This document shows, piece after piece, positions 1 through 64,000 of a stretch of DNA of 64,000 nt. A program made the position numbers and the translations under genes. Source of the stretch: Gemmatimonadaceae bacterium. Lineage in GTDB: Bacteria > Gemmatimonadota > Gemmatimonadetes > Gemmatimonadales > Gemmatimonadaceae. The stretch's first letter is position 1, and each line of letters opens with the position of its first letter. The notes beneath the pieces were generated by a model. The model saw only the letters and a program-made list of their open reading frames with translations. It was not told the DNA's origin and did no database searches. The stretch is taken from assembly GCA_045803545.1 (NCBI GenBank), contig JBJMOW010000005.1, forward strand, positions 800,001 through 864,000, given 5' to 3'.

Positions 1-2
1 CC

Positions 3-185
3 TCTTTGTTCGCTCCTGGTTATACGATGGCGTCGCTGATCGCGAACGAGTTCAGCGAGGCCACCAACGATCTGCATCTCTCGGCGCTGATGGCGGTCGG
101 AGCGATCCTGTTCGTGATCACGCTGATCGTGAACGCCATTGCGCGCTGGCTGGTCTGGGGTGTCGCGCGCGAGAAGGGTAAATGA
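3..185 (+). CDS. pstC: phosphate ABC transporter permease PstC (3' part only)
   Basis: Frame 3 reads SLFAPGYTMASLIANEFSEATNDLHLSALMAVGAILFVITLIVNAIAR...EKGK*, a typical PstC C-terminus; its stop overlaps the pstA ATG (ATGA at 182-185). Confidence 0.9.
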   Translation, partial: SLFAPGYTMASLIANEFSEATNDLHLSALMAVGAILFVITLIVNAIARWLVWGVAREKGK

Positions 186-1030
186 GAACCGCGCGCAGTC
201 GACATATCGTGAGCGGCGGTATGATCGGTCTCACTTACGTCGCAGCAGCGTTGGCCACGCTCCCGTTGTTACTCATTCTCCTTCACCTCGTAAGAAAGGG
301 CGCTTCTTCGCTGTCGCTCGATTTCTTCACTCGCATGCCGCAGCCGGTGGGAGAAGTTGGGGGCGGCATGGCAAACGCCATTGTTGGCACGCTGGTTTTG
401 ATCGGCATCGCGAGTCTGATTGGACTGCCGGTCGGCATTGGCGCCGGGCTCCATCTCGCCGAGAAGCGAAGCACCAGGCTGGCGCATACAGTGCGTTTCC
501 TCTCGGACGTCCTTAACGGCTTGCCATCGATCGTCGTCGGAATTTTCGCCTGGGAGTTTCTGGTCAAACCAGTCGGACATTTCTCCGCACTGGCTGGGGG
601 CATCGCGCTGGGCACGATGATGATTCCGCTGGTAACACGGACGACTGAAGAAATGCTCAAAGTCGTGCCAAACTCCCTGCGTGAAGCGGCACTCGCGCTC
701 GGATACCAACGATGGCGGACGTCGCTATCGATCGTGCTTCGGACAGCCATGGCCGGCATCGCGACCGGTGCGCTCGTCGCCGTCGCCAGAATCGCCGGTG
801 AAACCGCTCCTCTCCTCTTCACCGCGTTCGGCAACCAGTTCTGGTCATTATCGCCCGGCCAGCCAATCGCCGCGTTGCCGCTGCAGATTTTCACGTACGC
901 GGTCAGTCCGTATGACGAATGGCACCGGCTGGCTTGGGCTGGCGCATTGGTGTTGATCGCAATGGTGCTCGTCATCAGCATCCTCGCGCGCCTGGTAACG
1001 AGGTCACGGTTCGGTGCTCCAGTCGACTGA
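182..1030 (+). CDS. pstA: phosphate ABC transporter permease PstA
   Basis: Hydrophobic protein with EAALALG (EAA loop) and RIAGETAPLLFT motifs; pst operon context. Confidence 0.95.
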   Translation: MRTARSRHIVSGGMIGLTYVAAALATLPLLLILLHLVRKGASSLSLDFFTRMPQPVGEVGGGMANAIVGTLVLIGIASLIGLPVGIGAGLHLAEKRSTRLAHTVRFLSDVLNGLPSIVVGIFAWEFLVKPVGHFSALAGGIALGTMMIPLVTRTTEEMLKVVPNSLREAALALGYQRWRTSLSIVLRTAMAGIATGALVAVARIAGETAPLLFTAFGNQFWSLSPGQPIAALPLQIFTYAVSPYDEWHRLAWAGALVLIAMVLVISILARLVTRSRFGAPVD

Positions 1031-1877
1031 AGTGACTCCCAGCAAGCCGTCCCGCGTTGTCACGCCGACGGTGCAGGTGCGCGCCGTCGCGTCGACGCCG
1101 CTGGTGGACGACGTCAAGCCGTGCATCGAGACCAAAGAGCTGACGGCCCTGTTCAATAGTACCGCCGCGGTGAAGAACGTCACGATGACAGTCCCACAGC
1201 GCGCCGTCACCGCCATCATCGGTCCTTCCGGCTGCGGCAAGTCGACACTTCTTCGTTGTTTCAACCGCATGCACGAGACGGTGCCCGGCGCACGCGTCGA
1301 GGGTTTCGTCACTGTTCTGGGCACGCCGATCTACGGAGACGGGACAAGTCCCATTGCAGTGCGCCGGCACGTCGGCATGGTCTTTCAGCGCCCGACACCG
1401 TTTCCGACGATGTCGATTCGGAACAACGTCGTCGCCGGTCTACGCGTTGATTCACGCCTCCGGGAATCGCGCAAGGACGTCGATGGCATCGTCGAGGAGG
1501 CGCTGCAGCGCGCCGGACTGTGGACCGAAGTGAAGGACCGCTTGCATGAAAGCGCGATGGCACTCTCGGGAGGTCAGCAGCAGCGGCTCTGCATCGCGCG
1601 CGCGCTCGCGACCCGCCCGCGCGTGATTCTGCTTGACGAACCGACTGCGTCGCTCGATCCACTCAGCACCCAGAAAGTGGAGGAGCTCGTTTACGAGCTT
1701 CGCAACACAGTCAGCGTGGTGATCGTGACGCACAACATGCAGCAGGCCGCGCGCGTCTCCGATATGACGGCATTTCTGTTGGCAGGAGAGCTGGTCGAAT
1801 TGACTTCAACCAGAGAACTCTTCACCGCGCCCGCCGACGAGCGCACGGAGGCTTATATCACGGGACGGTTCGGATGA
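1014..1877 (+). CDS. pstB: phosphate ABC transporter ATP-binding protein PstB (copy 1); exact start uncertain
   Basis: [31 protein letters not shown]-terminal YITGRFG. Confidence 0.93.
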
Positions 1878-2677
1878 CCGTAGTCGCGTCCGGGCCCTCG
1901 AGACCCGTCGCCATTGCGTCCTCGGTCGGCTCGATCGAGGCGAGGAATTTTTCTTTCTGGTACGGAAAGAAGCAGGCACTGCACAACATCTCCCTCGCAG
2001 TTCGTCCGCGCTCGGTGACCGCGCTAATCGGTCCGTCCGGTTGCGGCAAATCCACGTTCTTGCGCTCGATCAACCGCCTCAACGACCTGATTCCGGGAAT
2101 CAGGCACGAAGGAGATCTGACTCTCGATGCCAAGAGCGTGTACGACAAGTCGCTCGACATCGTGGCGCTGCGCCAGAGAGTGGGAATGGTGTTTCAGCGC
2201 TGGAATCCATTTCCGAAGTCGATATACGAGAACGTTGCCTACGGCCCGCGGATCAACGGGATCGCCGACGGACCAGGCCTCGACGAAATCGTCGAACAAT
2301 CGCTTCGTCGCGCCGCAATCTGGGATGAAGTGAAAGATCGGTTGCGCAGCAGCGCACTCGGCTTGTCGGGTGGCCAGCAGCAGCGCGTCTGCATCGCGCG
2401 CGCGCTCGCCAATCAACCCGAGGTGCTGTTGCTGGACGAGCCGGCAAGCGCGCTCGACCCAAGCTCGACCCAACGCATCGAAGAGCTCCTCTACGAGCTC
2501 AAACGGGAGTTGACCATTATCATCGTGACGCACAACCTGCAACAGGCGGCAAGGGCGTCCGACTTTACGGCGTTTTTCTTCACCGGCCAGCTCGTAGAGT
2601 TCGGCCAGACGGAGCAACTGTTCACGAGCCCGCGCGAAGAACGCACCGACGCCTATATCACCGGGAGATTTGGATGA
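1874..2677 (+). CDS. pstB: phosphate ABC transporter ATP-binding protein PstB (copy 2)
   Basis: [38 protein letters not shown]. Confidence 0.95.
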
Positions 2678-3402
2678 CAGCTGACTCGAGCCCAGCCGGT
2701 TTCCGGCATTTTCACGATCAGCTTTCCTCGCTGAAGGAAAAGCTGCTTCGTATGTCGTCGACTGCTGAGGAGAGAACGGACCTAGCCGTCGAAGCGCTGC
2801 TCAATCGCGACAGAGAGAAAGCAAATCTTGTGATCGAGGGCGACGCGGATCTGAATCGCGCCGAGATGGAGGTCGAGCAGGCAGCGGTGGAACTTCTCGC
2901 TCTCCAGCAGCCAATGGCGCGTGATCTCCGCTTCATCATCGGCGCGATCAAGGTCTCGAACGACCTCGAGCGCGTCGGCGATCACGCCGTCAACATCGCC
3001 GAGAGCGCACTGCGCCTGACGGAAAAACCGACGTCCGCCCTCCGCATCCCCGAGATCGAGGTTATGGCGCGGGGCGCGCGGAAAATGCTCGGAGATTCAC
3101 TGGACGCATTCATTCGGGCCGACGGCGCACTCGGACGACAGGTCTGTAAGGATGACGACGTCGTCGATTCCCTCCACGATTCGGTGTTTCGCGTCCTGTT
3201 GACCCACATGATGGCAGACCCAAAGACCATCACTCCATCGCTGGAGTTACTGCTGGTCGGCCGAAACCTCGAGCGGATCGCCGACCTCGCGACCAACATC
3301 GGTGAGGACGCTGTCTATCTGGCGGAGGGCAAGCAAATCAAGCACCACCGGGAGGACGAGCACGTCATCGCAGACCGGCTGCTGACAATCCCCAGTAACT
3401 GA
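2674..3402 (+). CDS. phoU: phosphate signalling protein PhoU
   Basis: Two PhoU repeats (QQPMARDLR...[28 protein letters not shown]). Confidence 0.95.
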
Positions 3403-4399
3403 TCGCCGCGACGAGTGCCGATGCGGGTATGGTGATCACCCACGCCCACACGATCCGGCGCGCGATTCCCCACCGCACCGCGGAGAAGCGGTAAGTCGCG
3501 CCGGCTCCCATAATGGAGCCGGCGATGGTGTGCGTAGTGCTGACCGGAATCCCGTAGTGAGTCGCAAGGCTGATCGCGATGGCGCCACCGGTCTCGGCGG
3601 CGAATCCGCTGACTGGTCGCAGTCGCGTGATGCGCGATCCCATCGTGTGAACAATTCGCCAGCCGCCGAAAAAGGTCCCCAGCGAGATCGCGGTGTACGC
3701 GCCCATCTTCACCCACAGCGGAATTCCGTCGCCCGAGACGTAGAGGTGGTGGAAGAATCCCGTCTGCGCCGCCATCAGCGGTTTCACCGAGACGAGCAGG
3801 CCGACGATGATGCCCATTGTTTTCTGTGCGTCGTTGCCGCCGTGCGCGTGTGACAGGAATGCTGAGCTAAGTAGCTGAGCGCCGCGAAAGAACCGGTCCA
3901 CGCGGGCCGGCGCCATTGTCTGAAACAGCCAGTAGACCGCAACCATCAGCAGAAAGCCCGCAAGCATTCCGACAAGTGGAGAGATCGCGATGAAGGAGAG
4001 CGTCTGGATCCACTTCTCTCCCCAGGTGATTGCGCTCCATCCAGCTTTCGCGACACCCGCGCCCGCGTAACCGCCGATTAAGGCGTGGGACGAGCTCGAC
4101 GGAATGCCGTAGAACCAGGTGATGAGATTCCATGCGATCGCGCCGATCAGACCCGCCAGAATCAGGTTGGGGGTGACGATATCCGTGCGGATGATGCCTT
4201 TCTGAATCGCCTTGGCGACGAGCTCTCCGGCAGTGAAAGCCGCCGTGAAGTTGAAAAACCCCGCCCAGAGCACGGCTGCGAACGGACTGAGCACGCGGGT
4301 CCCGACGATCGTGGCGATTGAGTTCGCCGAATCGTGGAAGCCGTTGATGAAATCGAATATGAATGCGATCAGGACGATCGCGCTGACGTAGTAGACCAC
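3365..4399 (-). CDS. pit: inorganic phosphate transporter, PiT family
   Basis: GFHDSANSIAT, PSSSSHALIGG, GGNDAQKTMG and PVSTTH signatures. Confidence 0.95.
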   Translation of the reverse strand: MVYYVSAIVLIAFIFDFINGFHDSANSIATIVGTRVLSPFAAVLWAGFFNFTAAFTAGELVAKAIQKGIIRTDIVTPNLILAGLIGAIAWNLITWFYGIPSSSSHALIGGYAGAGVAKAGWSAITWGEKWIQTLSFIAISPLVGMLAGFLLMVAVYWLFQTMAPARVDRFFRGAQLLSSAFLSHAHGGNDAQKTMGIIVGLLVSVKPLMAAQTGFFHHLYVSGDGIPLWVKMGAYTAISLGTFFGGWRIVHTMGSRITRLRPVSGFAAETGGAIAISLATHYGIPVSTTHTIAGSIMGAGATYRFSAVRWGIARRIVWAWVITIPASALVAAISYWGLSAAGLR

Positions 4400-5010
4400 T
4401 AAGCGTTCTTAAGCGCGATGCTCTGTAGGACGTTGCCGACGTCCTCACACTTATCCAGTGCGTCTTCGATCTTGTCGTACAGGTCCTTCCACTTCACGAC
4501 CTCGAGTGCATCGCCACCCTCGGCAAACAGCTTCCCCATCGCCTCGTGATATACGGCGTCGCCTTCCTCTTCCAGCGTCTTGAGCTTTTCGCTGACCGCG
4601 TAGACGTATTTCGCGTCTTTCATTTTGCGAACACCGTCTTCGACGACACATCCAGCCCGGGACAAAACCTCGGCCAGCACTCCGGCAGCGGGGCGCGTTT
4701 TCTGAATTCGAAAGATCTGCGCTCTCCGAGCCGTCCCATCGATCAGGTCGATTACCTCGTCCAGCTCCGAAGCAAGAGCGTGAATGTCCTCGCGGTCGAA
4801 CGGCGTGACGAACGTCCGATCGATGCGATCGATGATGTCATGGGTGATGTTGTCGGCTTCGTGCTCGAGCCCTTTGATCGCGCTGACTTGCGAATCGAGC
4901 TGCCCCGGATTCTGAAAGAGCTCACGAAGCAGGTTCGCAGAGCCTGTGAGTCGCTTCGCCAGCTCAGTGAACAGATCATAGAACTTTTCGTCGCGAGGAA
5001 GGATGCGCAA
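4399..5010 (-). CDS. DUF47 family PiT-accessory (PhoU-like) protein
   Basis: LEHEAD...TFVTPFDREDIHALAS...LEEEGD...DKCEDV; directly upstream of pit. Confidence 0.92.
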   Translation of the reverse strand: MRILPRDEKFYDLFTELAKRLTGSANLLRELFQNPGQLDSQVSAIKGLEHEADNITHDIIDRIDRTFVTPFDREDIHALASELDEVIDLIDGTARRAQIFRIQKTRPAAGVLAEVLSRAGCVVEDGVRKMKDAKYVYAVSEKLKTLEEEGDAVYHEAMGKLFAEGGDALEVVKWKDLYDKIEDALDKCEDVGNVLQSIALKNA

Positions 5011-5083
5011 AGTAGAGCTCCGTGGAGGTGCGGAAAATCTAACTACAACTGAAAACTACCTGCTCGGCGCTTCGCTGTTCTCT

Positions 5084-5818
5084 TCAGGCAATCCCTGTAC
5101 GCCTCACAACCAGATGCCTGTTCTCAAAGAACTTCACCAGCACGACGCCGGTTATGAATCCGCCCACGTGCGCCCAAACGGCGACTCCGCCCGTCAGATC
5201 CGCGCCATTCGTCAGCTCCGGAAGCGCTGCCACCACCTGCCAGAAGAACCACCAGATCAGCACCAGCCACGCCCGAATCGGCACGATGAAGAAAATGAAC
5301 AGCATCCGGACCCGAACGCGCGGATATAGCACTAGATAGGCGCCAAGGACTCCGGAGATCGCGCCAGACGCGCCAACCGTTGGCAGTGGAGAGGCCGGCT
5401 GCGCAATGACGTGCGCCGCCGCCGCAGCCAGGCCACACACGATGTAGAAAACCAGAAAGCGAAAGCTGCCGAGGCTGTCTTCTATGTTGTTACCGAAAAC
5501 CCAGAAGAAGAGACAGTTGCCGAGCAAATGTCCCCAGCCGCCGTGAAGAAACATCGAGATCAACGGCGTCAGCAGATTGATTGGATCGTTGTCGACGACG
5601 CATGCCAGGCCGCGCCCCAGCGGAACCGCTGTTCCGATCGGCGCCATGTGGGTCAGCTCTCCCGGCACCATTCCAAGGTTACAGACGCTCGCTACCAGGG
5701 CCTGTTGATCGAAGCCGGCCCCTTGCACGAAAACCCACACAAGGAGCATTGCCGCCAGCAGCGCGTACGTCATCCAGGGCGTGCGGACTGTGGGCAGCTC
5801 GTCGCTAAGCGGGATCAT
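5084..5818 (-). CDS. rhomboid family intramembrane serine protease
   Basis: SMFLHGGWGHLLGN, GASGAISG (catalytic Ser), AHVGGF (catalytic His). Confidence 0.93.
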   Translation of the reverse strand: MIPLSDELPTVRTPWMTYALLAAMLLVWVFVQGAGFDQQALVASVCNLGMVPGELTHMAPIGTAVPLGRGLACVVDNDPINLLTPLISMFLHGGWGHLLGNCLFFWVFGNNIEDSLGSFRFLVFYIVCGLAAAAAHVIAQPASPLPTVGASGAISGVLGAYLVLYPRVRVRMLFIFFIVPIRAWLVLIWWFFWQVVAALPELTNGADLTGGVAVWAHVGGFITGVVLVKFFENRHLVVRRTGIA

Positions 5819-5998
5819 CTAGAACGATCGTTTCAGGTAGCGGTTGCGAAGTAAGTTAGCCCTTGGCAGTCTCGACATCCGAATCCGAGCGTAGCCAAGA
5901 ATCGCGCAGCCAAGATGGCGCACCGATTATAGAGCGGCAAGTTGGCACCCTGAGCCGCCCTTAAAACTCCGATTATCGGCCGTTATGGCAGGGATTTA

Positions 5999-6014
5999 CG
6001 GCCTCGTGCTTGCC
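5999..6014 (+). promoter_or_regulatory. possible sigma54 -24/-12 promoter of dnaK
   Basis: CGGCCTCGTGCTTGCC = GG-N10-GC with TTGC, about 60 nt before the ATG; the -24 element deviates from TGGCAC. Confidence 0.35.
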
Positions 6015-6075
6015 TATACCGACGGGAATAGAATACCGACATGGAGGCGCCACCGCCTTCCAGGAGAAATCAAGA

Positions 6076-8025
6076 ATGGCTGACAAAGTAATTGGAATCG
6101 ATCTGGGCACCACCAACTCCGTGGTTGCGGTCATGGAAGGCGGCGATCCCGTCGTCATCCCCAACGCGGAAGGTGGTCGCACCACACCGTCTGTCGTAGG
6201 CTTCACCAAAGACGGAGAGCGTCTGGTTGGACAGATCGCCAAAAGGCAGGCAGTAACCAACCCGCAGAACACCGTCTTCTCGATCAAGCGCTTCATGGGC
6301 CGCAAGATCTCGGAAGTGGCCGAAGAGACGAAGCGCGTACCCTACAAGGTCGTCGCGGGCCCGAACGACGTCGCGATGGTCGAAGTCCAGGGCAAGCGGT
6401 ACTCGCCGCCCGAGATCTCCGCGATGATCCTTCAGAAAATGAAGCAGACCGCTGAAGACTACCTCGGCTACAAAGTCGAGAAGGCAGTCATTACGGTCCC
6501 GGCGTACTTCAACGATTCCCAGCGTCAGGCGACCAAAGACGCCGGCAAGATCGCCGGCCTCGACGTGCTCCGCATCATCAATGAGCCGACAGCGGCTGCA
6601 CTCGCTTATGGTCTCGACAAGAAAAAGGACGAGAAGGTCGCCGTGTTCGACCTCGGTGGCGGTACGTACGACATCTCGGTGCTAGAGCTGTACGACGTCG
6701 AAGGCTCACGTCAGTTCGAAGTGAAATCGACCAACGGTGATACACACTTGGGCGGCGACGACTTCGATCAGCGTGTCATCGATTGGCTCGTAAGTGAGTT
6801 CAAGCGAGATCAGGCCATCGATCTGTCCAAGGATCCGATGGCGTTGCAGCGCCTGAAGGAGGCGGGCGAGAAGGCGAAGATGGAATTGTCCACCACCCAG
6901 TCCACGGACATCAATCTGCCTTTCATTACCGCCGACCAGAGCGGACCAAAGCATCTCAACTACACGCTCACCAGAGCGAAATTCGAGCAGCTCGTCGACG
7001 ATCTGATTCAGCGCACCATTCCGCCGATGGAACAGGCGCTCAAGGACGCGGGGATCAAGCCGAATGAGATCGATGAAGTGCTTCTCGTCGGTGGTTCGAC
7101 TCGTATTCCCAAGATCCAGGACATCGTACGCAAGTTCTTCGGGAAGGAGCCGAACAAGGGTGTCAATCCGGACGAAGTGGTCGCGATCGGCGCCGCGGTC
7201 CAGGGTGCAGTGCTCACCGGTGAGCAGAAGGATGTATTGCTGCTCGACGTAACACCGCTCTCGCTAGGTATCGAGACCCTTGGTGGAGTCACCACGGTGC
7301 TCATCCCGCGCAACACTACGATCCCGACTAAGAAGAGCGAGACCTTCTCGACGGCTGACGACAATCAGACGACGGTGGAGATCCACGTTCTCCAGGGGGA
7401 GCGCGAGCTCGCGACATACAACAAGACCATCGGCAAATTCCAGCTTACCGGAATTCCGCCCGCACCACGTGGAATGCCGCAGGTGGAGGTGACCTTCGAC
7501 ATCGACGCCAACGGTATTCTGCACGTGACCGCGAAGGACAAGGCGACCGGCAAGGAGCAGAAGATCCGTATCGAAGCTTCGAGCGGTTTGTCCGACTCCG
7601 AAATCGACCGTATGGTCAAGGACGCGGAAAAAAATGCGGCGGAGGACAAGAAGCAGCGTGAAGCGATCGACGCACGCAATCGCCTCGACTCGATGACCTA
7701 CGAAGTCGAGAAGAATGTCAAGGAATGGGGCGACAAAGTCTCAGCCGACACCAAGTCGAAGATCGACGCCGCAATCGAGCGCGCACGCAAGGCGCTTCGC
7801 GGCGACGATATGAACGAGATTCGCGCAGCGCAGGAAGAGCTCACCAAAGTCTTCAGCGAGGCAGGACAGGCGTTCTACCAGCAGCAGGCGCAGGCAGGTG
7901 CACAGCCCGATGCTGGTGCGACGGCGGGTGCAAATGCAGGCGCGAGCCCGGGCCCCGAAGCCGGGGGCGCCAAGCAGGATGATGTCGTCGAAGCCGATTA
8001 CGAAATCGTAGACGAGAAGAAGTAA
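6076..8025 (+). CDS. dnaK: chaperone DnaK (Hsp70), 649 aa
   Basis: [15 protein letters not shown] start after [32 protein letters not shown]-terminus. Confidence 0.99.
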
Positions 8026-8055
8026 GACTTTGCGGCGGCCGGTTCGCGCACCGTC

Positions 8056-8100
8056 AAACAAAAGGCCCGACTGGTTTCCCAGTCGGGCCTTTTGTTTTTT
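8056..8100. terminator. bidirectional intrinsic terminator
   Basis: Perfect inverted repeat AAACAAAAGGCCCGACTGG-tttc-CCAGTCGGGCCTTTTGTTT with U-tracts on both strands, between convergent genes. Confidence 0.92.
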
Positions 8101-8106
8101 GGGCGT

Positions 8107-8412
8107 TCACGAGCCGGTCGAATCCGGCAGAATCTGGACGGTATCAGCAGGAAAGGCGTCCAGCGGATCGGGGCTGGAGTTGGGAATTCCCTCGACCTTC
8201 TCGCCTGGGCCGCTGTCGTCGCAGTCTTCCTCGCAGGTGACAACGCCGGAAATCAGGATGTATCGGCCGAAGGCGGCACCCGTGGGGGCGGTCAAACTGG
8301 CTTTCTTTTGAAGCGGACTGGTGGGGCCGGAGGGACCGGTGGAATCGCTGCAAGCGACGCTGCCACCGACGGCAAGAAGAGCAAAGCCCCAAAGCCAATG
8401 ACGACCTGACAT
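8107..8412 (-). CDS. small lipoprotein, candidate signal-peptide precursor 1 (101 aa, motif AAFGRYILISG-x3-CEEDC)
   Basis: GAGGG SD 8 nt before ATG; signal peptide with lipobox SVAC; motif shared with 14186-14416; preceded by a sigma54 promoter. Confidence 0.8.
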   Translation of the reverse strand: MSGRHWLWGFALLAVGGSVACSDSTGPSGPTSPLQKKASLTAPTGAAFGRYILISGVVTCEEDCDDSGPGEKVEGIPNSSPDPLDAFPADTVQILPDSTGS

Positions 8413-8472
8413 CAACGGATCCCTCGACGATAGAAGATCGGTGGAACACCTTAGATCTAACGACCCGGCCTA

Positions 8473-8520
8473 AGCATACCATGTGCCCCGAAGCAAGTCG
8501 TTTCGCCGTCGATACTTAGT
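8473..8520 (-). promoter_or_regulatory. sigma54 promoter P1 with upstream AA-N19-TTAG element
   Basis: Minus strand GGGCACATGGTATGCT (8488-8473), GG-N10-GC; plus-strand TTAG at 8516 sits at the same offset as in P2 and P3. Confidence 0.8.
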
Positions 8521-8613
8521 TTTTTGACGAGTCGTGCATTGCGTGTCTTCTGCAACAGTTCTGTCGCGCGGGAATTCGAAAAGCGGTCATGTCGCGAGCA
8601 AACAGCCGTCTCG

Positions 8614-10224
8614 CTAACCAGTGACCGTCCACTCGGCGAGATCCACCCACCACGCGTTTGGCCTGATTCCGATCGGATGAATCCGTTTGGATGCACCCTG
8701 GACGTTTCTCAACTCATAGATCCACATCGCAGGTGCGTCATCGGTGAGTATCCGATACGCCCGACGATACAACTCGGTGCTACGCGTCGGGTTCATCTCT
8801 CTGACTGCGCTGTCGATAAGGGCGTCGAACGCCGGATTGCTATAGGAGGTCGCGTTGTACCCGCCCTTCTTGATCTCAGAGCTCGCCCACTCCTCCCGCA
8901 CTGAAGATGGTGTCGGATCGATATGCCAGGCATTGAGCAGCACCTCGAATTTCCTGTTTTCCATATTGGCGCCGAAGGTGTTCAGCTCGAGCTCGTCGAT
9001 GCGAACTTCGGCGCCCGCCTTCCGCCACTGCTCCTGAAGCAAGACTGCGATTCGCTTACGAATGGTGCTCGAGCTTGGTACGCTCAAGCTGAATGAAAGC
9101 GGGATCGACCCGCGGGCGCGCATGCCGTTGGCGCCACGCTTCCAACCCAGGGAGTCAAGCGTGCGCGCCGCTCCGTCCGGATCATAGCGAAGCCCGAGGG
9201 TTGTATCGCTCGTGGCAAGAATTCGAGTCGCTGGACCATAGGCAACGAGGCCGAGCGTGTCGAATACGTTTTTCACGATCGACGCGCGATCGATTGCTCT
9301 CACCAAGGCGCGTCGGGTCTCTCGGTCGCCGAACACCGGGTGCGGTCCAGTATTCCGCGCATCGCGGAGGTTGAAAGCGGCGTACCCGTAGTCGAGGCTT
9401 CCGGCGGAGACGATCACGTCTTTGCCCTTCGACTTCACTTCCGCGACCCGTTCGGGCTTCACCACGTCGAGGAAGTCGGCGGTGCCGTCCAGAAATCTGA
9501 GCTCGGCGGTCGGATAATCCGCGGCGATCACCCAGATCACCCTGTCGGCATTCGGTCGACCCCGATAGTTGGTGGTGTCGGCCTGCAGCACGATTCGCGC
9601 GCTACGGTCCCACGACCCGAACTTGAAGCGGCCACTACCAACTGGCGCCCGGGCGAAATCGCTTTCCGCGAGCTTGGCCGCTTGTGTCTTCTCGAGCAAA
9701 TGTTGAGGCAGGATGACAACGGGTGTCGCCGCCTTGAAGAACTGATCGGGCGCACGTCTGTGAAACCATACGACTGCCGTCAGTGAATCGGGCACTGTCA
9801 CCGAATCAACATCGTCGAGATTCCCCGACAGCGGCGAAGCCAGTGAAGTGTCCTTCACCAGGCCGAAGGTGTAGCGCACGTCGTACGCGCTGACCGCCAC
9901 CCCGTCGTGCCAGCGTGCGCTGGGATTTATGTGAAATGATATCCAGGTCGAGTCGGGACTCCACCGCCAGCGATCGGCGAGTCGAGGAGTGAAGCCGGCG
10001 TCGCCGACGGTGTTCAAGGTCGGGCCCACATCAGCAAGGTTATCGAAAACCTGATCTACGACTTGCTTGCCCTGCAGCGTCAGTGTGAGGGGCGGCAACA
10101 GAACGTCAGCGTCTGCAGCGGTCGAGATGACGATCGTTCCACCTACACGCCTCTCCGTCGAGCACGCCGCGAGAACCGACATCAACGCGAGCGTGATCGA
10201 GAAAATGGGAGCTATTCTCTTCAA
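8614..10224 (-). CDS. peptide ABC transporter substrate-binding lipoprotein (SBP family 5, OppA/DppA-like), 536 aa
   Basis: Lipobox LAAC; ARWHDG, PVGSGRFK, ETRRAL, YSNPAFDAL family-5 SBP motifs; TTG start overlaps the upstream stop (TTGA) with AGGA SD. Confidence 0.9.
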   Translation of the reverse strand: MKRIAPIFSITLALMSVLAACSTERRVGGTIVISTAADADVLLPPLTLTLQGKQVVDQVFDNLADVGPTLNTVGDAGFTPRLADRWRWSPDSTWISFHINPSARWHDGVAVSAYDVRYTFGLVKDTSLASPLSGNLDDVDSVTVPDSLTAVVWFHRRAPDQFFKAATPVVILPQHLLEKTQAAKLAESDFARAPVGSGRFKFGSWDRSARIVLQADTTNYRGRPNADRVIWVIAADYPTAELRFLDGTADFLDVVKPERVAEVKSKGKDVIVSAGSLDYGYAAFNLRDARNTGPHPVFGDRETRRALVRAIDRASIVKNVFDTLGLVAYGPATRILATSDTTLGLRYDPDGAARTLDSLGWKRGANGMRARGSIPLSFSLSVPSSSTIRKRIAVLLQEQWRKAGAEVRIDELELNTFGANMENRKFEVLLNAWHIDPTPSSVREEWASSEIKKGGYNATSYSNPAFDALIDSAVREMNPTRSTELYRRAYRILTDDAPAMWIYELRNVQGASKRIHPIGIRPNAWWVDLAEWTVTG

Positions 10225-11867
10225 ACGAAGTTTCCTATTGAGACGGCTGCAATGTTTTGCGGCGTCTGCCGGTCGGGAATCGTGGTGCTCGATGCCCATT
10301 CCAGAAACGCATCGAGCAGCATCGGATCGAACTGCCCGTTAGACGAGCGCATCACTTCGGCGGCACGCGCATGCGACAAGCTATCCCGGTACGACCGCGC
10401 CGTTGTCAGCGCGTCGTAGACGTCGGCGACGCAAAGAATCCGCGCAGCAAACGGGATATCATCCCCTTTCAGTCCATCCGGGTAGCCACTGCCATCCCAC
10501 CGCTCGTGATGATTGCGGATAATCGATCGCACATCACCCGGAAAATCGATGTCGGCCACGAGGTCCAGCCCCGCTTCCGGATGGCGCTTCATGATCGACC
10601 ACTCTTCCTCGGTGAGATCGCCCGCCTTGTTCAATACTTCGGTCGGTACGATGATCTTGCCGATGTCGTGGAGCAGTGCGCCAAGCCTGAACCAGAAGAG
10701 GGACTGGGCGTCCATCCCCATGCTGTCCGCCAGTACGCATGCAAAGAACGCGACGCGTTGGCAGTGACCCTGGGTGTAATGGTCTTTGCTCTCGATCGAA
10801 TCGCCCCAGTGGTGCGCCATCTCGAGAAACCTGGCTTCCAGCGCTGCGTTGCGACGTTCCACCTGCGCTACGCGGTGCTGTGCCTTTAGTCGTGAGTAAA
10901 GCGCGTGCGATTCGTTGAGGTGCGCGAGCATATCGCGATGCCGCTTCTGGGTCCAATACAGCTCCGCGAGTTGCTCGGTGACGTCTGCCTTCAGCAGCAG
11001 GTCCTCTGCTTCCTCGGCGCATTCTGACGCGCGGCCGAGGTATTCGGCGGCCTTCATGGAGTCGCCACGCTCACGTGCAATCACGCCGACATGGCGGAAG
11101 ACTTCACCGCGCCAGGAAGCGGTGATCTCACCCGTAAGCTCCAATAGTGGCGAGGCGCGTTCCTGCGCTTCCTCGAACCGGCCAGTCGCGATGCAGAGCT
11201 GAATCTGATTGAGGGCGACGTTCAGTCTGTTCGCCTGATCGTTCTCCTCACCGAAAGTGCGTTCCGCTTCGGCGTAGGCTTGCGCGGCGCTTTCGAGGTC
11301 CCCGAGGTCGCTATACGCGAGGCCAATGTTGTTGAGGACCTGCGCCGCCTGATCGCGCCGACCGAGCTTTCGATACCCTTCGAAACTCGACTTGAATGCG
11401 CTGAGCGCGCGGTTGATGTCACCGCGAATGCTGGCGACGGTACCCAGATTCTGATCGATCATCGCCAGTGCCTCTGCATCGCCAATCGACTGCGCGGTGA
11501 GGCGTGCTTCCGTGTAGCGCGACTCCGCCAGATCGAGATCACCACCGGTCTGATGGACGATGGCGACTACGTTGAGCGCTTGCGCGATTGCAGACGCTGA
11601 GCCGGCCTGCGATGCAGCGGCAACAGCCGCCTCCAATACATCCATCGCGGCGCCGCGATTGCCCAGCTCGAGGTAGACCCGGCCCAGCCAGCGCAGAGCG
11701 GACAGGCGGGTTACGTCGTCGGCAAACGGATTGCGCACGAGCAGCTCGTAGCGGTGCGACGCATCCGTCCAGCGACCCTCCCGCTCCGCGACTTTCGCTT
11801 CTTCAACGAGAGATTGTATTGCCTGCGATTCCACCTCGCTCTCGCGAGATGTGGAACGTGCCGTCAT
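10221..11867 (-). CDS. TPR-repeat + HD-GYP domain phosphodiesterase (copy 1), 548 aa
   Basis: N-terminal TPR helices (ALNVVA, DQNLG, LNNIG); KDHYTQGHCQRV, LLHDIGK, HHERWDGSGYP, VADVYDALT. Confidence 0.92.
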   Translation of the reverse strand: MTARSTSRESEVESQAIQSLVEEAKVAEREGRWTDASHRYELLVRNPFADDVTRLSALRWLGRVYLELGNRGAAMDVLEAAVAAASQAGSASAIAQALNVVAIVHQTGGDLDLAESRYTEARLTAQSIGDAEALAMIDQNLGTVASIRGDINRALSAFKSSFEGYRKLGRRDQAAQVLNNIGLAYSDLGDLESAAQAYAEAERTFGEENDQANRLNVALNQIQLCIATGRFEEAQERASPLLELTGEITASWRGEVFRHVGVIARERGDSMKAAEYLGRASECAEEAEDLLLKADVTEQLAELYWTQKRHRDMLAHLNESHALYSRLKAQHRVAQVERRNAALEARFLEMAHHWGDSIESKDHYTQGHCQRVAFFACVLADSMGMDAQSLFWFRLGALLHDIGKIIVPTEVLNKAGDLTEEEWSIMKRHPEAGLDLVADIDFPGDVRSIIRNHHERWDGSGYPDGLKGDDIPFAARILCVADVYDALTTARSYRDSLSHARAAEVMRSSNGQFDPMLLDAFLEWASSTTIPDRQTPQNIAAVSIGNFV

Positions 11868-12883
11868 GACGATGCGAGAATGGTGCGCCGCTGGGAGCCT
11901 TCATCGCGCAGTTTGCGCGTCAAAGTGGGGCGGGAGATTCCAAGAATGCGGGCGGCCGCGCTCAGATTGCCACCGGTGAGGCCGATGGTGGTGTGAATCG
12001 CTTCGTCGACGATCGCCTGCAACGACTTCCCCTCGGGCGGGATGCGGATCATGCCGCCCGTCGGAGTTTCGACCAGCGGCACGTAGGAACGCCGCTGAAG
12101 TGAAAGGTGGTGCGGCTGAATGACGTCACCGGTACAGACGACAACCGCGCGCTCGATGACATTCTTGAGCTCGCGGATATTGCCCGGCCAACGGTGTCTT
12201 TCCAGCGCGGCGATCGAGTCCTGGCCCAGACGCAGGTTCTCCCGACCCTCACTTTCGGCGTGGCGGCGAACGAAAAAGTTGGCGAGGATAGGAATGTCTC
12301 CTTCCCTCTCGCGCAACGCCGGAAGCTCGAGCCTTGCAACGTTAAGTCGATAAAAGAGATCGGCACGGAAGCGGTTGTCAGCGACCGCCGTCTCCAGAGA
12401 CGAGTTTGTCCCTGCGACAATGCGTGCGTCAAGAGCGCGTTCTTCGGACCCGCCCAACCGCCGGAATCGCCTGTCTTCGACGACCCTTAGGAGCTTTGCC
12501 TGCAGCTTAAGTGGCAGTTCCGCGACCTCGTCGAGAAAAACAGTCCCGGCGCCGGCCACTTCGAAAAGACCCCGTTTTAACGCGCGGGCATCAGTAAACG
12601 CTCCCGGCTCGTGTCCAAAGAGCTCGCTTTCGAGCAAGGTTTCCGGGATGGCAGCGCAGTTAATCGCTACGAAAGGCTCGGCAGCCCGGGCGCTCGCCGC
12701 GTGGATGCCGCGGGCGAAAAGCTCTTTGCCAGTGCCCGTTTCACCTACGAGCAATACTGTCACGCTGCGACTCGCTGCCACTTGCGTCGCCAGGGCAATG
12801 ACTTCGCGGATTGCAGGGCTCTGTCCGATTACGTGAGCATCCCACCGCTCCTGCGCGGTTTGCTGCAGTCGGGCTGTAATAAT
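11864..12883 (-). CDS. sigma54-dependent activator (AAA+ plus Fis HTH) with no N-terminal sensor domain; start uncertain (ATT 12883 or GTG 12781)
   Basis: VIGQSPAIREV, GETGTGKE, ESELFGHEPGAFTDA, FLDEV, WPGNIREL, GGNLSAAARILGISRPTL. Confidence 0.93.
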   Translation of the reverse strand: MITARLQQTAQERWDAHVIGQSPAIREVIALATQVAASRSVTVLLVGETGTGKELFARGIHAASARAAEPFVAINCAAIPETLLESELFGHEPGAFTDARALKRGLFEVAGAGTVFLDEVAELPLKLQAKLLRVVEDRRFRRLGGSEERALDARIVAGTNSSLETAVADNRFRADLFYRLNVARLELPALREREGDIPILANFFVRRHAESEGRENLRLGQDSIAALERHRWPGNIRELKNVIERAVVVCTGDVIQPHHLSLQRRSYVPLVETPTGGMIRIPPEGKSLQAIVDEAIHTTIGLTGGNLSAAARILGISRPTLTRKLRDEGSQRRTILASS

Positions 12884-13018
12884 TCCACCGTTCCTTTATC
12901 GCGTGGGCAACAACTGCCCGCGCGCGGAATTGTCATCGAGCGAATTGTCCCCAGCAACGGGGTTGGGCTTATCTAGGAGACGAGGAGACTGGTGGCCAAG
13001 TCACCAGTTTTGTTGGAC

Positions 13019-14128
13019 TTAGAGCTCTGCCGTTGGGGGCTCTGAAATGTCCGGATTCGGGCGGATGTACTTCGGGCGCAATCGCGCAGCCTTCTCCTTC
13101 GATGGGCCTGTTCCGAGCGTTGCGAGCAGTGCTTTAATCTCGGCGGCGTCGGTTCTGGCACCAAGGTCGTCAAATGACTCAGCCGCCTCACGCCAGGCCA
13201 GCTCGGCGTCAGCATTGTTTCCCAGGGCGTGCGAGGTCTGACCGAGCTCACGAAGCATCTCCGCCTGTAAGAGGCGGTCTTCCAGCCCCTCTGCCTCGAA
13301 GATTCCGATACGAAGCGTAGCGAGACTGGCGCTCAGCGACCCGCGTTCGCGCTCGATGCGGGCACGGCACTTCAGCGCCTCGGCCATGGTGAGGTGGTCC
13401 CCGCGGTGGTGGGCGCTCCCATAGGCTTCGGCGCACGCGTGCTCCGCTTCGTCGAGTTTTCCCATCGCGACCCAAACCCAGCCGAGATTGAGAACCAGTA
13501 CGCTCTCGACGAGTGCATCGCCCCGATTGCGGGCAATTCGCAACCCGCGGTCGAAAGTCTCTACCGCCCGCTGATAGTGTCCGAGCTTCGTGTACAGCAT
13601 GCCCAGGTTATTGAGAACCCAGGACATTGCCTCGCTATCCCTTGTCTGCTCGAACGCGCCAAGGCTGTTGTAGTAGCGAGCTTCCGCGGCGACGAATCTG
13701 CCGCGCATGTTGAGGAGAACGCCCCGGTTCTGCTCGATCATTCCGAGCAGACGCACGTCGCCCGCTCTGGCGGCGTACTCCGCCGCTTCGTGATAAAGGC
13801 GCTCGCATTCGATGAGGTTGCCGCGTCGCTGGGCGATGATCGCCAGGCAATTGTACGCGTGTGCCTTGCAGGCGGCCGATCCAGAGAGATCCGCCTGGTG
13901 CAGACTCTCTGTGTAGCAGCGATACGCGGCTTCCGTCTCACCCTGCTCGCGATGCAGAGTTCCCTTCCAGCGAAGGGCTTCGGCTAGAGCAGCTGATTCC
14001 TGCTCACGCTCGAGGGATTCGATGGCGTCGTCGTAGTAGCCGAATGCCTTCGCTGTATCACCCCGCCGCTCAGCATCGCGTGCCAGCTCGATCAGGCGAC
14101 GCGATTCTTCAGGTGCAGTCTGCTTCAT
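13019..14128 (-). CDS. cytoplasmic TPR-repeat protein (copy 1), 369 aa
   Basis: All-helical repeats (ALRWKGTL, AYNCLAII, EQNRGVL, VLNNLGML, LNLGWV); no signal peptide. Confidence 0.88.
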   Translation of the reverse strand: MKQTAPEESRRLIELARDAERRGDTAKAFGYYDDAIESLEREQESAALAEALRWKGTLHREQGETEAAYRCYTESLHQADLSGSAACKAHAYNCLAIIAQRRGNLIECERLYHEAAEYAARAGDVRLLGMIEQNRGVLLNMRGRFVAAEARYYNSLGAFEQTRDSEAMSWVLNNLGMLYTKLGHYQRAVETFDRGLRIARNRGDALVESVLVLNLGWVWVAMGKLDEAEHACAEAYGSAHHRGDHLTMAEALKCRARIERERGSLSASLATLRIGIFEAEGLEDRLLQAEMLRELGQTSHALGNNADAELAWREAAESFDDLGARTDAAEIKALLATLGTGPSKEKAARLRPKYIRPNPDISEPPTAEL

Positions 14129-14185
14129 AAAAGCGAGACTGTGTTTCGGCCCATGCTACCCCTCGCGAGCGGTGAGGTGAACAGT

Positions 14186-14416
14186 CTACTTCAAACTGTC
14201 GGTTCTGAAAAGAAGATTTTTCGCTTGGTCGGTGCAGCCTTCGACACAGGCTTGCGCGCCAGAGATGAGAATGTAGCGCGAATATGCTGCAGTAACCGGA
14301 GAGCTGGAATTTACGGTTTTAAGAGGCGGGCTGGTAAGAGCGGTGTAATCTCCGCACGCAAGACACGCGACGGCGCTCACAGCCGCCAAATACTTAAACA
14401 AACGGCGACCTAACAT
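14186..14416 (-). CDS. small lipoprotein, candidate signal-peptide precursor 2 (76 aa, motif AAYSRYILISG-x3-CVEGC)
   Basis: GAGGTGG SD before ATG 14416; MLGRRLFKYLAAVSAVACLAC signal peptide/lipobox; motif shared with 8107-8412. Confidence 0.82.
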   Translation of the reverse strand: MLGRRLFKYLAAVSAVACLACGDYTALTSPPLKTVNSSSPVTAAYSRYILISGAQACVEGCTDQAKNLLFRTDSLK

Positions 14417-14462
14417 GTGAACCACCTCGGAAAGAGATCTGGGTCCTTCCCAGCTCAACCGT

Positions 14463-14579
14463 GGCATAGGGCGTGCCCTTTGCTAACCCACTGTTCTACA
14501 TGATCTTAGCGCGAGTGGGTTGGTTTCCCGCATCCATTTTGTCGTAACGCCGCTTTACGATCGTAAACGTTTCTTTAGC
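14463..14579 (-). promoter_or_regulatory. sigma54 promoter P2 with GCTAA-N19-TTAGC element and tandem 19-bp candidate activator sites
   Basis: Minus strand GGGCACGCCCTATGCC (14478-14463); GCTAA 14482, TTAGC 14506; TCGTAACGCCGCTTTACGA (14542-14560) and TCGTAAACGTTTCTTTAGC (14561-14579). Confidence 0.82.
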
Positions 14580-14594
14580 GGACTTTCTTCGGCG

Positions 14595-16241
14595 TCACGC
14601 GGCGGGACTGGAGGCGAAAATCGCCAACCTTTGTGGCGTCGGACGGCCTGGAATGTCGGCGGTCTCGGCCCAGGCAAGGAAGGTTTCGAGTAGCTCGGGA
14701 TCAAATTGACCTGCTGATGACTGCATGATCTCGGCTGCGCGGGCGTGGGTCAGGCCCGGACGATAGGATCTGGTCGTGGTCAGGGCGTCGTAGACATCGG
14801 CCACGCAGAGAATTCGCGCCGCGTAAGGGATCTGCTCGCCCTTGAGGCCGTCCGGGTAGCCGGCACCATCCCAGCGCTCGTGATGATTGCGAATGATGGC
14901 GCGTATGTCACCGGGAAAATCGATGTCAGCGACCAGTTCGAGCCCCGCCTCGGGGTGACGCTTCATGATCGACCACTCTTCATCGGTCAGCTTGCCCGGC
15001 TTGTTTAGCACCTCGGTGGGAACGATGATTTTGCCAATGTCGTGCAGAAGTGCGCCAATCCTGAACCAGAACAGTGAGCGCGAATTGAATCCCGCGGTCT
15101 CGGCGAGTACGCACGCGAAGAAAGCGACGCGCTCGCAGTGGCCCTGGGTGTAGCGATCCTTGCTTTCGATCGAGTTGCCCCACTGCTTCGCCATCTCGAG
15201 GAAACGGGACTCCAAGGCATCGTTGCGCTTATCGACCTGTGCCACCCGATGCTGCGCCTTGAGCTGCGAATAGAGTGAGTGCGACTCGTTGAGCGAGTGA
15301 AGCATGTCGCGGTGCCGCTTCTGTGACCAGTAAACTTCCGCGAGCTGCTCCGCGACGTCCGCCCGCAGGAGAAGGTCACCGCTGTCGATTGCGAGATCTT
15401 CTGCGCGCAACAGGCTGTCGGTCGCTTTCGCGTAATCTCCGCACTCGCGAGCGATCACGCCCACGTGGCGGTGTACCTCCCCGCGCCACGGCGCCTGCTC
15501 CTTCGTGGCGACCTCCAATAGCTCGTCGCATTGGACGAGCGCTTCGTCGAAGCGACGTGCCGCGATGTAGAGCTGCACCTTGTTGACAGCGAGGTCGAGT
15601 TGTCGCGCGCGGTCTCCCTCTTCTTCGAACGCCCGAGCGGCTTCGTTGTACGCAACTTCGGCATCGCTCAGCTCGCCGAGCTCCATGTAGGCGAGTGCGA
15701 TGTTGTTCAGTATCTGAGCTTCATGATTACGCATGCCCAGAGTCTGGTATCCGAGATGGCTCAGACGGAAAGCTTCGAGCGCAACCCGGATGTCGCCGCG
15801 GATCATTGCGACCGTGCCGAGGTTTTGATCGATCATGGCGATCAATGCGCCGTCGCCGGCCACCTCCGCTTTGGCGCGCGCGGCGGCGTAAATAGCGGCA
15901 GCCTGGTCGAGGTCTCCGCCAACCTGGTAGGCGATGCCAACCACGTTGAGCGCCTGAGCCACGGCCGGTGGCGAGCCACAGATGTCAGCAGATGTGACCG
16001 CCAATTCGAGCACGTCCAGCGCCGCGCCACGATTCCCCTGCTCGAGATAGGCGCGACCGAGCCAGCGGAGGGCGGCAAGGCGAGTATCCGGCTGCGTGTG
16101 GGGGTCGCGAACCAACGTCTCATAGACTGCGCAGGCGTCGGCCCATCGACCTTCCCGCTCGGCTTTCTTGGCGAGGTCAATACTTTCGCGAACGGTGGTG
16201 GATTCCACCGCCTTCAATTCAACTGTGGGCCGGTTGGTCAT
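14595..16241 (-). CDS. TPR-repeat + HD-GYP domain phosphodiesterase (copy 2), 548 aa
   Basis: Clear paralog of 10221-11867, same length; KDRYTQGHCERV, LLHDIGK, HHERWDGAGYP. Confidence 0.92.
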   Translation of the reverse strand: MTNRPTVELKAVESTTVRESIDLAKKAEREGRWADACAVYETLVRDPHTQPDTRLAALRWLGRAYLEQGNRGAALDVLELAVTSADICGSPPAVAQALNVVGIAYQVGGDLDQAAAIYAAARAKAEVAGDGALIAMIDQNLGTVAMIRGDIRVALEAFRLSHLGYQTLGMRNHEAQILNNIALAYMELGELSDAEVAYNEAARAFEEEGDRARQLDLAVNKVQLYIAARRFDEALVQCDELLEVATKEQAPWRGEVHRHVGVIARECGDYAKATDSLLRAEDLAIDSGDLLLRADVAEQLAEVYWSQKRHRDMLHSLNESHSLYSQLKAQHRVAQVDKRNDALESRFLEMAKQWGNSIESKDRYTQGHCERVAFFACVLAETAGFNSRSLFWFRIGALLHDIGKIIVPTEVLNKPGKLTDEEWSIMKRHPEAGLELVADIDFPGDIRAIIRNHHERWDGAGYPDGLKGEQIPYAARILCVADVYDALTTTRSYRPGLTHARAAEIMQSSAGQFDPELLETFLAWAETADIPGRPTPQRLAIFASSPAA

Positions 16242-16325
16242 TGCGCTCTGCAGGCGACAACGAAAGACGAGCGGCGCTCTGGTGCTGCAACCAGAGTCTA
16301 TGGAAAAGCGACTGCCTGGAAGTGC

Positions 16326-17348
16326 CTACTGCAGCAGCTCGAGCTGATTCCTGACTTCTGTTAGCTCTGGCACAGCTCCGATCTTCTCGTACGAGTCAAA
16401 AGCTTCTCGCAAGGCAGAGCGCGCAGCGCCGGCGTTGCCTACGGCACGGGAGATCTCGCCCAGCTCGCGAAGCATTTCGGCGTGGAGGAGCCGGTCTTCG
16501 GCTCCTTCGGCTTCGTAGATCGCGATGCGGAGCGTGGCAATGCTCATGTCGAGCGCACCACGCTGCCGCTCGATGGCGGCACGGACACGCAGCGCGCCAG
16601 CAGCGCTGAGGTGGTCTCCGCGACGTTGCGCCTGACCAAGTGCGTCGACGCACCAGAGGTCTGCTTTGTCGAGTCTGCCGAGACCCATCCACGCTTCGGC
16701 GATGTTCAGCGTGATGACGTTCTTCACGATGCTATCGTTCCGGGCGATTGCGATCGCCATCCCGCGCTGCAGATGCTCGAGCGCTTCGCCGTAATTGCGC
16801 AACTTGGTGTTCAGAATTCCCAGGTTGTTGAGAACCCAGGACATCGGTTCGGTGTCACCCGCGGTCTCGAAAGCACCGAGGCTATTGGAGTAGAACGCCG
16901 CGGCCTTTCCATAGTCGCCAACCATGCTCGCGAGCACACCGCGATTCTGTTCTATCATGCCGAGCAGGCGCGCCTCTCCAGCCTTCACGGCGAGCTCGGA
17001 CGCTTCCGCGTAGAGACGCTCGGTTTCCTTGTGCTCGCAGCGACGCTGCGAGATGGTGCCGAGGCAGTTGAGTGCGTGAGCCTGGTGACCGATGGAACCG
17101 GTCGCTCTTGCCCTCTCCAGGCTTGCCGTATAACAGCGAAACGCTGCTTCGGTTTCGCCCCGCTCCCGAAGCAGCGTTCCTTTCCATCGCAAAACGTCGG
17201 CGATAAATGCGTCGGTGCAATCCTCACCGAGCTGCGCCAGCGCATCGTCGAACAGACCAAGCGCCTTGTCGTTTTCTTCCCGCTTTTCAGCTGTTCGCGC
17301 CAGTTCTACAAGTTGGCGGGCGCGCTCTACATTCTTTGAGTTTTTCAT
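16326..17348 (-). CDS. cytoplasmic TPR-repeat protein (copy 2), 340 aa
   Basis: Paralog of 13019-14128 (LRWKGTL, RLLGMIEQNRGVL, MSWVLNNLG, EDRLL.AEMLRELG). Confidence 0.88.
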   Translation of the reverse strand: MKNSKNVERARQLVELARTAEKREENDKALGLFDDALAQLGEDCTDAFIADVLRWKGTLLRERGETEAAFRCYTASLERARATGSIGHQAHALNCLGTISQRRCEHKETERLYAEASELAVKAGEARLLGMIEQNRGVLASMVGDYGKAAAFYSNSLGAFETAGDTEPMSWVLNNLGILNTKLRNYGEALEHLQRGMAIAIARNDSIVKNVITLNIAEAWMGLGRLDKADLWCVDALGQAQRRGDHLSAAGALRVRAAIERQRGALDMSIATLRIAIYEAEGAEDRLLHAEMLRELGEISRAVGNAGAARSALREAFDSYEKIGAVPELTEVRNQLELLQ

Positions 17349-17396
17349 GTAGACCTGCCCGTTAGAGACACTGGTCGATCTTGGTGCTACACCGGC

Positions 17397-18050
17397 TCAG
17401 CCTGACGCCAGCATGTATCGGGAGAAGTGGTTCAACAGCCACGTCTCGACTTCAGCCTGGCCGCTGCGTGGATTCGAGAAAATCGTGGTCGTTTCGATTT
17501 CCAACGCACGTAGAATGCCTGACAGATCCAGCAGGTCGTGGGCGAAATACGCGCCGAACGAATTCAGTGCCTTCGGCGTGCCGTATACCGCAGTGTTGTT
17601 GAGGCGCTGGGTGACGACCACCGGTTTACGGAACGTGAGACCGTGCGGCTGCATGTCATAAGCGACGTAGCCGGTGCCGTCCGACGTGATGGTGATAGTG
17701 GTCGACGAGGTCAACGCGCCGTAGGGGAAACTGATCGTGAAGTCCGATCCCGGGATGGCGAGGGTTCCACCATTGACGCCAATCGTCGCAGAAACGCTGC
17801 GGACCTGATTGACGTGAGAAGGTGACCACTTCACTGCGTTGACCGGTATACCGTTCGGATCCGTCTGGAATCCGATGACGCGGATCACGTCGCCGAGGAG
17901 ATTGACGACTCCGCCGACGAGTCCTGAAAGGAGACCGTTATCGGCGGTGGTTGGAGCGACTGGTTGAGTTGGGATGCTGTCCGTGCACGACATGACTCCG
18001 ACAGCCGTGACAACGAGCAGCAGCGAGCGGAAAAATCTTGAGCGAATCAT
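17397..18050 (-). CDS. ZU5-like domain lipoprotein B ending in HFSRYMLASG (217 aa)
   Basis: MIRSRFFRSLLLVVTAVGVMSC lipoprotein signal; GGTLAIPGSDFTISFPYGAL...ITIT...MQPHGLTFRKPVVVT matches the ZU5 pattern. Confidence 0.8.
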   Translation of the reverse strand: MIRSRFFRSLLLVVTAVGVMSCTDSIPTQPVAPTTADNGLLSGLVGGVVNLLGDVIRVIGFQTDPNGIPVNAVKWSPSHVNQVRSVSATIGVNGGTLAIPGSDFTISFPYGALTSSTTITITSDGTGYVAYDMQPHGLTFRKPVVVTQRLNNTAVYGTPKALNSFGAYFAHDLLDLSGILRALEIETTTIFSNPRSGQAEVETWLLNHFSRYMLASG

Positions 18051-18085
18051 TGGGCGAACCTGGCTAAGGGGAAAAGGCGCGGTGA

Positions 18086-18706
18086 TCAACCAGAAGCAAG
18101 CATGTAACGCGAGAAGTGCCTGATGATCCACACCTGCGCTTCAGGGAGCCGCGCATTGAGTGGCGAGAAGATCGTGGTCGAAGGCTCGATCTCGAGGACC
18201 GGGACTTTGCCACTGAGCTTCACCTTATCATCGGAGATATAGGCCGCGAAGATCGACGTTCTCAGCGGCTGACCTGCGACGGTGGTGTTGCGCAGGGACT
18301 GCGTGATGGTGACGTCTTTTTTGAACTGCGTCCCCGTCGGCTCCATCTTGTAGGCGACGTACTTCTCGTCGGCCGTGACGGTGATGGTCAGCGCCGAGCC
18401 GAGCGCCCCGGCCGGGATGTCCATCGTGAAGCCGGTTTCGGGAATCGAGATCCGCCCGCCAGACTGATCGACGCGCTGCGAAACCTTTACCTGAGTTTTG
18501 CCTTTGTTGCTCCACCACAGGGCATGCAGCTCGAGGTCAGCCGCGGCATTGTTTATCGAACTGGTAACCGAGCCGGAGCCAGGACCTTTCGCGGCAGCTG
18601 CGTCCAGGGGAGCAGTGAGACTCTGGAGAGCGGGATCGGCGCAGGAAGCGATAAGGAGCGCGCCGACGAGCGAGCCAAAGGATCTGAAGAGTCTAAGGCG
18701 AAGCAT
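18086..18706 (-). CDS. ZU5-like domain lipoprotein A ending in HFSRYMLASG (206 aa)
   Basis: Lipobox IASC; GGRISIPETGFTMDIPAGAL...ITVT...MEPTGTQFKKDVTIT ZU5 pattern; paralog of 17397-18050. Confidence 0.8.
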   Translation of the reverse strand: MLRLRLFRSFGSLVGALLIASCADPALQSLTAPLDAAAAKGPGSGSVTSSINNAAADLELHALWWSNKGKTQVKVSQRVDQSGGRISIPETGFTMDIPAGALGSALTITVTADEKYVAYKMEPTGTQFKKDVTITQSLRNTTVAGQPLRTSIFAAYISDDKVKLSGKVPVLEIEPSTTIFSPLNARLPEAQVWIIRHFSRYMLASG

Positions 18707-18748
18707 TCTGGGTCCGTGTTAGGGAAGCGGGGTTGAGGCCCTCCCTAA

Positions 18749-18880
18749 GGCAACGGCTGTGCCCAGCGCTAAGCTGTTTTAAATCAATGAGTTAGCTTTT
18801 CCACATTGAGCGAGCTCATCAATAACGGTGCAATATTTTTTTACACCCGAAATTTTTCTTTACATCTGTCAATTTTTTAC
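18749..18880 (-). promoter_or_regulatory. sigma54 promoter P3 with IHF consensus site and tandem candidate activator sites
   Basis: Minus strand GGGCACAGCCGTTGCC (18764-18749); AATCAA-TGAG-TTA (18782-18794) matches IHF WATCAANNNNTTR; 19-bp units at 18828-18846 and 18847-18865 containing TTTACA. Confidence 0.85.
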
Positions 18881-19023
18881 GTCCAACCTGTCAGTCGGCC
18901 GGAGCGGGCGAAAAAAATGTGTTCGCGCCCCAAAGCATCTTGCTTCCGCGCCGCGTAGTAGTAGATGATGTTGGGCGGCCAAAACAGGGCGCGCGTCAGG
19001 AATAAAGTTTTAATGGGCTGGCG

Positions 19024-19050
19024 TGAAACCTGTAGGTCCATCAACGTGTC
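19024..19050 (+). promoter_or_regulatory. candidate ECF sigma promoter of degP
   Basis: TGAAACC-N16-TGTC, aligning with TGAAACC-N16-CGTA at 56523. Confidence 0.5.
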
Positions 19051-19084
19051 TCATAGTTACAACCTTTAGCCACATCAGCCGTAT

Positions 19085-20650
19085 ATGTCGATGGCAAATA
19101 ACAGAGCACGGCTCGTCGTAGCCGTAATTACCGCTTTTGTAGGCGGATTGATCGTCGCATCCGGGTTCAACTGGACCAAGCTCGGATTTGCGCAAACTCG
19201 TCCCGCCGCGGCAGTAGTCCAGCCAATTGCCGAGGCCAGCAACGCGTTCGTCGCGATCGCCAACAACGTCACTCCGGCGGTCGTTTCGATCGAAGTCGTA
19301 AGCACGCCGAAGAGCTCGAATAGCACGACTCGCGGACGCGTCCAGGTTCCACAAGGCGTTCCGCCTGACATGCAGGACTTCTTCCGTCAATTCGATATCC
19401 CGCAGCAATCGCGTCCAATGCGCGGTCAGGGTTCCGGGTTCATCGTAACGTCGAACGGATACATTCTTACCAACAATCACGTCGTCACCAATCAGGATCG
19501 TGAAACGGTGGCCGATCGCGTGACGGTGAGACTGCTCGATCATCGCGTGTTCACTGCGAAAGTGATCGGTCACGATCGCACGACCGACGTCGCGGTAATC
19601 AAGATCGATGGCAGCAACTTCCCCACCTTGCCGCTTGGCAACGATATGAACGCGCGCACCGGCGAATGGGTACTCGCGATCGGCAATCCGCTTGGTCTCG
19701 AAAATACCGTCACCGCCGGTATCATCAGCGCGAAAGGCCGCAGCCTCGCCGAGCTGATGAATCCGAATGGAACGAATCAGTACGCGATCAGCGATCTGAT
19801 ACAGACCGACGCGGCGATCAACCCCGGCAACTCCGGTGGTCCGCTCGTCAATGCGCGTGGCGAAGTGATCGGCATCAACAGCGCGATCGCCAGTCCGACC
19901 GGCTATAACGCGGGCTACGGTTTCGCAATTCCGATCACGCTGGCTAAGCGCGTCATGGATCAGCTCATTGCCAATGGGCGCGTACGCGTTCCGGCGCTCG
20001 GCATCGGCATCGATGATGTGAGTCCTGAAGACGCAGCGGTCGCGGGCGTGAAAGACATTCGAGGCGTTCTCGTTCGGAACTTCCCGAGCGACGATACGCC
20101 GGCTAAGAAGGCGGGCCTTCAGCCGGGTGACGTGATCATCACGGCGGATGGTCAGCCGGTCGATCGCGTCAGCACTCTCCAGAGAATCGTGCGCAATCAC
20201 AACCCTGGCGAGACGATCGAGATCGAAGCGATGCGGTACGGTCAGCGCAAGACTTTCAGCGTCAAGTTGATGGAAGCGCAGACTGACGCCGAAGTCGCTT
20301 CCAGTAACTCCACTCCCGCGAGCAACGGCGGCACCATTCATCCGGCGCTGGGGATCGCAGTGGCGCCGGTAAGTGCCGAGATGGCGGCGCAGGCAAGGAT
20401 GCCAACTCCAGTTCGTGGCGTCATGGTTTCCGATGTCACCCCTGGCGGTCCTGCCGACGAGAAGCTGACTCAGAACGACGTCATCACCGAAGTCCTTTAC
20501 CCGCTGCCGCGCCGTCCGATCAACTCGCCGACGGATCTACAGTCGATACTGAAAGGATTGAAGAACGGCGAGTATATCAGTCTCAGTGTTTTCAACCTAG
20601 CGGACAGAAATCATGCTCCGCGGATCGTCAACATTCAGGTTGGCAGATAG
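19085..20650 (+). CDS. degP: HtrA/DegP family periplasmic serine protease with PDZ domains
   Basis: GSGFIV, TNNHVV, DVAVIK, QTDAAINPGNSGGPL; C-terminal PDZ segments. Confidence 0.95.
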   Translation: MSMANNRARLVVAVITAFVGGLIVASGFNWTKLGFAQTRPAAAVVQPIAEASNAFVAIANNVTPAVVSIEVVSTPKSSNSTTRGRVQVPQGVPPDMQDFFRQFDIPQQSRPMRGQGSGFIVTSNGYILTNNHVVTNQDRETVADRVTVRLLDHRVFTAKVIGHDRTTDVAVIKIDGSNFPTLPLGNDMNARTGEWVLAIGNPLGLENTVTAGIISAKGRSLAELMNPNGTNQYAISDLIQTDAAINPGNSGGPLVNARGEVIGINSAIASPTGYNAGYGFAIPITLAKRVMDQLIANGRVRVPALGIGIDDVSPEDAAVAGVKDIRGVLVRNFPSDDTPAKKAGLQPGDVIITADGQPVDRVSTLQRIVRNHNPGETIEIEAMRYGQRKTFSVKLMEAQTDAEVASSNSTPASNGGTIHPALGIAVAPVSAEMAAQARMPTPVRGVMVSDVTPGGPADEKLTQNDVITEVLYPLPRRPINSPTDLQSILKGLKNGEYISLSVFNLADRNHAPRIVNIQVGR

Positions 20651-20670
20651 TCATTAGCTGACCTTCTTGA

Positions 20671-20710
20671 ACAAAACCCGTGGAGCGAAAAAGCTCCGCG
20701 GGTTTTTTGT
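20671..20710 (+). terminator. intrinsic terminator after degP
   Basis: AAAACCCGTGGAGC-gaaaaa-GCTCCGCGGGTTTTTT hairpin with U-tract. Confidence 0.88.
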
Positions 20711-20755
20711 TGCGCACTGGTTCGTCAATAACTCGGAGTGAATATTTCAGAGCAC

Positions 20756-20838
20756 GCGGAAGTGGCGGAATTTGGTAGACGCGCTGGACTTAGGATCCAG
20801 TGGAGCAATCCGTGGGGGTTCGAGTCCCCCCTTTCGCA
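20756..20838 (+). tRNA. tRNA-Leu (anticodon TAG), CCA not encoded
   Basis: Acceptor GCGGAAG/CTTTCGC, D-loop TGGTAGAC, anticodon stem CTGGA-CTTAGGA-TCCAG, long variable arm, GGTTCGAGTCC T-loop. Confidence 0.96.
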
Positions 20839-20862
20839 CTGCTGCGCATCCATGAGGATTTT

Positions 20863-21030
20863 ATGAAACGCAAACCGATAATTCCCGACTTCTCGAAGAA
20901 GAAAAAGGAAATTCCGCAGGCTGGGGTTCCCGCCGATCCGTCGAAGACCCAGCATCAGCATCTGCCGAACCCACAGGTCCGTCCGAAGCCAACATCGACG
21001 TCGATCAAATCTGGGCGACGCGGTTCGTAA
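20863..21030 (+). CDS. small basic, proline-rich hypothetical protein (55 aa)
   Basis: GAGGA SD then ATG MKRKPIIPDFSKKKKE...SIKSGRRGS*, directly after the tRNA. Confidence 0.55.
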   Translation: MKRKPIIPDFSKKKKEIPQAGVPADPSKTQHQHLPNPQVRPKPTSTSIKSGRRGS

Positions 21031-21090
21031 GAGTTTTGTCGCGATCCGGGAAGGTGTCCCGAGAAGCCGTCGCGATCGCGTAACAACGGT

Positions 21091-21127
21091 AAAAAAAAAG
21101 GCCCGGCGTCGTGAGACGCCGGGCCTT
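21091..21127 (-). terminator. intrinsic terminator of the ferritin-like gene
   Basis: AAGGCCCGGCGTC-gtga-GACGCCGGGCCTT with a poly-A run giving the U-tract on the minus strand. Confidence 0.88.
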
Positions 21128-21141
21128 GTGCTTTACCGCTA

Positions 21142-21633
21142 TCAGACTTCTGCTTCTACGTTGATTCCCGATTCCGCCAGCGCGGTTAGCAACTGGTCTG
21201 TCTTCCCTTCTTCATCGAGGGTCTGCTGCAGCAGGTCTGCGTGATTGTCGAAGCCGAGTTGACGCGCGTAGGTGCGCACGGTTCCATATCCAGCGATCTC
21301 GTAATGCTCAACGTGCTGCGCCTTGTTGATCAAACCGGCGTCCAGAACATCGGGATCGGGATCTTCCTTCATCAATTCGCTACCTTCCTCGATCAATCCT
21401 TCCATGCCAACGCATTTCTTGCCGCGTGGGCTTACACCGAGATCCCGGCAGATTTGCTCGAGCCGCTCCGCGTGCTTCCGCGTTTCCTGGAGGTGAGTGC
21501 GGAATGCTTCCTTCAACTGTGGATCGTTTGCAGCCTTGGCCATTTTCGGCAGCGCCTTCACCAGCTGCTTCTCTGCGCTGTAAAGGTCTTTGAGTTCGTC
21601 AACGAACAGGTCTTTAAGGGTGTCGAGTTCCAT
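21142..21633 (-). CDS. ferritin-like DUF892 (YciE/YciF family) stress protein
   Basis: ELKDLYSAEKQL, HLQETRKH, AQHVEHYEIAGYGT, TLDEEGKTD. Confidence 0.92.
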   Translation of the reverse strand: MELDTLKDLFVDELKDLYSAEKQLVKALPKMAKAANDPQLKEAFRTHLQETRKHAERLEQICRDLGVSPRGKKCVGMEGLIEEGSELMKEDPDPDVLDAGLINKAQHVEHYEIAGYGTVRTYARQLGFDNHADLLQQTLDEEGKTDQLLTALAESGINVEAEV

Positions 21634-21689
21634 AGCTGATTTCCTCCCAGGAAAGCCGTGTTTTCGATTGCTTTTGACGCTTTCAACAA

Positions 21690-21705
21690 AGCAATTGCGG
21701 TGCCG
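21690..21705 (-). promoter_or_regulatory. sigma54 promoter of the DUF892 gene
   Basis: Minus strand CGGCACCGCAATTGCT, near-consensus GG-N10-GC. Confidence 0.7.
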
Positions 21706-21737
21706 CCCACGCTTTTTCGTACTGTTATATTCCGTAC

Positions 21738-22985
21738 ATGAAAATCGAGTTCACGCCGCGTGCCTCTGAGGGTGTGGAGAGACACATCCAGGTCTCCGTG
21801 CCGGCAGAAGCCGTCAAGGACGCCGAGGATAAGGCGGCGAGAAGGTACGCATCAACTGTAAGGCTGCCCGGGTTCAGGCCCGGCAAAGCCCCAGCTACGG
21901 TGGTGCGCAAGAAATTCGGCGAGGCAATCCGTCAGGAGGCGCTCGAATCGCTGGTACGCGACGCCTACGAGGAGTTCGTCGAGAAGGAAAGCATCAAGGT
22001 GGCCTCGCAGCCTCACGTACACGACCTCAAATTCGAGGAAGGTAACCCACTTACGTTCGAGCTCCATCTCGAGCTGCGGCCAACGATCAACCTGGCGCGC
22101 ACCAACGGCTTCCGGGTTCAACGCCAGAAACCGACCATTACCGACGAACAGGTAGCAGAGCAGCTGGAGCAGATCCGCGACGAAAAGGCAACCTGGACAC
22201 CTGTCGCGGAACAGCCAAAGCCAGGAGATATGGTCAACGTCGAACTGGCGACGGCAAGCCCGGGCGATACGTTGAACGAAGGGAAGAGCTACCCATTGGT
22301 TTTGGGCTCGGGCCAGGCGATTTCAGGAATTGAAGAGCTAATCATGGAGGCGACCCCGGGCGAGACAATCGAGCGTCCGGTCAAGTGGCCTGATGACTTC
22401 CCGGATGAAAAGCAGCGCGGGCAGACCAAGACCGTTCGCATTACTCTAAACGAAGTCAAACGCAAAGCCGCGCCGGCGCTCGACGATGCATTGGCGCGCG
22501 AAGTTGGAGACTTTGAATCACTCGATGCACTCCGCACCACAGTCCGATACGATTTGGAGCGACATGCGGAGCACGAGATCGAAGCGAACGTGAGACAACA
22601 GCTGATCGATCAGATAATTTCAGCGAACGCGTTCGACATTCCCAAGAGCTGGATTCAGCAGTTCGTGCAGAACTACGCCGAAGTATACCAAGTACCTGAG
22701 GATCAGCGCGACAAGTTCGCGGGCGAATTCCGCTCGCTGGCGGAGCGCCAGATCCGGCGAGACCTTGTGATCGAGACAATTGCAGACAAGGAAACTCTCG
22801 CCGCCACCGAGAAGGATCTCGATGACAGGATCGCCGAACAGGCGGAAAAACGCGGCGTGAATCCTGGCCAGCTTTACGCCCAGCTCGAAAAGAGCGGCCG
22901 ACTGAAAGAAATGGAGCGCAGCATCACTGAAGACAAAGTCTTCAAGTGGCTGTTGGACCGAAACGATGTATCGACTAATGCCTAA
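21738..22985 (+). CDS. tig: trigger factor
   Basis: [10 protein letters not shown] ribosome-binding motif, FKBP-like middle domain, upstream of clpP. Confidence 0.95.
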
Positions 22986-23010
22986 ACGGCGAGAGGAAGA
23001 AGACGAACAA

Positions 23011-23631
23011 ATGCCGACGATTTACACGCCGTACGTAATCGAGCGCTCCAGCCGCGGAGAGCGCACCTATGATGTTTTTTCCCGGCTTCTGATGGACCGG
23101 ATCATCTTTCTCGGTACGCCAATCAACGATGATGTCGCCAACATTGTGATCGCGCAGCTGCTGTTCCTGGAATCCGATAATCCGGAGCGCGACATCCATA
23201 TCTACATCAACTCTCCCGGCGGCAGCGTTTCCGCAGGGCTGGCGATTTACGACACGATGCAATTCCTCAAGTCGCCGGTGAACACCAATTGCATGGGGCT
23301 GGCGGCAAGCATGGGCGCATTTCTGCTGGCGTCCGGCCGTCCCGGCAAGCGGTCTGCGCTTCCCCACTCCCGGATCATGATCCACCAGCCGTCGCAGGGC
23401 GGAGGGGGCGGGACGGCGTCGGATATCGAGATCCAGGCAAAGGAGATCCTGCACCTTCGTTCGGAGATGAACAAGCTGATGGCCAAGCACACCGGCCAAC
23501 CGACCGAGCGAATCGAGCGCGACACCGACAGGGACCGGTTCATGTCCGCCACCGAGGCCAAGGAATACGGTCTGATCGACAACGTGATTTCGTACCGCGG
23601 GGAGATGGAAGAGGCGTTAAAGCAAGCCTGA
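23011..23631 (+). CDS. clpP: ATP-dependent Clp protease proteolytic subunit
   Basis: [38 protein letters not shown]. Confidence 0.98.
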
Positions 23632-23762
23632 GCAGCACTACTGTTACTTGTGAAAATGTTCACGAGTCCTGCCCTCGTATTTTGCTTGACCGCTTACAGA
23701 CCCGCTGTTAGGTATCTTTAGTCCAGTACACCTTTTAGCCGCCGCAACCGGTTTTCGCCGAA

Positions 23763-25007
23763 ATGTCCCAAGAGAAACACCTTCGCTGCTCATTCTGCGG
23801 AAAATCCAAAGATTCTGTCCGGAAGTTCATTTCCGGACCGTCCGTGTACATCTGCAACGAGTGCATTGCGCTCTGCAATGAGATCCTTGCGGAGGACGAA
23901 GAGCGCGAAGTTGCGGAGGCTATAACCCAGGTACCGTCGCCGCAGGAGATAAAAGACGTTCTCGACCAGTATGTGATCGGTCAGGAACAGGCGAAGAAGG
24001 CACTGGCAGTCTCGGTTTACAACCACTACAAGCGCATCAATTCGACGTCCCTCAAGGACGATGACGTCGAGCTCGACAAATCGAACATTCTGCTGATTGG
24101 CCCAACCGGCGTCGGCAAAACCCTTCTGGCCAGAACGCTCGCCAGAATCCTCGATGTCCCCTTCACCATCGCCGACGCGACGACCCTCACCGAAGCGGGC
24201 TATGTCGGTGAAGACGTCGAGAACATTCTCGTCAGGCTGCTCCAGGCCGGGGATTTCAACGTCGCCGAATGCGAACGCGGTATCGTCTACATCGACGAAA
24301 TCGACAAGATCGCACGGAAATCCGAGAATCCCAGTATCACCCGTGACGTATCCGGTGAAGGCGTTCAGCAGGCACTACTCAAGATCATCGAAGGGACCGT
24401 TGCCTCCGTGCCGCCGCAGGGCGGCCGCAAGCACCCACAGCAGGAATACATTCAGCTCAACACCAAGGACATTCTCTTCATCTGCGGCGGCGCTTTCGAC
24501 GGACTCGAGAAGATCATCGAGGCCCGCACCGGACGCCGGCAGATCGGGTTCAACGGCGCAGCTGCCCGTGACAAGAAGCTGGTCCAGACCAAGATCTTCG
24601 CCGAAGTCGAGCCGGACGATCTGCTCCGCTACGGTCTGATTCCGGAACTGGTCGGCCGCTTACCTGTCACCGTCGCACTTGAAGGACTCGACGAAGACGC
24701 GCTCGTTCGCATCCTGAAGGAGCCGAAGAACGCGCTCACCAAGCAGTACGCGAAGCTGTTCGGCCTCGAGGATGTAAAGATCACCTTCGACGAAGCCGCG
24801 CTCGTCGCAATAGCCAACAAGGCGCTCAAACGCGGCACCGGCGCGCGTGGTCTGCGCGCCATCCTGGAAGAGGTTCTGATGGAGGTCATGTTCGACCTCC
24901 CGAGCAGAGAGGACGTTGTCGAGGTCAAGGTGACCGAGTCCTGCATCACCAACGGAACCCAGCCGCTCCTCGAGATCTCGCCGATGCGCAGGAAGAAGGA
25001 AGCGTAG
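23763..25007 (+). CDS. clpX: ATP-dependent Clp protease ATP-binding subunit ClpX
   Basis: CSFCGK...ICNEC zinc finger, [21 protein letters not shown] loop. Confidence 0.98.
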
Positions 25008-25009
25008 GG

Positions 25010-27433
25010 CTGACCCAGACATTCCAGCGCGACAACGAAACTATTACGACGTCGGATCGGATTCCGGTCCTGCCTCTCCGCGATGTCGTCATTTTCCCCT
25101 ATGTAGTGATCCCGCTCCTCGTCGGCCGGCCCGCATCATTGGCCGCGATCGAGGCAGCGCTGGCAGAAGACAAGTTCCTGCTGCTGGTCGCACAACGAGA
25201 CGGTGAGAAGCAGGAGCCCGCCGCCGCTGATCTTCACCGCACTGGGGTTGTAGGTCGCGTGGTGCAGGTTTCGCGGCTACCGACCGGCACCACTCGGGTG
25301 TTGGTCGAAGGAGTCGCCCGAGCGCGCATCACCCGCTACATACCGTCCGGCAACATGCTGCGCGCGGCGGTGACGGCCGCACCTTTCGACGGCCCAGCAC
25401 CCAAGGATGCGGCAGAGACGGAGGCGATCAGCCGACGCGTCCTGAACTCGTTCGAAGAATATGTCGGCCTTCAGCGCCGGATTCCGCCCGAGATCGTCTC
25501 AATCATTCAGAGCACCAGTTCGGCCGAGCGGCAGGCGTTCGGCGTCGCGGCGCACGTCGCCGTGCGCTTCGAGCTGCGCCAATCGCTGCTCGAAGCAGAG
25601 ACCCTACGCGCACTGCTCGAAATGTTGGGCGAACTGTTGTCAGGCGAAATAGAGCTGCTGCGTCTGGAGCGGAAGATCGACGATGACGTGCGCGGGGCGA
25701 TGTTTCAGAATCAGCGCGAGTTCTACCTGCAGGAGCAGCTGCGCGTCATCCACAAGGAGCTGGGCGAGGATGACGGTGACGACTTCGCCGATCTCGAAGC
25801 CCAGATCAAAAAGAAGGCGCTGCCGAAGCACGTCGAGGAGCGGACGCTCCGGGAGCTGCGCAAGCTACGCCGGATGCCGCCGATGTCACCCGAGTTCACG
25901 GTCGCGCGAAACTTCGTCGACTGGATCGTGTCGATTCCCTGGACCGAGCGAACCGATGAAGTGCTCGATGTGGCTCACGCACGGGGAATTCTCGACGCCG
26001 ATCACTATGGTCTCGACGAGGTCAAAGACCGCATTCTCGACTTCATCGCGGTGATGTCGCTGGTCGGTCGTCTGGACGGCCAGATACTCTGCCTCGTCGG
26101 TCCGCCCGGTGTCGGCAAGACATCACTCGGCCGATCAATCGCGCGGGCGCTGGGCAGAAAGTTCGTGCGCATGGCGCTTGGCGGGGTGCGTGATGAAGCA
26201 GAGATTCGCGGCCATCGCCGCACGTACATTGGCTCGATGCCGGGGAGAATCATCCAAGCGATGCGGCGGGCCGAAGTAATCAATCCGGTGATCCTCCTCG
26301 ACGAAGTCGATAAGCTCGGCCAGGATTTCCGTGGCGATCCCGCGGCAGCGCTGCTAGAGGTTCTCGATCCAGAACAGAACACCACCTTCAACGACAATTA
26401 TCTCGAGGTCGACTACGACCTGTCACAGGTGTTGTTCATCACGACTGCCAATTCCCTCGCCGGTATCCCAGAGCCACTGCGCGACCGGATGGAAATCCTA
26501 CGCATCGCCGGCTATCTCGACCACGAGAAGATGGCGATCGCGAGGCAGTACCTGTTGCCGCGCCAAATCGAAGCGAACGGTTTGAAGCGAGAAGATGTGG
26601 CGGTCGAGCCGGACGTTTTGATGGCGATCATGCGTGGCTACACGCGCGAAGCCGGTGTGCGAGAGCTTGAGCGCCGCATCGCGCGCGTGGCGCGAAAGCT
26701 GGCTCGCAAACGCGCCGAAGCCCCCGCCGAGACGACTGCTACCGACGGCACGGTCAGGCACACCATCAGAGTCGACGATCTCAAGGATTTGCTTGGGCAG
26801 CCACCGTTCGACCCGGACGACACATCACTGGAAGACAAGGTGGGGGTGGCATCGGGCCTTGCGTACACCTCTGCGGGGGGCGAGGTGCTGGAGATCGAGG
26901 TGAGCGTCGTCAAAGGCCGCGGCAAGGTGCACATGACGGGTACACTGGGCGACGTGATGAAGGAGTCGGCTAGTGCGGCACTGTCTTATGCGCGGGCGCG
27001 GGCGCGCGGCCTTGGGATCGATCCGGAATTCTATCGCACGAAGGACATCCACATTCACATGCCTGCCGGCGCCACGCCGAAGGATGGACCTTCCGCAGGA
27101 ATCGCAATCGCGACCGCAGTGATCAGTGCGCTCACCGGGGCCCCGGTGCGCGGAGATATCGCCATGACGGGTGAGATCACATTGCGCGGCCGAGTGCTGC
27201 CGATCGGCGGGCTGAAAGAGAAATCCGTCGCCGCGCATCGCAATAAGGTGAGCGAGGTTATCGTGCCGCACGGCAATGCACGAGATATCGAGGAGCTGCC
27301 GGAGGAAGTGCGTGCTTCAGTCCGCTTTCACCCGGTCAAGACGATGGACGAAGTGCTGGCGCTAGCGCTGCGGCGCCAGCCGTCCGCCAGTGCGTCCGCC
27401 GGCGAAGCGCTCTACGACACAGTCACCCACTGA
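25010..27433 (+). CDS. lon: Lon protease (start probably CTG at 25010)
   Basis: IPVLPLRDVVIFP N-terminal motif lies upstream of the first GTG (25106); GPPGVGKTS, PKDGPSAG, GGLKEK. Confidence 0.96.
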   Translation: MTQTFQRDNETITTSDRIPVLPLRDVVIFPYVVIPLLVGRPASLAAIEAALAEDKFLLLVAQRDGEKQEPAAADLHRTGVVGRVVQVSRLPTGTTRVLVEGVARARITRYIPSGNMLRAAVTAAPFDGPAPKDAAETEAISRRVLNSFEEYVGLQRRIPPEIVSIIQSTSSAERQAFGVAAHVAVRFELRQSLLEAETLRALLEMLGELLSGEIELLRLERKIDDDVRGAMFQNQREFYLQEQLRVIHKELGEDDGDDFADLEAQIKKKALPKHVEERTLRELRKLRRMPPMSPEFTVARNFVDWIVSIPWTERTDEVLDVAHARGILDADHYGLDEVKDRILDFIAVMSLVGRLDGQILCLVGPPGVGKTSLGRSIARALGRKFVRMALGGVRDEAEIRGHRRTYIGSMPGRIIQAMRRAEVINPVILLDEVDKLGQDFRGDPAAALLEVLDPEQNTTFNDNYLEVDYDLSQVLFITTANSLAGIPEPLRDRMEILRIAGYLDHEKMAIARQYLLPRQIEANGLKREDVAVEPDVLMAIMRGYTREAGVRELERRIARVARKLARKRAEAPAETTATDGTVRHTIRVDDLKDLLGQPPFDPDDTSLEDKVGVASGLAYTSAGGEVLEIEVSVVKGRGKVHMTGTLGDVMKESASAALSYARARARGLGIDPEFYRTKDIHIHMPAGATPKDGPSAGIAIATAVISALTGAPVRGDIAMTGEITLRGRVLPIGGLKEKSVAAHRNKVSEVIVPHGNARDIEELPEEVRASVRFHPVKTMDEVLALALRRQPSASASAGEALYDTVTH

Positions 27434-28077
27434 TGTCTGAACCGGGTGAGCGCTCCGAGAAGGAGGCGCTGATCATCCGGAACCTCGAGTTCCTCGGCGG
27501 GATGTCGGAAAGAGGTGGCTGGCGCCCGCCGTCGGATCTTCCGGAGATCGCATTCGCGGGCCGTTCGAACGTCGGAAAATCATCGCTGCTCAACACGCTG
27601 GTGCGTCGCAAATCATTCGCTCGCGTGAGTCGCACGCCTGGTCGAACCCGAGAGATCAACTTTTTTCGGGTCAACAACGGATTCCTGCTGGTTGATCTGC
27701 CCGGTTATGGGTATGCCCGCATCTCGAAAGAAAAGAAATCCGAGTGGAGACCATTGATCGCAGCGTACCTGAAGCGAACCAGTCAGCTTCGGGGTATTGT
27801 TCTGCTGCTGGACATTCGCCGTGAGCCGACCGATGATGATCGGGCGATGCTCGACTTTCTGGCAGAGGTGGAGGTGCCAACGATCGTGGCGTTGACAAAG
27901 ACCGACAAGTTGAGCAAAGCCGCGGCAGACGCGCGGGCAGCCGAGATTTCACAAGCGCTGGCTCTCGACGCCGATCAGGTGATTCCATTCAGCGCGGTGA
28001 CAGGAGCGGGCCGCGTCGAGCTCCTCGAAGCAATTGTGCAGCTCGTAGAGTCTCCGGGGAGCGTGAACAGTGATTGA
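27433..28077 (+). CDS. engB: ribosome biogenesis GTP-binding protein YihA/YsxC
   Basis: GRSNVGKSS, PGRT, DLPGYG, TKTDK. Confidence 0.95.
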   Translation: MSEPGERSEKEALIIRNLEFLGGMSERGGWRPPSDLPEIAFAGRSNVGKSSLLNTLVRRKSFARVSRTPGRTREINFFRVNNGFLLVDLPGYGYARISKEKKSEWRPLIAAYLKRTSQLRGIVLLLDIRREPTDDDRAMLDFLAEVEVPTIVALTKTDKLSKAAADARAAEISQALALDADQVIPFSAVTGAGRVELLEAIVQLVESPGSVNSD

Positions 28078-28726
28078 GCGATGGCGTTTAGCCCTGGGTC
28101 TCTTACTCGGGTGTGCCATTGCTGCATGCGCCGGCGGCACGCAGTCCGCGGCCGGGCAATCGCAGACACTGACGCCAATAACCGACGACACCACTGGGAG
28201 AGCCAGTGTCCCAGTTGGCTACGGCACGCTGCGTCAGGACGATATCGCGATTCGCATGGAGCTGCCGGGACTCATCGTCCGAGCCATTCCACTTGAAGAG
28301 AATCTCATTCGGCTGCTGACTCCCGATTCATATCGCGCGCTGCGCGAGCTTCAGGAGAGCAACAAGCAGTCGATTGCGGCGGTGACGCGTCGAACTGGCG
28401 GCAGGTCGCCCGATTTGTGGTATGTGTCCTTTTATGGTGTGCAACCGGACGTGCATTTCAGTCCGATGGAGCTGGTCATCACGAGCAGCGGGCGCGACTT
28501 CCGACCGCTCGAAGTGATTCCGCTCAGCTCCGGTTTCGGCGAGCAGAGATTGAAACAGCGCGAGGCGCAGAGCGCGATTTATTTGTTCGACGAGGCGATC
28601 GATCTCGATCAGCCGCTCAGCGTAGTGTTTCAGAACATTCGCGACGACAGCTGGGAACAGATACTTACTCGTGTCGAGCGCGAACGCGCACTAGTGCGTG
28701 CCCGCGCATCGCACCCGAGTCAATAG
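28070..28726 (+). CDS. hypothetical lipoprotein
   Basis: Signal peptide with IAAC lipobox; overlaps the engB stop. Confidence 0.7.
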   Translation: MIERWRLALGLLLGCAIAACAGGTQSAAGQSQTLTPITDDTTGRASVPVGYGTLRQDDIAIRMELPGLIVRAIPLEENLIRLLTPDSYRALRELQESNKQSIAAVTRRTGGRSPDLWYVSFYGVQPDVHFSPMELVITSSGRDFRPLEVIPLSSGFGEQRLKQREAQSAIYLFDEAIDLDQPLSVVFQNIRDDSWEQILTRVERERALVRARASHPSQ

Positions 28727-28762
28727 CTGGTTTTTCGCCGCCGCGACACCCAACTTTCCGTC

Positions 28763-29590
28763 ATGGCGATCTACCCTCTACGCAAACTTCCGGCGCTTCC
28801 CTGCTCCGGGCTGGCGAATGAGTGGCTGGACAAGATCGACGCCGAGCTCACGGCAGGAGCGGATCGCGCGCTATTGTGCAGACAGACACTCTGCGAGATC
28901 AGTTATCCGGAGTTTGTCGGTAACTGGGAAACCGCGGTCGAAGACAAGAAGCTTTCGACTGCCACGCGACTCGCGCTGACGGCGCTCGACCCGCGCAACG
29001 TCACTCTCGAGCCCGAATATTACGCTGAGGTCGACGACGCGAAGTTTGCGAAGGTGAAGCCGCTGCTGTGGCTCTGGTACTCGTTCGATCGCACAGTACT
29101 GGGCGGCCAGAACGTCGAGCTTGGAGTGCGCCTGAGACGCGTTCTCGCCCCGCACATCTTCAAAAAGTGCGGCGAGAATTTCAAGGCGTTTCAGTTCGTC
29201 GAGTTTTCCTTCGGTTACAACCTGGAGGTCGGCGACAATGTGGTCGTGCACCGGTACGTGCTGCTCGACGATCGTGGCGGAATCAGGCTGGGCAACAGCG
29301 TCTCGATCAGTGATTTCGCGAACGTCTATAGTCACACCCACAGCATTGTCGATCAGCGCGACGTCACCGACGCGCAGACCCTGATCGACGACGGAGTGCG
29401 GATCACCTATCACGCGACGGTGTTGGCTGGCGTTCATGTCCACGAGCAGGCGATGGTGGGTGCGATGGCGGTAGCAACGAAAGACGTGCGACCCTATCAC
29501 GTGTACGTCGGCATTCCCGCCAAGAGTGTGCGGATCAAGCCGAACGCACCACCGGGGCTCGATCCCGTTACTACGGTCAAGCCCAGATAA
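28763..29590 (+). CDS. hexapeptide-repeat (left-handed beta-helix) acyltransferase
   Basis: LEVGDNVVV, IRLGNSVSI, LIDDGVRI, VGAMAVATKDV...GIPAK. Confidence 0.85.
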   Translation: MAIYPLRKLPALPCSGLANEWLDKIDAELTAGADRALLCRQTLCEISYPEFVGNWETAVEDKKLSTATRLALTALDPRNVTLEPEYYAEVDDAKFAKVKPLLWLWYSFDRTVLGGQNVELGVRLRRVLAPHIFKKCGENFKAFQFVEFSFGYNLEVGDNVVVHRYVLLDDRGGIRLGNSVSISDFANVYSHTHSIVDQRDVTDAQTLIDDGVRITYHATVLAGVHVHEQAMVGAMAVATKDVRPYHVYVGIPAKSVRIKPNAPPGLDPVTTVKPR

Positions 29591-29619
29591 GGAATCGGGC
29601 TGCCGAAAGCTCGCTGACG

Positions 29620-31758
29620 CTATTTAATCCGAAGGACGTCCTCGGCCGGTCCCGCATCGCCCGTCTTGAGCAAATGGTGGGCATCGCGAAGTGCGTGGGC
29701 TTCTCGCGGCCAGGTGAAGCGCTCGCAGGCGCGCTCGAGAGTCAGCCACTCGAAACGTTGATGCTCGTCGCTGAGCTCGACGTCTGCATCAGCAGCGACG
29801 AAGGCGGCGAAGGTAAGACACATCTGAATGGTGTTCGAAGCGTGCAGGTAGAAGCTGCTGACGGTAACGTTGTACAATGACTCGGCTTTGAGCCCGGTTT
29901 CTTCTTTGAGCTCGCGGACTACAGCTTTTTCCGGCTTCTCACGGGCGTCGACTTTTCCGTAGACGGTTTCCCAGGAATTCGGTCGCTTGCCATCGGCGGC
30001 CCGCTGCAGTACAAGCACCCGCCAGTCGCCACCGTTGTGCTTGATCACGAACAGCTCGACGACGCCCGGTTTGATCTTGGTCATTCCTTCCTCACGACTG
30101 CGCTCGTAAACCATCCCTCCAGGCGAATTATATGATGCCGATGGCGTCGAAGGCGTCGAGCGTGATGTCTCGGGTTCGATCACACGTACCAGCTCTTCAG
30201 CACTGGTGTTGCCGGCAAGGAGCTGAGCGCAGCCACATACCCATAGCGAACGGGTACCCGATTGGCGCGCGGCTGAGAGCAGTCGCTCCGGCGGCTCATT
30301 GCCTGCGATCGCGCGCTCGATTTCGGGTGTAGTGACCAGCACTTCGGTCACGGCAACTCGTCCCGCATATCCCGTCATCGAGCATTCGGCGCAACCAATT
30401 GGAATGTAGATCATTGACGTTTGCGGAATCGCGCCGAGCAGGCGACGGGGTACGCCGGCATTTGCCACCAGCTTGCACGCAGGACAGAGCCGACGAATGA
30501 GACGTTGCGCGACGACACCCTTGAGCGCTCCGGCGAGCTTGACCGAATCGACCCCGAGGTCGGTGAGGCGAATGATCGAGCTGCAGGCATCGTTGGTGTG
30601 AAGGGTCGCGAAGACGAGGTGACCGGTGAGCGACGCCTGAATTGCGATGGCTGCGGTCTCACGATCGCGAATCTCGCCGATGAGGACCACGTCGGGATCC
30701 TGTCTCAACACGGATCGCAGCGCCGACGCGAAGGTAAGGCCCGCTTTCTCGTGGATCTGCACCTGAACGATACCGGGAATCCGGTACTCGACCGGATCTT
30801 CAACGGTGATAATGTTGACGCCGCGGTGCAGCAGCAGCCGCAGCGCAGCATAGAGCGTCGTCGTTTTGCCAGAGCCGGTCGGCCCCGTCACGAGGATCAG
30901 TCCCTCGCGGACATCCAGCAGCTTCTGCATGCGCGGGCCGTCGACCGGATCGAGACCGAGCGATTCGACCGAGCGGACCGCGGCGCGGGAATCCAGAATA
31001 CGGATCACGACTTTCTCGCCGTGTGACGCCGGCAGTGTGGAGACCCGTAGGTCGACCCGTGCGCCATTGATCGAGACCCGCGCGCGTCCTCCCTGTGGCC
31101 TCAGCCGGTCGGCGATGTCCATTCCCGACATGATCTTGATTCGCGAAACCAATGGAATGCCGACTGCCTTCGGCAAAACCATCACTTCCTTGAGCATCCC
31201 GTCGATGCGATATCGTACCGCGATTCCATGCTCGCCCGCCTCGAGATGGATGTCGCTTGCCCCGGCGGCAATGCCCTCCGCAACGATGTGATCGACCAGC
31301 TTGATGACGGGCCGCTCGGCCTGCTGGTCGTCGAGCGACGGGTCGGCTGCCAGCTCCGCCTTTTCGGTGACTGGCTGTGGCCCTTCCGTCGACGTCTTGT
31401 CGACAAGCTTGCCGATCGGATCGAGTGGCGCGTACACCTCTTCGATTCTATCGGCGATGCGCTGCGGCGCTGAAAGGAGCATGCGGATTTTCCTGCCGGT
31501 CGCAAATGCCAGAGTCTTCTCGCAGTCAATGTCGAAGGGGTTCGACGTTGCGACATCGAGGACGGAATCTGAGATGGCGAGCGGAAGAATCGCGAAGCGT
31601 CGGGCGAAGCGCTCGGGAACGCTGTCACGTGCCTCGGCGCTCACAACGAGACTGTGCGCGATCGTCGTTTCGCTCTGAGCGGCGAGGACCTCGAGGATTT
31701 GTTCTTCAGATCCAAGTCCGGACTTGGAAACGTCATCCCAGGTCAGCAGTGCGGTCAT
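29620..31758 (-). CDS. GspE/PilB family secretion ATPase in frame with a C-terminal NUDIX hydrolase domain
   Basis: ASDIHLE, GPTGSGKTTT, TVEDPVE, LRQDPDVVLIGEIRD, TGHLVFATLH, CxxC pairs; then Nudix box GKVDAREKPEKAVVRELKEETGL. Confidence 0.88.
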   Translation of the reverse strand: MTALLTWDDVSKSGLGSEEQILEVLAAQSETTIAHSLVVSAEARDSVPERFARRFAILPLAISDSVLDVATSNPFDIDCEKTLAFATGRKIRMLLSAPQRIADRIEEVYAPLDPIGKLVDKTSTEGPQPVTEKAELAADPSLDDQQAERPVIKLVDHIVAEGIAAGASDIHLEAGEHGIAVRYRIDGMLKEVMVLPKAVGIPLVSRIKIMSGMDIADRLRPQGGRARVSINGARVDLRVSTLPASHGEKVVIRILDSRAAVRSVESLGLDPVDGPRMQKLLDVREGLILVTGPTGSGKTTTLYAALRLLLHRGVNIITVEDPVEYRIPGIVQVQIHEKAGLTFASALRSVLRQDPDVVLIGEIRDRETAAIAIQASLTGHLVFATLHTNDACSSIIRLTDLGVDSVKLAGALKGVVAQRLIRRLCPACKLVANAGVPRRLLGAIPQTSMIYIPIGCAECSMTGYAGRVAVTEVLVTTPEIERAIAGNEPPERLLSAARQSGTRSLWVCGCAQLLAGNTSAEELVRVIEPETSRSTPSTPSASYNSPGGMVYERSREEGMTKIKPGVVELFVIKHNGGDWRVLVLQRAADGKRPNSWETVYGKVDAREKPEKAVVRELKEETGLKAESLYNVTVSSFYLHASNTIQMCLTFAAFVAADADVELSDEHQRFEWLTLERACERFTWPREAHALRDAHHLLKTGDAGPAEDVLRIK

Positions 31759-31861
31759 CGGGTCAACCTAAGAAAACCAACGCAGCTGACCATACACGAA
31801 TCATCGACGGTGACATCGTCGGCGCGCGGTGACTCGGACCAGCGAGACCTCGTCAACTGAT

Positions 31862-34519
31862 ATGCGTCTATACCTCCTAACCGTTCTCGCCCTCGTCGCC
31901 GCTCAGACAGCGGCTGGTCAGCAAACTTGCCGTTCGCTCCCCGCCGCGCGCGGTGCAATCGACCGTGGCTGGACAGCGTACCGTGCTAACGACATGACCG
32001 TGGCCGAGGGTGAGTTCAAGCAGGCGCTGAGTCTATGCCCGAACGAACCGGGTGCGCTGACAGGAGCGGGTTATGTCGCAATGCGTCAGGGTCGGCTGCC
32101 CGACGCGCGGGCTCTCTTTGCCAAGGCCATGGCGCGTGACTCCGGCTCTTATGACGCGGTAGCCGGTTCAGGCATGGCGGCGTATCGCGCCGGCGACAAG
32201 AAAGCAGCACAGTCACGTTTTGAGCGTCTGCTCCGGATCGCGCCCAACGATTCGACAGCTCGCGACTACCTGACGCGGCTCGGCGCGATCTCGAGCGAGG
32301 TAGTGCTTTCCAACCGCGCACGACCGGCTGTGATGACGATGCCCGCGAGGACCGGGCGAAGGATCATCGAGGTGCGAAGCGCCAACGGCCAATGGATGCC
32401 GACCTGGATCAAAGCGGTTAACCTCGGCGCCGCTCTGCCTGGCAAGTTCGCGTCGGAGTTTCCGCCGAATGACAGCACGTACGAGAAATGGATCGCTTTA
32501 ATCGCGCAGATGGGAGCGAACACCGTGCGCGTCTACACGATCCACCCGCCGCACTTCTATGCGGCGCTGAGAACATGGAATCTGGCGCACCCCAATCATC
32601 CACTGTGGCTGATTCACGGAGTATGGACCGAGCCGCCACCCGGCAAATACGAGGAGAAGTACGACGATCCTCAGTGGCTGAACCAGTTCCAGCGCGAGAT
32701 GCAGCACGTTGTCGCGCTGGTACACGGGGACGTAGCGATACCGGCGCTACCCGGGCATGCGAGCGGCAACTACAACGCCGACGTGTCGCAGTGGACAACC
32801 GGATATATCGTCGGACGCGAATGGGAACCGTATTCCGTGGTCGGATACAACAAGCTGCATCCGCGCAACACGAGTTATGTGGGCAAGTACATCACGATCG
32901 CTGGGAGCAATCCGCTGGAATCGTGGCTGGCGCAGCAGTGTGATTTCATCATCTCGTTCGAGATGGATCGTTACAACGCGCAGCGACCGATTGCCTACTC
33001 GAACTGGCCAACCCTGGATCCGCTTGATCATCCCACAGAAACCGGCAAAGCGCAGGAGATCGCGCTACTCAAAGCGCGCGGCGAAAAGATCGTCGAGATG
33101 CCGAAAGAGTACGACAACGATGCCGTTGGTCTGGACGCAGTGAAAATGCGAGCGACCTCGTTGTTCAACGCCGGCATTTTCGCTTCGTATCATGCGTATC
33201 CGTACTATCCGGAGTTCATGGTCGTAGATCCGGGATATCTGACAGCGCGCTCTCCGGAAGGCGCGAGCAACTACTTCGGATATTTGCGAGGGTTGGTATC
33301 GCACTACGGGGACATGCCCGTGGTGATCAGCGAATACGGCGTGCCTTCATCCCGTGGCAGCGCACACGTGCAGCCGCAGGGTTGGAACCATGGTGGATTG
33401 TCGGAGGCAGATCAGGCGCGCATCGACGCGCGACTGACTCGCGACATCTACGCTTCGGGCGCGGCGGGTGCGGGGCTGTTCTCGCTGATCGACGAATGGT
33501 TCAAGAAGAATTGGGTGGTCAGCGAGTTCGAACAGCCCTCGGATCGCAAGCGGATGTGGCTCAATACTCTCGACGCTGAGGAGAACTACGGCGTAGTCGC
33601 GATGCGCGCCGGCGCGCTGGGTGCGGCGCCGGTCATCGACGGCGACACCAGTGATTGGCGTGGGCGTCCGGCGTTGTATTCAGCGCAGAGCGCGCGCAAA
33701 CCGACCGACCCATTGCGACTGAAAGCCCTGCGGGTCGCGTATGACGAAGCCTATGTGTACCTGCGATTGGACGTCGGTAAGATCGACTGGAGCCGCGCGC
33801 ATTACCAGATCGGCGTTGACACTTATCAGCACCAGCTCGGCGACACGCGGCTACCGAACACCGGTTCGAAGTCGCCCGTTGGCGTCGAGTTCGTGATCGA
33901 CCTCGGCGGTCCGAATGCCAGCCAGGTACTTATCGATCATCCGTACAACCTCTCCAAGCCGATGCTGATTCCGGGTAGCAAGCCGATGGCGATTCAATAC
34001 GTGAACAATGCGCCATTCAAAACCGTCGGCAACGACGCTGGCAAGTGGGACTCGCTGGTGGTAGTGACGAATCGCAGACGCATCAGCCGCGACGGAAAAA
34101 TTTTTCCATCGATCAGCTACAATCGAAATCGACTGCTTTATGCGAAGCAGTCAGAGACGACGCTCGCCGACTGGTACACGAACGACGCGACCGGAGTGAT
34201 CGAGATACGCGTACCGTGGGGAATACTGCAGGTGACGGATCCATCATCCCGTAGCGTGCTGTTCGGGATGGCCGACTCCGTAACTCCTGCCACCGCGGTC
34301 ACGGATGGATTTCGGTTCCTAGTGGAGAGCTATGATCCATCAAATCGTGGAACGACGGGCGATCAAATGCCGCGTGGCGGCAGCACCGGAACGTTCGCCA
34401 ATCCGAGTACCTGGACCTGGCCGATCTGGGAAACGCCGCACTGGCACTCCGAGATCAAACCGCTGTTCGGCGCGATGCAGCAGACATTCGGGCAGATACC
34501 CGAACATCCTCAGCGCTGA
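31862..34519 (+). CDS. secreted TPR protein with glycoside-hydrolase-like TIM-barrel domain
   Basis: Signal peptide, TPRs, then AVNLGAALPG, GANTVRVYTIHPP, GREWEP, YHAYPYYP, VISEYGVP (clan GH-A-like acid/base and nucleophile pattern). Confidence 0.75.
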   Translation: MRLYLLTVLALVAAQTAAGQQTCRSLPAARGAIDRGWTAYRANDMTVAEGEFKQALSLCPNEPGALTGAGYVAMRQGRLPDARALFAKAMARDSGSYDAVAGSGMAAYRAGDKKAAQSRFERLLRIAPNDSTARDYLTRLGAISSEVVLSNRARPAVMTMPARTGRRIIEVRSANGQWMPTWIKAVNLGAALPGKFASEFPPNDSTYEKWIALIAQMGANTVRVYTIHPPHFYAALRTWNLAHPNHPLWLIHGVWTEPPPGKYEEKYDDPQWLNQFQREMQHVVALVHGDVAIPALPGHASGNYNADVSQWTTGYIVGREWEPYSVVGYNKLHPRNTSYVGKYITIAGSNPLESWLAQQCDFIISFEMDRYNAQRPIAYSNWPTLDPLDHPTETGKAQEIALLKARGEKIVEMPKEYDNDAVGLDAVKMRATSLFNAGIFASYHAYPYYPEFMVVDPGYLTARSPEGASNYFGYLRGLVSHYGDMPVVISEYGVPSSRGSAHVQPQGWNHGGLSEADQARIDARLTRDIYASGAAGAGLFSLIDEWFKKNWVVSEFEQPSDRKRMWLNTLDAEENYGVVAMRAGALGAAPVIDGDTSDWRGRPALYSAQSARKPTDPLRLKALRVAYDEAYVYLRLDVGKIDWSRAHYQIGVDTYQHQLGDTRLPNTGSKSPVGVEFVIDLGGPNASQVLIDHPYNLSKPMLIPGSKPMAIQYVNNAPFKTVGNDAGKWDSLVVVTNRRRISRDGKIFPSISYNRNRLLYAKQSETTLADWYTNDATGVIEIRVPWGILQVTDPSSRSVLFGMADSVTPATAVTDGFRFLVESYDPSNRGTTGDQMPRGGSTGTFANPSTWTWPIWETPHWHSEIKPLFGAMQQTFGQIPEHPQR

Positions 34520-34534
34520 GCCAACTCGAGGCGG

Positions 34535-36316
34535 TTAGAAACCCAGCCGCGCGCGGAGTGAGAATGTGTACCAGTGGTACTCGCTGCCGGTCGTCTGGGT
34601 CGGACCGGCGACGTTTGCGTACAAGCCCGACGCGCTGATTTCGCGCGCGGGATCGAAGCGATAGCCCAGGGATAGGGCGCCGCGCTCCGTCGTTCGGGTT
34701 GTCGCGCTCGACCCGAAGAACTCGATCCTTTGGCTCCCGAGCGCTGCTTCCGCATCGGAGAACCAACCCAGGTTCGCCCCCACGTGCCCGCGGGTACTGA
34801 GCTCGCCGAGGGTATAGCTGCGTGGCGCGAAATAGCCGTCGGTCGTTGTCGTGTCGTAGCCGAAGCGGCGTCCGCCGATGGCCACGCTCCAGTTGCGGCT
34901 CTGGTTCCAGCGCAACGCGCCATTGAAAGCGGCTCGTGAGTTATCGCGGCTGCCACCGGTGAGGCGGGCGTACGACCCCGCTCCCGAGAGGGTGAGGCGA
35001 GCGGGAAGCGCGATCGCCGCTTCACCGCCGTATTCCGAGATCACCACGTTGTTGGCGATGAGCAGCGCGGTTTCGTCAAACGGTGCGCGCACTACGCTCG
35101 CCCCGAGGGTGAGATCGCGTCCTACCTTCCCTGAGATTCCTCCGCCCGCGCTCCAAAGCGTCTTCTTCGGTGGCGTAATAAAAGTCGAGGAGTGCGACGT
35201 GACTCCGCCTTCTGCGCGCAATTGCCAGGATGTCCCAATCGGCTGCCAACGCCCAAAGAGGTTGAAAGCATCGGCACGAGAGTCGATCGCCGCAAAATTC
35301 GCGTGGCGATCGGTGAACCGCGCGCCAACCAATCCTTCCCACCAGGCTCTGCTCGCATACTCTGCCGACAGAATCGTCGAGCGATTGTTGTCGCTGTCGT
35401 TGATACCTGTACCGCTCAGACTAACGCTCGGCCGCAGATCCGCCTGCACCCAGCGCATCAAGGCACGTGCATCACCGTAGCTCGGATTCGAGCGTAGCGC
35501 TTGTTGCAGCGTTGATTCCGCGTCCGTCTGCCGCCCTTCCCAACTCAGCACTTGAGCGAGGCCCGTGAGAGCTTCCGGATCGTTCGGATCGGTCTGGAGC
35601 ACGCGACGCCAGGTGGCCTCGCTGCGTTCCAGGTCTCCTCTCCAACCAATCACACGAGCGAGGCCTTTGGTTGCCGCCGCATTCCCGGTGCGGGACAACT
35701 CTCCGTAGCGCGCTTCCGCCTCGTCGAGCTGCCCATTCCAGGCGAGCGTGCGGGCGTACGCGATCGCAGCGTCGCGATCCGTCGGGTTGTCGCGCAACCA
35801 CGCACGATATGCGTCAAGGGATTCCCTGGTTCGACCGGCCCACGCCAGCGTCTGCGCGCGATCGACATTGGCGTCGCGAACACGTTTGCGGGCGGCGATC
35901 AGGCCGTCATAGATGGCGATCGCCGAATCATAGTGAGCGCCCCAGGCAAGGGTTCGTGCTAGCGCGAGGCTGCCCTCCGCGTCGGCCGGCTCCTGTCGGA
36001 TGTACTGCCGATACAAGGCAACCGCTTCGTCCAGTCTGTTGTCCCACGAGCGCAGGGTTGCGAGTCGGAAAACTGCAATCGAAGCAGGCGGATTGTCATG
36101 CGTGACTACCCACTGGTAAAGATCTGCAGCCATCGAGTACGAACCTGCTCGATACGCACTCTCGGCGCGGGCCAGTGCGACCCTTCCCTGGCCGGGCTGC
36201 AATGAGCCGGTGTAAGGAGAAAGCGTCGAGTTGACCGGAGCCTGTTGCGCCGTAGCACAAGCAGCTAGAACAGCGATGGTGAGTGGTGCAAGGCGAAAGC
36301 TGATTATTGTACGCAT
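34535..36316 (-). CDS. TPR lipoprotein with C-terminal outer-membrane beta-barrel (PgaA/YaiO-like architecture)
   Basis: LAAC lipobox, repeated LARTLAW.G TPRs, alternating beta-strand C-terminal half with GYFAP and terminal Phe. Confidence 0.7.
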   Translation of the reverse strand: MRTIISFRLAPLTIAVLAACATAQQAPVNSTLSPYTGSLQPGQGRVALARAESAYRAGSYSMAADLYQWVVTHDNPPASIAVFRLATLRSWDNRLDEAVALYRQYIRQEPADAEGSLALARTLAWGAHYDSAIAIYDGLIAARKRVRDANVDRAQTLAWAGRTRESLDAYRAWLRDNPTDRDAAIAYARTLAWNGQLDEAEARYGELSRTGNAAATKGLARVIGWRGDLERSEATWRRVLQTDPNDPEALTGLAQVLSWEGRQTDAESTLQQALRSNPSYGDARALMRWVQADLRPSVSLSGTGINDSDNNRSTILSAEYASRAWWEGLVGARFTDRHANFAAIDSRADAFNLFGRWQPIGTSWQLRAEGGVTSHSSTFITPPKKTLWSAGGGISGKVGRDLTLGASVVRAPFDETALLIANNVVISEYGGEAAIALPARLTLSGAGSYARLTGGSRDNSRAAFNGALRWNQSRNWSVAIGGRRFGYDTTTTDGYFAPRSYTLGELSTRGHVGANLGWFSDAEAALGSQRIEFFGSSATTRTTERGALSLGYRFDPAREISASGLYANVAGPTQTTGSEYHWYTFSLRARLGF

Positions 36317-36434
36317 GACTGCAGGGGCTATTTGTCGGGGGACTCGAACACCGGGAAGTACCGGGGATTGTCCCTATGAACAGACGAAATAGCGGGCGTT
36401 GTATAACGCTTTGGCCACCCGGGCCTTTGGCCGG

Positions 36435-38498
36435 CTAGAGCACGCTCCAGAAATCCCTGCCAACGTCGATCGAGAACGTCCATCGCCCCTGGCGTAGTCC
36501 ACGAGCGACGTCGAATCGCAGCACGTCGAAGACGGTCAGGGCGCCGAGGCCGAGGGCCGGGTACCAACCCTGGCGGTCCGTCTTGAATGTGGCGGACCTG
36601 TCAACCCACACCGCGGTCGCAAATGGAGCAAGTGTGATGGTGCCGGGGGTACGGCCGAACCGTCCCAGCGGAATCGGGACAAACGGGGCCAGGAAACGAT
36701 ACTCGATCCGCTGGCTAACTCCGCCCCGACCGACGAATTCATGGAATTCGTATCCGGGATCAGTCGTCGGCCCGCCGAAGTACACGAGATGCTGAGCCGG
36801 CGCCGCGTCGCTTCCGAAGATTGCGGCGGCCGTTGTGTGCCAAACGAACCGGCTCTCGCCAAAGGGCTTCTGGAGATCGAGCGTCAATGAGGGCCGCAGG
36901 AAATCTCCGCGGAACGAATCAGACGGGTTTTCCTGGCGAATTCCCGCGACGTCGAGATGTGCCGCCATCTCGAGCCCGCCCCACGTCAACGCGGTTGGAT
37001 GGTCGAGACCCATGGTCACTCGCGCTTCGTGCAGCTCGAGCGCGGGAATGGCGAGCTCGAAGCTGCCACTCGCGGGGGTTGCGTGTACCTGAAGCGGTTT
37101 GTGCTGCTCGTAGGCCAGATCGAAAGAAGGCCGCCACCCGAATCCCGCCAGCTCGCCGGAGAGTGAGACCGTTCGAGCGTCATACAGATCGGTGTAGTCG
37201 CTGCCAAATTCCTGTGCAGCAATGCTGTTTCTGACGAGCGACGTTTCCTGCTCATCGCTCACGTCGCGGTATTGTCGCTCCCCGGCGAGCGCGAGAAATG
37301 ACCCTGCACCGGTGCGGTATTCGAGGGCTGCCCGGCCCTTCCACTGCTTATCGCTGAAGCCATAGCGGCCTGAGGCTGCAACGGCGAATCCTGCACCGAG
37401 TCGCTGAATGAGCCCGGTACCCAGCGCGAGCCCCTCGATACGATTGAACCGCACCATATCCGACAGGTGGCGGGCAGACAGCGCGAAACTCCGGCTGCGC
37501 TGCAGCGCCTGACTACGCACCAATGCGCGAGCTTCCTCCTGCACCTTCTTTACATCGGCATCGGTGACGGCGCGAACGTCGGACGGAAGTGAGTCGAGAA
37601 CTTTGCCGACGAACGGATATGGCTTCTGCGCGCGCTCGGCGGGCGGCGCCATCACGATCTCAGGACCGTTGAAATAGGTGGCCGGAATACCCTGGTTGAT
37701 ATCGTAGCAGCAGATTTCCCAGCGGCCACGAATGATTCCGCGCGCCGGATAGTCGAGCCACGATCCGGTGCGCCTGATTTCGATCTCCTGCCTTCGCGGT
37801 AGCCAATAGCGGCCTTCGATCAGTGCGTTCTCGAGCACTACGGAGACATCTTCGAGATCCTTGTCGATCAGCGCCGCGCGCGTGAAGCTGAATGTCATCC
37901 TCACGACATCGCTTGATTCACGGTCGATGTAAACCGAGCCGACGGTGCGGGGCTGGCGATCATCCTTCGGCCTCACGCGCACCTCATAAACATCGAGCAC
38001 GCGATCGCCTAATCGGATCTGCAGCGAGTCGCGGATGGCAAAGTCGTAAACCTGCAACCCGGTTGGCGACAACGGATGAGGAACGTCCTTGACTTCATCA
38101 CCTTCGCCGATGCGGATGATATTGCGGAAGTTGTTCTGAACGATGCCGAGGTGATCGCGGTGATAATTGATGTCGGTAGGTAACAACAGTGTATCGCGGC
38201 GACCCATGATGCGCTGCTTGCTCAGATCGGGCGCGCGCCAGTAGACTTCCAAACCCAACTCGTCCGCCTTTACGATCTTCGGTGGCTCCGGAAAACCCTC
38301 TCCAAATTGCGCCAGGAAAGTGACATAACCGTGCGCCGTCGCCTTGTAGTCGACGAGCGTAGTGTCGGCGATCTGACTCGCTCTGCGCTCAGTGGCACGC
38401 GTAACGAGCGCGAGTGTCCGCGGATCGTTCCACGCCTGCTGTGCAATAAGCGTCTGGGAAAACATCACCAGCGCGACGCCAGGGCCGACCAGTCTCAT
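36435..38498 (-). CDS. hypothetical exported, probably outer-membrane protein
   Basis: Signal peptide; RFNRIEGLALG followed by amphipathic beta-strands, LRFDVARG near the C-terminus. Confidence 0.65.
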   Translation of the reverse strand: MRLVGPGVALVMFSQTLIAQQAWNDPRTLALVTRATERRASQIADTTLVDYKATAHGYVTFLAQFGEGFPEPPKIVKADELGLEVYWRAPDLSKQRIMGRRDTLLLPTDINYHRDHLGIVQNNFRNIIRIGEGDEVKDVPHPLSPTGLQVYDFAIRDSLQIRLGDRVLDVYEVRVRPKDDRQPRTVGSVYIDRESSDVVRMTFSFTRAALIDKDLEDVSVVLENALIEGRYWLPRRQEIEIRRTGSWLDYPARGIIRGRWEICCYDINQGIPATYFNGPEIVMAPPAERAQKPYPFVGKVLDSLPSDVRAVTDADVKKVQEEARALVRSQALQRSRSFALSARHLSDMVRFNRIEGLALGTGLIQRLGAGFAVAASGRYGFSDKQWKGRAALEYRTGAGSFLALAGERQYRDVSDEQETSLVRNSIAAQEFGSDYTDLYDARTVSLSGELAGFGWRPSFDLAYEQHKPLQVHATPASGSFELAIPALELHEARVTMGLDHPTALTWGGLEMAAHLDVAGIRQENPSDSFRGDFLRPSLTLDLQKPFGESRFVWHTTAAAIFGSDAAPAQHLVYFGGPTTDPGYEFHEFVGRGGVSQRIEYRFLAPFVPIPLGRFGRTPGTITLAPFATAVWVDRSATFKTDRQGWYPALGLGALTVFDVLRFDVARGLRQGRWTFSIDVGRDFWSVL

Positions 38499-38545
38499 GA
38501 GCGAAAGTTAGTCGCCAGATCAGACCGCCGGTCGGGCGTCTTTTC

Positions 38546-40036
38546 ATGAGCTTCGACGATTTCAAACAGCGGGCGCAAACCGCCACGCTGGTTCCGGTGT
38601 GGAAGGACTGCCTGCTCGACACCGACACGCCAGTGACAGCGTTCGCGAAGATCAAGAGAGGGCCGTTCGCTTTTTTGCTGGAATCCGCGCCCGCCGGCGG
38701 CGAGACGTGGTCGCGTTACACTTTCCTCGGCACCGAGCCGCGCGGCGCGTGGAGACTGAAAGACGGACTCGTCGAAGATTGGACCCCGAATCAGGGGTGG
38801 CACAATTCGCGACGCTCACCCGATCCGATCGCGGATTTGTCATCATTGATCAACGATGTCTGCCCCGCTGACGTCGCGGCACTCGGCCAGTTCTGGGGCG
38901 GAGCGATTGGGTATTTCAGCTACGACATCGTGCGCCTGATCGAGCGGCTTCCCAATCGCCCACCAAACGGCATCGCGGTGCCCGACGCTCTGTTCATCTT
39001 CACGCGATCGCTCGTTATTCTGGACAACCTGCATGGCCGCGCACGTCTCGTGATTTCCGTCCCGGTCAGCCAGGGCGCGAGCGAGCAAGAGCTGCGCGCC
39101 GCGTACGACGACGCCATCGGTGAGCTCGACGATCTATTGAAAAGACTGATGCAGACGGCTCCGATCAAGCCAATCGCGCCGGACTTTGCAGCGAAGCCAT
39201 CCGAGGGCCAGTCGAGCATGAGCCGCACGGAGTTCATGGCTGGGGTGGAACGGATCAAGGAATACATCCGCGCCGGCGATTGTTTTCAGGCACTTCTGGC
39301 GCGGCGCATCGAGGTGCCGGCTGATTTTGCGGCGATCGATCTTTATCGCGCCCTGCGCGCGATCAATCCATCTCCGTACATGTACCATCTCGTTCTCGAC
39401 GGCGTGGAAATTGTCGGTAGCTCGCCCGAGCTGCTGGTGCGCGTGTCCGACGGCAAAATCACTCTCCGGCCGATCGCGGGCACGCGTCCACGGGGTGTTA
39501 GCATCGAGGACGACCAGCGTCTATCGGACGAATTGCTCGCCGATGAGAAGGAGCGCGCCGAGCACGTGATGCTGGTCGATCTGGGCAGAAACGACGTCGG
39601 GCGAGTGGCGAAGTATGGGACAGTCAAAGTCACCGAGCTGATGAAAGTGGAGAAATATTCGCACGTGCTGCACATCGTCAGTCAGGTGGAGGCTGATCTG
39701 AACGACGGAATGTCCGCGCTCGATGTCTTCTCGGCGACGTTTCCAGCCGGAACAATGACGGGCGCTCCGAAGATTCGGGCGATGGAAATCATCGACGAGC
39801 TGGAGCCTGTTGCTCGCGGACCTTACGCGGGAGCACTCGGCTACATCGCGGCCGGTGGGAAGCGGATGGATCTCGCTATTACGATCCGTACGTGCGTGAT
39901 CAACGGCGGAAGTGCTACGGTCCAGGCCGGCGCGGGGATCGTCGCCGACTCGGTGCCAGAGCGCGAGTGGGACGAGACGACGAGCAAAGCCAAGGCGTTG
40001 CTGAGCGCGATCGCGGCTGTGCGCGGCAAATCCTGA
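38546..40036 (+). CDS. trpE: anthranilate synthase component I
   Basis: FLLES, NPSPYM, GSSPE, PIAGTRPRG, EHVMLVDLGRND, FPAGTMTGAPKIRAM. Confidence 0.93.
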   Translation: MSFDDFKQRAQTATLVPVWKDCLLDTDTPVTAFAKIKRGPFAFLLESAPAGGETWSRYTFLGTEPRGAWRLKDGLVEDWTPNQGWHNSRRSPDPIADLSSLINDVCPADVAALGQFWGGAIGYFSYDIVRLIERLPNRPPNGIAVPDALFIFTRSLVILDNLHGRARLVISVPVSQGASEQELRAAYDDAIGELDDLLKRLMQTAPIKPIAPDFAAKPSEGQSSMSRTEFMAGVERIKEYIRAGDCFQALLARRIEVPADFAAIDLYRALRAINPSPYMYHLVLDGVEIVGSSPELLVRVSDGKITLRPIAGTRPRGVSIEDDQRLSDELLADEKERAEHVMLVDLGRNDVGRVAKYGTVKVTELMKVEKYSHVLHIVSQVEADLNDGMSALDVFSATFPAGTMTGAPKIRAMEIIDELEPVARGPYAGALGYIAAGGKRMDLAITIRTCVINGGSATVQAGAGIVADSVPEREWDETTSKAKALLSAIAAVRGKS

Positions 40037-40037
40037 G

Positions 40038-40796
40038 ATGATCGTCGCGCTCAGCATTCCGTCGTATGAGCGATTCGAGATTAACGGCGCGCGGGCAGTC
40101 GTCGCCAAGAGCTGCGCCGCAAGTATACGCCAGGTGCTGGAGCGAGAAGCGCTATACGATTACGCCGCGCGGCAGGCTGACGCCGTGCCGCTCATTGGCA
40201 GAGCGCCGGTGTTTGCCGTCACACTGCCGGGAATCGGTGGACGGGCAGTGGTGCGCCACAACATGCGCGGTGGGTGGATGGCCAAGGTCTCGAAGGACTT
40301 GTTCTTCCTTCCAACGCGTGGGTTCCGCGAGCTAATCGCGTCGCTCCGACTGCGGGCGAGTGGCGTCAGTACGCCCGAGGTGCTGGCGTACATCTCCTAT
40401 CCGAAGAATCTGGTACTGCGACGAGCTGACGTCGCAACGCGTGAGATTCCCAATGGCCACGATCTGTCAGTCGCCCTGGCGAAGATCACCGACCACGCCC
40501 ATCGGAGAATGGTGCTCGATGCAGTCGTCGGACTGCTGCGAGCGCTGACCCAGGCAGGCGCGTATCATCAGGACCTCAATATCAAGAACATTCTGCTGAC
40601 GGCCGGCGACGGTCCTGGGCTGGACGCGCATGTCCTCGACGTCGACCGCGTGCGGTTCAGTGCCCCGAGCTCACCACTTGTCGCGCAGGCAAATCTGGAT
40701 CGCTTGATTCGATCGCTGCGCAAATGGCGGGATTTGCACGAGCTTCCTTTTTCGGCGGAAGACGAGGAATACCTGCGGCTGCGGAGCGTGGAGTGA
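40038..40796 (+). CDS. lipopolysaccharide (Kdo/WaaP/InaA family) kinase
   Basis: VVRHNMRGG, HQDLNIKNILL, VLDVDR, NLDRLIRSLRK. Confidence 0.82.
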   Translation: MIVALSIPSYERFEINGARAVVAKSCAASIRQVLEREALYDYAARQADAVPLIGRAPVFAVTLPGIGGRAVVRHNMRGGWMAKVSKDLFFLPTRGFRELIASLRLRASGVSTPEVLAYISYPKNLVLRRADVATREIPNGHDLSVALAKITDHAHRRMVLDAVVGLLRALTQAGAYHQDLNIKNILLTAGDGPGLDAHVLDVDRVRFSAPSSPLVAQANLDRLIRSLRKWRDLHELPFSAEDEEYLRLRSVE

Positions 40797-41842
40797 GCGC
40801 GCAAGCCGCGGCAGTTGTGCCCGACAACATTTGCATCGTGATGATGAGCGCTGTCGGAGACGCCGTGCACGTGCTGCCGGTGATCAACGCTCTCAAAAGA
40901 GTGAATCCCGGCGTACGTATCACCTGGATCCTCCAGCCAGGGCCAGCGACCCTCGTCCGGGGGCATCGCTCCGTCGACGAGATCATACTCTTCGATCGAA
41001 CGCGGGGCTTGCGCGCTTTCTCATCTGTTGCGCGAGAGCTGTCCCGCCGCCGCTTCGATCTGGTGATCAATCTCCAGGTTTATCTCAAAGCGGGCATAGT
41101 CACGGGCTTCACCAACGCACCGGACAAGCTCGGCTTCGATCGCGCCCGCGCCCGCGACATGAATTGGTTGTTCACCAATCGGAGAATCGCGAAGCGCGCA
41201 GTGCAGCACGTGCAGGATCAATACTTCGAGTTTCTAACGGCGCTCGGCGTCTCACCGGAGCCAGTCGAATGGGATCTTGGGCCCTGGCCGGACGAAAGGC
41301 CTTGGCAACAAAGCTTCGTCGAATCAGTCGACCGCCCGATAGCATCCATCGTCACTGCGACGAGCAAGCCCGAAAAGGACTGGCCCGCCGAACGCTGGGC
41401 CGAGGTTGCGGACGCGCTAAACGAGAACTTTGGGTTGCAGGTCGTGCTCGTCGGAGGACAGTCTGATCGTGAGCTGGAGGCGGAGCGTGTGATACTGACG
41501 CGCGCCCGACACAAGCCTCGCTCAGAACTTGGCAGCGGATTGCGCAAGCTTGTGTCTATACTCGATGCGTCATCGCTAGTGCTCTCCCCTGATACGGGTC
41601 CGTTGCACATCAGCGTGGCGCTCAATCGGCCGGTGATCAGCTTGATGGGCTACACGAATCCGAGGCGGACCGGCCCATACCGACGCTTCCAGGATCTGAT
41701 CATTGATGCCTATGGCGATCCGGGTGAGGAGTACGCGATCACGATGGAAAACAGGCCGGGCAGAATGAAGCGCATCCAGACGGGCGATGTGCTGGAGAAA
41801 GTCGAGGTTTGGCGCGATCGCTATCAGAAGAGCGGCAGATGA
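40793..41842 (+). CDS. glycosyltransferase family 9 (heptosyltransferase-like)
   Basis: SAVGDAVH, KDWPAERW, SPDTGPLHI; GTG start overlaps the upstream stop. Confidence 0.9.
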   Translation: MSAQAAAVVPDNICIVMMSAVGDAVHVLPVINALKRVNPGVRITWILQPGPATLVRGHRSVDEIILFDRTRGLRAFSSVARELSRRRFDLVINLQVYLKAGIVTGFTNAPDKLGFDRARARDMNWLFTNRRIAKRAVQHVQDQYFEFLTALGVSPEPVEWDLGPWPDERPWQQSFVESVDRPIASIVTATSKPEKDWPAERWAEVADALNENFGLQVVLVGGQSDRELEAERVILTRARHKPRSELGSGLRKLVSILDASSLVLSPDTGPLHISVALNRPVISLMGYTNPRRTGPYRRFQDLIIDAYGDPGEEYAITMENRPGRMKRIQTGDVLEKVEVWRDRYQKSGR

Positions 41843-42330
41843 CGCCGCGCAAATCGGAGGGGTCCAAGCCCAAAGGACCGGTGATCAAAATCCCGATCCG
41901 CGATCAGACTTCCGCGGGTGGTGTCGTGTTCCGGCGGGACGCCGATCGCGCAGAAGTCGTGATCGTAGCGGTGGGACCGAACAACCGCTGGCAGCTACCG
42001 AAAGGTCTGGTCGACAAGAATGAAAAGCCCGAGGTGACGGCGGTGCGTGAAGCGCGCGAGGAAGGCGGTGTCGACAGTGAAATCGTTTCGCACATTGACA
42101 CAATCGAATACTGGTACGCGGGCCTCGAGAATGGGATCAGAGTGCGATTCCACAAGCGCGTCCACTTCTATCTGATGCGATATCTGTCAGGCGAGACGAA
42201 GGACCATGACTGGGAGGTCAACGAGGCACGGTGGGTGCCGATCGAAGACGCGGCGGCGCAGCTCGAATTCGACAACGAGAAACGCGTCATGGAGCGCGCT
42301 GCCGAGTTGATCCGCGAGGAGCGGTCGTAG
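41839..42330 (+). CDS. NUDIX hydrolase
   Basis: LPKGLVDKNEKPEVTAVREAREEGG Nudix box. Confidence 0.9.
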   Translation: MTPRKSEGSKPKGPVIKIPIRDQTSAGGVVFRRDADRAEVVIVAVGPNNRWQLPKGLVDKNEKPEVTAVREAREEGGVDSEIVSHIDTIEYWYAGLENGIRVRFHKRVHFYLMRYLSGETKDHDWEVNEARWVPIEDAAAQLEFDNEKRVMERAAELIREERS

Positions 42331-42348
42331 ACTTCAGATCGGGGTGGG

Positions 42349-43254
42349 ATGGCAGCAAAATCAGGCCGCGCATTCATCGGTATCAGCGGCTACGAATACA
42401 AGCGATGGCGCGATCGCTTCTACCCCGCCGGGCTCCCCGCGCGCCGGTGGTTGGAGTACGCGAGTCGGTGCTTCAACTCGATCGAGATCAACGGGACCTT
42501 TTACAGCCTGAAGTCGCCGTCGGTATTCGAACGCTGGCGTAATGAAGTTCCACATCGGGATTTCGTGTTCGCGTTGAAGGGCGGTCAATTCATTACCCAT
42601 AATCTCAAGCTGCGCCGCTCGGAAGCGGCTCTGGGAAACTTCTTTGCCAGCGGAGTTCTCGCACTCGGCAGGCTCACGGGTCCGATCCTGTGGCAGCTCC
42701 CGGCCACGTACGGCTTCGACCTCGACCGGATGAACGACTTCATGGAGTTGCTGCCGCGCAATTCACGCCAGGTGGAAGAAGTTGCCAGCTGGCACGATCA
42801 CCGGCTAAAGCGTGGCTCGCTAACGGAACTCGTTGCGCCGTTGAAGCTGCGTCACTGCTTCGAAGTGCGACACCCATCGTACTTCTGCCCGAAATTCTAC
42901 GATTTGCTGCGACGGCACAGATGCGGATTCGTCATCGCCGACACCGCTGGAAGATTCCCGTATGCGGAAGAAGTCACCGCCGATTTCGTTTACGTCAGGC
43001 TCCACGGCTCGCGACAGCTGTATGTGAGCGGCTACACTGATCAAGAGCTAACTGTGTGGGCCGACCGAATTCGAGGCTGGACATCCGGCGAAATCGCCGG
43101 TCAGCCGCTCGATGTTTACGTCTACTTCGACAACGACGCGAAAGTCCACGCCCCGCATGACGCGCTCACGCTCACGGATTTCGTTCTGCAGCGGGGAGTC
43201 AACGTCCCGGGAAAGGGTCAACGACTCGCAATCTCCAGCTCACCAAAGGTGTAA
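42349..43254 (+). CDS. DUF72 family protein
   Basis: IGISGY.Y..W...FYP, IEINGTFY, FEVRHPS, YVRLHG, VYFDND. Confidence 0.92.
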   Translation: MAAKSGRAFIGISGYEYKRWRDRFYPAGLPARRWLEYASRCFNSIEINGTFYSLKSPSVFERWRNEVPHRDFVFALKGGQFITHNLKLRRSEAALGNFFASGVLALGRLTGPILWQLPATYGFDLDRMNDFMELLPRNSRQVEEVASWHDHRLKRGSLTELVAPLKLRHCFEVRHPSYFCPKFYDLLRRHRCGFVIADTAGRFPYAEEVTADFVYVRLHGSRQLYVSGYTDQELTVWADRIRGWTSGEIAGQPLDVYVYFDNDAKVHAPHDALTLTDFVLQRGVNVPGKGQRLAISSSPKV

Positions 43255-43817
43255 CGAACGCCCAGATCACGCAGCAGCATCACCAGGCGCGCTAGCGGTA
43301 GGCCCATTACGGCGAAATAGTCTCCGTTCACGCACTCGACAATCGTTGCACCGAAGCCTTGAATGCCGTACGCGCCCGCCTTGTCCATCGGCTCCCCGGT
43401 AGCGATGTAGGCATCGATCTCATCCGCGCGCAGGCGCCGGAATTTCACCTTCACCTCCTCGATCGCCGAGCGAAGCTTGCGACCGCGCGCGACCGCTACG
43501 GCGGTGATGACAGTGTGCTCCCGGCCGCTCAGCATCGAGAGCATCCGCCTCGCATCGTCAGCGTCGCGCGGCTTGCCGAGTACTTTGCGGTTGATCACGA
43601 CAATGGTGTCCGCAGCTATAGTGACGACCTGAGGCTCGCGACTCGCTATCACCGACGCCTTCTCCCGCGCCAGGCGCTCGGCGTGTCGGCGCGGCGCCTC
43701 GCGTGGTCGCATCGTCTCGTCGATGTTGGATGGCCTCACCTCGTGAGGGATTCCAATCAGCTCGAGGAGTTGGCGCCGGCGCGGAGAGCCGGACGCGAGA
43801 ATGACCTTCACACTCAT
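43218..43817 (-). CDS. maf: Maf family nucleotide pyrophosphatase
   Basis: LASGSPRR, ADTIV, GEPMDKAGAYGIQG, VMGLP. Confidence 0.95.
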   Translation of the reverse strand: MSVKVILASGSPRRRQLLELIGIPHEVRPSNIDETMRPREAPRRHAERLAREKASVIASREPQVVTIAADTIVVINRKVLGKPRDADDARRMLSMLSGREHTVITAVAVARGRKLRSAIEEVKVKFRRLRADEIDAYIATGEPMDKAGAYGIQGFGATIVECVNGDYFAVMGLPLARLVMLLRDLGVRYTFGELEIASR

Positions 43818-44251
43818 CGCTCCAGCCAGAGCGTCACTGGTCCGTCATTTACCAGCTCGACGTCCATCATTGCCCCGAACTCGCCGCTCTCGACCTGGAT
43901 GTTCTTCCCGGCGAGTGCTGCCTTGAACCGCTCGTAAAGAGGAATCGCCTCTTCCGGGCGCGCAGCGTCGATGAAGCTCGGTCGCTTTCCTTTTTCGGAG
44001 TTGCCGTAGAGTGTGAATTGCGATACGACGAGAACCGCACCACCGACTTCCGCGAGGCCCAGGTTCATCTTGCCTTCACTGTCGCCGAAGAGTCGGAGTC
44101 CCGAGCATTTGTCCGCCATCCAGTCGACCTTCTCGACGGTGTCGCCATGCGTAAAACCGACGAGGAGGAGAAAGCCCCGTCCGATCTTGCCCGCCGTACG
44201 ATCACCAATGCGGACTTCTGCCCGCGAGACCCGCTGCAGCAGGACTCTCAG
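43814..44251 (-). CDS. dtd: D-aminoacyl-tRNA deacylase (CTG start, 145 aa)
   Basis: (L/M)RVLLQRVSRAEV N-terminus read from CTG at 44251; SQFTL and NDGPVT motifs. Confidence 0.94.
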   Translation of the reverse strand: MRVLLQRVSRAEVRIGDRTAGKIGRGFLLLVGFTHGDTVEKVDWMADKCSGLRLFGDSEGKMNLGLAEVGGAVLVVSQFTLYGNSEKGKRPSFIDAARPEEAIPLYERFKAALAGKNIQVESGEFGAMMDVELVNDGPVTLWLER

Positions 44252-44254
44252 TAC

Positions 44255-46081
44255 CTACTCCACCGTCACTGACTTGGCGAGGTTCCGCGGCTGATCGACG
44301 TTGGTTCCGCGCTTGACCGCGATGTAGTAGGCGAGAAGCTGAAGCGGCACCGACGCCAGCACAGGCGACAGCATGTCTTTCGTCTCGGGAATTCGGAACT
44401 CGTAATCGAGCTTCCCTTCGAGCGCGTGTTCGTCGCGGGTGGTGATTGCAATCACTCGTCCACCGCGCGCTTTCACTTCCTGGACGTTGGACACGACCTT
44501 GTCGAAGACCGAGTCGTGCGGAGTGATGAACACCACCGGCATCTTCTCGTCGATCAGTGCAATCGGTCCGTGCTTCATCTCCGCTGCCGGATACCCCTCG
44601 GCGTGGATGTAGCTGATCTCCTTCAGTTTCAGAGCGCCCTCGAGCGCAGTCGGGAAACTGTAGCCGCGGCCGAGATAGAGGAAGTTTTGCGCGTTCTTGA
44701 ACTCCTCGGCGATCTTCTCGATCTCGGGAGCGCGGTCGAGAATGTCTTTGATCTTCGCAGGCAGCGCCTGCATTTCCTCGATGATCGCCTTGCCGTCAAC
44801 CATCGATAGCGCGCGCAGCCGAGCGAGTTTGAGCGAGAACAACATCAGCGCGATGATCTGGCTGGTGAACGCCTTGGTCGAGGCCACTCCGATCTCGGGG
44901 CCAGCGTGCACGTAGATGCCACCGTCGCTCTCGCGCGCGATCGTCGAACCGACGACGTTCACGATACCGTAGGTTCTTGCGCCACGCGCTTTAGCCTCGC
45001 GCATCGCGGCGAGAGTGTCGGCAGTTTCGCCAGACTGCGAAATCACGATACAGAGCGTTCTGTCGGTGACGATCGGGTTTCTGTAACGCAGCTCCGATGC
45101 GTACTCGACCTCGACGGGGATGCGCGCAAGGGTCTCCAGCATGTGCTCGCCGATGAGCGCGGAGTGCCAACTCGTGCCGCATGCAGTAATGAGAACGTTG
45201 TCGAAGCGCAGCATCTCTTCATCGGTCATGTTGAGACCGCCCAGCTTCGACGTTCCCTGCTCAGGCAACAGACGGCCGCGCATGCAGTTCTCGACCGTCG
45301 CCGGCTGCTCGAAGATCTCCTTCAGCATGAAGTGGTCGAAGCCACCACGCTCTATCTGATCCAGATCCCAATCGATCTTGCTGACCCGCCGCTCCAGTTG
45401 CTGCGCGCGCTGATTGAGAACCGTGTAGCCTTCGCGTGTCAGAACCGCGACGTCACCGTCGTCGAGGTATACGACTTCGCGGGTGTGGGCGAGGATCGCG
45501 GAAACATCGCTGGCGACGTAGTACTCGCCGTTGCCCAACCCGATCAGGAGCGGACTTCCCTTTCTCGCAGCAACGATCTTGTCCGGATCGAGACTCGATA
45601 CGACAGCAATGCCATAGGTGCCTTCGATCTGCCACAGCGCCTCGATCACTGCGTCCTCGAGGTTTCCGTCGAACGCCTCTTCGATGAGATGTGCAATGAC
45701 CTCTGTATCGGTCTCTGAGGCGAACTTGTGGCCGCGCACCTGCAGCCCCTGCTTCAGCGTGCCGGAGTTTTCGATGATGCCGTTGTGAACGACGGCGATC
45801 TCTCCTTTGCAGTCAGTGTGTGGATGGGCGTTGCATTCATTTGGCACGCCGTGCGTCGCCCAGCGCGTATGACCAATGCCGGTGTCACCGTGAACCGGGC
45901 TGGCCGTCAGTGCCCGCTCCAACTGTGAGATTTTGCCAGCTGCCTTTCGCGTCTCGACACCGTTGCCGTTCATGACCGCCACGCCCGCCGAGTCGTAGCC
46001 GCGGTATTCCATCCGCTTCAGGCCTTCGATCAAAAGGGTCGGCGCCGAGCGACTGCCGATGTACCCGATAATGCCACACAT
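44255..46081 (-). CDS. glmS: glutamine-fructose-6-phosphate transaminase
   Basis: MCGIIG, GHTRWATHG, SQSGETADT, QPRNLAKSVTVE. Confidence 0.99.
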   Translation of the reverse strand: MCGIIGYIGSRSAPTLLIEGLKRMEYRGYDSAGVAVMNGNGVETRKAAGKISQLERALTASPVHGDTGIGHTRWATHGVPNECNAHPHTDCKGEIAVVHNGIIENSGTLKQGLQVRGHKFASETDTEVIAHLIEEAFDGNLEDAVIEALWQIEGTYGIAVVSSLDPDKIVAARKGSPLLIGLGNGEYYVASDVSAILAHTREVVYLDDGDVAVLTREGYTVLNQRAQQLERRVSKIDWDLDQIERGGFDHFMLKEIFEQPATVENCMRGRLLPEQGTSKLGGLNMTDEEMLRFDNVLITACGTSWHSALIGEHMLETLARIPVEVEYASELRYRNPIVTDRTLCIVISQSGETADTLAAMREAKARGARTYGIVNVVGSTIARESDGGIYVHAGPEIGVASTKAFTSQIIALMLFSLKLARLRALSMVDGKAIIEEMQALPAKIKDILDRAPEIEKIAEEFKNAQNFLYLGRGYSFPTALEGALKLKEISYIHAEGYPAAEMKHGPIALIDEKMPVVFITPHDSVFDKVVSNVQEVKARGGRVIAITTRDEHALEGKLDYEFRIPETKDMLSPVLASVPLQLLAYYIAVKRGTNVDQPRNLAKSVTVE

Positions 46082-46101
46082 ATTTGCTTTGGTTGACTGT
46101 T

Positions 46102-47478
46102 CTATTTACCGAGCGCTTCGACCGGTTTTCGGCAGTCGCGGACTAATTGTTCCGCGGCTTCGGCCGTCGGCGCTTCCGCTATTACTCGCACGATTGGTTC
46201 CGTTCCAGAGGGCCGGATGTGCACCCAGCGATCCGGCCAGGTCAGCCGGAGCCCGTCCTGTGTATCCGCCTCGGCATCGGGAAAGTGCTTCGTTAGGGCT
46301 TCGTACACCGCGTCGAGGGGTGCGCTCGGACGCTCCAGCTTGTCCTTCACAATAATGTACCGGGGATACTGGGCGACAATTTTTGACAGCGGCTTCGACT
46401 CTTCCAGCAGGAGTTGTAGCATGAGCGCTGCACCTACTGGGGCGTCACGGCCGAGGTGAAGCTCGGATAGAATGACACCGCCGTTGCCCTCTCCGCCGAT
46501 GGGTGCGTTTTCGGCGCGCATGCGTGTAGCGACGTTGACCTCGCCGACCGGCGCGCGGATCACGCGAGTGCCCGCTTCCTTCGCGATATCGTCGAGGATG
46601 CGGCTGGTGGAAAGATTGGTAACGATGACTCCCTCGCGATGACGAAGCACTTCCTTGGCGGCAAGCGCGAGCGTGTAGTCTTCACCGATTGCTACGCCTT
46701 CGTCCGAAACGAGCGCGAGCCGATCGACATCAGGATCGACGGCCATCCCGATCTCGCAGTGCGAATCCTGCACGAGCTTCTGAAGCTCTCCGAGATTTTC
46801 CGCGACTGGCTCCGGCGGCCGCGGGAATCTTCCATCCGGCTCCATATTGATGGTCGCCAGCTTGCAGCCAAGCAGCTCGAGCAATATCGGCATGAACGTA
46901 CCGCCGGCTCCACGCACACAGTCGAGGGCGACGCGAAACTCCTTTTTGCGAATGCCGTCGACGTCGAGAAACGGAAGCGCGAGAATCTGATCGATGTGCC
47001 GGCGTGCCGCGTCCTTGTCCTGGGTCACCGTTCCGAGCTTGTCCCACGTCGCGCGTGGGAAGTTCGACTCGACCACCCCACGCATCTCGTTACCTTCATT
47101 GCCATCGAGGAATAGACCGGACGCCCCAATGAACTTGAGGGCATTCCACTCGATCGGGTTGTGACTGGCAGTGATCGCGAGGCCTCCATCGGCGTGGTGA
47201 TGTTCGACCGCGAGCTGTACCGTCGGTGTCGGGACCATTCCGACGTCGATCACGTCGCATCCGACTGATTGCAGTGCGGCATGCACCACCGGCTGAAACA
47301 TCGGTCCCGATACCCGGCTGTCGCGACCAACGACGATTCGCGGCTTCCGCCCCTGCGCGCGGGACATCGCCCAGGCGCCGAAGCCTGCCGCAAATTTTGC
47401 AATGACCTCAGGTGTCAGCGCTCCCCCTACGCGGCCGCGCACACCGGAGACACTGACCATCAATCCTTCATACGCCAT
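46102..47478 (-). CDS. glmM: phosphoglucosamine mutase (phosphohexomutase family)
   Basis: TASHNP, DPDVDR, GEGNGG, RPSGTEP; adjacent to glmS. Confidence 0.9.
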   Translation of the reverse strand: MAYEGLMVSVSGVRGRVGGALTPEVIAKFAAGFGAWAMSRAQGRKPRIVVGRDSRVSGPMFQPVVHAALQSVGCDVIDVGMVPTPTVQLAVEHHHADGGLAITASHNPIEWNALKFIGASGLFLDGNEGNEMRGVVESNFPRATWDKLGTVTQDKDAARRHIDQILALPFLDVDGIRKKEFRVALDCVRGAGGTFMPILLELLGCKLATINMEPDGRFPRPPEPVAENLGELQKLVQDSHCEIGMAVDPDVDRLALVSDEGVAIGEDYTLALAAKEVLRHREGVIVTNLSTSRILDDIAKEAGTRVIRAPVGEVNVATRMRAENAPIGGEGNGGVILSELHLGRDAPVGAALMLQLLLEESKPLSKIVAQYPRYIIVKDKLERPSAPLDAVYEALTKHFPDAEADTQDGLRLTWPDRWVHIRPSGTEPIVRVIAEAPTAEAAEQLVRDCRKPVEALGK

Positions 47479-47577
47479 TCGCGAATCGTCCTCTGTTGTT
47501 TCCTATTGGGCACCGCGCGAAGCCGATAATTTACTCGTGGTTAACTTCGGTATGACAATTCCATCAGTTGAACGGAT

Positions 47578-48741
47578 ATGACACGAATCTTCGACGAAGA
47601 TCTCAATTCGGCATTCGGAACCCGCGCCATTCACGCCGGGCAGCGCCCGGACATCCTGTCTGGCGCAATCATGACGCCGATTTACACGACGTCGACTTAC
47701 GTACAGGAAGCGCTCGGCAAGAACAAGGGCTACGAATATGCCCGCGGGCGCAATCCGACGCGCGAAGCGCTGGAGAGAAACGTCGCAGCCCTGGAAGGCG
47801 GCAAGCATGGTTTCGCGTTCAGCAGCGGCATGGGCGCAACGACGTCGATCATGATGTTGCTCAAGTCCGGCGACCACATCGTCGCGAGCGAGAGTAGCTA
47901 CGGCGGGACGTTCCGTTTGTTCGACAAGGTGCTACGCAACTATGGGCTCTGTTTCACCTACGTCGACATGCGCGATCCGGAGAACGTCGAGAACGCGTGC
48001 AACGAACATACGGTTGCGATCATGACCGAGACGCCGACTAATCCGTTGATGCGAATTACCGATCTGGCAGCGGTGGGTGAGATCGCAAAACGCAGGGGGG
48101 CGCTTTTCGTAGTGGACAACACTTTCGCGACGCCGTTCTTTCAGCGCCCCTTCGACTACGGCGCGGATATCGTTTATCACTCGTCGACGAAATACCTGAA
48201 CGGGCACAGTGACATGGTGGGCGGCATTGCGATCGTGCGGGACGACATGCTCGCGGAGCGGCTGCAGTTCGTTCTGAACACCGCCGGCGCCGTGCCCGGC
48301 CCTTTCGATGCGTGGCTGGTGCTGCGCGGGACCAAGACATTGCACTTGCGTATGCCCCGCCACGACGAGAACGGAGGTCAGATCGCCAACTGGCTGGCCG
48401 CGAAGATTGGTCATGAGAACGTCATTTACCCGGGCCTGCCCTCTCATCCCCAGCACGAGCTGGCAAAGCGACAGATGAAAGGATTCGGCGGAATGATCTC
48501 GATTCTAGCCGGCAGCAAGGAGAAAGCAGCTGAGATCCTCGGCAAGGTACGAGTTTTCTCGTTGGCAGAGTCCCTGGGTGGGGTCGAGAGCCTGATCAGT
48601 CATCCGGCAACCATGACCCATGCATCGGTGCCAGCCGAAACACGCGCGCGACTCGGCATTCGTGATGATTTGGTGCGCCTTTCTTGCGGAGTTGAAGACG
48701 TTGGAGACCTGATCGCGGATCTCGAACAAGCCTTCGCATGA
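47578..48741 (+). CDS. cystathionine gamma-synthase/lyase (PLP trans-sulfuration enzyme)
   Basis: YARGRNPT, ETPTNP, VDNTFATP, STKYLNGHSD, AESLGGVES. Confidence 0.93.
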   Translation: MTRIFDEDLNSAFGTRAIHAGQRPDILSGAIMTPIYTTSTYVQEALGKNKGYEYARGRNPTREALERNVAALEGGKHGFAFSSGMGATTSIMMLLKSGDHIVASESSYGGTFRLFDKVLRNYGLCFTYVDMRDPENVENACNEHTVAIMTETPTNPLMRITDLAAVGEIAKRRGALFVVDNTFATPFFQRPFDYGADIVYHSSTKYLNGHSDMVGGIAIVRDDMLAERLQFVLNTAGAVPGPFDAWLVLRGTKTLHLRMPRHDENGGQIANWLAAKIGHENVIYPGLPSHPQHELAKRQMKGFGGMISILAGSKEKAAEILGKVRVFSLAESLGGVESLISHPATMTHASVPAETRARLGIRDDLVRLSCGVEDVGDLIADLEQAFA

Positions 48742-50024
48742 AATTGTTGATCGTCGGCGGTGGCGGGCGAGAGCATGCTCTCGCCTGGAAACTGTGTCGC
48801 GATGACCCCTCCGTGGAGATCATCGCTGCACCAGGCAATCCAGGCATCGCATCGCTCGGCCTCTGCGTGCCGATCGGCATCGACAAGATTAAGGAGCTGG
48901 CGGTGCTGGCCGAGGACGAGTACGTCGACCTCACCATCGTCGGGCCCGAGGCGCCGCTCGAGGCTGGTATCGTCAACCTTTTCCAGAGTCGCGGGCTGCC
49001 GATTTTCGGACCGACCCGTGAAGCCGCCCGGATCGAAACGTCGAAGCGGTTTGCTAAAGAGCTGATGGTTCGCGCCGGAATTCCGACGGCGCGCGCGAGT
49101 CAGCACAGCGATGCGAAGGAAGCGAAGGCCGCGCTGGAAGATTTCTCTACTCCCGTGGTGATCAAAGCCTCCGGCCTCGCCGCAGGCAAAGGCGTCATCG
49201 TCGCGCAGAGCTCTGCGGAAGCTGAACGGGCAATCGATGCAATGTTGGGCGACCGGATCTTCGGAGCTGCGGGCCGTGAGATTCTCATAGAGGAATTCAT
49301 GGAAGGCGAAGAACTGTCACTCTTCGCCATCACTGACGGGCAACAGGCGCTCCCACTCCTGGCGGCCCAGGATCACAAGCGGCTGCACGAGGGCGATCTC
49401 GGCCCCAACACCGGCGGAATGGGCGCGTACGCACCTGCCTCGCTCGCGACGCCGGAGCTGGTGACCCGAGTGATGTCGGAAATCGTCCGACCAACATTGG
49501 CAGCCATGAGAGAGGCCGCATCGCCATTCAAAGGACTGCTATACGTGGGACTGATGATCACCGACGACGGCCCGAAAGTAGTCGAGTTCAATTGCCGATT
49601 CGGCGATCCGGAAACCGAGACCATTCTCCCGCTGATGGATTCGTCTCTGCTCGAGCTTATCGCGTCAGTTGCCGGCGGTGGATCATTGAGCCGCACCCGG
49701 TACCCGGATTGGAAACCCCTCGCAGCGGTGACGACGGTCATCGCAGCGGCCGGATACCCCGATCAGGTGCAGCGCGGTGAGCCAATTCAACTTCCTCCGC
49801 CGGAGCCTGGTGTTGAAGTCTTTCACGCAGGAACCGGGAAAGATCCGTTGGGTCAGCTGGTGACCGCCGGCGGGCGCGTCCTGGCCATTACGGGTGTTGC
49901 AGAAACCTTGTGGGAAGCCGCTGAACTGTCGCGAAGCCACGCCGAGCAGGTTTCGTTCAGAGGAAAGCAGATGCGTCGCGACATCGGCTGGCGCGAGCTC
50001 TCGCGAAGTGCCCGAGCTACCTGA
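48738..50024 (+). CDS. purD: phosphoribosylamine--glycine ligase
   Basis: GGGGREHALAW, GPEAPL, GLAAGKGV, QDHKR, NTGGMGAY, EFNCRFGDPE. Confidence 0.97.
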   Translation: MKLLIVGGGGREHALAWKLCRDDPSVEIIAAPGNPGIASLGLCVPIGIDKIKELAVLAEDEYVDLTIVGPEAPLEAGIVNLFQSRGLPIFGPTREAARIETSKRFAKELMVRAGIPTARASQHSDAKEAKAALEDFSTPVVIKASGLAAGKGVIVAQSSAEAERAIDAMLGDRIFGAAGREILIEEFMEGEELSLFAITDGQQALPLLAAQDHKRLHEGDLGPNTGGMGAYAPASLATPELVTRVMSEIVRPTLAAMREAASPFKGLLYVGLMITDDGPKVVEFNCRFGDPETETILPLMDSSLLELIASVAGGGSLSRTRYPDWKPLAAVTTVIAAAGYPDQVQRGEPIQLPPPEPGVEVFHAGTGKDPLGQLVTAGGRVLAITGVAETLWEAAELSRSHAEQVSFRGKQMRRDIGWRELSRSARAT

Positions 50025-50835
50025 GACTGAGACGATCGCCCGCGATCTCGACGCTGCTATTCGCGGACGGCAAATAAAAAAGGTGTCTGTAAAAAAAGCG
50101 GACGTATTGCGCGAGGTCACCGCCCGCTCCTTCGCGAAGCGTCTGCGCGATACCCGCATAGTGCGGAGCTGGCGACGAGCGAAGCTGGTGGTTCTGGATC
50201 TCGACAACGGCGACCGCCTCGTGGTGCAACCACGATTTACCGGTGCGCTGCTGATCGAAGACGCGAAACTGGACGTCTCTCAGCTCAGCTACTCGACGAT
50301 GAAATTGGAGCTCGACGATGGCCGAGCTCTGCACTACGCCGACGTGCGTCGACTCGGTACAGTCGCGCTTATGAACGCCGCGCGATTCGATGAGTATTCT
50401 GCCGCTCTTGGTATCGAGCCTCTTGACCGTGCGTTTACCACCGCGCATCTATCGGGAGTTCTTCGGGCTACTGGTCAGCCCGTCAAAAAAGTTTTGATGG
50501 AGCAGCGAAAAATCGCAGGCATCGGAAATATCTACGCGAACGAAGCGCTTTGGCGGGCACGGATCGACCCTTCGCGTCCGGGAGCGTCGATCACCTTGGA
50601 AGAAGCAGCAAGCCTCCGCGACTCGATCGTCGCCGTTTTGAGCGAAGCGATAGCGGCTCGCGGCACCAGCTTTCGCGATTATCGCGATGCCCGCGGCGAA
50701 CGCGGCGGATTCGTCGAGAAGCTGGACTCCTATGGTCGCGGCGGACTCCCTTGCCATCGGTGCGGCTCGAAGCTGGTCGCGACGCACGCCATCGACGGCC
50801 GCGCGACGGTCATTTGCGTTAAGTGCCAGCACTGA
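50008..50835 (+). CDS. mutM: formamidopyrimidine-DNA glycosylase
   Basis: GTG-start PELPE motif, GIGNIYANE H2TH, C-terminal CxxC...CxxCQ zinc finger. Confidence 0.95.
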   Translation: MPELPETETIARDLDAAIRGRQIKKVSVKKADVLREVTARSFAKRLRDTRIVRSWRRAKLVVLDLDNGDRLVVQPRFTGALLIEDAKLDVSQLSYSTMKLELDDGRALHYADVRRLGTVALMNAARFDEYSAALGIEPLDRAFTTAHLSGVLRATGQPVKKVLMEQRKIAGIGNIYANEALWRARIDPSRPGASITLEEAASLRDSIVAVLSEAIAARGTSFRDYRDARGERGGFVEKLDSYGRGGLPCHRCGSKLVATHAIDGRATVICVKCQH

Positions 50836-50836
50836 C

Positions 50837-51937
50837 GTGATCCGCGGCACCGCACGGCTGGAGATCCAGCCAACGACCGACGCGCAACTGGCTCTGATGA
50901 GGGTGAACGTGCGCGACACCGCCAAAGACCGGCCCGGTGTATACCGCATGCTGTCGAGCGACGGCGAGATCGTGTACGTCGGTAAATCCAAGCGCGTTCG
51001 CTCGCGCTTACTCAGCTACTTCCGCTGCGAGTACCCGGAGGAGAAAGGCGCGCGCATTCTGCGCTCGGCCGAAAAGATCGAATGGGACTACACTCCCAGT
51101 GAGTTCGCGGCACTGCTCCAGGAGCTGCGAATGATCAAACGCTTCCGGCCTCGCTACAACGTGGCGATGAAGCGTGACGGCAGAAACTATTCGTTCATCA
51201 AACTCACCAGGGGTCCAGCGCCGAAGCTGATGGTGGTGCGCGGCCCGACCGGTGAGGACGCCGACATCTACTACGGTCCGTTCGTTGGCGCGCAGAGGGT
51301 GGAAGAAGCGCTGCGTGAGCTGAGCGACGCGCTATTGCTGCGAGACTGCAAAAGTGACCTGAGGATGTTCTTCAACGATCAGACGGAGCTGTTTCAGCTG
51401 GCGCGCACGCCCGGCTGTATTCGGCACGAGATCGGGAAGTGCCTCGGCCCGTGTATCGGTGGCTGCACTGAGACGCAGTACAATCATCGGGTTTCCCTGG
51501 CGCGAGCGTTCCTGGATGGATCAGACGATGGACCGATGAATATGCTGCGCACGCAGATGGAGAAGCTGAGCGAAGATCTCCAGTTCGAGCGCGCAGCGCA
51601 TTATCGCGACAAGCTCGAAAGACTCGAGGCGTTGCGCGCGCAATTTGGTCGCCTGCGCTTTGCAGTCGAGAATCTCTCTTTCGTTTACACGGTGCCCGGT
51701 CACGAAGGAGAGGACAAGGTCTATCTCATTCGTCGAGGTGTGGTCCGCGCCGAGTTGTCGAAGCCGCGATCGTCGAAGGATCGACGGTCGATGAAGCATC
51801 TGGTCGATGACATCTTCTCGCAGCCTGTGTCGTCGAACGCGCAGGTCCCGACGCACGAGATCGACGAGCTGCTGCTGCTATCGTCGTGGTTTCGAAGATT
51901 TCCCAGCGAGATGAAGCGGACGAAGCAGGTCAGCTGA
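50837..51937 (+). CDS. GIY-YIG nuclease with UVR domain (UvrC N-terminal half/Cho-like)
   Basis: PGVYRM...YVGKSK, RPRYN, Cys cluster CIRHEIGKCLGPC, LQFERAAHYRD. Confidence 0.88.
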   Translation: MIRGTARLEIQPTTDAQLALMRVNVRDTAKDRPGVYRMLSSDGEIVYVGKSKRVRSRLLSYFRCEYPEEKGARILRSAEKIEWDYTPSEFAALLQELRMIKRFRPRYNVAMKRDGRNYSFIKLTRGPAPKLMVVRGPTGEDADIYYGPFVGAQRVEEALRELSDALLLRDCKSDLRMFFNDQTELFQLARTPGCIRHEIGKCLGPCIGGCTETQYNHRVSLARAFLDGSDDGPMNMLRTQMEKLSEDLQFERAAHYRDKLERLEALRAQFGRLRFAVENLSFVYTVPGHEGEDKVYLIRRGVVRAELSKPRSSKDRRSMKHLVDDIFSQPVSSNAQVPTHEIDELLLLSSWFRRFPSEMKRTKQVS

Positions 51938-51942
51938 CCTGC

Positions 51943-52548
51943 TCAGGCCCTCGAATCTCCCTTCCATCTGGTTACCAGATGCTGGTCGACCTCCAGATGG
52001 TCAAGCATGCGCGCGACCATGAAGTCGACTAAATCCGATATCTCTTTCGGCCGATGATAGAATCCGGGCGCGGCGGGCATTACGACCGCACCGGCGCGGG
52101 TGAGACGCAGCATGTTGCCGAGGTGAATCGCGCTGAGCGGAGTCTCGCGGGGAACCAGCACCAGTTTTCGCTGCTCTTTCAAAGTCACATCTGCCGCGCG
52201 CTCGATCAGCGAGCGCGACGCGCCAACAGCGATCGCCGACAGGGTGCCCATCGAGCACGGGCAGATGATCATCCCAGACGTCTTTGCAGAACCTGACGCC
52301 GGCGCCGCGCCGCGATCGTCGTTGGAAAACACTTCCACGTAAGAAGCCCACGCGTCGATGCCAACCGTATCGCGCAACGCATCAATCGATTCGATTCCCG
52401 CCTCGGTAGCGAGTAAGCGGAGGCCGTACTTGGAGACGATGAGCGATACCGGACGATGGGCGGCCGTCAGAGCCTGCAGCAACCTCACTGCATACGGTGC
52501 CCCGGACGCACCGGTGATTGCGACGACGATCGGCGGAATGGTGGTCAT
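51943..52548 (-). CDS. ubiX: flavin prenyltransferase UbiX
   Basis: AITGASGAPY, PCSMGTL, RAADVTLKE, PRETPL, PGFY. Confidence 0.95.
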   Translation of the reverse strand: MTTIPPIVVAITGASGAPYAVRLLQALTAAHRPVSLIVSKYGLRLLATEAGIESIDALRDTVGIDAWASYVEVFSNDDRGAAPASGSAKTSGMIICPCSMGTLSAIAVGASRSLIERAADVTLKEQRKLVLVPRETPLSAIHLGNMLRLTRAGAVVMPAAPGFYHRPKEISDLVDFMVARMLDHLEVDQHLVTRWKGDSRA

Positions 52549-53465
52549 CTAAGCAACCGCTCGGTGAAAACGAACCCGAGAAATACGATGCTGATCACGC
52601 CGTTCATCGTGAAAAAGGCCGCGTCGAGACGCGAGAAGTCGTCGACTTTGACCAGGGAATGCTCGTAAAGAAGCAGCGCCGCCGCTACGATCACACCGGC
52701 GAAGTAAACCATACCCGCGCTGGCTCCAATTCCGGCCAATGCCAGCGCGACGACGGTCGTCAAATGCAGCATGCGCGCGATTCCCAGCGCGTTGGCCTCG
52801 CCGAACGTCGATGGCACCGAGTACAAGCCATTCTCGCGATCGAACGAGACGTCCTGCAGTGCGTACAGAATGTCGAAGCCTGCGACCCAGGTCGCCACCG
52901 CGATCGCCAGCGCGATCAACATCCACCATGGACTGCTCCAGCGACCCGTAATCGCCAGGTATCCGCCAACTGGCGCGATCGAGAGACCAACGCCGAGCAC
53001 CAGGTGCGACCAGCGCGTGAAGCGTTTGGTGTAACTGTAGAACAGCACCCACGCCAGGGCTACCGGCGCGAGCATGAGGCACAACGGATTCAGCTGCCAG
53101 GCGGCAACGAAGAATACCGCCGACGCGACACTCACTGCGACCGATGCCTCGCGCACAGTCATCTTGCCCGACGGAATCTCCCTCATCCGGGTCCGGGGAT
53201 TTCGCGCATCGATCTCTCGGTCCACGATGCGATTGAATCCCATCGCCGCAAATCGGGCGGCGGTGAATGCAACGACGACCCACGCCACAGCACTGACCGT
53301 TATCGGCGCGACATAACTCGCGAGCACCACGCCGACAAGTGCAAACGGAAGCGCGAACAATGTGTGCGGCAACCGAACCAGATTAGCGTGACGGAGCAGC
53401 ATGCCGCGCCCTACGAAAGTCTGGCCCTCGCGCACCGAGACTGCCGGGTCTTTATCGCGGAGCAT
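52545..53465 (-). CDS. UbiA-like polyprenyltransferase (MqnP type)
   Basis: HTLFALPF, NRIVDREIDARNPRT, YSYTKRF, GFDILYALQD. Confidence 0.92.
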   Translation of the reverse strand: MLRDKDPAVSVREGQTFVGRGMLLRHANLVRLPHTLFALPFALVGVVLASYVAPITVSAVAWVVVAFTAARFAAMGFNRIVDREIDARNPRTRMREIPSGKMTVREASVAVSVASAVFFVAAWQLNPLCLMLAPVALAWVLFYSYTKRFTRWSHLVLGVGLSIAPVGGYLAITGRWSSPWWMLIALAIAVATWVAGFDILYALQDVSFDRENGLYSVPSTFGEANALGIARMLHLTTVVALALAGIGASAGMVYFAGVIVAAALLLYEHSLVKVDDFSRLDAAFFTMNGVISIVFLGFVFTERLLR

Positions 53466-54969
53466 TCTTGTTGAACCGCTGCGCCCGATCGTCCGGACCT
53501 AGTCCCAGCTTCGACCACATTTCGTCAATCCGCCTTTTCGTTTCCGTATTCATCTCGATTACTTTCGGCCAGTTCCGCGTGAAGCCCTCTTCCGGCCATT
53601 TGCGCGTCGCATCAATTCCCATCTTCGAGCCATACGTGAATCCGCGGCTGGAATGGTCGAGCACATCGATCGGCCCCATCGAGAAGCGCGTGTCACGCTC
53701 CGGGTCGATATGGTTGAGCGCCACCCACCAGGCCTCCTGAACGTTCCGCACATTCACTTCCTTATCGAGCACCACGATCACTTTGGCCAACGACATCAAC
53801 CCCTGGCCCCACAGCGCATTCATCACCTTGTATGCCTGACCAGGATACTGCTTATCGATTGATACGAACACGAGGTTGTGAAAAATCCCCTCCGCCGGCA
53901 TGTGATAGTCGACGATCTCGGGCACGGTGAGCTTGAGCAGGGGCAGGAATATCCGCTCGGTAGCGTGACCCAGGTAATAGTCTTCCATTGGCGGGCGGCC
54001 GACAATCGTCGTCGCGTAAACCGGATTGCGACGCATGGTCACCGCCGATACGTGCACCTGCGGATAAAGATCCGCCTCTGAATAAAAACCGGTGTGATCG
54101 CCGAATGGTCCTTCGACTACCAGATCCTCCGCCGGATCGATGTAGCCCTCGATCACGAATTCCGCTTCAGTCGGAACCTCGAGATCGCATGTGACAGCCT
54201 TCGCCAACGGGACCGGAGACTTGCGGAGGAATCCGGCAAACAGAAACTCATCGATCGTCGGTGGCAGCGGCGCCGACGCCGCGTACACCGACGCCGGATC
54301 CGCGCCGATCGCGATCGCCACCGACATCTTTTCGCCCTTCTCCGCCATCTCGCGCCAATGCGCGGCACCCACTTTATGCCGCTGCCAGTGCATGGCAAGG
54401 GTGCGCGGACCGAGCACCTGCACGCGGTACATACCGACGTTTCGAATCCCGCGCTTTGGATCCTTCGAGATCACCATTGGCAGCGTGATGTAGGGACCGC
54501 CGTCCTCAGGCCAGCACGTAATGATCGGAAGGTTCGCTAAATCGATGTCGTCACCCTGCAACACGATCTCCTGACAGGCGGGCTTTCCACTTTTCACCCG
54601 CGGCGGAAACTTTCCGATCTCCAGCAAACGAGGCAGCATTGCCAGCTTGCCGATCAATCCTTCCGGGACCTTGAGATCGAGCATTTCGGTGATCCGTTCG
54701 CCAATCTCGTCGAGATTGTCCACGCCTAATGCGAGTGACATACGACGCATCGACCCGTAGAGATTGATCGCGACCGGGTATTTCGACCGCTCACCATTAT
54801 CGAGGATTACGTTCTCGAAATAGAGCGCCTTGCCGCCATCGGGCTGTTTCATGACGCGATCGGCAATCTCGGCGAGCTCGAGCCTTGCCTTTACCGGCTC
54901 GCTGATGCGCGCCAGCTCGCCGGCACGATCGATCGCCGACAGGAATTGCGAGATGTTGTCGAGACTCAC
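53452..54969 (-). CDS. UbiD family decarboxylase (menaquinone biosynthesis type), 505 aa
   Basis: GTG start at 54969 overlapping the upstream stop; WPEDGGPYIT, RNVGMYR, EGPFGDHTG, KMGIDAT. Confidence 0.92.
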   Translation of the reverse strand: MSLDNISQFLSAIDRAGELARISEPVKARLELAEIADRVMKQPDGGKALYFENVILDNGERSKYPVAINLYGSMRRMSLALGVDNLDEIGERITEMLDLKVPEGLIGKLAMLPRLLEIGKFPPRVKSGKPACQEIVLQGDDIDLANLPIITCWPEDGGPYITLPMVISKDPKRGIRNVGMYRVQVLGPRTLAMHWQRHKVGAAHWREMAEKGEKMSVAIAIGADPASVYAASAPLPPTIDEFLFAGFLRKSPVPLAKAVTCDLEVPTEAEFVIEGYIDPAEDLVVEGPFGDHTGFYSEADLYPQVHVSAVTMRRNPVYATTIVGRPPMEDYYLGHATERIFLPLLKLTVPEIVDYHMPAEGIFHNLVFVSIDKQYPGQAYKVMNALWGQGLMSLAKVIVVLDKEVNVRNVQEAWWVALNHIDPERDTRFSMGPIDVLDHSSRGFTYGSKMGIDATRKWPEEGFTRNWPKVIEMNTETKRRIDEMWSKLGLGPDDRAQRFNKNAPR

Positions 54970-55736
54970 TTCGATACCAGTGCGTTGATCGGCCGCTCGC
55001 CAACGTGAATTGCAGCAATACCGAGCGAGAGACTGGACCAACTCACTTTGGCGAAGCCCGCACGCTGCATTCGGGTAGCCAGATCCTCCTCGACCGGAAA
55101 ATTTGCCACCGAGCGCGGCAGGTAGCTGTAAGCCGTCGAATGACCGCTGATCAAACCGCCGATCCGCGGCAGGACGTGCTGGAAATAGAAGTTGTATGCC
55201 GCACGCAGCAGCGGCGTTCGCGGGGTCGAGAATTCGAGTATGACGAATCGCCCCCCGGGAACCAGCACTCTGAACGCTTCGCGCAGCGCGGCGTCCAGAC
55301 CCGCGACGTTTCGAATCCCAAAAGCAACGATCGCTCCGGCGAGCTTTCCCGAAGGCAACGGTAGCTGGAGTGCGTCCGCTGTCACCGGAACCACTTTCCT
55401 TCCGTTCACCTTGCCCTTCCCCGCCCTCAACATCGGCTCTGCGAAGTCTGCTCCTATAACTGCGCCGACAAATCCGGGGAGCATCGCTATTTGCTGCGCG
55501 ACATCCAGAGTTCCCGCGCAAAGATCGAGATAATTACCAGACTTGTCGCGCTCGACGGCAAGCGAAGCGATGGCTTTACGTCGCCATCGCTTGTCGATAT
55601 TGAGACTGAGAAGGTGATTGAGGAGGTCGTAGCGCGGAGCGATCTCAGAGAAGATCTGCTTTACGTACTCGCGCTTCTCCGCACCACCGGCAGCGGCGGC
55701 ACTGGCGGTCGCCCTGTCGATGTCAGTTGCCAGCAT
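54966..55736 (-). CDS. ubiE: ubiquinone/menaquinone biosynthesis C-methyltransferase (UbiE/MenG)
   Basis: IAPRYDLLNHLLS, DLCAGTLD, AFGIRNV, RVLVPGG...LEFS, YSYLPRSV. Confidence 0.92.
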   Translation of the reverse strand: MLATDIDRATASAAAAGGAEKREYVKQIFSEIAPRYDLLNHLLSLNIDKRWRRKAIASLAVERDKSGNYLDLCAGTLDVAQQIAMLPGFVGAVIGADFAEPMLRAGKGKVNGRKVVPVTADALQLPLPSGKLAGAIVAFGIRNVAGLDAALREAFRVLVPGGRFVILEFSTPRTPLLRAAYNFYFQHVLPRIGGLISGHSTAYSYLPRSVANFPVEEDLATRMQRAGFAKVSWSSLSLGIAAIHVGERPINALVSK

Positions 55737-55797
55737 TGCTCGAAAGTTGACCGGCAACGAGTCGTGGGGCAAGCTATCTTTGGAGCGCGTGCCAAGC

Positions 55798-56394
55798 ATG
55801 CCAGCACGGTCCTATACCGACGTTTCCGACCAACAGGTCGTTGTTTTTGCCCAGGAAGGGCGCGAGGACGCCTACCGTGAGCTAATCAAGCGGTACGAGC
55901 GCCCCGTGTTCTCGCTCATCTATCGCATGGTGCGCGATCGCGAGACGTCCGAAGACCTGTCGCAGGAAACCTTTATCAAGGTCCTCAACAACATCGATCG
56001 TTATCGGCCAGAGTTCAAATTCTCCAGCTGGCTGTTTAAGATCGCCAACAACATCACGATCGATTACCTACGCCGCCGGCATGTGGACACGGTGAGCATC
56101 GAGGGTGCCCCCGATGCGGTCACCGCCGAGCGGGCGCGCGCGACTGCGGTTACTGTGACGAGCGGCGGCGAATCGCCGCTCGAGGAACTCGAATCACGCG
56201 AGCTCGGCACCCAAATCGAGAAGGCAATCGCGAAGCTGAGACCCGAGTACCGGGCCTGCATAATCCTGCGTCACGTCGAGGATTATTCATATGACGAAAT
56301 CGCCGAAATCGTGAAGCTCCCGCTAGGCACGGTTAAGACCTACATCCACCGCGCCAGGCAGGAATTGAGGGAGTATTTGGCGGACCTCAAATGA
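55798..56394 (+). CDS. ECF RNA polymerase sigma factor (RpoE/SigW-like)
   Basis: EDLSQETFIK, FSSWLFKIANN, SYDEIAEIVKLPLGTVKTYIHRAR. Confidence 0.95.
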   Translation: MPARSYTDVSDQQVVVFAQEGREDAYRELIKRYERPVFSLIYRMVRDRETSEDLSQETFIKVLNNIDRYRPEFKFSSWLFKIANNITIDYLRRRHVDTVSIEGAPDAVTAERARATAVTVTSGGESPLEELESRELGTQIEKAIAKLRPEYRACIILRHVEDYSYDEIAEIVKLPLGTVKTYIHRARQELREYLADLK

Positions 56395-56412
56395 GGGACG
56401 CGAGGGGCGGGC

Positions 56413-56485
56413 AGGCGGGAGGCGCAGGGTCGGAAAAAGGTTCCTTTTTTCGCATTCCCCGCCTCTCCCCTCTCGCCTCCCGCCT
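56413..56485 (+). repeat. long GC-rich inverted repeat between sigma and anti-sigma genes
   Basis: AGGCGGGAGGCG (56413-56424) pairs with CGCCTCCCGCCT (56474-56485), enclosing an inner AAAAAGG-tt-CCTTTTT stem. Confidence 0.7.
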
Positions 56486-56522
56486 CCTCTGTTATTCCAG
56501 GCAAATATTTTGACAAAAACCC

Positions 56523-56549
56523 TGAAACCAACCCCGTACCGAGCCCGTA
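56523..56549 (+). promoter_or_regulatory. ECF (SigW-like) promoter of the anti-sigma operon
   Basis: TGAAACC-N16-CGTA, 20 nt before ATG 56570. Confidence 0.7.
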
Positions 56550-56569
56550 AGCTCTGACGTGAGGCACAC

Positions 56570-57088
56570 ATGATCGAGCACGACTTCGACGAGGAATTTG
56601 TACCCATTGCGGCCGAGCTGCAGCGACTGCCGTATATGTCGCCATCTCGGGACTTTGCCGATCGTGTGATCGCCGGGATCGATCGTTTGCAGCCCGCCAT
56701 GGATGCAAAGTCCATGGTAGCCTCCAGGCATCATTTGGAGCTGCACCGTGGCGGGCAAGCCGTCGCTCAGCGTCGCCCGATGGGAGTCGCCCGGGCTACG
56801 GGAACCGCCGTCGTTGGCGTCGCCTTCATCGCCGCGGCCGCGTTCATGTTCTTCGAAGTCGACGTGCTCACCGCGATGATGAGCGCCGCGGTCAGCCAGT
56901 ATGCCTTCACAATCGCCGCGGTCGGAACGCAGCTGGGCGCTTTGGTGCTCGGCGCTGACACGATCGCTTACCTGCAGGCCGGTGCCGTTCAGGCGATGCT
57001 CCTCTACATGGCGCTGTTCGTCGGACTGGTGAGCGGATACGCGGGTATCCGCACGGCCGCACAAATCGCCAAACGAAAGGCCGCCTGA
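56570..57088 (+). CDS. putative membrane anti-sigma factor
   Basis: LP..SPSRDFADRVI cytoplasmic motif followed by hydrophobic helices; downstream of the ECF sigma. Confidence 0.65.
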   Translation: MIEHDFDEEFVPIAAELQRLPYMSPSRDFADRVIAGIDRLQPAMDAKSMVASRHHLELHRGGQAVAQRRPMGVARATGTAVVGVAFIAAAAFMFFEVDVLTAMMSAAVSQYAFTIAAVGTQLGALVLGADTIAYLQAGAVQAMLLYMALFVGLVSGYAGIRTAAQIAKRKAA

Positions 57089-57089
57089 C

Positions 57090-58040
57090 GTGAACAAGAT
57101 TCTGATTCCCGCTTACTGCATAATGGCGCTCGCCACTGCACACCAGGCGAGCGCGCAGGATGGTCGCAGCGTTCGACTGGCGGGGCTCAGAAAGTACGCG
57201 CAGGTAGTCACTGGCGATTACACGATCCCAGCCGGCGCCAGCACGTCGGGCTCGGTGATGGTATTGCGCGGCAATCTCGACATCTATGGCAACGTCGATG
57301 GCGCCGCGACCGCGGTGCTTGGCGACGTTGTGGTCCACGACGGGGGCCGAGTCCGAGGCGGCGCCGTCGCGCTCGGTGGGCGAGTAGTGAATGAAGGTGG
57401 CTCGATCATGGGTGTGGTCAAGGAAGTTGGTCCGACCCACAACAGATCGACCGTCAGCTTCGGCGGCCGACCGCGCACCACACTTGGCTCGTTGATCTCC
57501 GCGTTCATATGGCTCCTCGTGCTGCTGCTCGTCGGCACCATCGTCGCGCTTTACATGCGTGACTACTTCAAGCGCACGGTCGAAGTTGTCACCAACGAGA
57601 GCGGCAAGTCCCTGCTCGCCGGAATCCTTGGCGGATTGATTTCGATTCCGGCGCTCGTCGCGATCGTCGTTGCATTCGCGATTACCATCATCGGCGTCTT
57701 CTTCATTCCAATTGGCGTCGCTGCATTTCTGATTGCGATCTCCGGAATCGCGATGCTCGGATTCCTCGCCGTCGCTCAGGTGACCGGAATCGCGATCGCC
57801 GGCAAGCGGGCGGCAGAGACGCCAGCGGGTCAGGAGCTGCAGTTCCTCTACACGGGTATCATCGCATTCAGTGCGCTGTGGATCATCGCCGCCGTATTCA
57901 CGTGGTTCCCGGTGCTCGGCACGATCCTGCGGATGTTCGCCTTCTCGGTCACCCTCGTCGCCGTGGCAACCGGGTTCGGCGCGGTCATACTGACACTGTG
58001 GCGCACTCGCGCCAGGAAAAACTCAGTAGCAACGGCCTGA
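57090..58040 (+). CDS. membrane protein with beta-helix (bactofilin-like) N-domain and multi-TM C-domain
   Basis: Signal peptide, G.V.G..V..GG repeats, then about 5 TM helices. Confidence 0.7.
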   Translation: MNKILIPAYCIMALATAHQASAQDGRSVRLAGLRKYAQVVTGDYTIPAGASTSGSVMVLRGNLDIYGNVDGAATAVLGDVVVHDGGRVRGGAVALGGRVVNEGGSIMGVVKEVGPTHNRSTVSFGGRPRTTLGSLISAFIWLLVLLLVGTIVALYMRDYFKRTVEVVTNESGKSLLAGILGGLISIPALVAIVVAFAITIIGVFFIPIGVAAFLIAISGIAMLGFLAVAQVTGIAIAGKRAAETPAGQELQFLYTGIIAFSALWIIAAVFTWFPVLGTILRMFAFSVTLVAVATGFGAVILTLWRTRARKNSVATA

Positions 58041-58071
58041 ATGGCCTGACGCTTGCCGCCGCTGTGAGCCC

Positions 58072-58992
58072 ATGGTCATCCTGGGCTACCGAGCCGGAGC
58101 ATTACTAAAGAAGACCTGGAAAGAGACTCTCGAGGATAACGTCCTCGGTATCGCGTCTCAGGTCGCATACAACTTCTTCTTCTCGCTTTTCCCGCTTCTC
58201 CTCTTCCTCGCGCCGATGCTGAGTTTGCTCGGCGCCAAGCGGACGGTCGTGTCGGATCTGTTGAGCCGCTTCTCCGAATTCATGCCGGCCCCGGCGTTCG
58301 CGCTCTTCTCAAAAGTCGTGACGGATATCGTGTTCGCGCAGAACGCGCCTGGCTTGATCTCGCTCGGATTCGTGCTCGCGATATGGTCCGGTTCCAACAT
58401 CTTTACGACTTTCATGGATGCGCTCGACACCGCGTACGACGTAACGGATCCGCGACCGTGGTGGAAAAAGCGGCTGATCGCGATCGCGGTGATGTTCGGC
58501 TGGGCAATCATCATCACGCTGGTGACCGGAATCCTGCTGGCCGGCGACACCATCATCGGATTCATGCGCGACCGACTGGGAATGGGGAGCGCCTCCCTTA
58601 CAGTCTGGGCGTGGCTGCAATTCCCGTTGGCGATTGTGCTGCTGGTGTCGTTTCTATTCCTGATGTATTGGGCGCTGCCCTATGTCAAACAGGACAAAAC
58701 GCAGATACTGGTCGGATCGGTCGCCGCGGCGATTCTATTTATCGTGGCGACGCTCGTCTTTCGATTGTACGTCCAGCATTTCCCGCCCAACAAGACCTAC
58801 GGGACCATCGGAGCCGTGATGGTGTTGCTGACCTGGATGTACGTGATCTCGGTTGTGATTCTGATTGGTGGCGAGCTCAACTCAGAGCTGCACCTCGGAA
58901 CCGGATCAGTTGCCTCAAAGAAGGGCAGCGTTTACGCGGGCCGAATCGCCAGCGGGGAGCAGCCCGCTCAGTCGTCGAGCAAGATCGATTAG
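58072..58992 (+). CDS. YihY/virulence factor BrkB family membrane protein
   Basis: AYNFFFSLFPLL, TYGTIGAVMVLLTWMY...ILIGGELN. Confidence 0.92.
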   Translation: MVILGYRAGALLKKTWKETLEDNVLGIASQVAYNFFFSLFPLLLFLAPMLSLLGAKRTVVSDLLSRFSEFMPAPAFALFSKVVTDIVFAQNAPGLISLGFVLAIWSGSNIFTTFMDALDTAYDVTDPRPWWKKRLIAIAVMFGWAIIITLVTGILLAGDTIIGFMRDRLGMGSASLTVWAWLQFPLAIVLLVSFLFLMYWALPYVKQDKTQILVGSVAAAILFIVATLVFRLYVQHFPPNKTYGTIGAVMVLLTWMYVISVVILIGGELNSELHLGTGSVASKKGSVYAGRIASGEQPAQSSSKID

Positions 58993-60099
58993 CGCTTTGG
59001 CAGCGTCGGCATTCGGATCCGAGACAACTATCGGCTCCCCGCGGTCGCCACCCTGAAGCACTCCCGGGAAGAACGGAATCTGGCCAAGCACGGCAACGCC
59101 GAGCTCCTCGGAGAGTCGCTTGCCCCCGCCTTCGCCGAAGATGAAGTGGCGCTGTTCGCAGTGCGGGCAGATGAAGTAGCTCATGTTCTCGACAACGCCG
59201 AGCACCGGTACCGCCACTCGCTCGAACATTTTGGCGCCGCGAAGCGCATCGCCTGACGCAACTTCCTGCGGCGTGGTGACGATGATCGCGGCGTGCACCA
59301 TCGTCGCCTGCACCAGCGACAGCTGCGCGTCTCCTGTCCCTGGCGGCATGTCGACGAGGAAGTAGTCGAGCTCGCCCCATTGCACGTCGCGCAGAAACTG
59401 GGTGATGATCTTCATGATGATCGGCCCGCGCCAGATTGCCGGCTGATCGCGCTCGATCATGAAGCCGAGGCTCATGATTTTGACGCCGTGCGCCTGAAGC
59501 GGGATGATTTTTTCATTTGCGACCGGCGGCGCGGCGTTGATGCCCATCATGCGCGGGATGTTCGGCCCGTAGATATCCGCGTCCATCAGGCCGACGCGTG
59601 CGCCTTGCTGGGCGAGGGCTACAGCGAGGTTGGCGGCCACAGTCGATTTGCCGACGCCACCCTTTCCGCTGGAGACAGCGATGATGTTGCCTAGGTGCGG
59701 ATAGGCGACGGGCGTCGGTGCGGGAACGCCGGCGCGCTTCGACTGGGGTTCCTGTCCCATCACTGGCAAGGCACGCGGCGCCGGTTTCGGAGCGGCGTGC
59801 TGCACACGAGTGTTGTCCGGCTGGGCGATTATTGGAGAGCGTTGAGTGGTGGCCTGCGATGCGTCCTTCACATCAACGCGCACGTCCGTCACGCCGGGTA
59901 CCTGCTGCAGCGTTTGTCTAACCTCGCGCACCACTGTCGCGTCGTCATCGGCAGAGAGAAAGAGACTGAGTCGGACTTTGCCGTCAGTGGTTGTCGCGAT
60001 GTCGCGCACCATTTCCGCTTCGAGGACGTTGGCGCCGACGCGGTTATTCCGGATGCGTGAGAGCGCGTCCGTGATACGTTCCTGAAGGTTCAGGCTCAT
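58915..60099 (-). CDS. mrp: Mrp/ApbC Fe-S cluster carrier ATPase
   Basis: SGKGGVGKST, DADIYGP, WRGP, DMPPGTGD, ENMSYFICPHC. Confidence 0.95.
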   Translation of the reverse strand: MSLNLQERITDALSRIRNNRVGANVLEAEMVRDIATTTDGKVRLSLFLSADDDATVVREVRQTLQQVPGVTDVRVDVKDASQATTQRSPIIAQPDNTRVQHAAPKPAPRALPVMGQEPQSKRAGVPAPTPVAYPHLGNIIAVSSGKGGVGKSTVAANLAVALAQQGARVGLMDADIYGPNIPRMMGINAAPPVANEKIIPLQAHGVKIMSLGFMIERDQPAIWRGPIIMKIITQFLRDVQWGELDYFLVDMPPGTGDAQLSLVQATMVHAAIIVTTPQEVASGDALRGAKMFERVAVPVLGVVENMSYFICPHCEQRHFIFGEGGGKRLSEELGVAVLGQIPFFPGVLQGGDRGEPIVVSDPNADAAKALIDLARRLSGLLPAGDSARVNAALL

Positions 60100-60377
60100 G
60101 CTGTCGAGTCGACGTTTGCGACGACGAACTTGAGCTCGGTGATACGTCGTTTGAGCTGGACTTCGATGCCTTGCATGAACGTCACGACGGACGCGTTGCA
60201 GTCCTGGCAGCCGCCGGTGACGTGAAGGATCGCAGTACCGGTGGCGGGATCGAATCCATCGAGCTCGATTGCGCAGTCGTCGATGCGGAGGATCGGCAGT
60301 ATCTCAGCGAGACCGCGACGGATGTCGTGCTCTATATCAGCCTGCGGCCGACCTCGTTTGCGGCGAAGAACGCTCAT
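60096..60377 (-). CDS. NifU/NfuA-like C-terminal domain protein
   Basis: ILPILRIDD..IEL...GGCQDC...GIE. Confidence 0.75.
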   Translation of the reverse strand: MSVLRRKRGRPQADIEHDIRRGLAEILPILRIDDCAIELDGFDPATGTAILHVTGGCQDCNASVVTFMQGIEVQLKRRITELKFVVANVDSTA

Positions 60378-60416
60378 GACGGCAAGTTAGATGGGAGCCA
60401 TCGGAGTTGCTACCGT

Positions 60417-61487
60417 TCAGGCCGCGCCTTCACCCGCCGGATCTTCGTCCTTGTCGTGCATGGCGAGAAACTCACGCGCCGCAGAAACGACTTTCTTCTG
60501 CACTGCTTCGAGACTGCCCTCGATCAGGGCCCCTGCCGCGCGCGCGTGACCGCCGCCGTCGAACTGACGCGCGAACGTATTAACGTCGACATCGCCGGTG
60601 CTGCGGAACGAAACCTTCACTTTTTCGTGGCCGAGATCCCGGAAAAAGAGTGCCAGCCTCGTTCCACCGATGGAGCGCGGATGCTCGGCGATTCCCTCGA
60701 GATCTTCGGACTTGAGGCCATACTGCTCGGCGGCGCCCGCGGCAACCGAGATCCACGAAATGCCGTACTCGGGATCGACCTCGAGCGTCGCCAGCGCGTC
60801 GCGCAAAAGATGCAATCGACCAACCGGCATCGATGCGTAGAGCCGGCCGTACATCTCCTCCGGCTCGACACCCGACGCGATCAACTGACCGGCGATGCTC
60901 AGGCAGCGCGCAGTGGTGTTGCTGAAGCGGAAACCGCCCGTGTCGGTCAGTAAAGCGACGTAAAGCGACCGCGCGATATCGGGCGTCAGCTCGAGGCCGA
61001 CGCACGTCGCGAAATCGTAAATGAGCTCCCCCGTCGCGCACGCCGCGGTATCAGCCAGCAACAGCTTGCTGGGCGGCTCGTCGCTTGGCAAATGATGATC
61101 GATCACCAGCTTCGGAATCGTCAGGCGCCGCACCGCCTCGGCAAGCACACCGAGCCTCTTTACATCCGAGATGTCGAGCACGACCAGCACATCGGCTTCC
61201 TTGAGTGCCTTGGCGCCCATGTCACTCGCGTCGCGGACGTCATCGCCGAGCAGGAACTTGTACATGTCCGGCCACGGTGTCGGGTTGACGATTCGAGACC
61301 GAATTCCCATCTGACCGAGCAGTCGGGCGAGCGCGGTCTCTGAACCGCAGCCGTCGCCGTCGGCATTGATGTGAGTAGATATTGCGACAGAGCGTCCCGC
61401 GCGGAGCTCCTGCGCGAGACGCTCGATCGACTCCCGTCGCTGCTGGGGAACGGCTAGGAGATCAAGCACTGCCTTCCGCTTGCGCAA
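60417..61487 (-). CDS. nrnA: DHH family oligoribonuclease/PAP phosphatase; start uncertain
   Basis: [36 protein letters not shown]. Confidence 0.92.
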
Positions 61488-62967
61488 GCTTCGAATTCTT
61501 GCGGCTGTACGTGAAGTAAATGACGAAACCGAGGATCATCCAGTAGATCAGTCGCTCCCAGGTCGCAGCCGGCAGGCTGTACATCATGTAGCCGCAAATG
61601 AGGATGCCCAGGATCGGAACCAGTGGGACGAGCGGCGTACGGAACGGACGCGCCAGATTCGGCGACTTGTAGCGCAGCGCGATGACGCCGGCGCACACGA
61701 TGACGAAGGCCAACAGCGTGCCGATCGAGACCAGCTCGCCGAGCAGGCCGATTGGGAACAGACCGGCCATCACCGCCGCGACGATACCGGTGAGAATCGT
61801 CGTCACGTACGGAGTCTTGAACCGCGGGTGGACTTTGCCGAATACCGGCGGCAGCAGACCGTCACGCGCCATCGAGTAGAACACGCGCGGCTGTCCCATC
61901 AACATCACCAGCACCACTGACGCGAGTCCGGCGATCGCACCGATGTTGATGATCGAAGCGAGCCACGCCAGCGCTGGTCCAGCCTTGTCGATCGCGACGA
62001 ACACCGGGTGTGGAACGTCGAGGTCTTTGTAGTTCGCCAGTCCCGTCATCACCAGCGACATCAGGATGTAGAGCACGGTACATATACCCAGCGAAGCGAG
62101 AATCCCGATCGGCATATCCTTCTGGGGGTTTTTGGCCTCCTGCGCCGCCGTCGACACCGCGTCGAATCCGATATAGGCGAAGAAGACTACAGCGGCGCCG
62201 CGCACAATCCCGCTCCAGCCGTAGTGTCCCCTCTCACCGGTGTTAGCGGGCAGGAATGGATGCCAGTTCGCCTGATTTACGTACATGAAACCGAAGCCGA
62301 TCACCAGCAGAACGATTGCGACCTTGAGAATGACGATGAAGTTGTTGAAGCGCGCCGACTCTTTGATTCCAATCACCAGCAGCGTGGTCATCAGGGCAAT
62401 GATGAAGACCGCGGGAAGATTTACGACGGCGCCAGGAACGTGGGAGAAACCAGCTGGATGAAGAACGGCCTGCGTAACCGGATCGAGCTCCGGCGCATCG
62501 GCGTAGTAGTAGGGCGCGCTGGTAAACGCCGTTGACATTTTTATTCCTATTTGCTGCATGAACGCGTCGAAGTATCCTGACCAACCCACCGCCACCGTCG
62601 ACGCTCCGAACAGATACTCGAGGATAAGATCCCAGCCGATGATCCAGGCGACGAATTCGCCGAGCGTCGCGTAGCCGTAGGTGTAAGCGCTGCCGGCGAC
62701 CGGAATCATGCTCGCGAATTCGGCGTAGCAGAGTCCCGCGAAAAGGCATCCCAAACCGGATACAATGAACGAGAGAACGATGGCGGGACCGGCGTACTTG
62801 GCCGCCGCGGTTCCCGTCAGGACGAAAATTCCGGCGCCGATGATGGCGCCGATTCCCAGCGTCGTAAGGTTCAGCGCGCCAAGAGCGCGTCGAAGGGTGT
62901 GCGCCTCGCCTTCGCCTGCCGCTTCCTGCTGCAGTACGGCGATGCTCTTCTTCGTCCCTAAGCCCAT
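61462..62967 (-). CDS. APC family amino acid permease
   Basis: [39 protein letters not shown]. Confidence 0.95.
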
Positions 62968-63072
62968 TAGAAAGCTCCGAAATCGTTGGGTGTTTGACGC
63001 GCGAACACGAACTTCGACACTGCAACGCCGCCAGAAGTTGTGGCGGCGTGAGAAAACCTGTCAAGCGAATCG

Positions 63073-64000
<928 letters not shown>

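Follow-up and report, generated by a model that had tools for sequence, protein, structure and literature searches.

ZU5-less mini-lipoproteins of the Gemmatimonadaceae retain the last strand of a ZU5 parent under purifying selection

Introduction

Enterococcal sex pheromones are short hydrophobic peptides that derive from lipoprotein signal sequences, are taken up through Opp and are recognised by a receptor with a TPR fold. AgrD is processed by AgrB to a thiolactone formed from one cysteine, and the product signals via a membrane histidine kinase. The signals of RRNPP systems are typically smaller than a 16-residue, disulfide-ringed hydrophobic peptide of the kind considered below.

The RRNPP systems (Rap-Phr, NprR-NprX, PlcR-PapR) are treated as systems of Gram-positive Firmicutes in the sections of PMC10075063 drawn on here, which give 21–50 aa as the size of validated propeptides, and phr genes carry duplicated Phr peptides according to the relevant part of PMC5199041. 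A second point of comparison is the self-cutting ZU5/GAIN/MAIN fold. Bacterial ZU5 domains are described in toxins and large surface proteins only, as far as the pertinent sections of PMC3482391 extend. The main text of a preprint on MAIN proteins (bioRxiv 10.64898/2026.05.12.724683) reports that microbial GAIN-like cut products remain bound unless they are pulled apart and that the tethered peptide has no known signalling role; that main text, supplements excluded, never mentions Gemmatimonad, ZU5, lipoprotein or TPR.

Here we analyse a window of 64,000 nucleotides from a Gemmatimonadaceae contig that contains SL1, the gene of a small lipoprotein. SL1 belongs to a family of ZU5-less mini-lipoproteins (minis), which is undescribed in the literature searched. 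That search, largely confined to sources outside subscription journals, returned no paper on RRNPP or peptide/TPR quorum sensing in Gemmatimonadota and none linking ZU5 to HD-GYP.

The SL1 Gene and Its Locus

Ten genes follow one another along the minus strand in the order ZU5-A, ZU5-B, TPR2, TPR-HD-GYP2, SL2, TPR1, sigma-54 activator, TPR-HD-GYP1, OppA and SL1, and a Pfam scan of their products returned SBP5, TPR, HD, sigma-54 activator and ZU5 families only, with none for SL1. ZU5-A (18086–18706) and ZU5-B (17397–18050) are lipoproteins that both end HF/SRYMLASG, the slash marking the predicted cut site, and are followed by TPR2 (16326–17348), which comes after RYMLAS-type ZU5 genes, and by TPR-HD-GYP2 (14595–16241). 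SL2 (14186–14416) encodes a 76-aa mini (AAY-SRYILISG-AQA-CVEGC) and precedes TPR1 (13019–14128), a stand-alone TPR protein. The sigma-54 activator (AAA+, HTH; 11864–12781) has a true start that is perhaps further upstream. TPR-HD-GYP1 (10221–11867) is a predicted cytoplasmic c-di-GMP phosphodiesterase by its Pfam matches and carries HHERWDGSGYP. The OppA-like peptide-binding lipoprotein (SBP_bac_5 in Pfam; 8614–10299) has no adjoining permease genes; these adjoin other SBP5 genes, at C5:222917–226214 and C2:1059312. Elsewhere in the window, at 29620–31758, a GspE/PilB-type ATPase appears, as judged by eye, to be fused to a C-terminal NUDIX-like domain.

SL1 itself, the second copy of the mini family in this locus, runs on the minus strand from an ATG at 8412 to a stop at 8107, and the 101-aa frame, lipobox, Ser/Pro/Thr-rich linker, motif, CxxxC pair and acidic tail of the original prediction are all present in the sequence. 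The predicted lipoprotein signal sequence (8350–8412), placed from sequence and alignment, has a basic n-region, a hydrophobic h-region and the lipobox SVA-C21, which was assigned by rule and conservation, with Ser at -3 as against the usual Leu, Val or Ile. The lipobox Cys and Asp+3 are invariant in 50/50 aligned minis, and the host genome encodes two LspA. A linker of 26 aa, 13 of them Ser, Pro or Thr, leads to the motif stretch (8221–8277), which translates to AAFGRYILISGVVTCEEDC and comprises AAF (8269–8277), the GRYILISG core (8245–8268) and the CEEDC cysteine pair (8221–8235), likely a disulfide ring. The acidic, weakly conserved tail that follows (8110–8220; 37 aa, 8 Asp/Glu) is typical of minis beside oppA, where net tail charge ranges from -4 to -11 across 16 minis.

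The motif RY[IM]L[IA]SG after Ser or Gly occurs at four sites in the 3.7-Mb genome, all inside 11 kb (SL1, SL2 and the two ZU5 tails), at a chance expectation of about 0.045 matches genome-wide; one looser match, RYLVAG, lies elsewhere. SL1 differs from the family at three positions: Ser is replaced by Gly at +1, Trp by Val at +10 and Val by Glu at +13. Gly+1 is found in 3/26 anchored minis (defined below) and in 22 of the best 120 homologues. Apart from the empty Pfam scan, an NCBIfam scan of 50 mini members gave two single weak matches only, the ESM Atlas held no match to the mini at ≥0.8, and its ESM model has a pLDDT of 0.26.

The sequence supports the sigma-54 promoter originally proposed for SL1. 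A -24/-12 type box (GGGCAC-N5-ATGC) lies on the minus strand at 8472–8489, with its GG at 8487, about 75 bases 5' of the ATG and with a predicted start near 8462; a box of this type is present upstream in 94/94 distinct mini-gene leaders, versus 0.3% of random 150-nt windows. With the GG-N10-GC box, sigma-54 encoded in the genome and an activator gene in the locus, SL1 fits a sigma-54-dependent gene as far as sequence features indicate. Similar boxes on the same strand precede SL2 (14462–14479) and ZU5-A (18748–18765). Of the proposed terminator, the structure stands: a strong 19-bp hairpin, a likely terminator, is present at 8056–8097 (-38.8 kcal/mol, z -8.5), and as it sits between SL1 and the convergent dnaK it is probably shared by both. 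A simple scan for sigma-70 promoters and terminators found none, missing this hairpin.

Expression data came from 4 of 14 listed soil RNA runs, in contigs at 88% likeness, where uncovered parts are uninformative. One contig spans SL1 from 8245 to 8450 with 10 differences, and three runs span SL2, one of them matching it with zero differences. The predicted SL2 start is near 14452, and the three matches stop a little short of it, at 14439, 14443 and 14431. These matches are a weak hint of transcription of SL1 and SL2, the comparison covering RNA runs only and run X1 showing depth in 28/30 bins.

Comparison with Described Systems

The likeness to RRNPP systems as portrayed in PMC10075063, within the sections drawn on here, lies in a small exported protein with a short conserved peptide, a cytoplasmic TPR protein of 340–370 aa in the locus whose model resembles Rap, an OppA-type gene nearby, and the duplication of peptides both as whole genes and within genes, as in phr (PMC5199041, same limits). 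SL1 is 101 aa and SL2 76 aa, against a propeptide size range of 10–100 aa; TPR1 and TPR2 fall within the 250–500 aa given for TPR-containing receptors, and the TPR-HD proteins (548 aa) exceed it. SL2 lies 57 bases from TPR1, adjacent as an RRNPP propeptide gene is expected to be, whereas SL1 is flanked by oppA and dnaK, with TPR-HD1 about 1.8 kb away. The mini has a lipoprotein (SPII) signal, whereas those sections of PMC10075063 specify export by Sec, of SPI type under the strict rule, followed by maturation through exopeptidases. SL1 thus resembles an RRNPP propeptide yet departs from two of the five criteria of that source, signal type and TPR adjacency. It differs further in its cysteine pair and its descent from a ZU5-domain protein, in the outputs of the locus (HD-GYP and a sigma-54 activator) and in its host, a member of the Gemmatimonadaceae, and the present system is a prediction from sequence.

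The motif corresponds to the strand after the HF/S site in the ZU5 fold, and the idea of a signal residing in that strand parallels the Stachel peptide of adhesion GPCRs, but SL1 lacks the beta-sandwich domain around the cut site. Where ZU5 proteins have the H-x-[S/T] motif SL1 reads A-F-G; without a ZU5 domain and His, and with Gly at +1, it cannot cut itself. The anchor of the mini is N-terminal, whereas MAIN proteins, in the main text of their preprint, have their anchor at the C-terminal side and shed a large portion from the N-terminus.

As with the enterococcal pheromones, a lipoprotein would be the peptide source, but the mini peptide lies about 27 residues past the Cys predicted to be lipidated, and no part of the mini is less conserved than its signal sequence (dN/dS 0.63). 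With AgrD the mini shares a leader, a short core whose cysteine ring segment spans five residues, and an acidic tail; it differs in having two cysteines and a lipobox, and no AgrB or AgrC/AgrA-type gene was found among the window ORFs around the locus.

Origin of the Minis

In another genome of the same genus (G036) the place of SL2 is held by a full ZU5 lipoprotein, ZU5-C, which ends NHF/SRYILISGVWVCVEGC, and the tail of ZU5-C genes follows the pattern HF/SRYILISG-VWxV. An AlphaFold model of ZU5-C (pLDDT 87.7) has the ZU5 fold, with ankyrin ZU5 domains as best Foldseek matches (E 4.8e-6), and its tail forms a single strand (residues 177–187). In alignment the mini follows ZU5-C through the signal sequence and the linker as far as ASF and then passes directly into SRYILISG, with about 150 residues of ZU5-C missing. 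We conclude from these sequences that the mini arose from ZU5-C through in-frame deletion of the ZU5 domain. The core is accordingly the ancestral ZU5-C tail, the last beta-strand and post-cleavage tail of that protein, retained without its domain; it is not a new variant of the RYMLASG tail of ZU5-A/B, as had been supposed, but the unchanged tail of a third paralogue that survives whole in relatives. The AAF of SL1 marks the deletion joint and derives from the N-terminal linker (ASF) of ZU5-C. The lack of a His before the aromatic residue, also noted originally, is real (His is found at -2 in 1/26 anchored minis), and we attribute it to the joint, not to a variant signal.

Related loci were collected through TPR-HD1, a search independent of the motif, which yielded 45 of 52 candidates from Gemmatimonadaceae or higher Gemmatimonadota ranks once 7 distant HD-domain matches had been left out. 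The slot before TPR1 was covered in 31 of the 45, and contained ZU5-C in 14, a mini in 17 and neither in none. Since the slot always holds one or the other, the mini replaces the sole source of the RYILISG peptide while TPR1 is retained. Several ZU5-C genes have Phe-Ser codons flanking the missing piece at both ends, with an exact TTCTCT repeat in L163, and such repeats would suit deletion by microhomology. A tree of activator and TPR-HD1 (54 rows, quick method) placed ZU5-C loci in outer branches. In a DNA tree built from the promoter and 5' part (50 rows), a minimum of two changes between ZU5-C and mini is required, four minis nesting with four ZU5-C genes at 100/99, and constraining all minis into one group gave a borderline p-AU of 0.049. 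The scaffold was lost in this genus at least once and probably twice, a single loss followed by regain through recombination being a possible alternative. Intein-like protein splicing of ZU5-C to the mini was rejected, the joint being present in the DNA and the fold being ZU5.

In the DNA tree the minis beside oppA group together as a clade of 10 (100/98) nested inside the other minis, so SL1 is a later duplicate. It is also dispensable: where the slot beside oppA was covered (35 loci), an SL1-type mini was found in 7, a reverse-strand type II mini in 4 and neither in 24. Type II minis, which read RYILASG with C-x9-C in 8/8 and lack the sigma-54 box in 8/8 leaders, are encoded on the opposite strand in the slot that separates oppA from dnaK (L187:2501–2833, L189, L190, L195, L064, L077, L093 and L119) and follow the pattern [NFH]T-RYILASG-[DE]xxPPxC-x-D-[LV]-G-[ND]-G-[YFL]-W-x-C, with a core that is the tail of a rarer ZU5-A variant. 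The same slot holds, again on the opposite strand, a small exported gene in L165 (5374–6166) and L193 (13278–13905), presumably cupin-like by its motif. One full ZU5-C (L079:245–904) has HFA in place of HFS, and so is probably unable to self-cut, with tail and cysteine pair intact.

Comparable events are found further afield. A distant family of the same class contains a ZU5-less mini-lipoprotein that ends C-Y-[AS]-L-C-I-E and is encoded within an array of five ZU5 genes whose tails read S-x-Y-[AS]-L-C-[IV]-E, located before a TPR-HD gene (L260:10954–11250, in G506:C29; L307:2336–2692; P0241–P0247). All seven homologues (7/7) keep this end while the preceding part varies, and the protein carries a CxxxC without an F/S site. 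As judged from sequence, this is an independent scaffold loss with a locus-matched tail. Outside the genus ZU5-less minis are rare, being found in 1 of 80 distant loci, which were picked from the best ZU5 matches. The parent cassette is phylum-wide, with ZU5 matches in 133/401 genomes; near short-tail ZU5 genes, TPR-HD occurs in 19/20 and 50/59 distant loci and OppA in 9/20 and 17/59. A tandem second tail was seen in 3/59 distant ZU5 loci, in lipoproteins at L337:9222–9881 (SRYVIAF-SDYVIAW), L346:8581–9384 (SGYVLRSK-SRYAVAY) and L380:9401–10162 (SDYVLL-STYAVVY). A small-ORF match in L367 was dropped, as it appeared to be part of a longer ORF that is not a lipoprotein. Extra ZU5 and TPR cassettes occur in L188, L203, L102 and L112, where three tail types go with three stand-alone TPR genes, and a 4374-residue open frame outside the window (G000:C4 near 525228, minus strand) contains, close to its start, an internal site of ZU5 type, HFSTYAVL.

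Conservation and Selection

As the pattern scan of metagenomes forces the motif, conservation figures rest on 26 anchored type I genes, 24 from TPR-HD-anchored loci plus SL1 and SL2, and figures from 89 genes and 120 proteins are supporting only. Across the 26, the core residues R, I, L, I, S and G never vary, nor does the first Cys; the Tyr position reads Tyr in 24 and Trp in 2, and the second Cys is present in 25, so that CxxxC is complete in 25/26. Pairwise dN/dS, from pairs that are not independent, is lowest in the core (0.017), followed by the cysteine segment (0.115), and rises to 0.43 in the linker and 0.63 in the signal sequence. Synonymous sites of the core are near saturation (pS 0.64, pN 0.024) and many synonymous codons are used at its positions; between SL1 and SL2 alone, 5/7 core codons differ silently. 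The residues directly preceding the core are likewise under purifying selection (pN 0.25–0.29 against pS 0.75–0.78). As far as the motif, the coding frame alone stays open in 26/26, the other frames being mostly closed. Most type I minis are 64–103 aa, and the distance from Cys to motif is constant, at 21–29 residues in the unique minis listed. Residues +9 to +14 that are shared with ZU5-C are kept too, and the core shows no drift towards the RYMLASG of the remaining ZU5-A/B.

Of 8000 candidates scored in a profile search, 545 proteins reached E≤0.001, and the best 120 of these are all unnamed or hypothetical and all carry the core, which bears out the expectation that such a gene is easily missed. 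RYILISG is conserved far above background in this set as in the anchored minis, the point on which the original prediction had staked itself. In the best 120, -3 is Ala or Gly in 120/120, -1 is F in 94, Y in 19, H in 4, N in 2 and S in 1, and +1 is Ser in 92, Gly in 22 and Thr in 6; as +1 varies among Ser, Gly and Thr, a self-cutting nucleophile is not required there. CxxxC is present in 119 of the best 120; in full ZU5-C it is found in 14 of the best 120 homologues and in 3/14 anchored genes. Strong mini matches are limited to this genus among 401 family genomes, and a whole-protein search of 201 phylum genomes gave as strong matches only the two copies in this genome, with 11 weak ones (E 0.002–0.009). 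The tally of a first DNA pattern (114/251 family genomes) was discarded, since most matches read [RS]Y[IM]FVTG, which we take to be CTP synthase; of 20 regions examined from it, L044 and L046 alone had the locus.

A strand that stays unchanged once its sandwich is gone must contact something else. The RYILISG tail, then, is under purifying selection without a ZU5 domain and works outside its own fold, as read from these sequences.

Candidate Partners

TPR1 follows every RYILIS-type gene, mini or whole. TPR proteins encoded after RYILIS genes form one clade (29 rows, support 100, FastTree) that includes followers of both gene forms and stands apart from the TPRs after RYMLAS genes, a pattern that cassette duplication alone could produce. 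TPR1 (369 aa) and TPR2 (340 aa) both have TPR_12 matches, and the all-helical model of TPR1 (pLDDT 95.2) best matches LGN peptide complexes, with Rap proteins at E about 3e-6. TPR1 here and its counterparts in L159, L185 and L203 share a long branch and a C-terminal extension, marking, as one event, a sub-lineage whose slot-2 minis lost Trp+10. A single pair run of complex prediction with TPR1 (1–339) and SL1 residues 49–80 returned a score of 0.03 and a mark of 0.32, and counts neither way. TPR-HD, the more constant neighbour across the phylum, is an equally good candidate receptor. For both, a receptor role is suggested by gene order and fold, and as neither has an export signal the peptide would need import.

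Having no ZU5 domain, the mini would need a trans-acting protease for any release, as the original prediction proposed. A universal protease site is not apparent, since the -1 residue varies and the distant mini lacks F/S. An HtrA/DegP protease gene at 19085–20650, divergent from ZU5-A, is syntenic in this genus; it is absent from the single-cassette locus L046 and without a match in 20 distant loci, and was set aside as the cutting protease, its case being one of proximity.

Proposed Mechanism

Our best reading, to which we give a probability of about one half, is that the mini is a propeptide cut by an outside protease, imported through Opp and sensed by TPR or TPR-HD-GYP proteins. Once exported and lipidated, SL1 would sit anchored in the membrane as a precursor of the tail peptide that ZU5-C, by prediction, cuts off itself; every step following export is inferred. 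The outside protease would cut at or near A-x-F/G, within the candidate site A-x-[FYHN]/[SGT] at the joint. The cysteine pair may close a disulfide ring that either stabilises the free peptide or halts trimming at about 16 residues, which is the length of the ZU5-C tail. The OppA of the locus, with an Opp permease encoded elsewhere, would import the peptide, and TPR1, the TPR-HD-GYP proteins or both would bind it, altering c-di-GMP breakdown and the output of the sigma-54 activator, which might feed back on the mini's own promoter. SL1 would then supply the RYILISG channel in addition, from a transcript of its own and possibly with tuning by Gly+1. As GAIN-like cut products stay bound unless pulled apart, release of the tail from the parent ZU5-C is uncertain.

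It is less probable, though worth weighing, that the mini acts uncut, as a tethered ligand or decoy whose linker of 25–28 residues offers the ringed peptide to OppA or another envelope receptor and so damps or mimics a signal, the Gly+1 copy being a non-releasable antagonist. The constant Cys-to-motif distance, a cut site that is not universal, the position of SL1 directly behind oppA and the long acidic tails, which would hamper import, all agree with a tether. On the other side, the mini has replaced ZU5-C in 17/31 loci, where a pure decoy would guard against a peptide no longer made, and the purifying selection just before the core is what a processing site would show.

Somewhat more doubtful is a role as strand-exchange partner of ZU5-A/B in the envelope, in which the mini strand enters the self-cut ZU5 groove and expels the RYMLASG tail or plugs the groove. 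The motif does originate as a ZU5 beta-strand; the ZU5-A/B tail is kept in all 12 anchored slot-2 mini loci that reach it, the other 5 ending short; the distant-family mini sits inside a five-gene ZU5 array; and GAIN-like cut products need help in parting, by the main text of the MAIN preprint (bioRxiv 10.64898/2026.05.12.724683). Yet RYILISG has not shifted to RYMLASG and +9 to +14 are kept, which points to the existing partner of the ZU5-C tail, and strand exchange leaves unexplained why TPR1 follows the mini.

We consider it improbable that the cysteine pair is the working part, as a metal or redox sensor or in a disulfide-linked dimer, with the strand a small structural hairpin: all three ZU5-less kinds do have two cysteines (type I CxxxC, type II C-x9-C, distant CxxxC), but the core is held more tightly than the cysteine segment, the pair is absent from 106 of the best 120 full ZU5-C, and what is retained in the distant mini is the tail found at that locus and no general motif. 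That the mini is a decaying, functionless ZU5-C remnant, as loss of the sole folded domain and the want of a Pfam or NCBIfam family could suggest, is contradicted by the selection data, the frame open in 26/26, the promoter box in 94/94 and 545 homologues, and can be dismissed.

Implications

The propeptide reading extends to a broader proposal, which we put forward tentatively and with less assurance: that the last strand of self-cutting ZU5 lipoproteins is a Stachel-like signal used across the phylum, passing via Opp to TPR or TPR-HD-GYP proteins, and that the scaffold was repeatedly lost with strand and cysteine ring kept, the minis being a new class of disulfide-ringed lipoprotein propeptides and the Gly+1 copy perhaps an intrinsic antagonist or a tuner. 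A weak point of ZU5-tail signalling is that a conserved last strand might serve the fold only, and the minis address it as a natural deletion experiment: two separate families, each with locus-matched sequences, have lost the fold and still hold the strand fixed. An abundant soil phylum that has been little studied thereby offers a peptide signal that is directly testable with synthetic peptides of 8 to 16 residues and five candidate partners. The result would bear on whether, in bacteria, a peptide that remains after GAIN-like self-cleavage acts as a signal. Mini genes of this kind number in the hundreds and are now annotated as hypothetical or left unannotated. If the mechanism holds, they would represent a new form of peptide-propeptide signalling.

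Follow-up and report, generated by a model that had tools for sequence, protein, structure and literature searches.

The gene cluster around LP2

The window (the whole stretch of 64,000 nucleotides analysed) carries on its minus strand, in this order, ZU5a, ZU5b, TPR2, TPR-HD-GYP protein 2 (THD2), LP2, TPR1, a sigma54 activator, TPR-HD-GYP protein 1 (THD1), a family-5 solute-binding lipoprotein, and LP1 (Table 1). The cluster is flanked by htrA and dnaK, and tig-clpP-clpX-lon lies next to it. ZU5a, LP2, and LP1 are each preceded by a sigma54-type box.

Table 1 Coordinates of the features in the window
Feature	Position	Strand	Description
LP1	8107..8412	-	Later copy of the short form, F-GRYILISG; own sigma54 box at 8474-8487
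Family-5 solute-binding lipoprotein	8614..10299	-	Orphan; nearest solved relative is the oligopeptide binder AppA
THD1 (TPR-HD-GYP protein 1)	10221..11867	-	
Sigma54 activator	11864..12781	-	AAA+ and Fis HTH; lacks an N-terminal sensor domain
TPR1	13019..14128	-	All-helical TPR protein of about eight repeats, no visible signal peptide; candidate receptor
LP2	14186..14416	-	76-aa predicted lipoprotein; ZU5-type lipoprotein gene without the ZU5 core (148-150 codons deleted)
C-x3-C motif of LP2	14234..14248	-	Inherited from the tail of the ZU5 ancestor
Core peptide SRYILISG of LP2	14258..14281	-	Former last strand after the HF↓S autocleavage site
Linker of LP2	14282..14353	-	From the ZU5 gene, ends V-x-A-x-[FY]; deletion junction between 14282 and 14281
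Signal peptide (residues 1-20) and predicted lipidated Cys21 of LP2	14354..14416	-	Cys invariant in alignments; putative lipidation
Predicted sigma54 -24/-12 promoter of the LP2-TPR1-activator unit	14464..14477	-	GG-N10-GC box
Palindromic GTAA-N-TTAC box	14543..14559	-	Also upstream of the ZU5a promoter; spotted by eye in aligned upstream regions; candidate activator enhancer
THD2 (TPR-HD-GYP protein 2)	14595..16241	-	66% identical to THD1
TPR2	16326..17348	-	54% identical to TPR1
ZU5b lipoprotein	17397..18050	-	C-terminal HF↓SRYMLASG
ZU5a lipoprotein	18086..18706	-	C-terminal HF↓SRYMLASG; sigma54 box at 18750-18763
HtrA/DegP-type protease	19085..20650	+	Divergent neighbour throughout the genus; speculatively, a candidate releasing protease

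The preliminary description had read LP2 as a 76-aa frame directly upstream of TPR1, and the translated frame and the gene positions bear this out. Its choice of ATG 14416 as the start also stands: a GAGGTG ribosome site lies at 14428-14423, and orthologues begin at the second Met. ATG 14467 overlaps the -12 'TGC' of the GG-N10-GC box (14477-14464), the collision that had been pointed out. The motif described as common to the two small lipoproteins is present (AAY-SRYILISG-AQA-CVEGC in LP2, AAF-GRYILISG-VVT-CEEDC in LP1), at the spacing given for it: Y45 of LP2 lies 24 residues after C21, and the corresponding distance in LP1 is 27 residues. LP1 and LP2 are 37% identical over 70 aa (tblastn within their own genome, E 7e-8). 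A six-frame search of the 3.7-Mb genome with a loose form of the motif, composed only after the motif had been seen, gives four hits, compared with an expectation of 0.02 that is to be read in that light. The four hits are LP1, LP2, and both ZU5 tails, all within one 10-kb cluster.

The invariant Cys21 behind a hydrophobic stretch is predicted to be lipidated. Among slot genes with enough upstream DNA, a sigma54 box is found in front of 22 of 22 short forms and 21 of 22 full forms (the two forms are defined below). In two of three metatranscriptome runs, contigs of relatives (at least 88% likeness) span the LP2 bin; they give neither strand nor level and are a weak hint of expression. The DNA is present in soil metagenomes, and two of the LP2 homologues are named Gemmatimonadaceae proteins.

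TPR1 (369 aa) lies 58 bp downstream of LP2 and matches Pfam TPR_12 (E 1e-20). Its model is a superhelix (pLDDT 94.5), closest to APPBP2, MalT domain III, and phage Rap. By its modelled fold, TPR1 may bind peptides, as TPR superhelices often do, yet the fold shows no function by itself. The solute-binding lipoprotein matches AppA, its best solved relative, with an E value of 8e-39, and an Opp-type permease with ATPases is encoded elsewhere in the genome (C5:222917-228156). In sigma54 activators the loop usually reads GAFTGA. The loop of the activator in the window (11864-12781) reads GAFTDA, and identity is 84-99% across most of the genus.

Seven genomes (L045, L090, L092, L093, L046, L095, and L096) have a single-copy cluster, ZU5-TPR-activator-TPR-HD-binder, without the LP2 slot. 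This is likely the state before the LP2 slot arose by duplication; otherwise it is a later collapse. Extra ZU5-TPR units occur in L072, L073, L061, and L082 (G064, G124, G090, and G075). In most of them the tail is a variant one (SRYILASG, SRYILVSG) and the additional TPR copy differs in the groove. The ZU5-TPR pair as a whole seems to be what is duplicated.

LP2 is a ZU5 lipoprotein gene without the ZU5 core

Matches to TPR1 are found in 61 of 109 genomes of the genus (a tally that includes the unpublished G070 and G071, used for the tally only), and 60 stretches from the genus (Gemmatimonadaceae) were compared. The slot between THD2 and TPR1 is readable in 48 genomes, a count that leaves out the seven single-copy genomes, which have no slot, and G087, in which the slot is apparently broken. 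It holds a short gene of the LP2 type in 22 genomes, a full ZU5 gene in 25, and a gene cut by the contig end in one. The short form is the full form minus a segment that runs from the linker xxF to the Ser of HF↓S, as in the short G017 sequence ...PTVGASF-SRYILISGAWVCVEGC and the full G009 sequence ...LIVGASF-[core]-NHF↓SRYILISGVWVSVGD. The missing segment amounts to 148-150 codons in the 24 full genes measured. LP2 of the window matches each end of a full form (E 5e-8 and 7e-4), and LP2 and the full-form slot genes have the same promoter.

The model of the full form (pLDDT 76.8) is superimposable on the ZU5 domain of ankyrin-B (Z 11.3, rmsd 2.7, 120 residues aligned; Foldseek E 1.4e-4) and matches UNC5b (Z 8.3) and the GAIN domain of BAI3 (Z 7.9). 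The tail peptide is the last strand of this model, and HFS precedes that strand in 25 of 25 full forms, so the full-length orthologue has both the ZU5/GAIN fold and its motif. LP2 has neither: the beta-sandwich core is deleted, LP2 has no Pfam match, and the site of the catalytic H-x-S/T motif reads A-Y-S, with His at that position in none of the 22 short slot genes. From the motif, and by analogy with the accessible part of bioRxiv 10.64898/2026.05.12.724683, we infer that the full-length ancestor of LP2 self-cleaved at HF↓S.

Of 301 genomes sampled across the phylum, 108 have full-length ZU5 genes with a short tail, which indicates that the full form is ancestral. LP2 originated by in-frame deletion of the ZU5 core, followed by purifying selection. 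The proposal that LP2 and the ZU5 proteins are two unrelated scaffolds is thereby refuted, as LP2 is the orthologue of the full-length ZU5 lipoprotein that occupies the same slot in 25 of 47 classifiable relatives, both of its ends match that gene, and the ZU5 form came first. The likeness of position that had been drawn, LP2 before TPR1 as the ZU5 genes before TPR2, is correct, but it reflects shared descent from a duplicated ZU5-TPR unit. Convergence of an unrelated disordered scaffold on the peptide of the ZU5 proteins could be entertained inside the window alone, where LP2 and ZU5a/b have only nine residues in common; the match of both LP2 ends to a full ZU5 gene with the same slot and promoter in relatives leaves it next to no probability.

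The same deletion arose repeatedly

Short and full forms are interleaved on the neighbour-gene trees and on the tree of the retained DNA. In the latter, the short forms group together in none of 200 bootstrap trees, and the starred branches force three changes. A single clade of all short forms is rejected with the retained DNA (42 rows, p-AU 9e-5) as well as with the flanking proteins (44 rows, p-AU 3e-5). When the deep short form G115 is set aside, monophyly is rejected with the flanking proteins (p 0.013; quick tree, LG+G4) and is not rejected with the retained DNA (p 0.057). The peptide of G115 begins with a Thr that is found on the N-side of its full-length sister. These comparisons of sequences show repeated deletion at one junction: two events are certain, and three or more are probable.

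Transfer is disfavoured as a way to regain the ZU5 core: among full forms the core tree mirrors that of the hosts (r 0.81), with core distances that grow as those between hosts do, and there is no close donor. Microhomology was considered as a sufficient cause and rejected; measured on 24 present-day full genes, which stand in for the ancestral sequences, it amounts to 0-6 bases at the junction, compared with 41-68 other in-frame matches of at least 5 bases per gene. As the junction has no special microhomology, selection for this product is the simplest cause of its repeated use. Spread of a single allele by recombination is possible for the shallower cases. LP1 is an unlikely template for repeated conversion: on a tree from which G105 (an LP1-type copy beside a full gene) is absent, all six LP1 rows group in a single clade that lies within the LP2 copies (91/82, not starred), and LP1 therefore looks younger. 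Intein-like splicing of the core was rejected, as a HINT fold is absent and Ala is frequent as the N-side +1 residue. The pattern used to look for short ZU5-less lipoproteins found none in 90 loci from other genera and families.

Selection on the short form and its copies

In a clade of 11 members, all short, pN/pS falls from 0.47 in the linker to 0.15 in the tail and 0.048 in the eight core residues (pooled pairs, which are non-independent). By this measure, the core peptide is under purifying selection after the deletion. A profile search returned 304 short homologues. Among the best 120 of the 304, the peptide reads SRYILISG in 105 and GRYILISG in 13, F or Y stands before it in 118, and C-x3-C is present in 119; the spacing from Cys to peptide is 23-26 residues in the 118 measured. 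In the slot, C-x3-C is retained in 20 of 22 short genes versus 6 of 25 full forms. The C-terminal extension of the short forms varies freely in length, and in some related short lipoproteins the residue before the peptide is His or Asn instead of an aromatic residue. Among 31 loci that cover the gap behind the binder gene, LP1 is present there in 7; two further genomes also have it.

These selection data largely refute the idea that LP2 is a functionless, decaying remnant of a ZU5 gene. The loss of 70% of the gene at its origin and the unconstrained length of the extension could be taken as decay, but the constraint on the core after the deletion, the number of homologues, the retention of the promoter in all 22 short forms, the duplication to a second site as LP1, and the repeated origin make it very improbable.

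A third class of short lipoprotein lies mostly just after dnaK, on the dnaK strand (L037:7738-7941, L074:1567-1776, L075:12885-13088, L132:2504-2941, L133:367-642, and L134:3537-3797). It consists of a signal, a linker, [FHN]-TRYILASG (or N-SRYILISG), and PPxGCxDxGxG[YF]WxC-like residues, which suggests a further, separate ZU5-less carrier of an ancestral-type tail. Lipoproteins of about 45 aa that end in C-P-x-x-G-G-P-G-T-C-like residues and lack the SRY motif (L135:1219-1395, L136:2580-2756, L137:2978-3136, L138:2711-2881, L139:2667-2843, L140:2888-3115, and L141:3-176) are mostly encoded no more than a few kb from another solute-binding protein of family 5, and one has a TPR gene beside it; this family is possibly a second peptide module. 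Among ZU5 tails, those of L205, L220, and L224 are apparently internally duplicated (SRYVIAFSDYVIAW, SEYVLLSTYAVAY, and SDYVLLSTYAVVY). In another family, L152:2595-2783 holds a ZU5-like frame of reduced length that terminates in HHSNYAVAW, with two intact ZU5 genes downstream of it. The contig end cuts this frame, which may have undergone another kind of internal deletion or be a copy in decay.

Pairing and suggestive co-change of tails and TPR proteins

The preliminary description had the tails read by the adjoining TPR proteins. For the ZU5 genes this is supported indirectly, by pairing and by groove co-changes; the Tyr3-to-Trp variants of LP2, in four genomes, have no common compensating change in TPR1. 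In the 90 loci from other genera and families, the top of a phylum-wide listing of full-length ZU5 genes, a TPR or TPR-HD gene directly follows 87 of the 106 ZU5 genes, and another ZU5 gene follows 10. The tails differ between families and track the TPR tree, and each TPR paralogue retains its own upstream peptide gene with its own tail, third copies included.

Co-change was analysed in 82 ZU5-TPR pairs (two of 84 were dropped for coverage). The groove was taken as repeat positions 2, 5, 6, 9, 12, 13, 33, and 34, chosen after the ranked co-change list had been viewed; the accessible text of PMC1261162 supports these positions. Tail position 4 co-changes with TPR columns 216, 179, and 183, all in the groove (z 6.6). 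That score is reached by none of the 12 control columns from the ZU5 core and by 3 of 500 sets of random branches. Tail position 2 favours groove columns overall, a preference equalled by 1 of 42 controls and 5 of 500 random sets. No groove co-change is seen at positions 5 and 7 in the 82 pairs. Twelve statistics were inspected in all.

In untrimmed tails, TPR column 216 is non-Leu for 10 of 10 tails with a non-Ala position 4, compared with 8 of 72 others, and column 252 is acidic for 41 of 43 tails with a basic position 2, compared with 14 of 39 others. Long tandem tails could be re-cut at an inner F↓S, and three tails were trimmed for this; untrimmed tails fit column 216 better, so re-cutting has no support. 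Only four or five pairs are independent. No independent pair contradicts the trend at position 4, and median p values of the sign tests are 0.125-0.5, as 0.05 is out of reach with so few pairs. The sequences thus give a suggestive picture of ZU5 tails that co-change with groove residues of the neighbouring TPR proteins.

In one lineage the ZU5 tails have His in place of Arg2 (R2H). Among conserved columns, the only changes of this lineage in TPR2 and THD2 are E62N and V211A in TPR2 and D216Y in THD2, all in the groove, as well as I134M, which it shares with a sister lineage; TPR1 is unchanged, and THD1 has one change outside the groove. The case is a single event and involves THD2 besides TPR2. 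In 8 of 28 genomes, ZU5a and ZU5b have an identical amino-acid substitution in their tails. The synonymous codons differ, which rules out gene conversion as the source of the identical tails, and such parallel substitutions argue that the exact tail sequence is read by something shared. Of the six fixed differences between TPR1 and TPR2, two lie in the groove, which is no enrichment (p 0.39). The LP2 peptide is nearly invariant across the genus, so it offers no handle on pairing with TPR1. A complex prediction for TPR1 (68-row alignment) with LP2 residues 46-76 (42-row alignment) scored 0.02 against a mark of 0.32, and is not evidence either way.

Comparison with known systems

Peptide signalling through cytoplasmic TPR receptors has been described for Bacillota, and the accessible part of PMC10075063 gives as criteria for RRNPP systems a propeptide of 10-100 aa, a Sec/SPI signal, maturation by peptidases, and an adjacent TPR receptor of 250-500 aa. 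As in the RRNPP(A) systems (Rap-Phr, PlcR-PapR, NprR-NprX, and AimR-AimP), a small exported precursor adjoins a TPR gene; the 76 aa of LP2 and the 369 aa of the adjacent TPR1 fall within these ranges, and an oligopeptide binder is likewise encoded nearby. In contrast, the LP2 signal looks like an SPII signal with an invariant Cys, a type that PMC10075063, as far as its text is accessible, admits only at its 'relaxed' level. The TPR1 model matches phage Rap (Z 25.2, rmsd 4.0, 309 residues aligned) and NprR (Z 21.6), with PlcR also among the matches. However, APPBP2 (Z 30.7) and MalT domain III (Z 28.9) give higher scores, and all-helical repeats score generically. RRNPP receptors have an N-terminal HTH or helical effector module, whereas TPR1 has no Pfam HTH or other effector domain. 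RRNPP systems are found in Bacillota and LP2 in a diderm phylum; its precursor is a lipoprotein descended from an autoprotease, with the peptide internal and followed by C-x3-C, and the outputs would be a sigma54 activator and HD-GYP enzymes. In RRNPP systems the mature peptide returns to the cytoplasm, binds its cognate receptor, and elicits a density-dependent response, for which the family of LP2 offers indirect covariation only. Because the signal is of the lipoprotein type and both receptor homology and binding are putative, we do not file LP2 as an RRNPP member; by analogy, its circuit would work like RRNPP signalling.

MAIN domains are cleaved between F and S, and the fragments stay associated, according to the accessible part of Brogan and Rudner (bioRxiv 10.64898/2026.05.12.724683), which gives the C-terminal piece no known signalling role. 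The ancestor of LP2 likewise had a GAIN/ZU5 fold and an HFS motif. In MAIN proteins, as described there, a large N-terminal ectodomain is freed from a C-terminal anchor, whereas in the ZU5 lipoproteins the anchor is N-terminal and a tail of 7-20 residues would be freed. The MAIN domain itself is absent from LP2, and the main text of that preprint makes no mention of Gemmatimonad, lipoprotein, ZU5, or TPR. Bacterial ZU5 domains have been proposed as autopeptidases (PMC3482391, in its accessible part). The full-length orthologue matches the fold of this superfamily (PIDD, UNC5, Nup98, and GPS/GAIN), whereas LP2 keeps only the strand. In adhesion GPCRs the strand after the cut, the Stachel, is likewise the proposed ligand; it stays fused to the receptor, whereas the tail here would be free and its proposed receptor cytoplasmic. 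In the literature searched, which lies largely outside subscription journals, we found only ZU5, RRNPP, SEAL, and MAIN background, and no description of ZU5-tail/TPR pairing or of a core-deleted form.

Proposed mechanism

We propose that LP2 is a core-deleted lipoprotein of the ZU5/GAIN type that serves as a minimal pro-peptide: an outside protease would release its tail, which would be imported and would bind to the cluster's own TPR proteins in the cytoplasm; we rate this marginally better than an even chance. LP2 would be exported and anchored by lipid at Cys21, with a predicted C57-C61 disulphide outside the cytoplasm. As LP2 lacks the catalytic His and the fold, release of its tail must come from another protease, which would be an envelope protease acting at or near the conserved V-x-A-x-[FY]↓S; HtrA is, speculatively, one candidate. 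The His or Asn before the peptide in some related sequences weakens the case for a fixed protease site. The freed peptide might be captured by the AppA-like binder of the operon and imported through the Opp/App permease of the genome. For an oligopeptide importer, 16-31 residues and a disulphide make a long tail, which would have to be trimmed.

Inside the cell, the peptide would bind a TPR groove, a step that has indirect support for the family; for LP2 the likeliest partner is TPR1, and THD1 and THD2 are possible ones. The sigma54 activator, whose gene comes next after that of TPR1, has no sensor of its own, and TPR1 could serve it in trans as a detached one. This activator in turn may drive the three peptide-gene promoters through the sigma54 boxes and the shared GTAA-N-TTAC palindrome, closing a feedback loop, and the HD-GYP domains may alter c-di-GMP.

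Two other readings have to be weighed. In the first, the TPR proteins do receive the peptide, not as a message from other cells but as a cell-autonomous report on envelope state (export, proteolysis, unfolding, or redox), and stress-driven proteolysis would free it. Kin-specific peptide signals have diversified codes, and the LP2 peptide differs from these in being nearly invariant across the genus, which tells against the pro-peptide reading. That invariance would suit a report, as would the membrane tether, the fixed neighbours htrA and dnaK with the adjoining tig-clpP-clpX-lon, and the separation of MAIN fragments only under SDS or heat (bioRxiv 10.64898/2026.05.12.724683, accessible part). 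On the other hand, tails vary between families in step with the TPR tree, the common sigma54 promoters suggest an autoinduction loop, and the neighbours may merely mark an insertion site. We consider this reading unlikely.

In the second, LP2 is never cleaved and acts in the envelope as a tethered last strand of ZU5, for example by swapping into cleaved ZU5a or ZU5b and so ejecting or mopping up an octapeptide, or by occupying the AppA-like binder. Such a role would accord with the loss of the catalytic His and fold, with Gly in place of the Ser nucleophile in LP1, with the persistence of ZU5a or ZU5b next to the short form in every assembly that includes that end of the cluster, and with the constant distance from Cys to peptide (23-26 residues in the 118 measured among the best 120 of 304 homologues), as a tether might need. 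Yet every TPR paralogue, third copies included, has its own upstream peptide gene and tail, and the same tail occurs in the self-cleaving and the deleted forms of the slot gene, which suits one unchanged tail partner. We judge an uncleaved LP2 to be about as improbable as an envelope report.

The pro-peptide reading of LP2 can be extended to the phylum. Gemmatimonadota would then signal with the C-terminal strand of a self-cleaving ZU5/GAIN lipoprotein, and cytoplasmic TPR and TPR-HD-GYP proteins would be the receptors in this peptide circuit; LP2 would be the repeated birth of a stand-alone pro-peptide gene by the same precise deletion, with release passed to an outside protease and the mini-gene spread by duplication. 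We put this wider circuit forward tentatively, with the balance somewhat against it.

Implications

The firm result is evolutionary: more than once, and at the same junction, a folded autoprotease was reduced to a precursor of 65-100 aa that consists of an anchor and a tail. This repeated reduction isolates the tail as the functional part and names the peptide to synthesise. The natural variant pairs (R2H with TPR2 E62N/V211A and THD2 D216Y) suit a direct test of specificity. If the circuit is real, it would extend TPR-peptide signalling to an abundant diderm soil phylum, built there from a self-cleaving GAIN/ZU5 domain, and the released strand of microbial GAIN-like domains would gain a role that the MAIN paper, in its accessible part, leaves open. 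It would also provide a visible route for the origin of RRNPP-like propeptide/receptor pairs, and a bacterial 'Stachel' strand that acts as a diffusible ligand.
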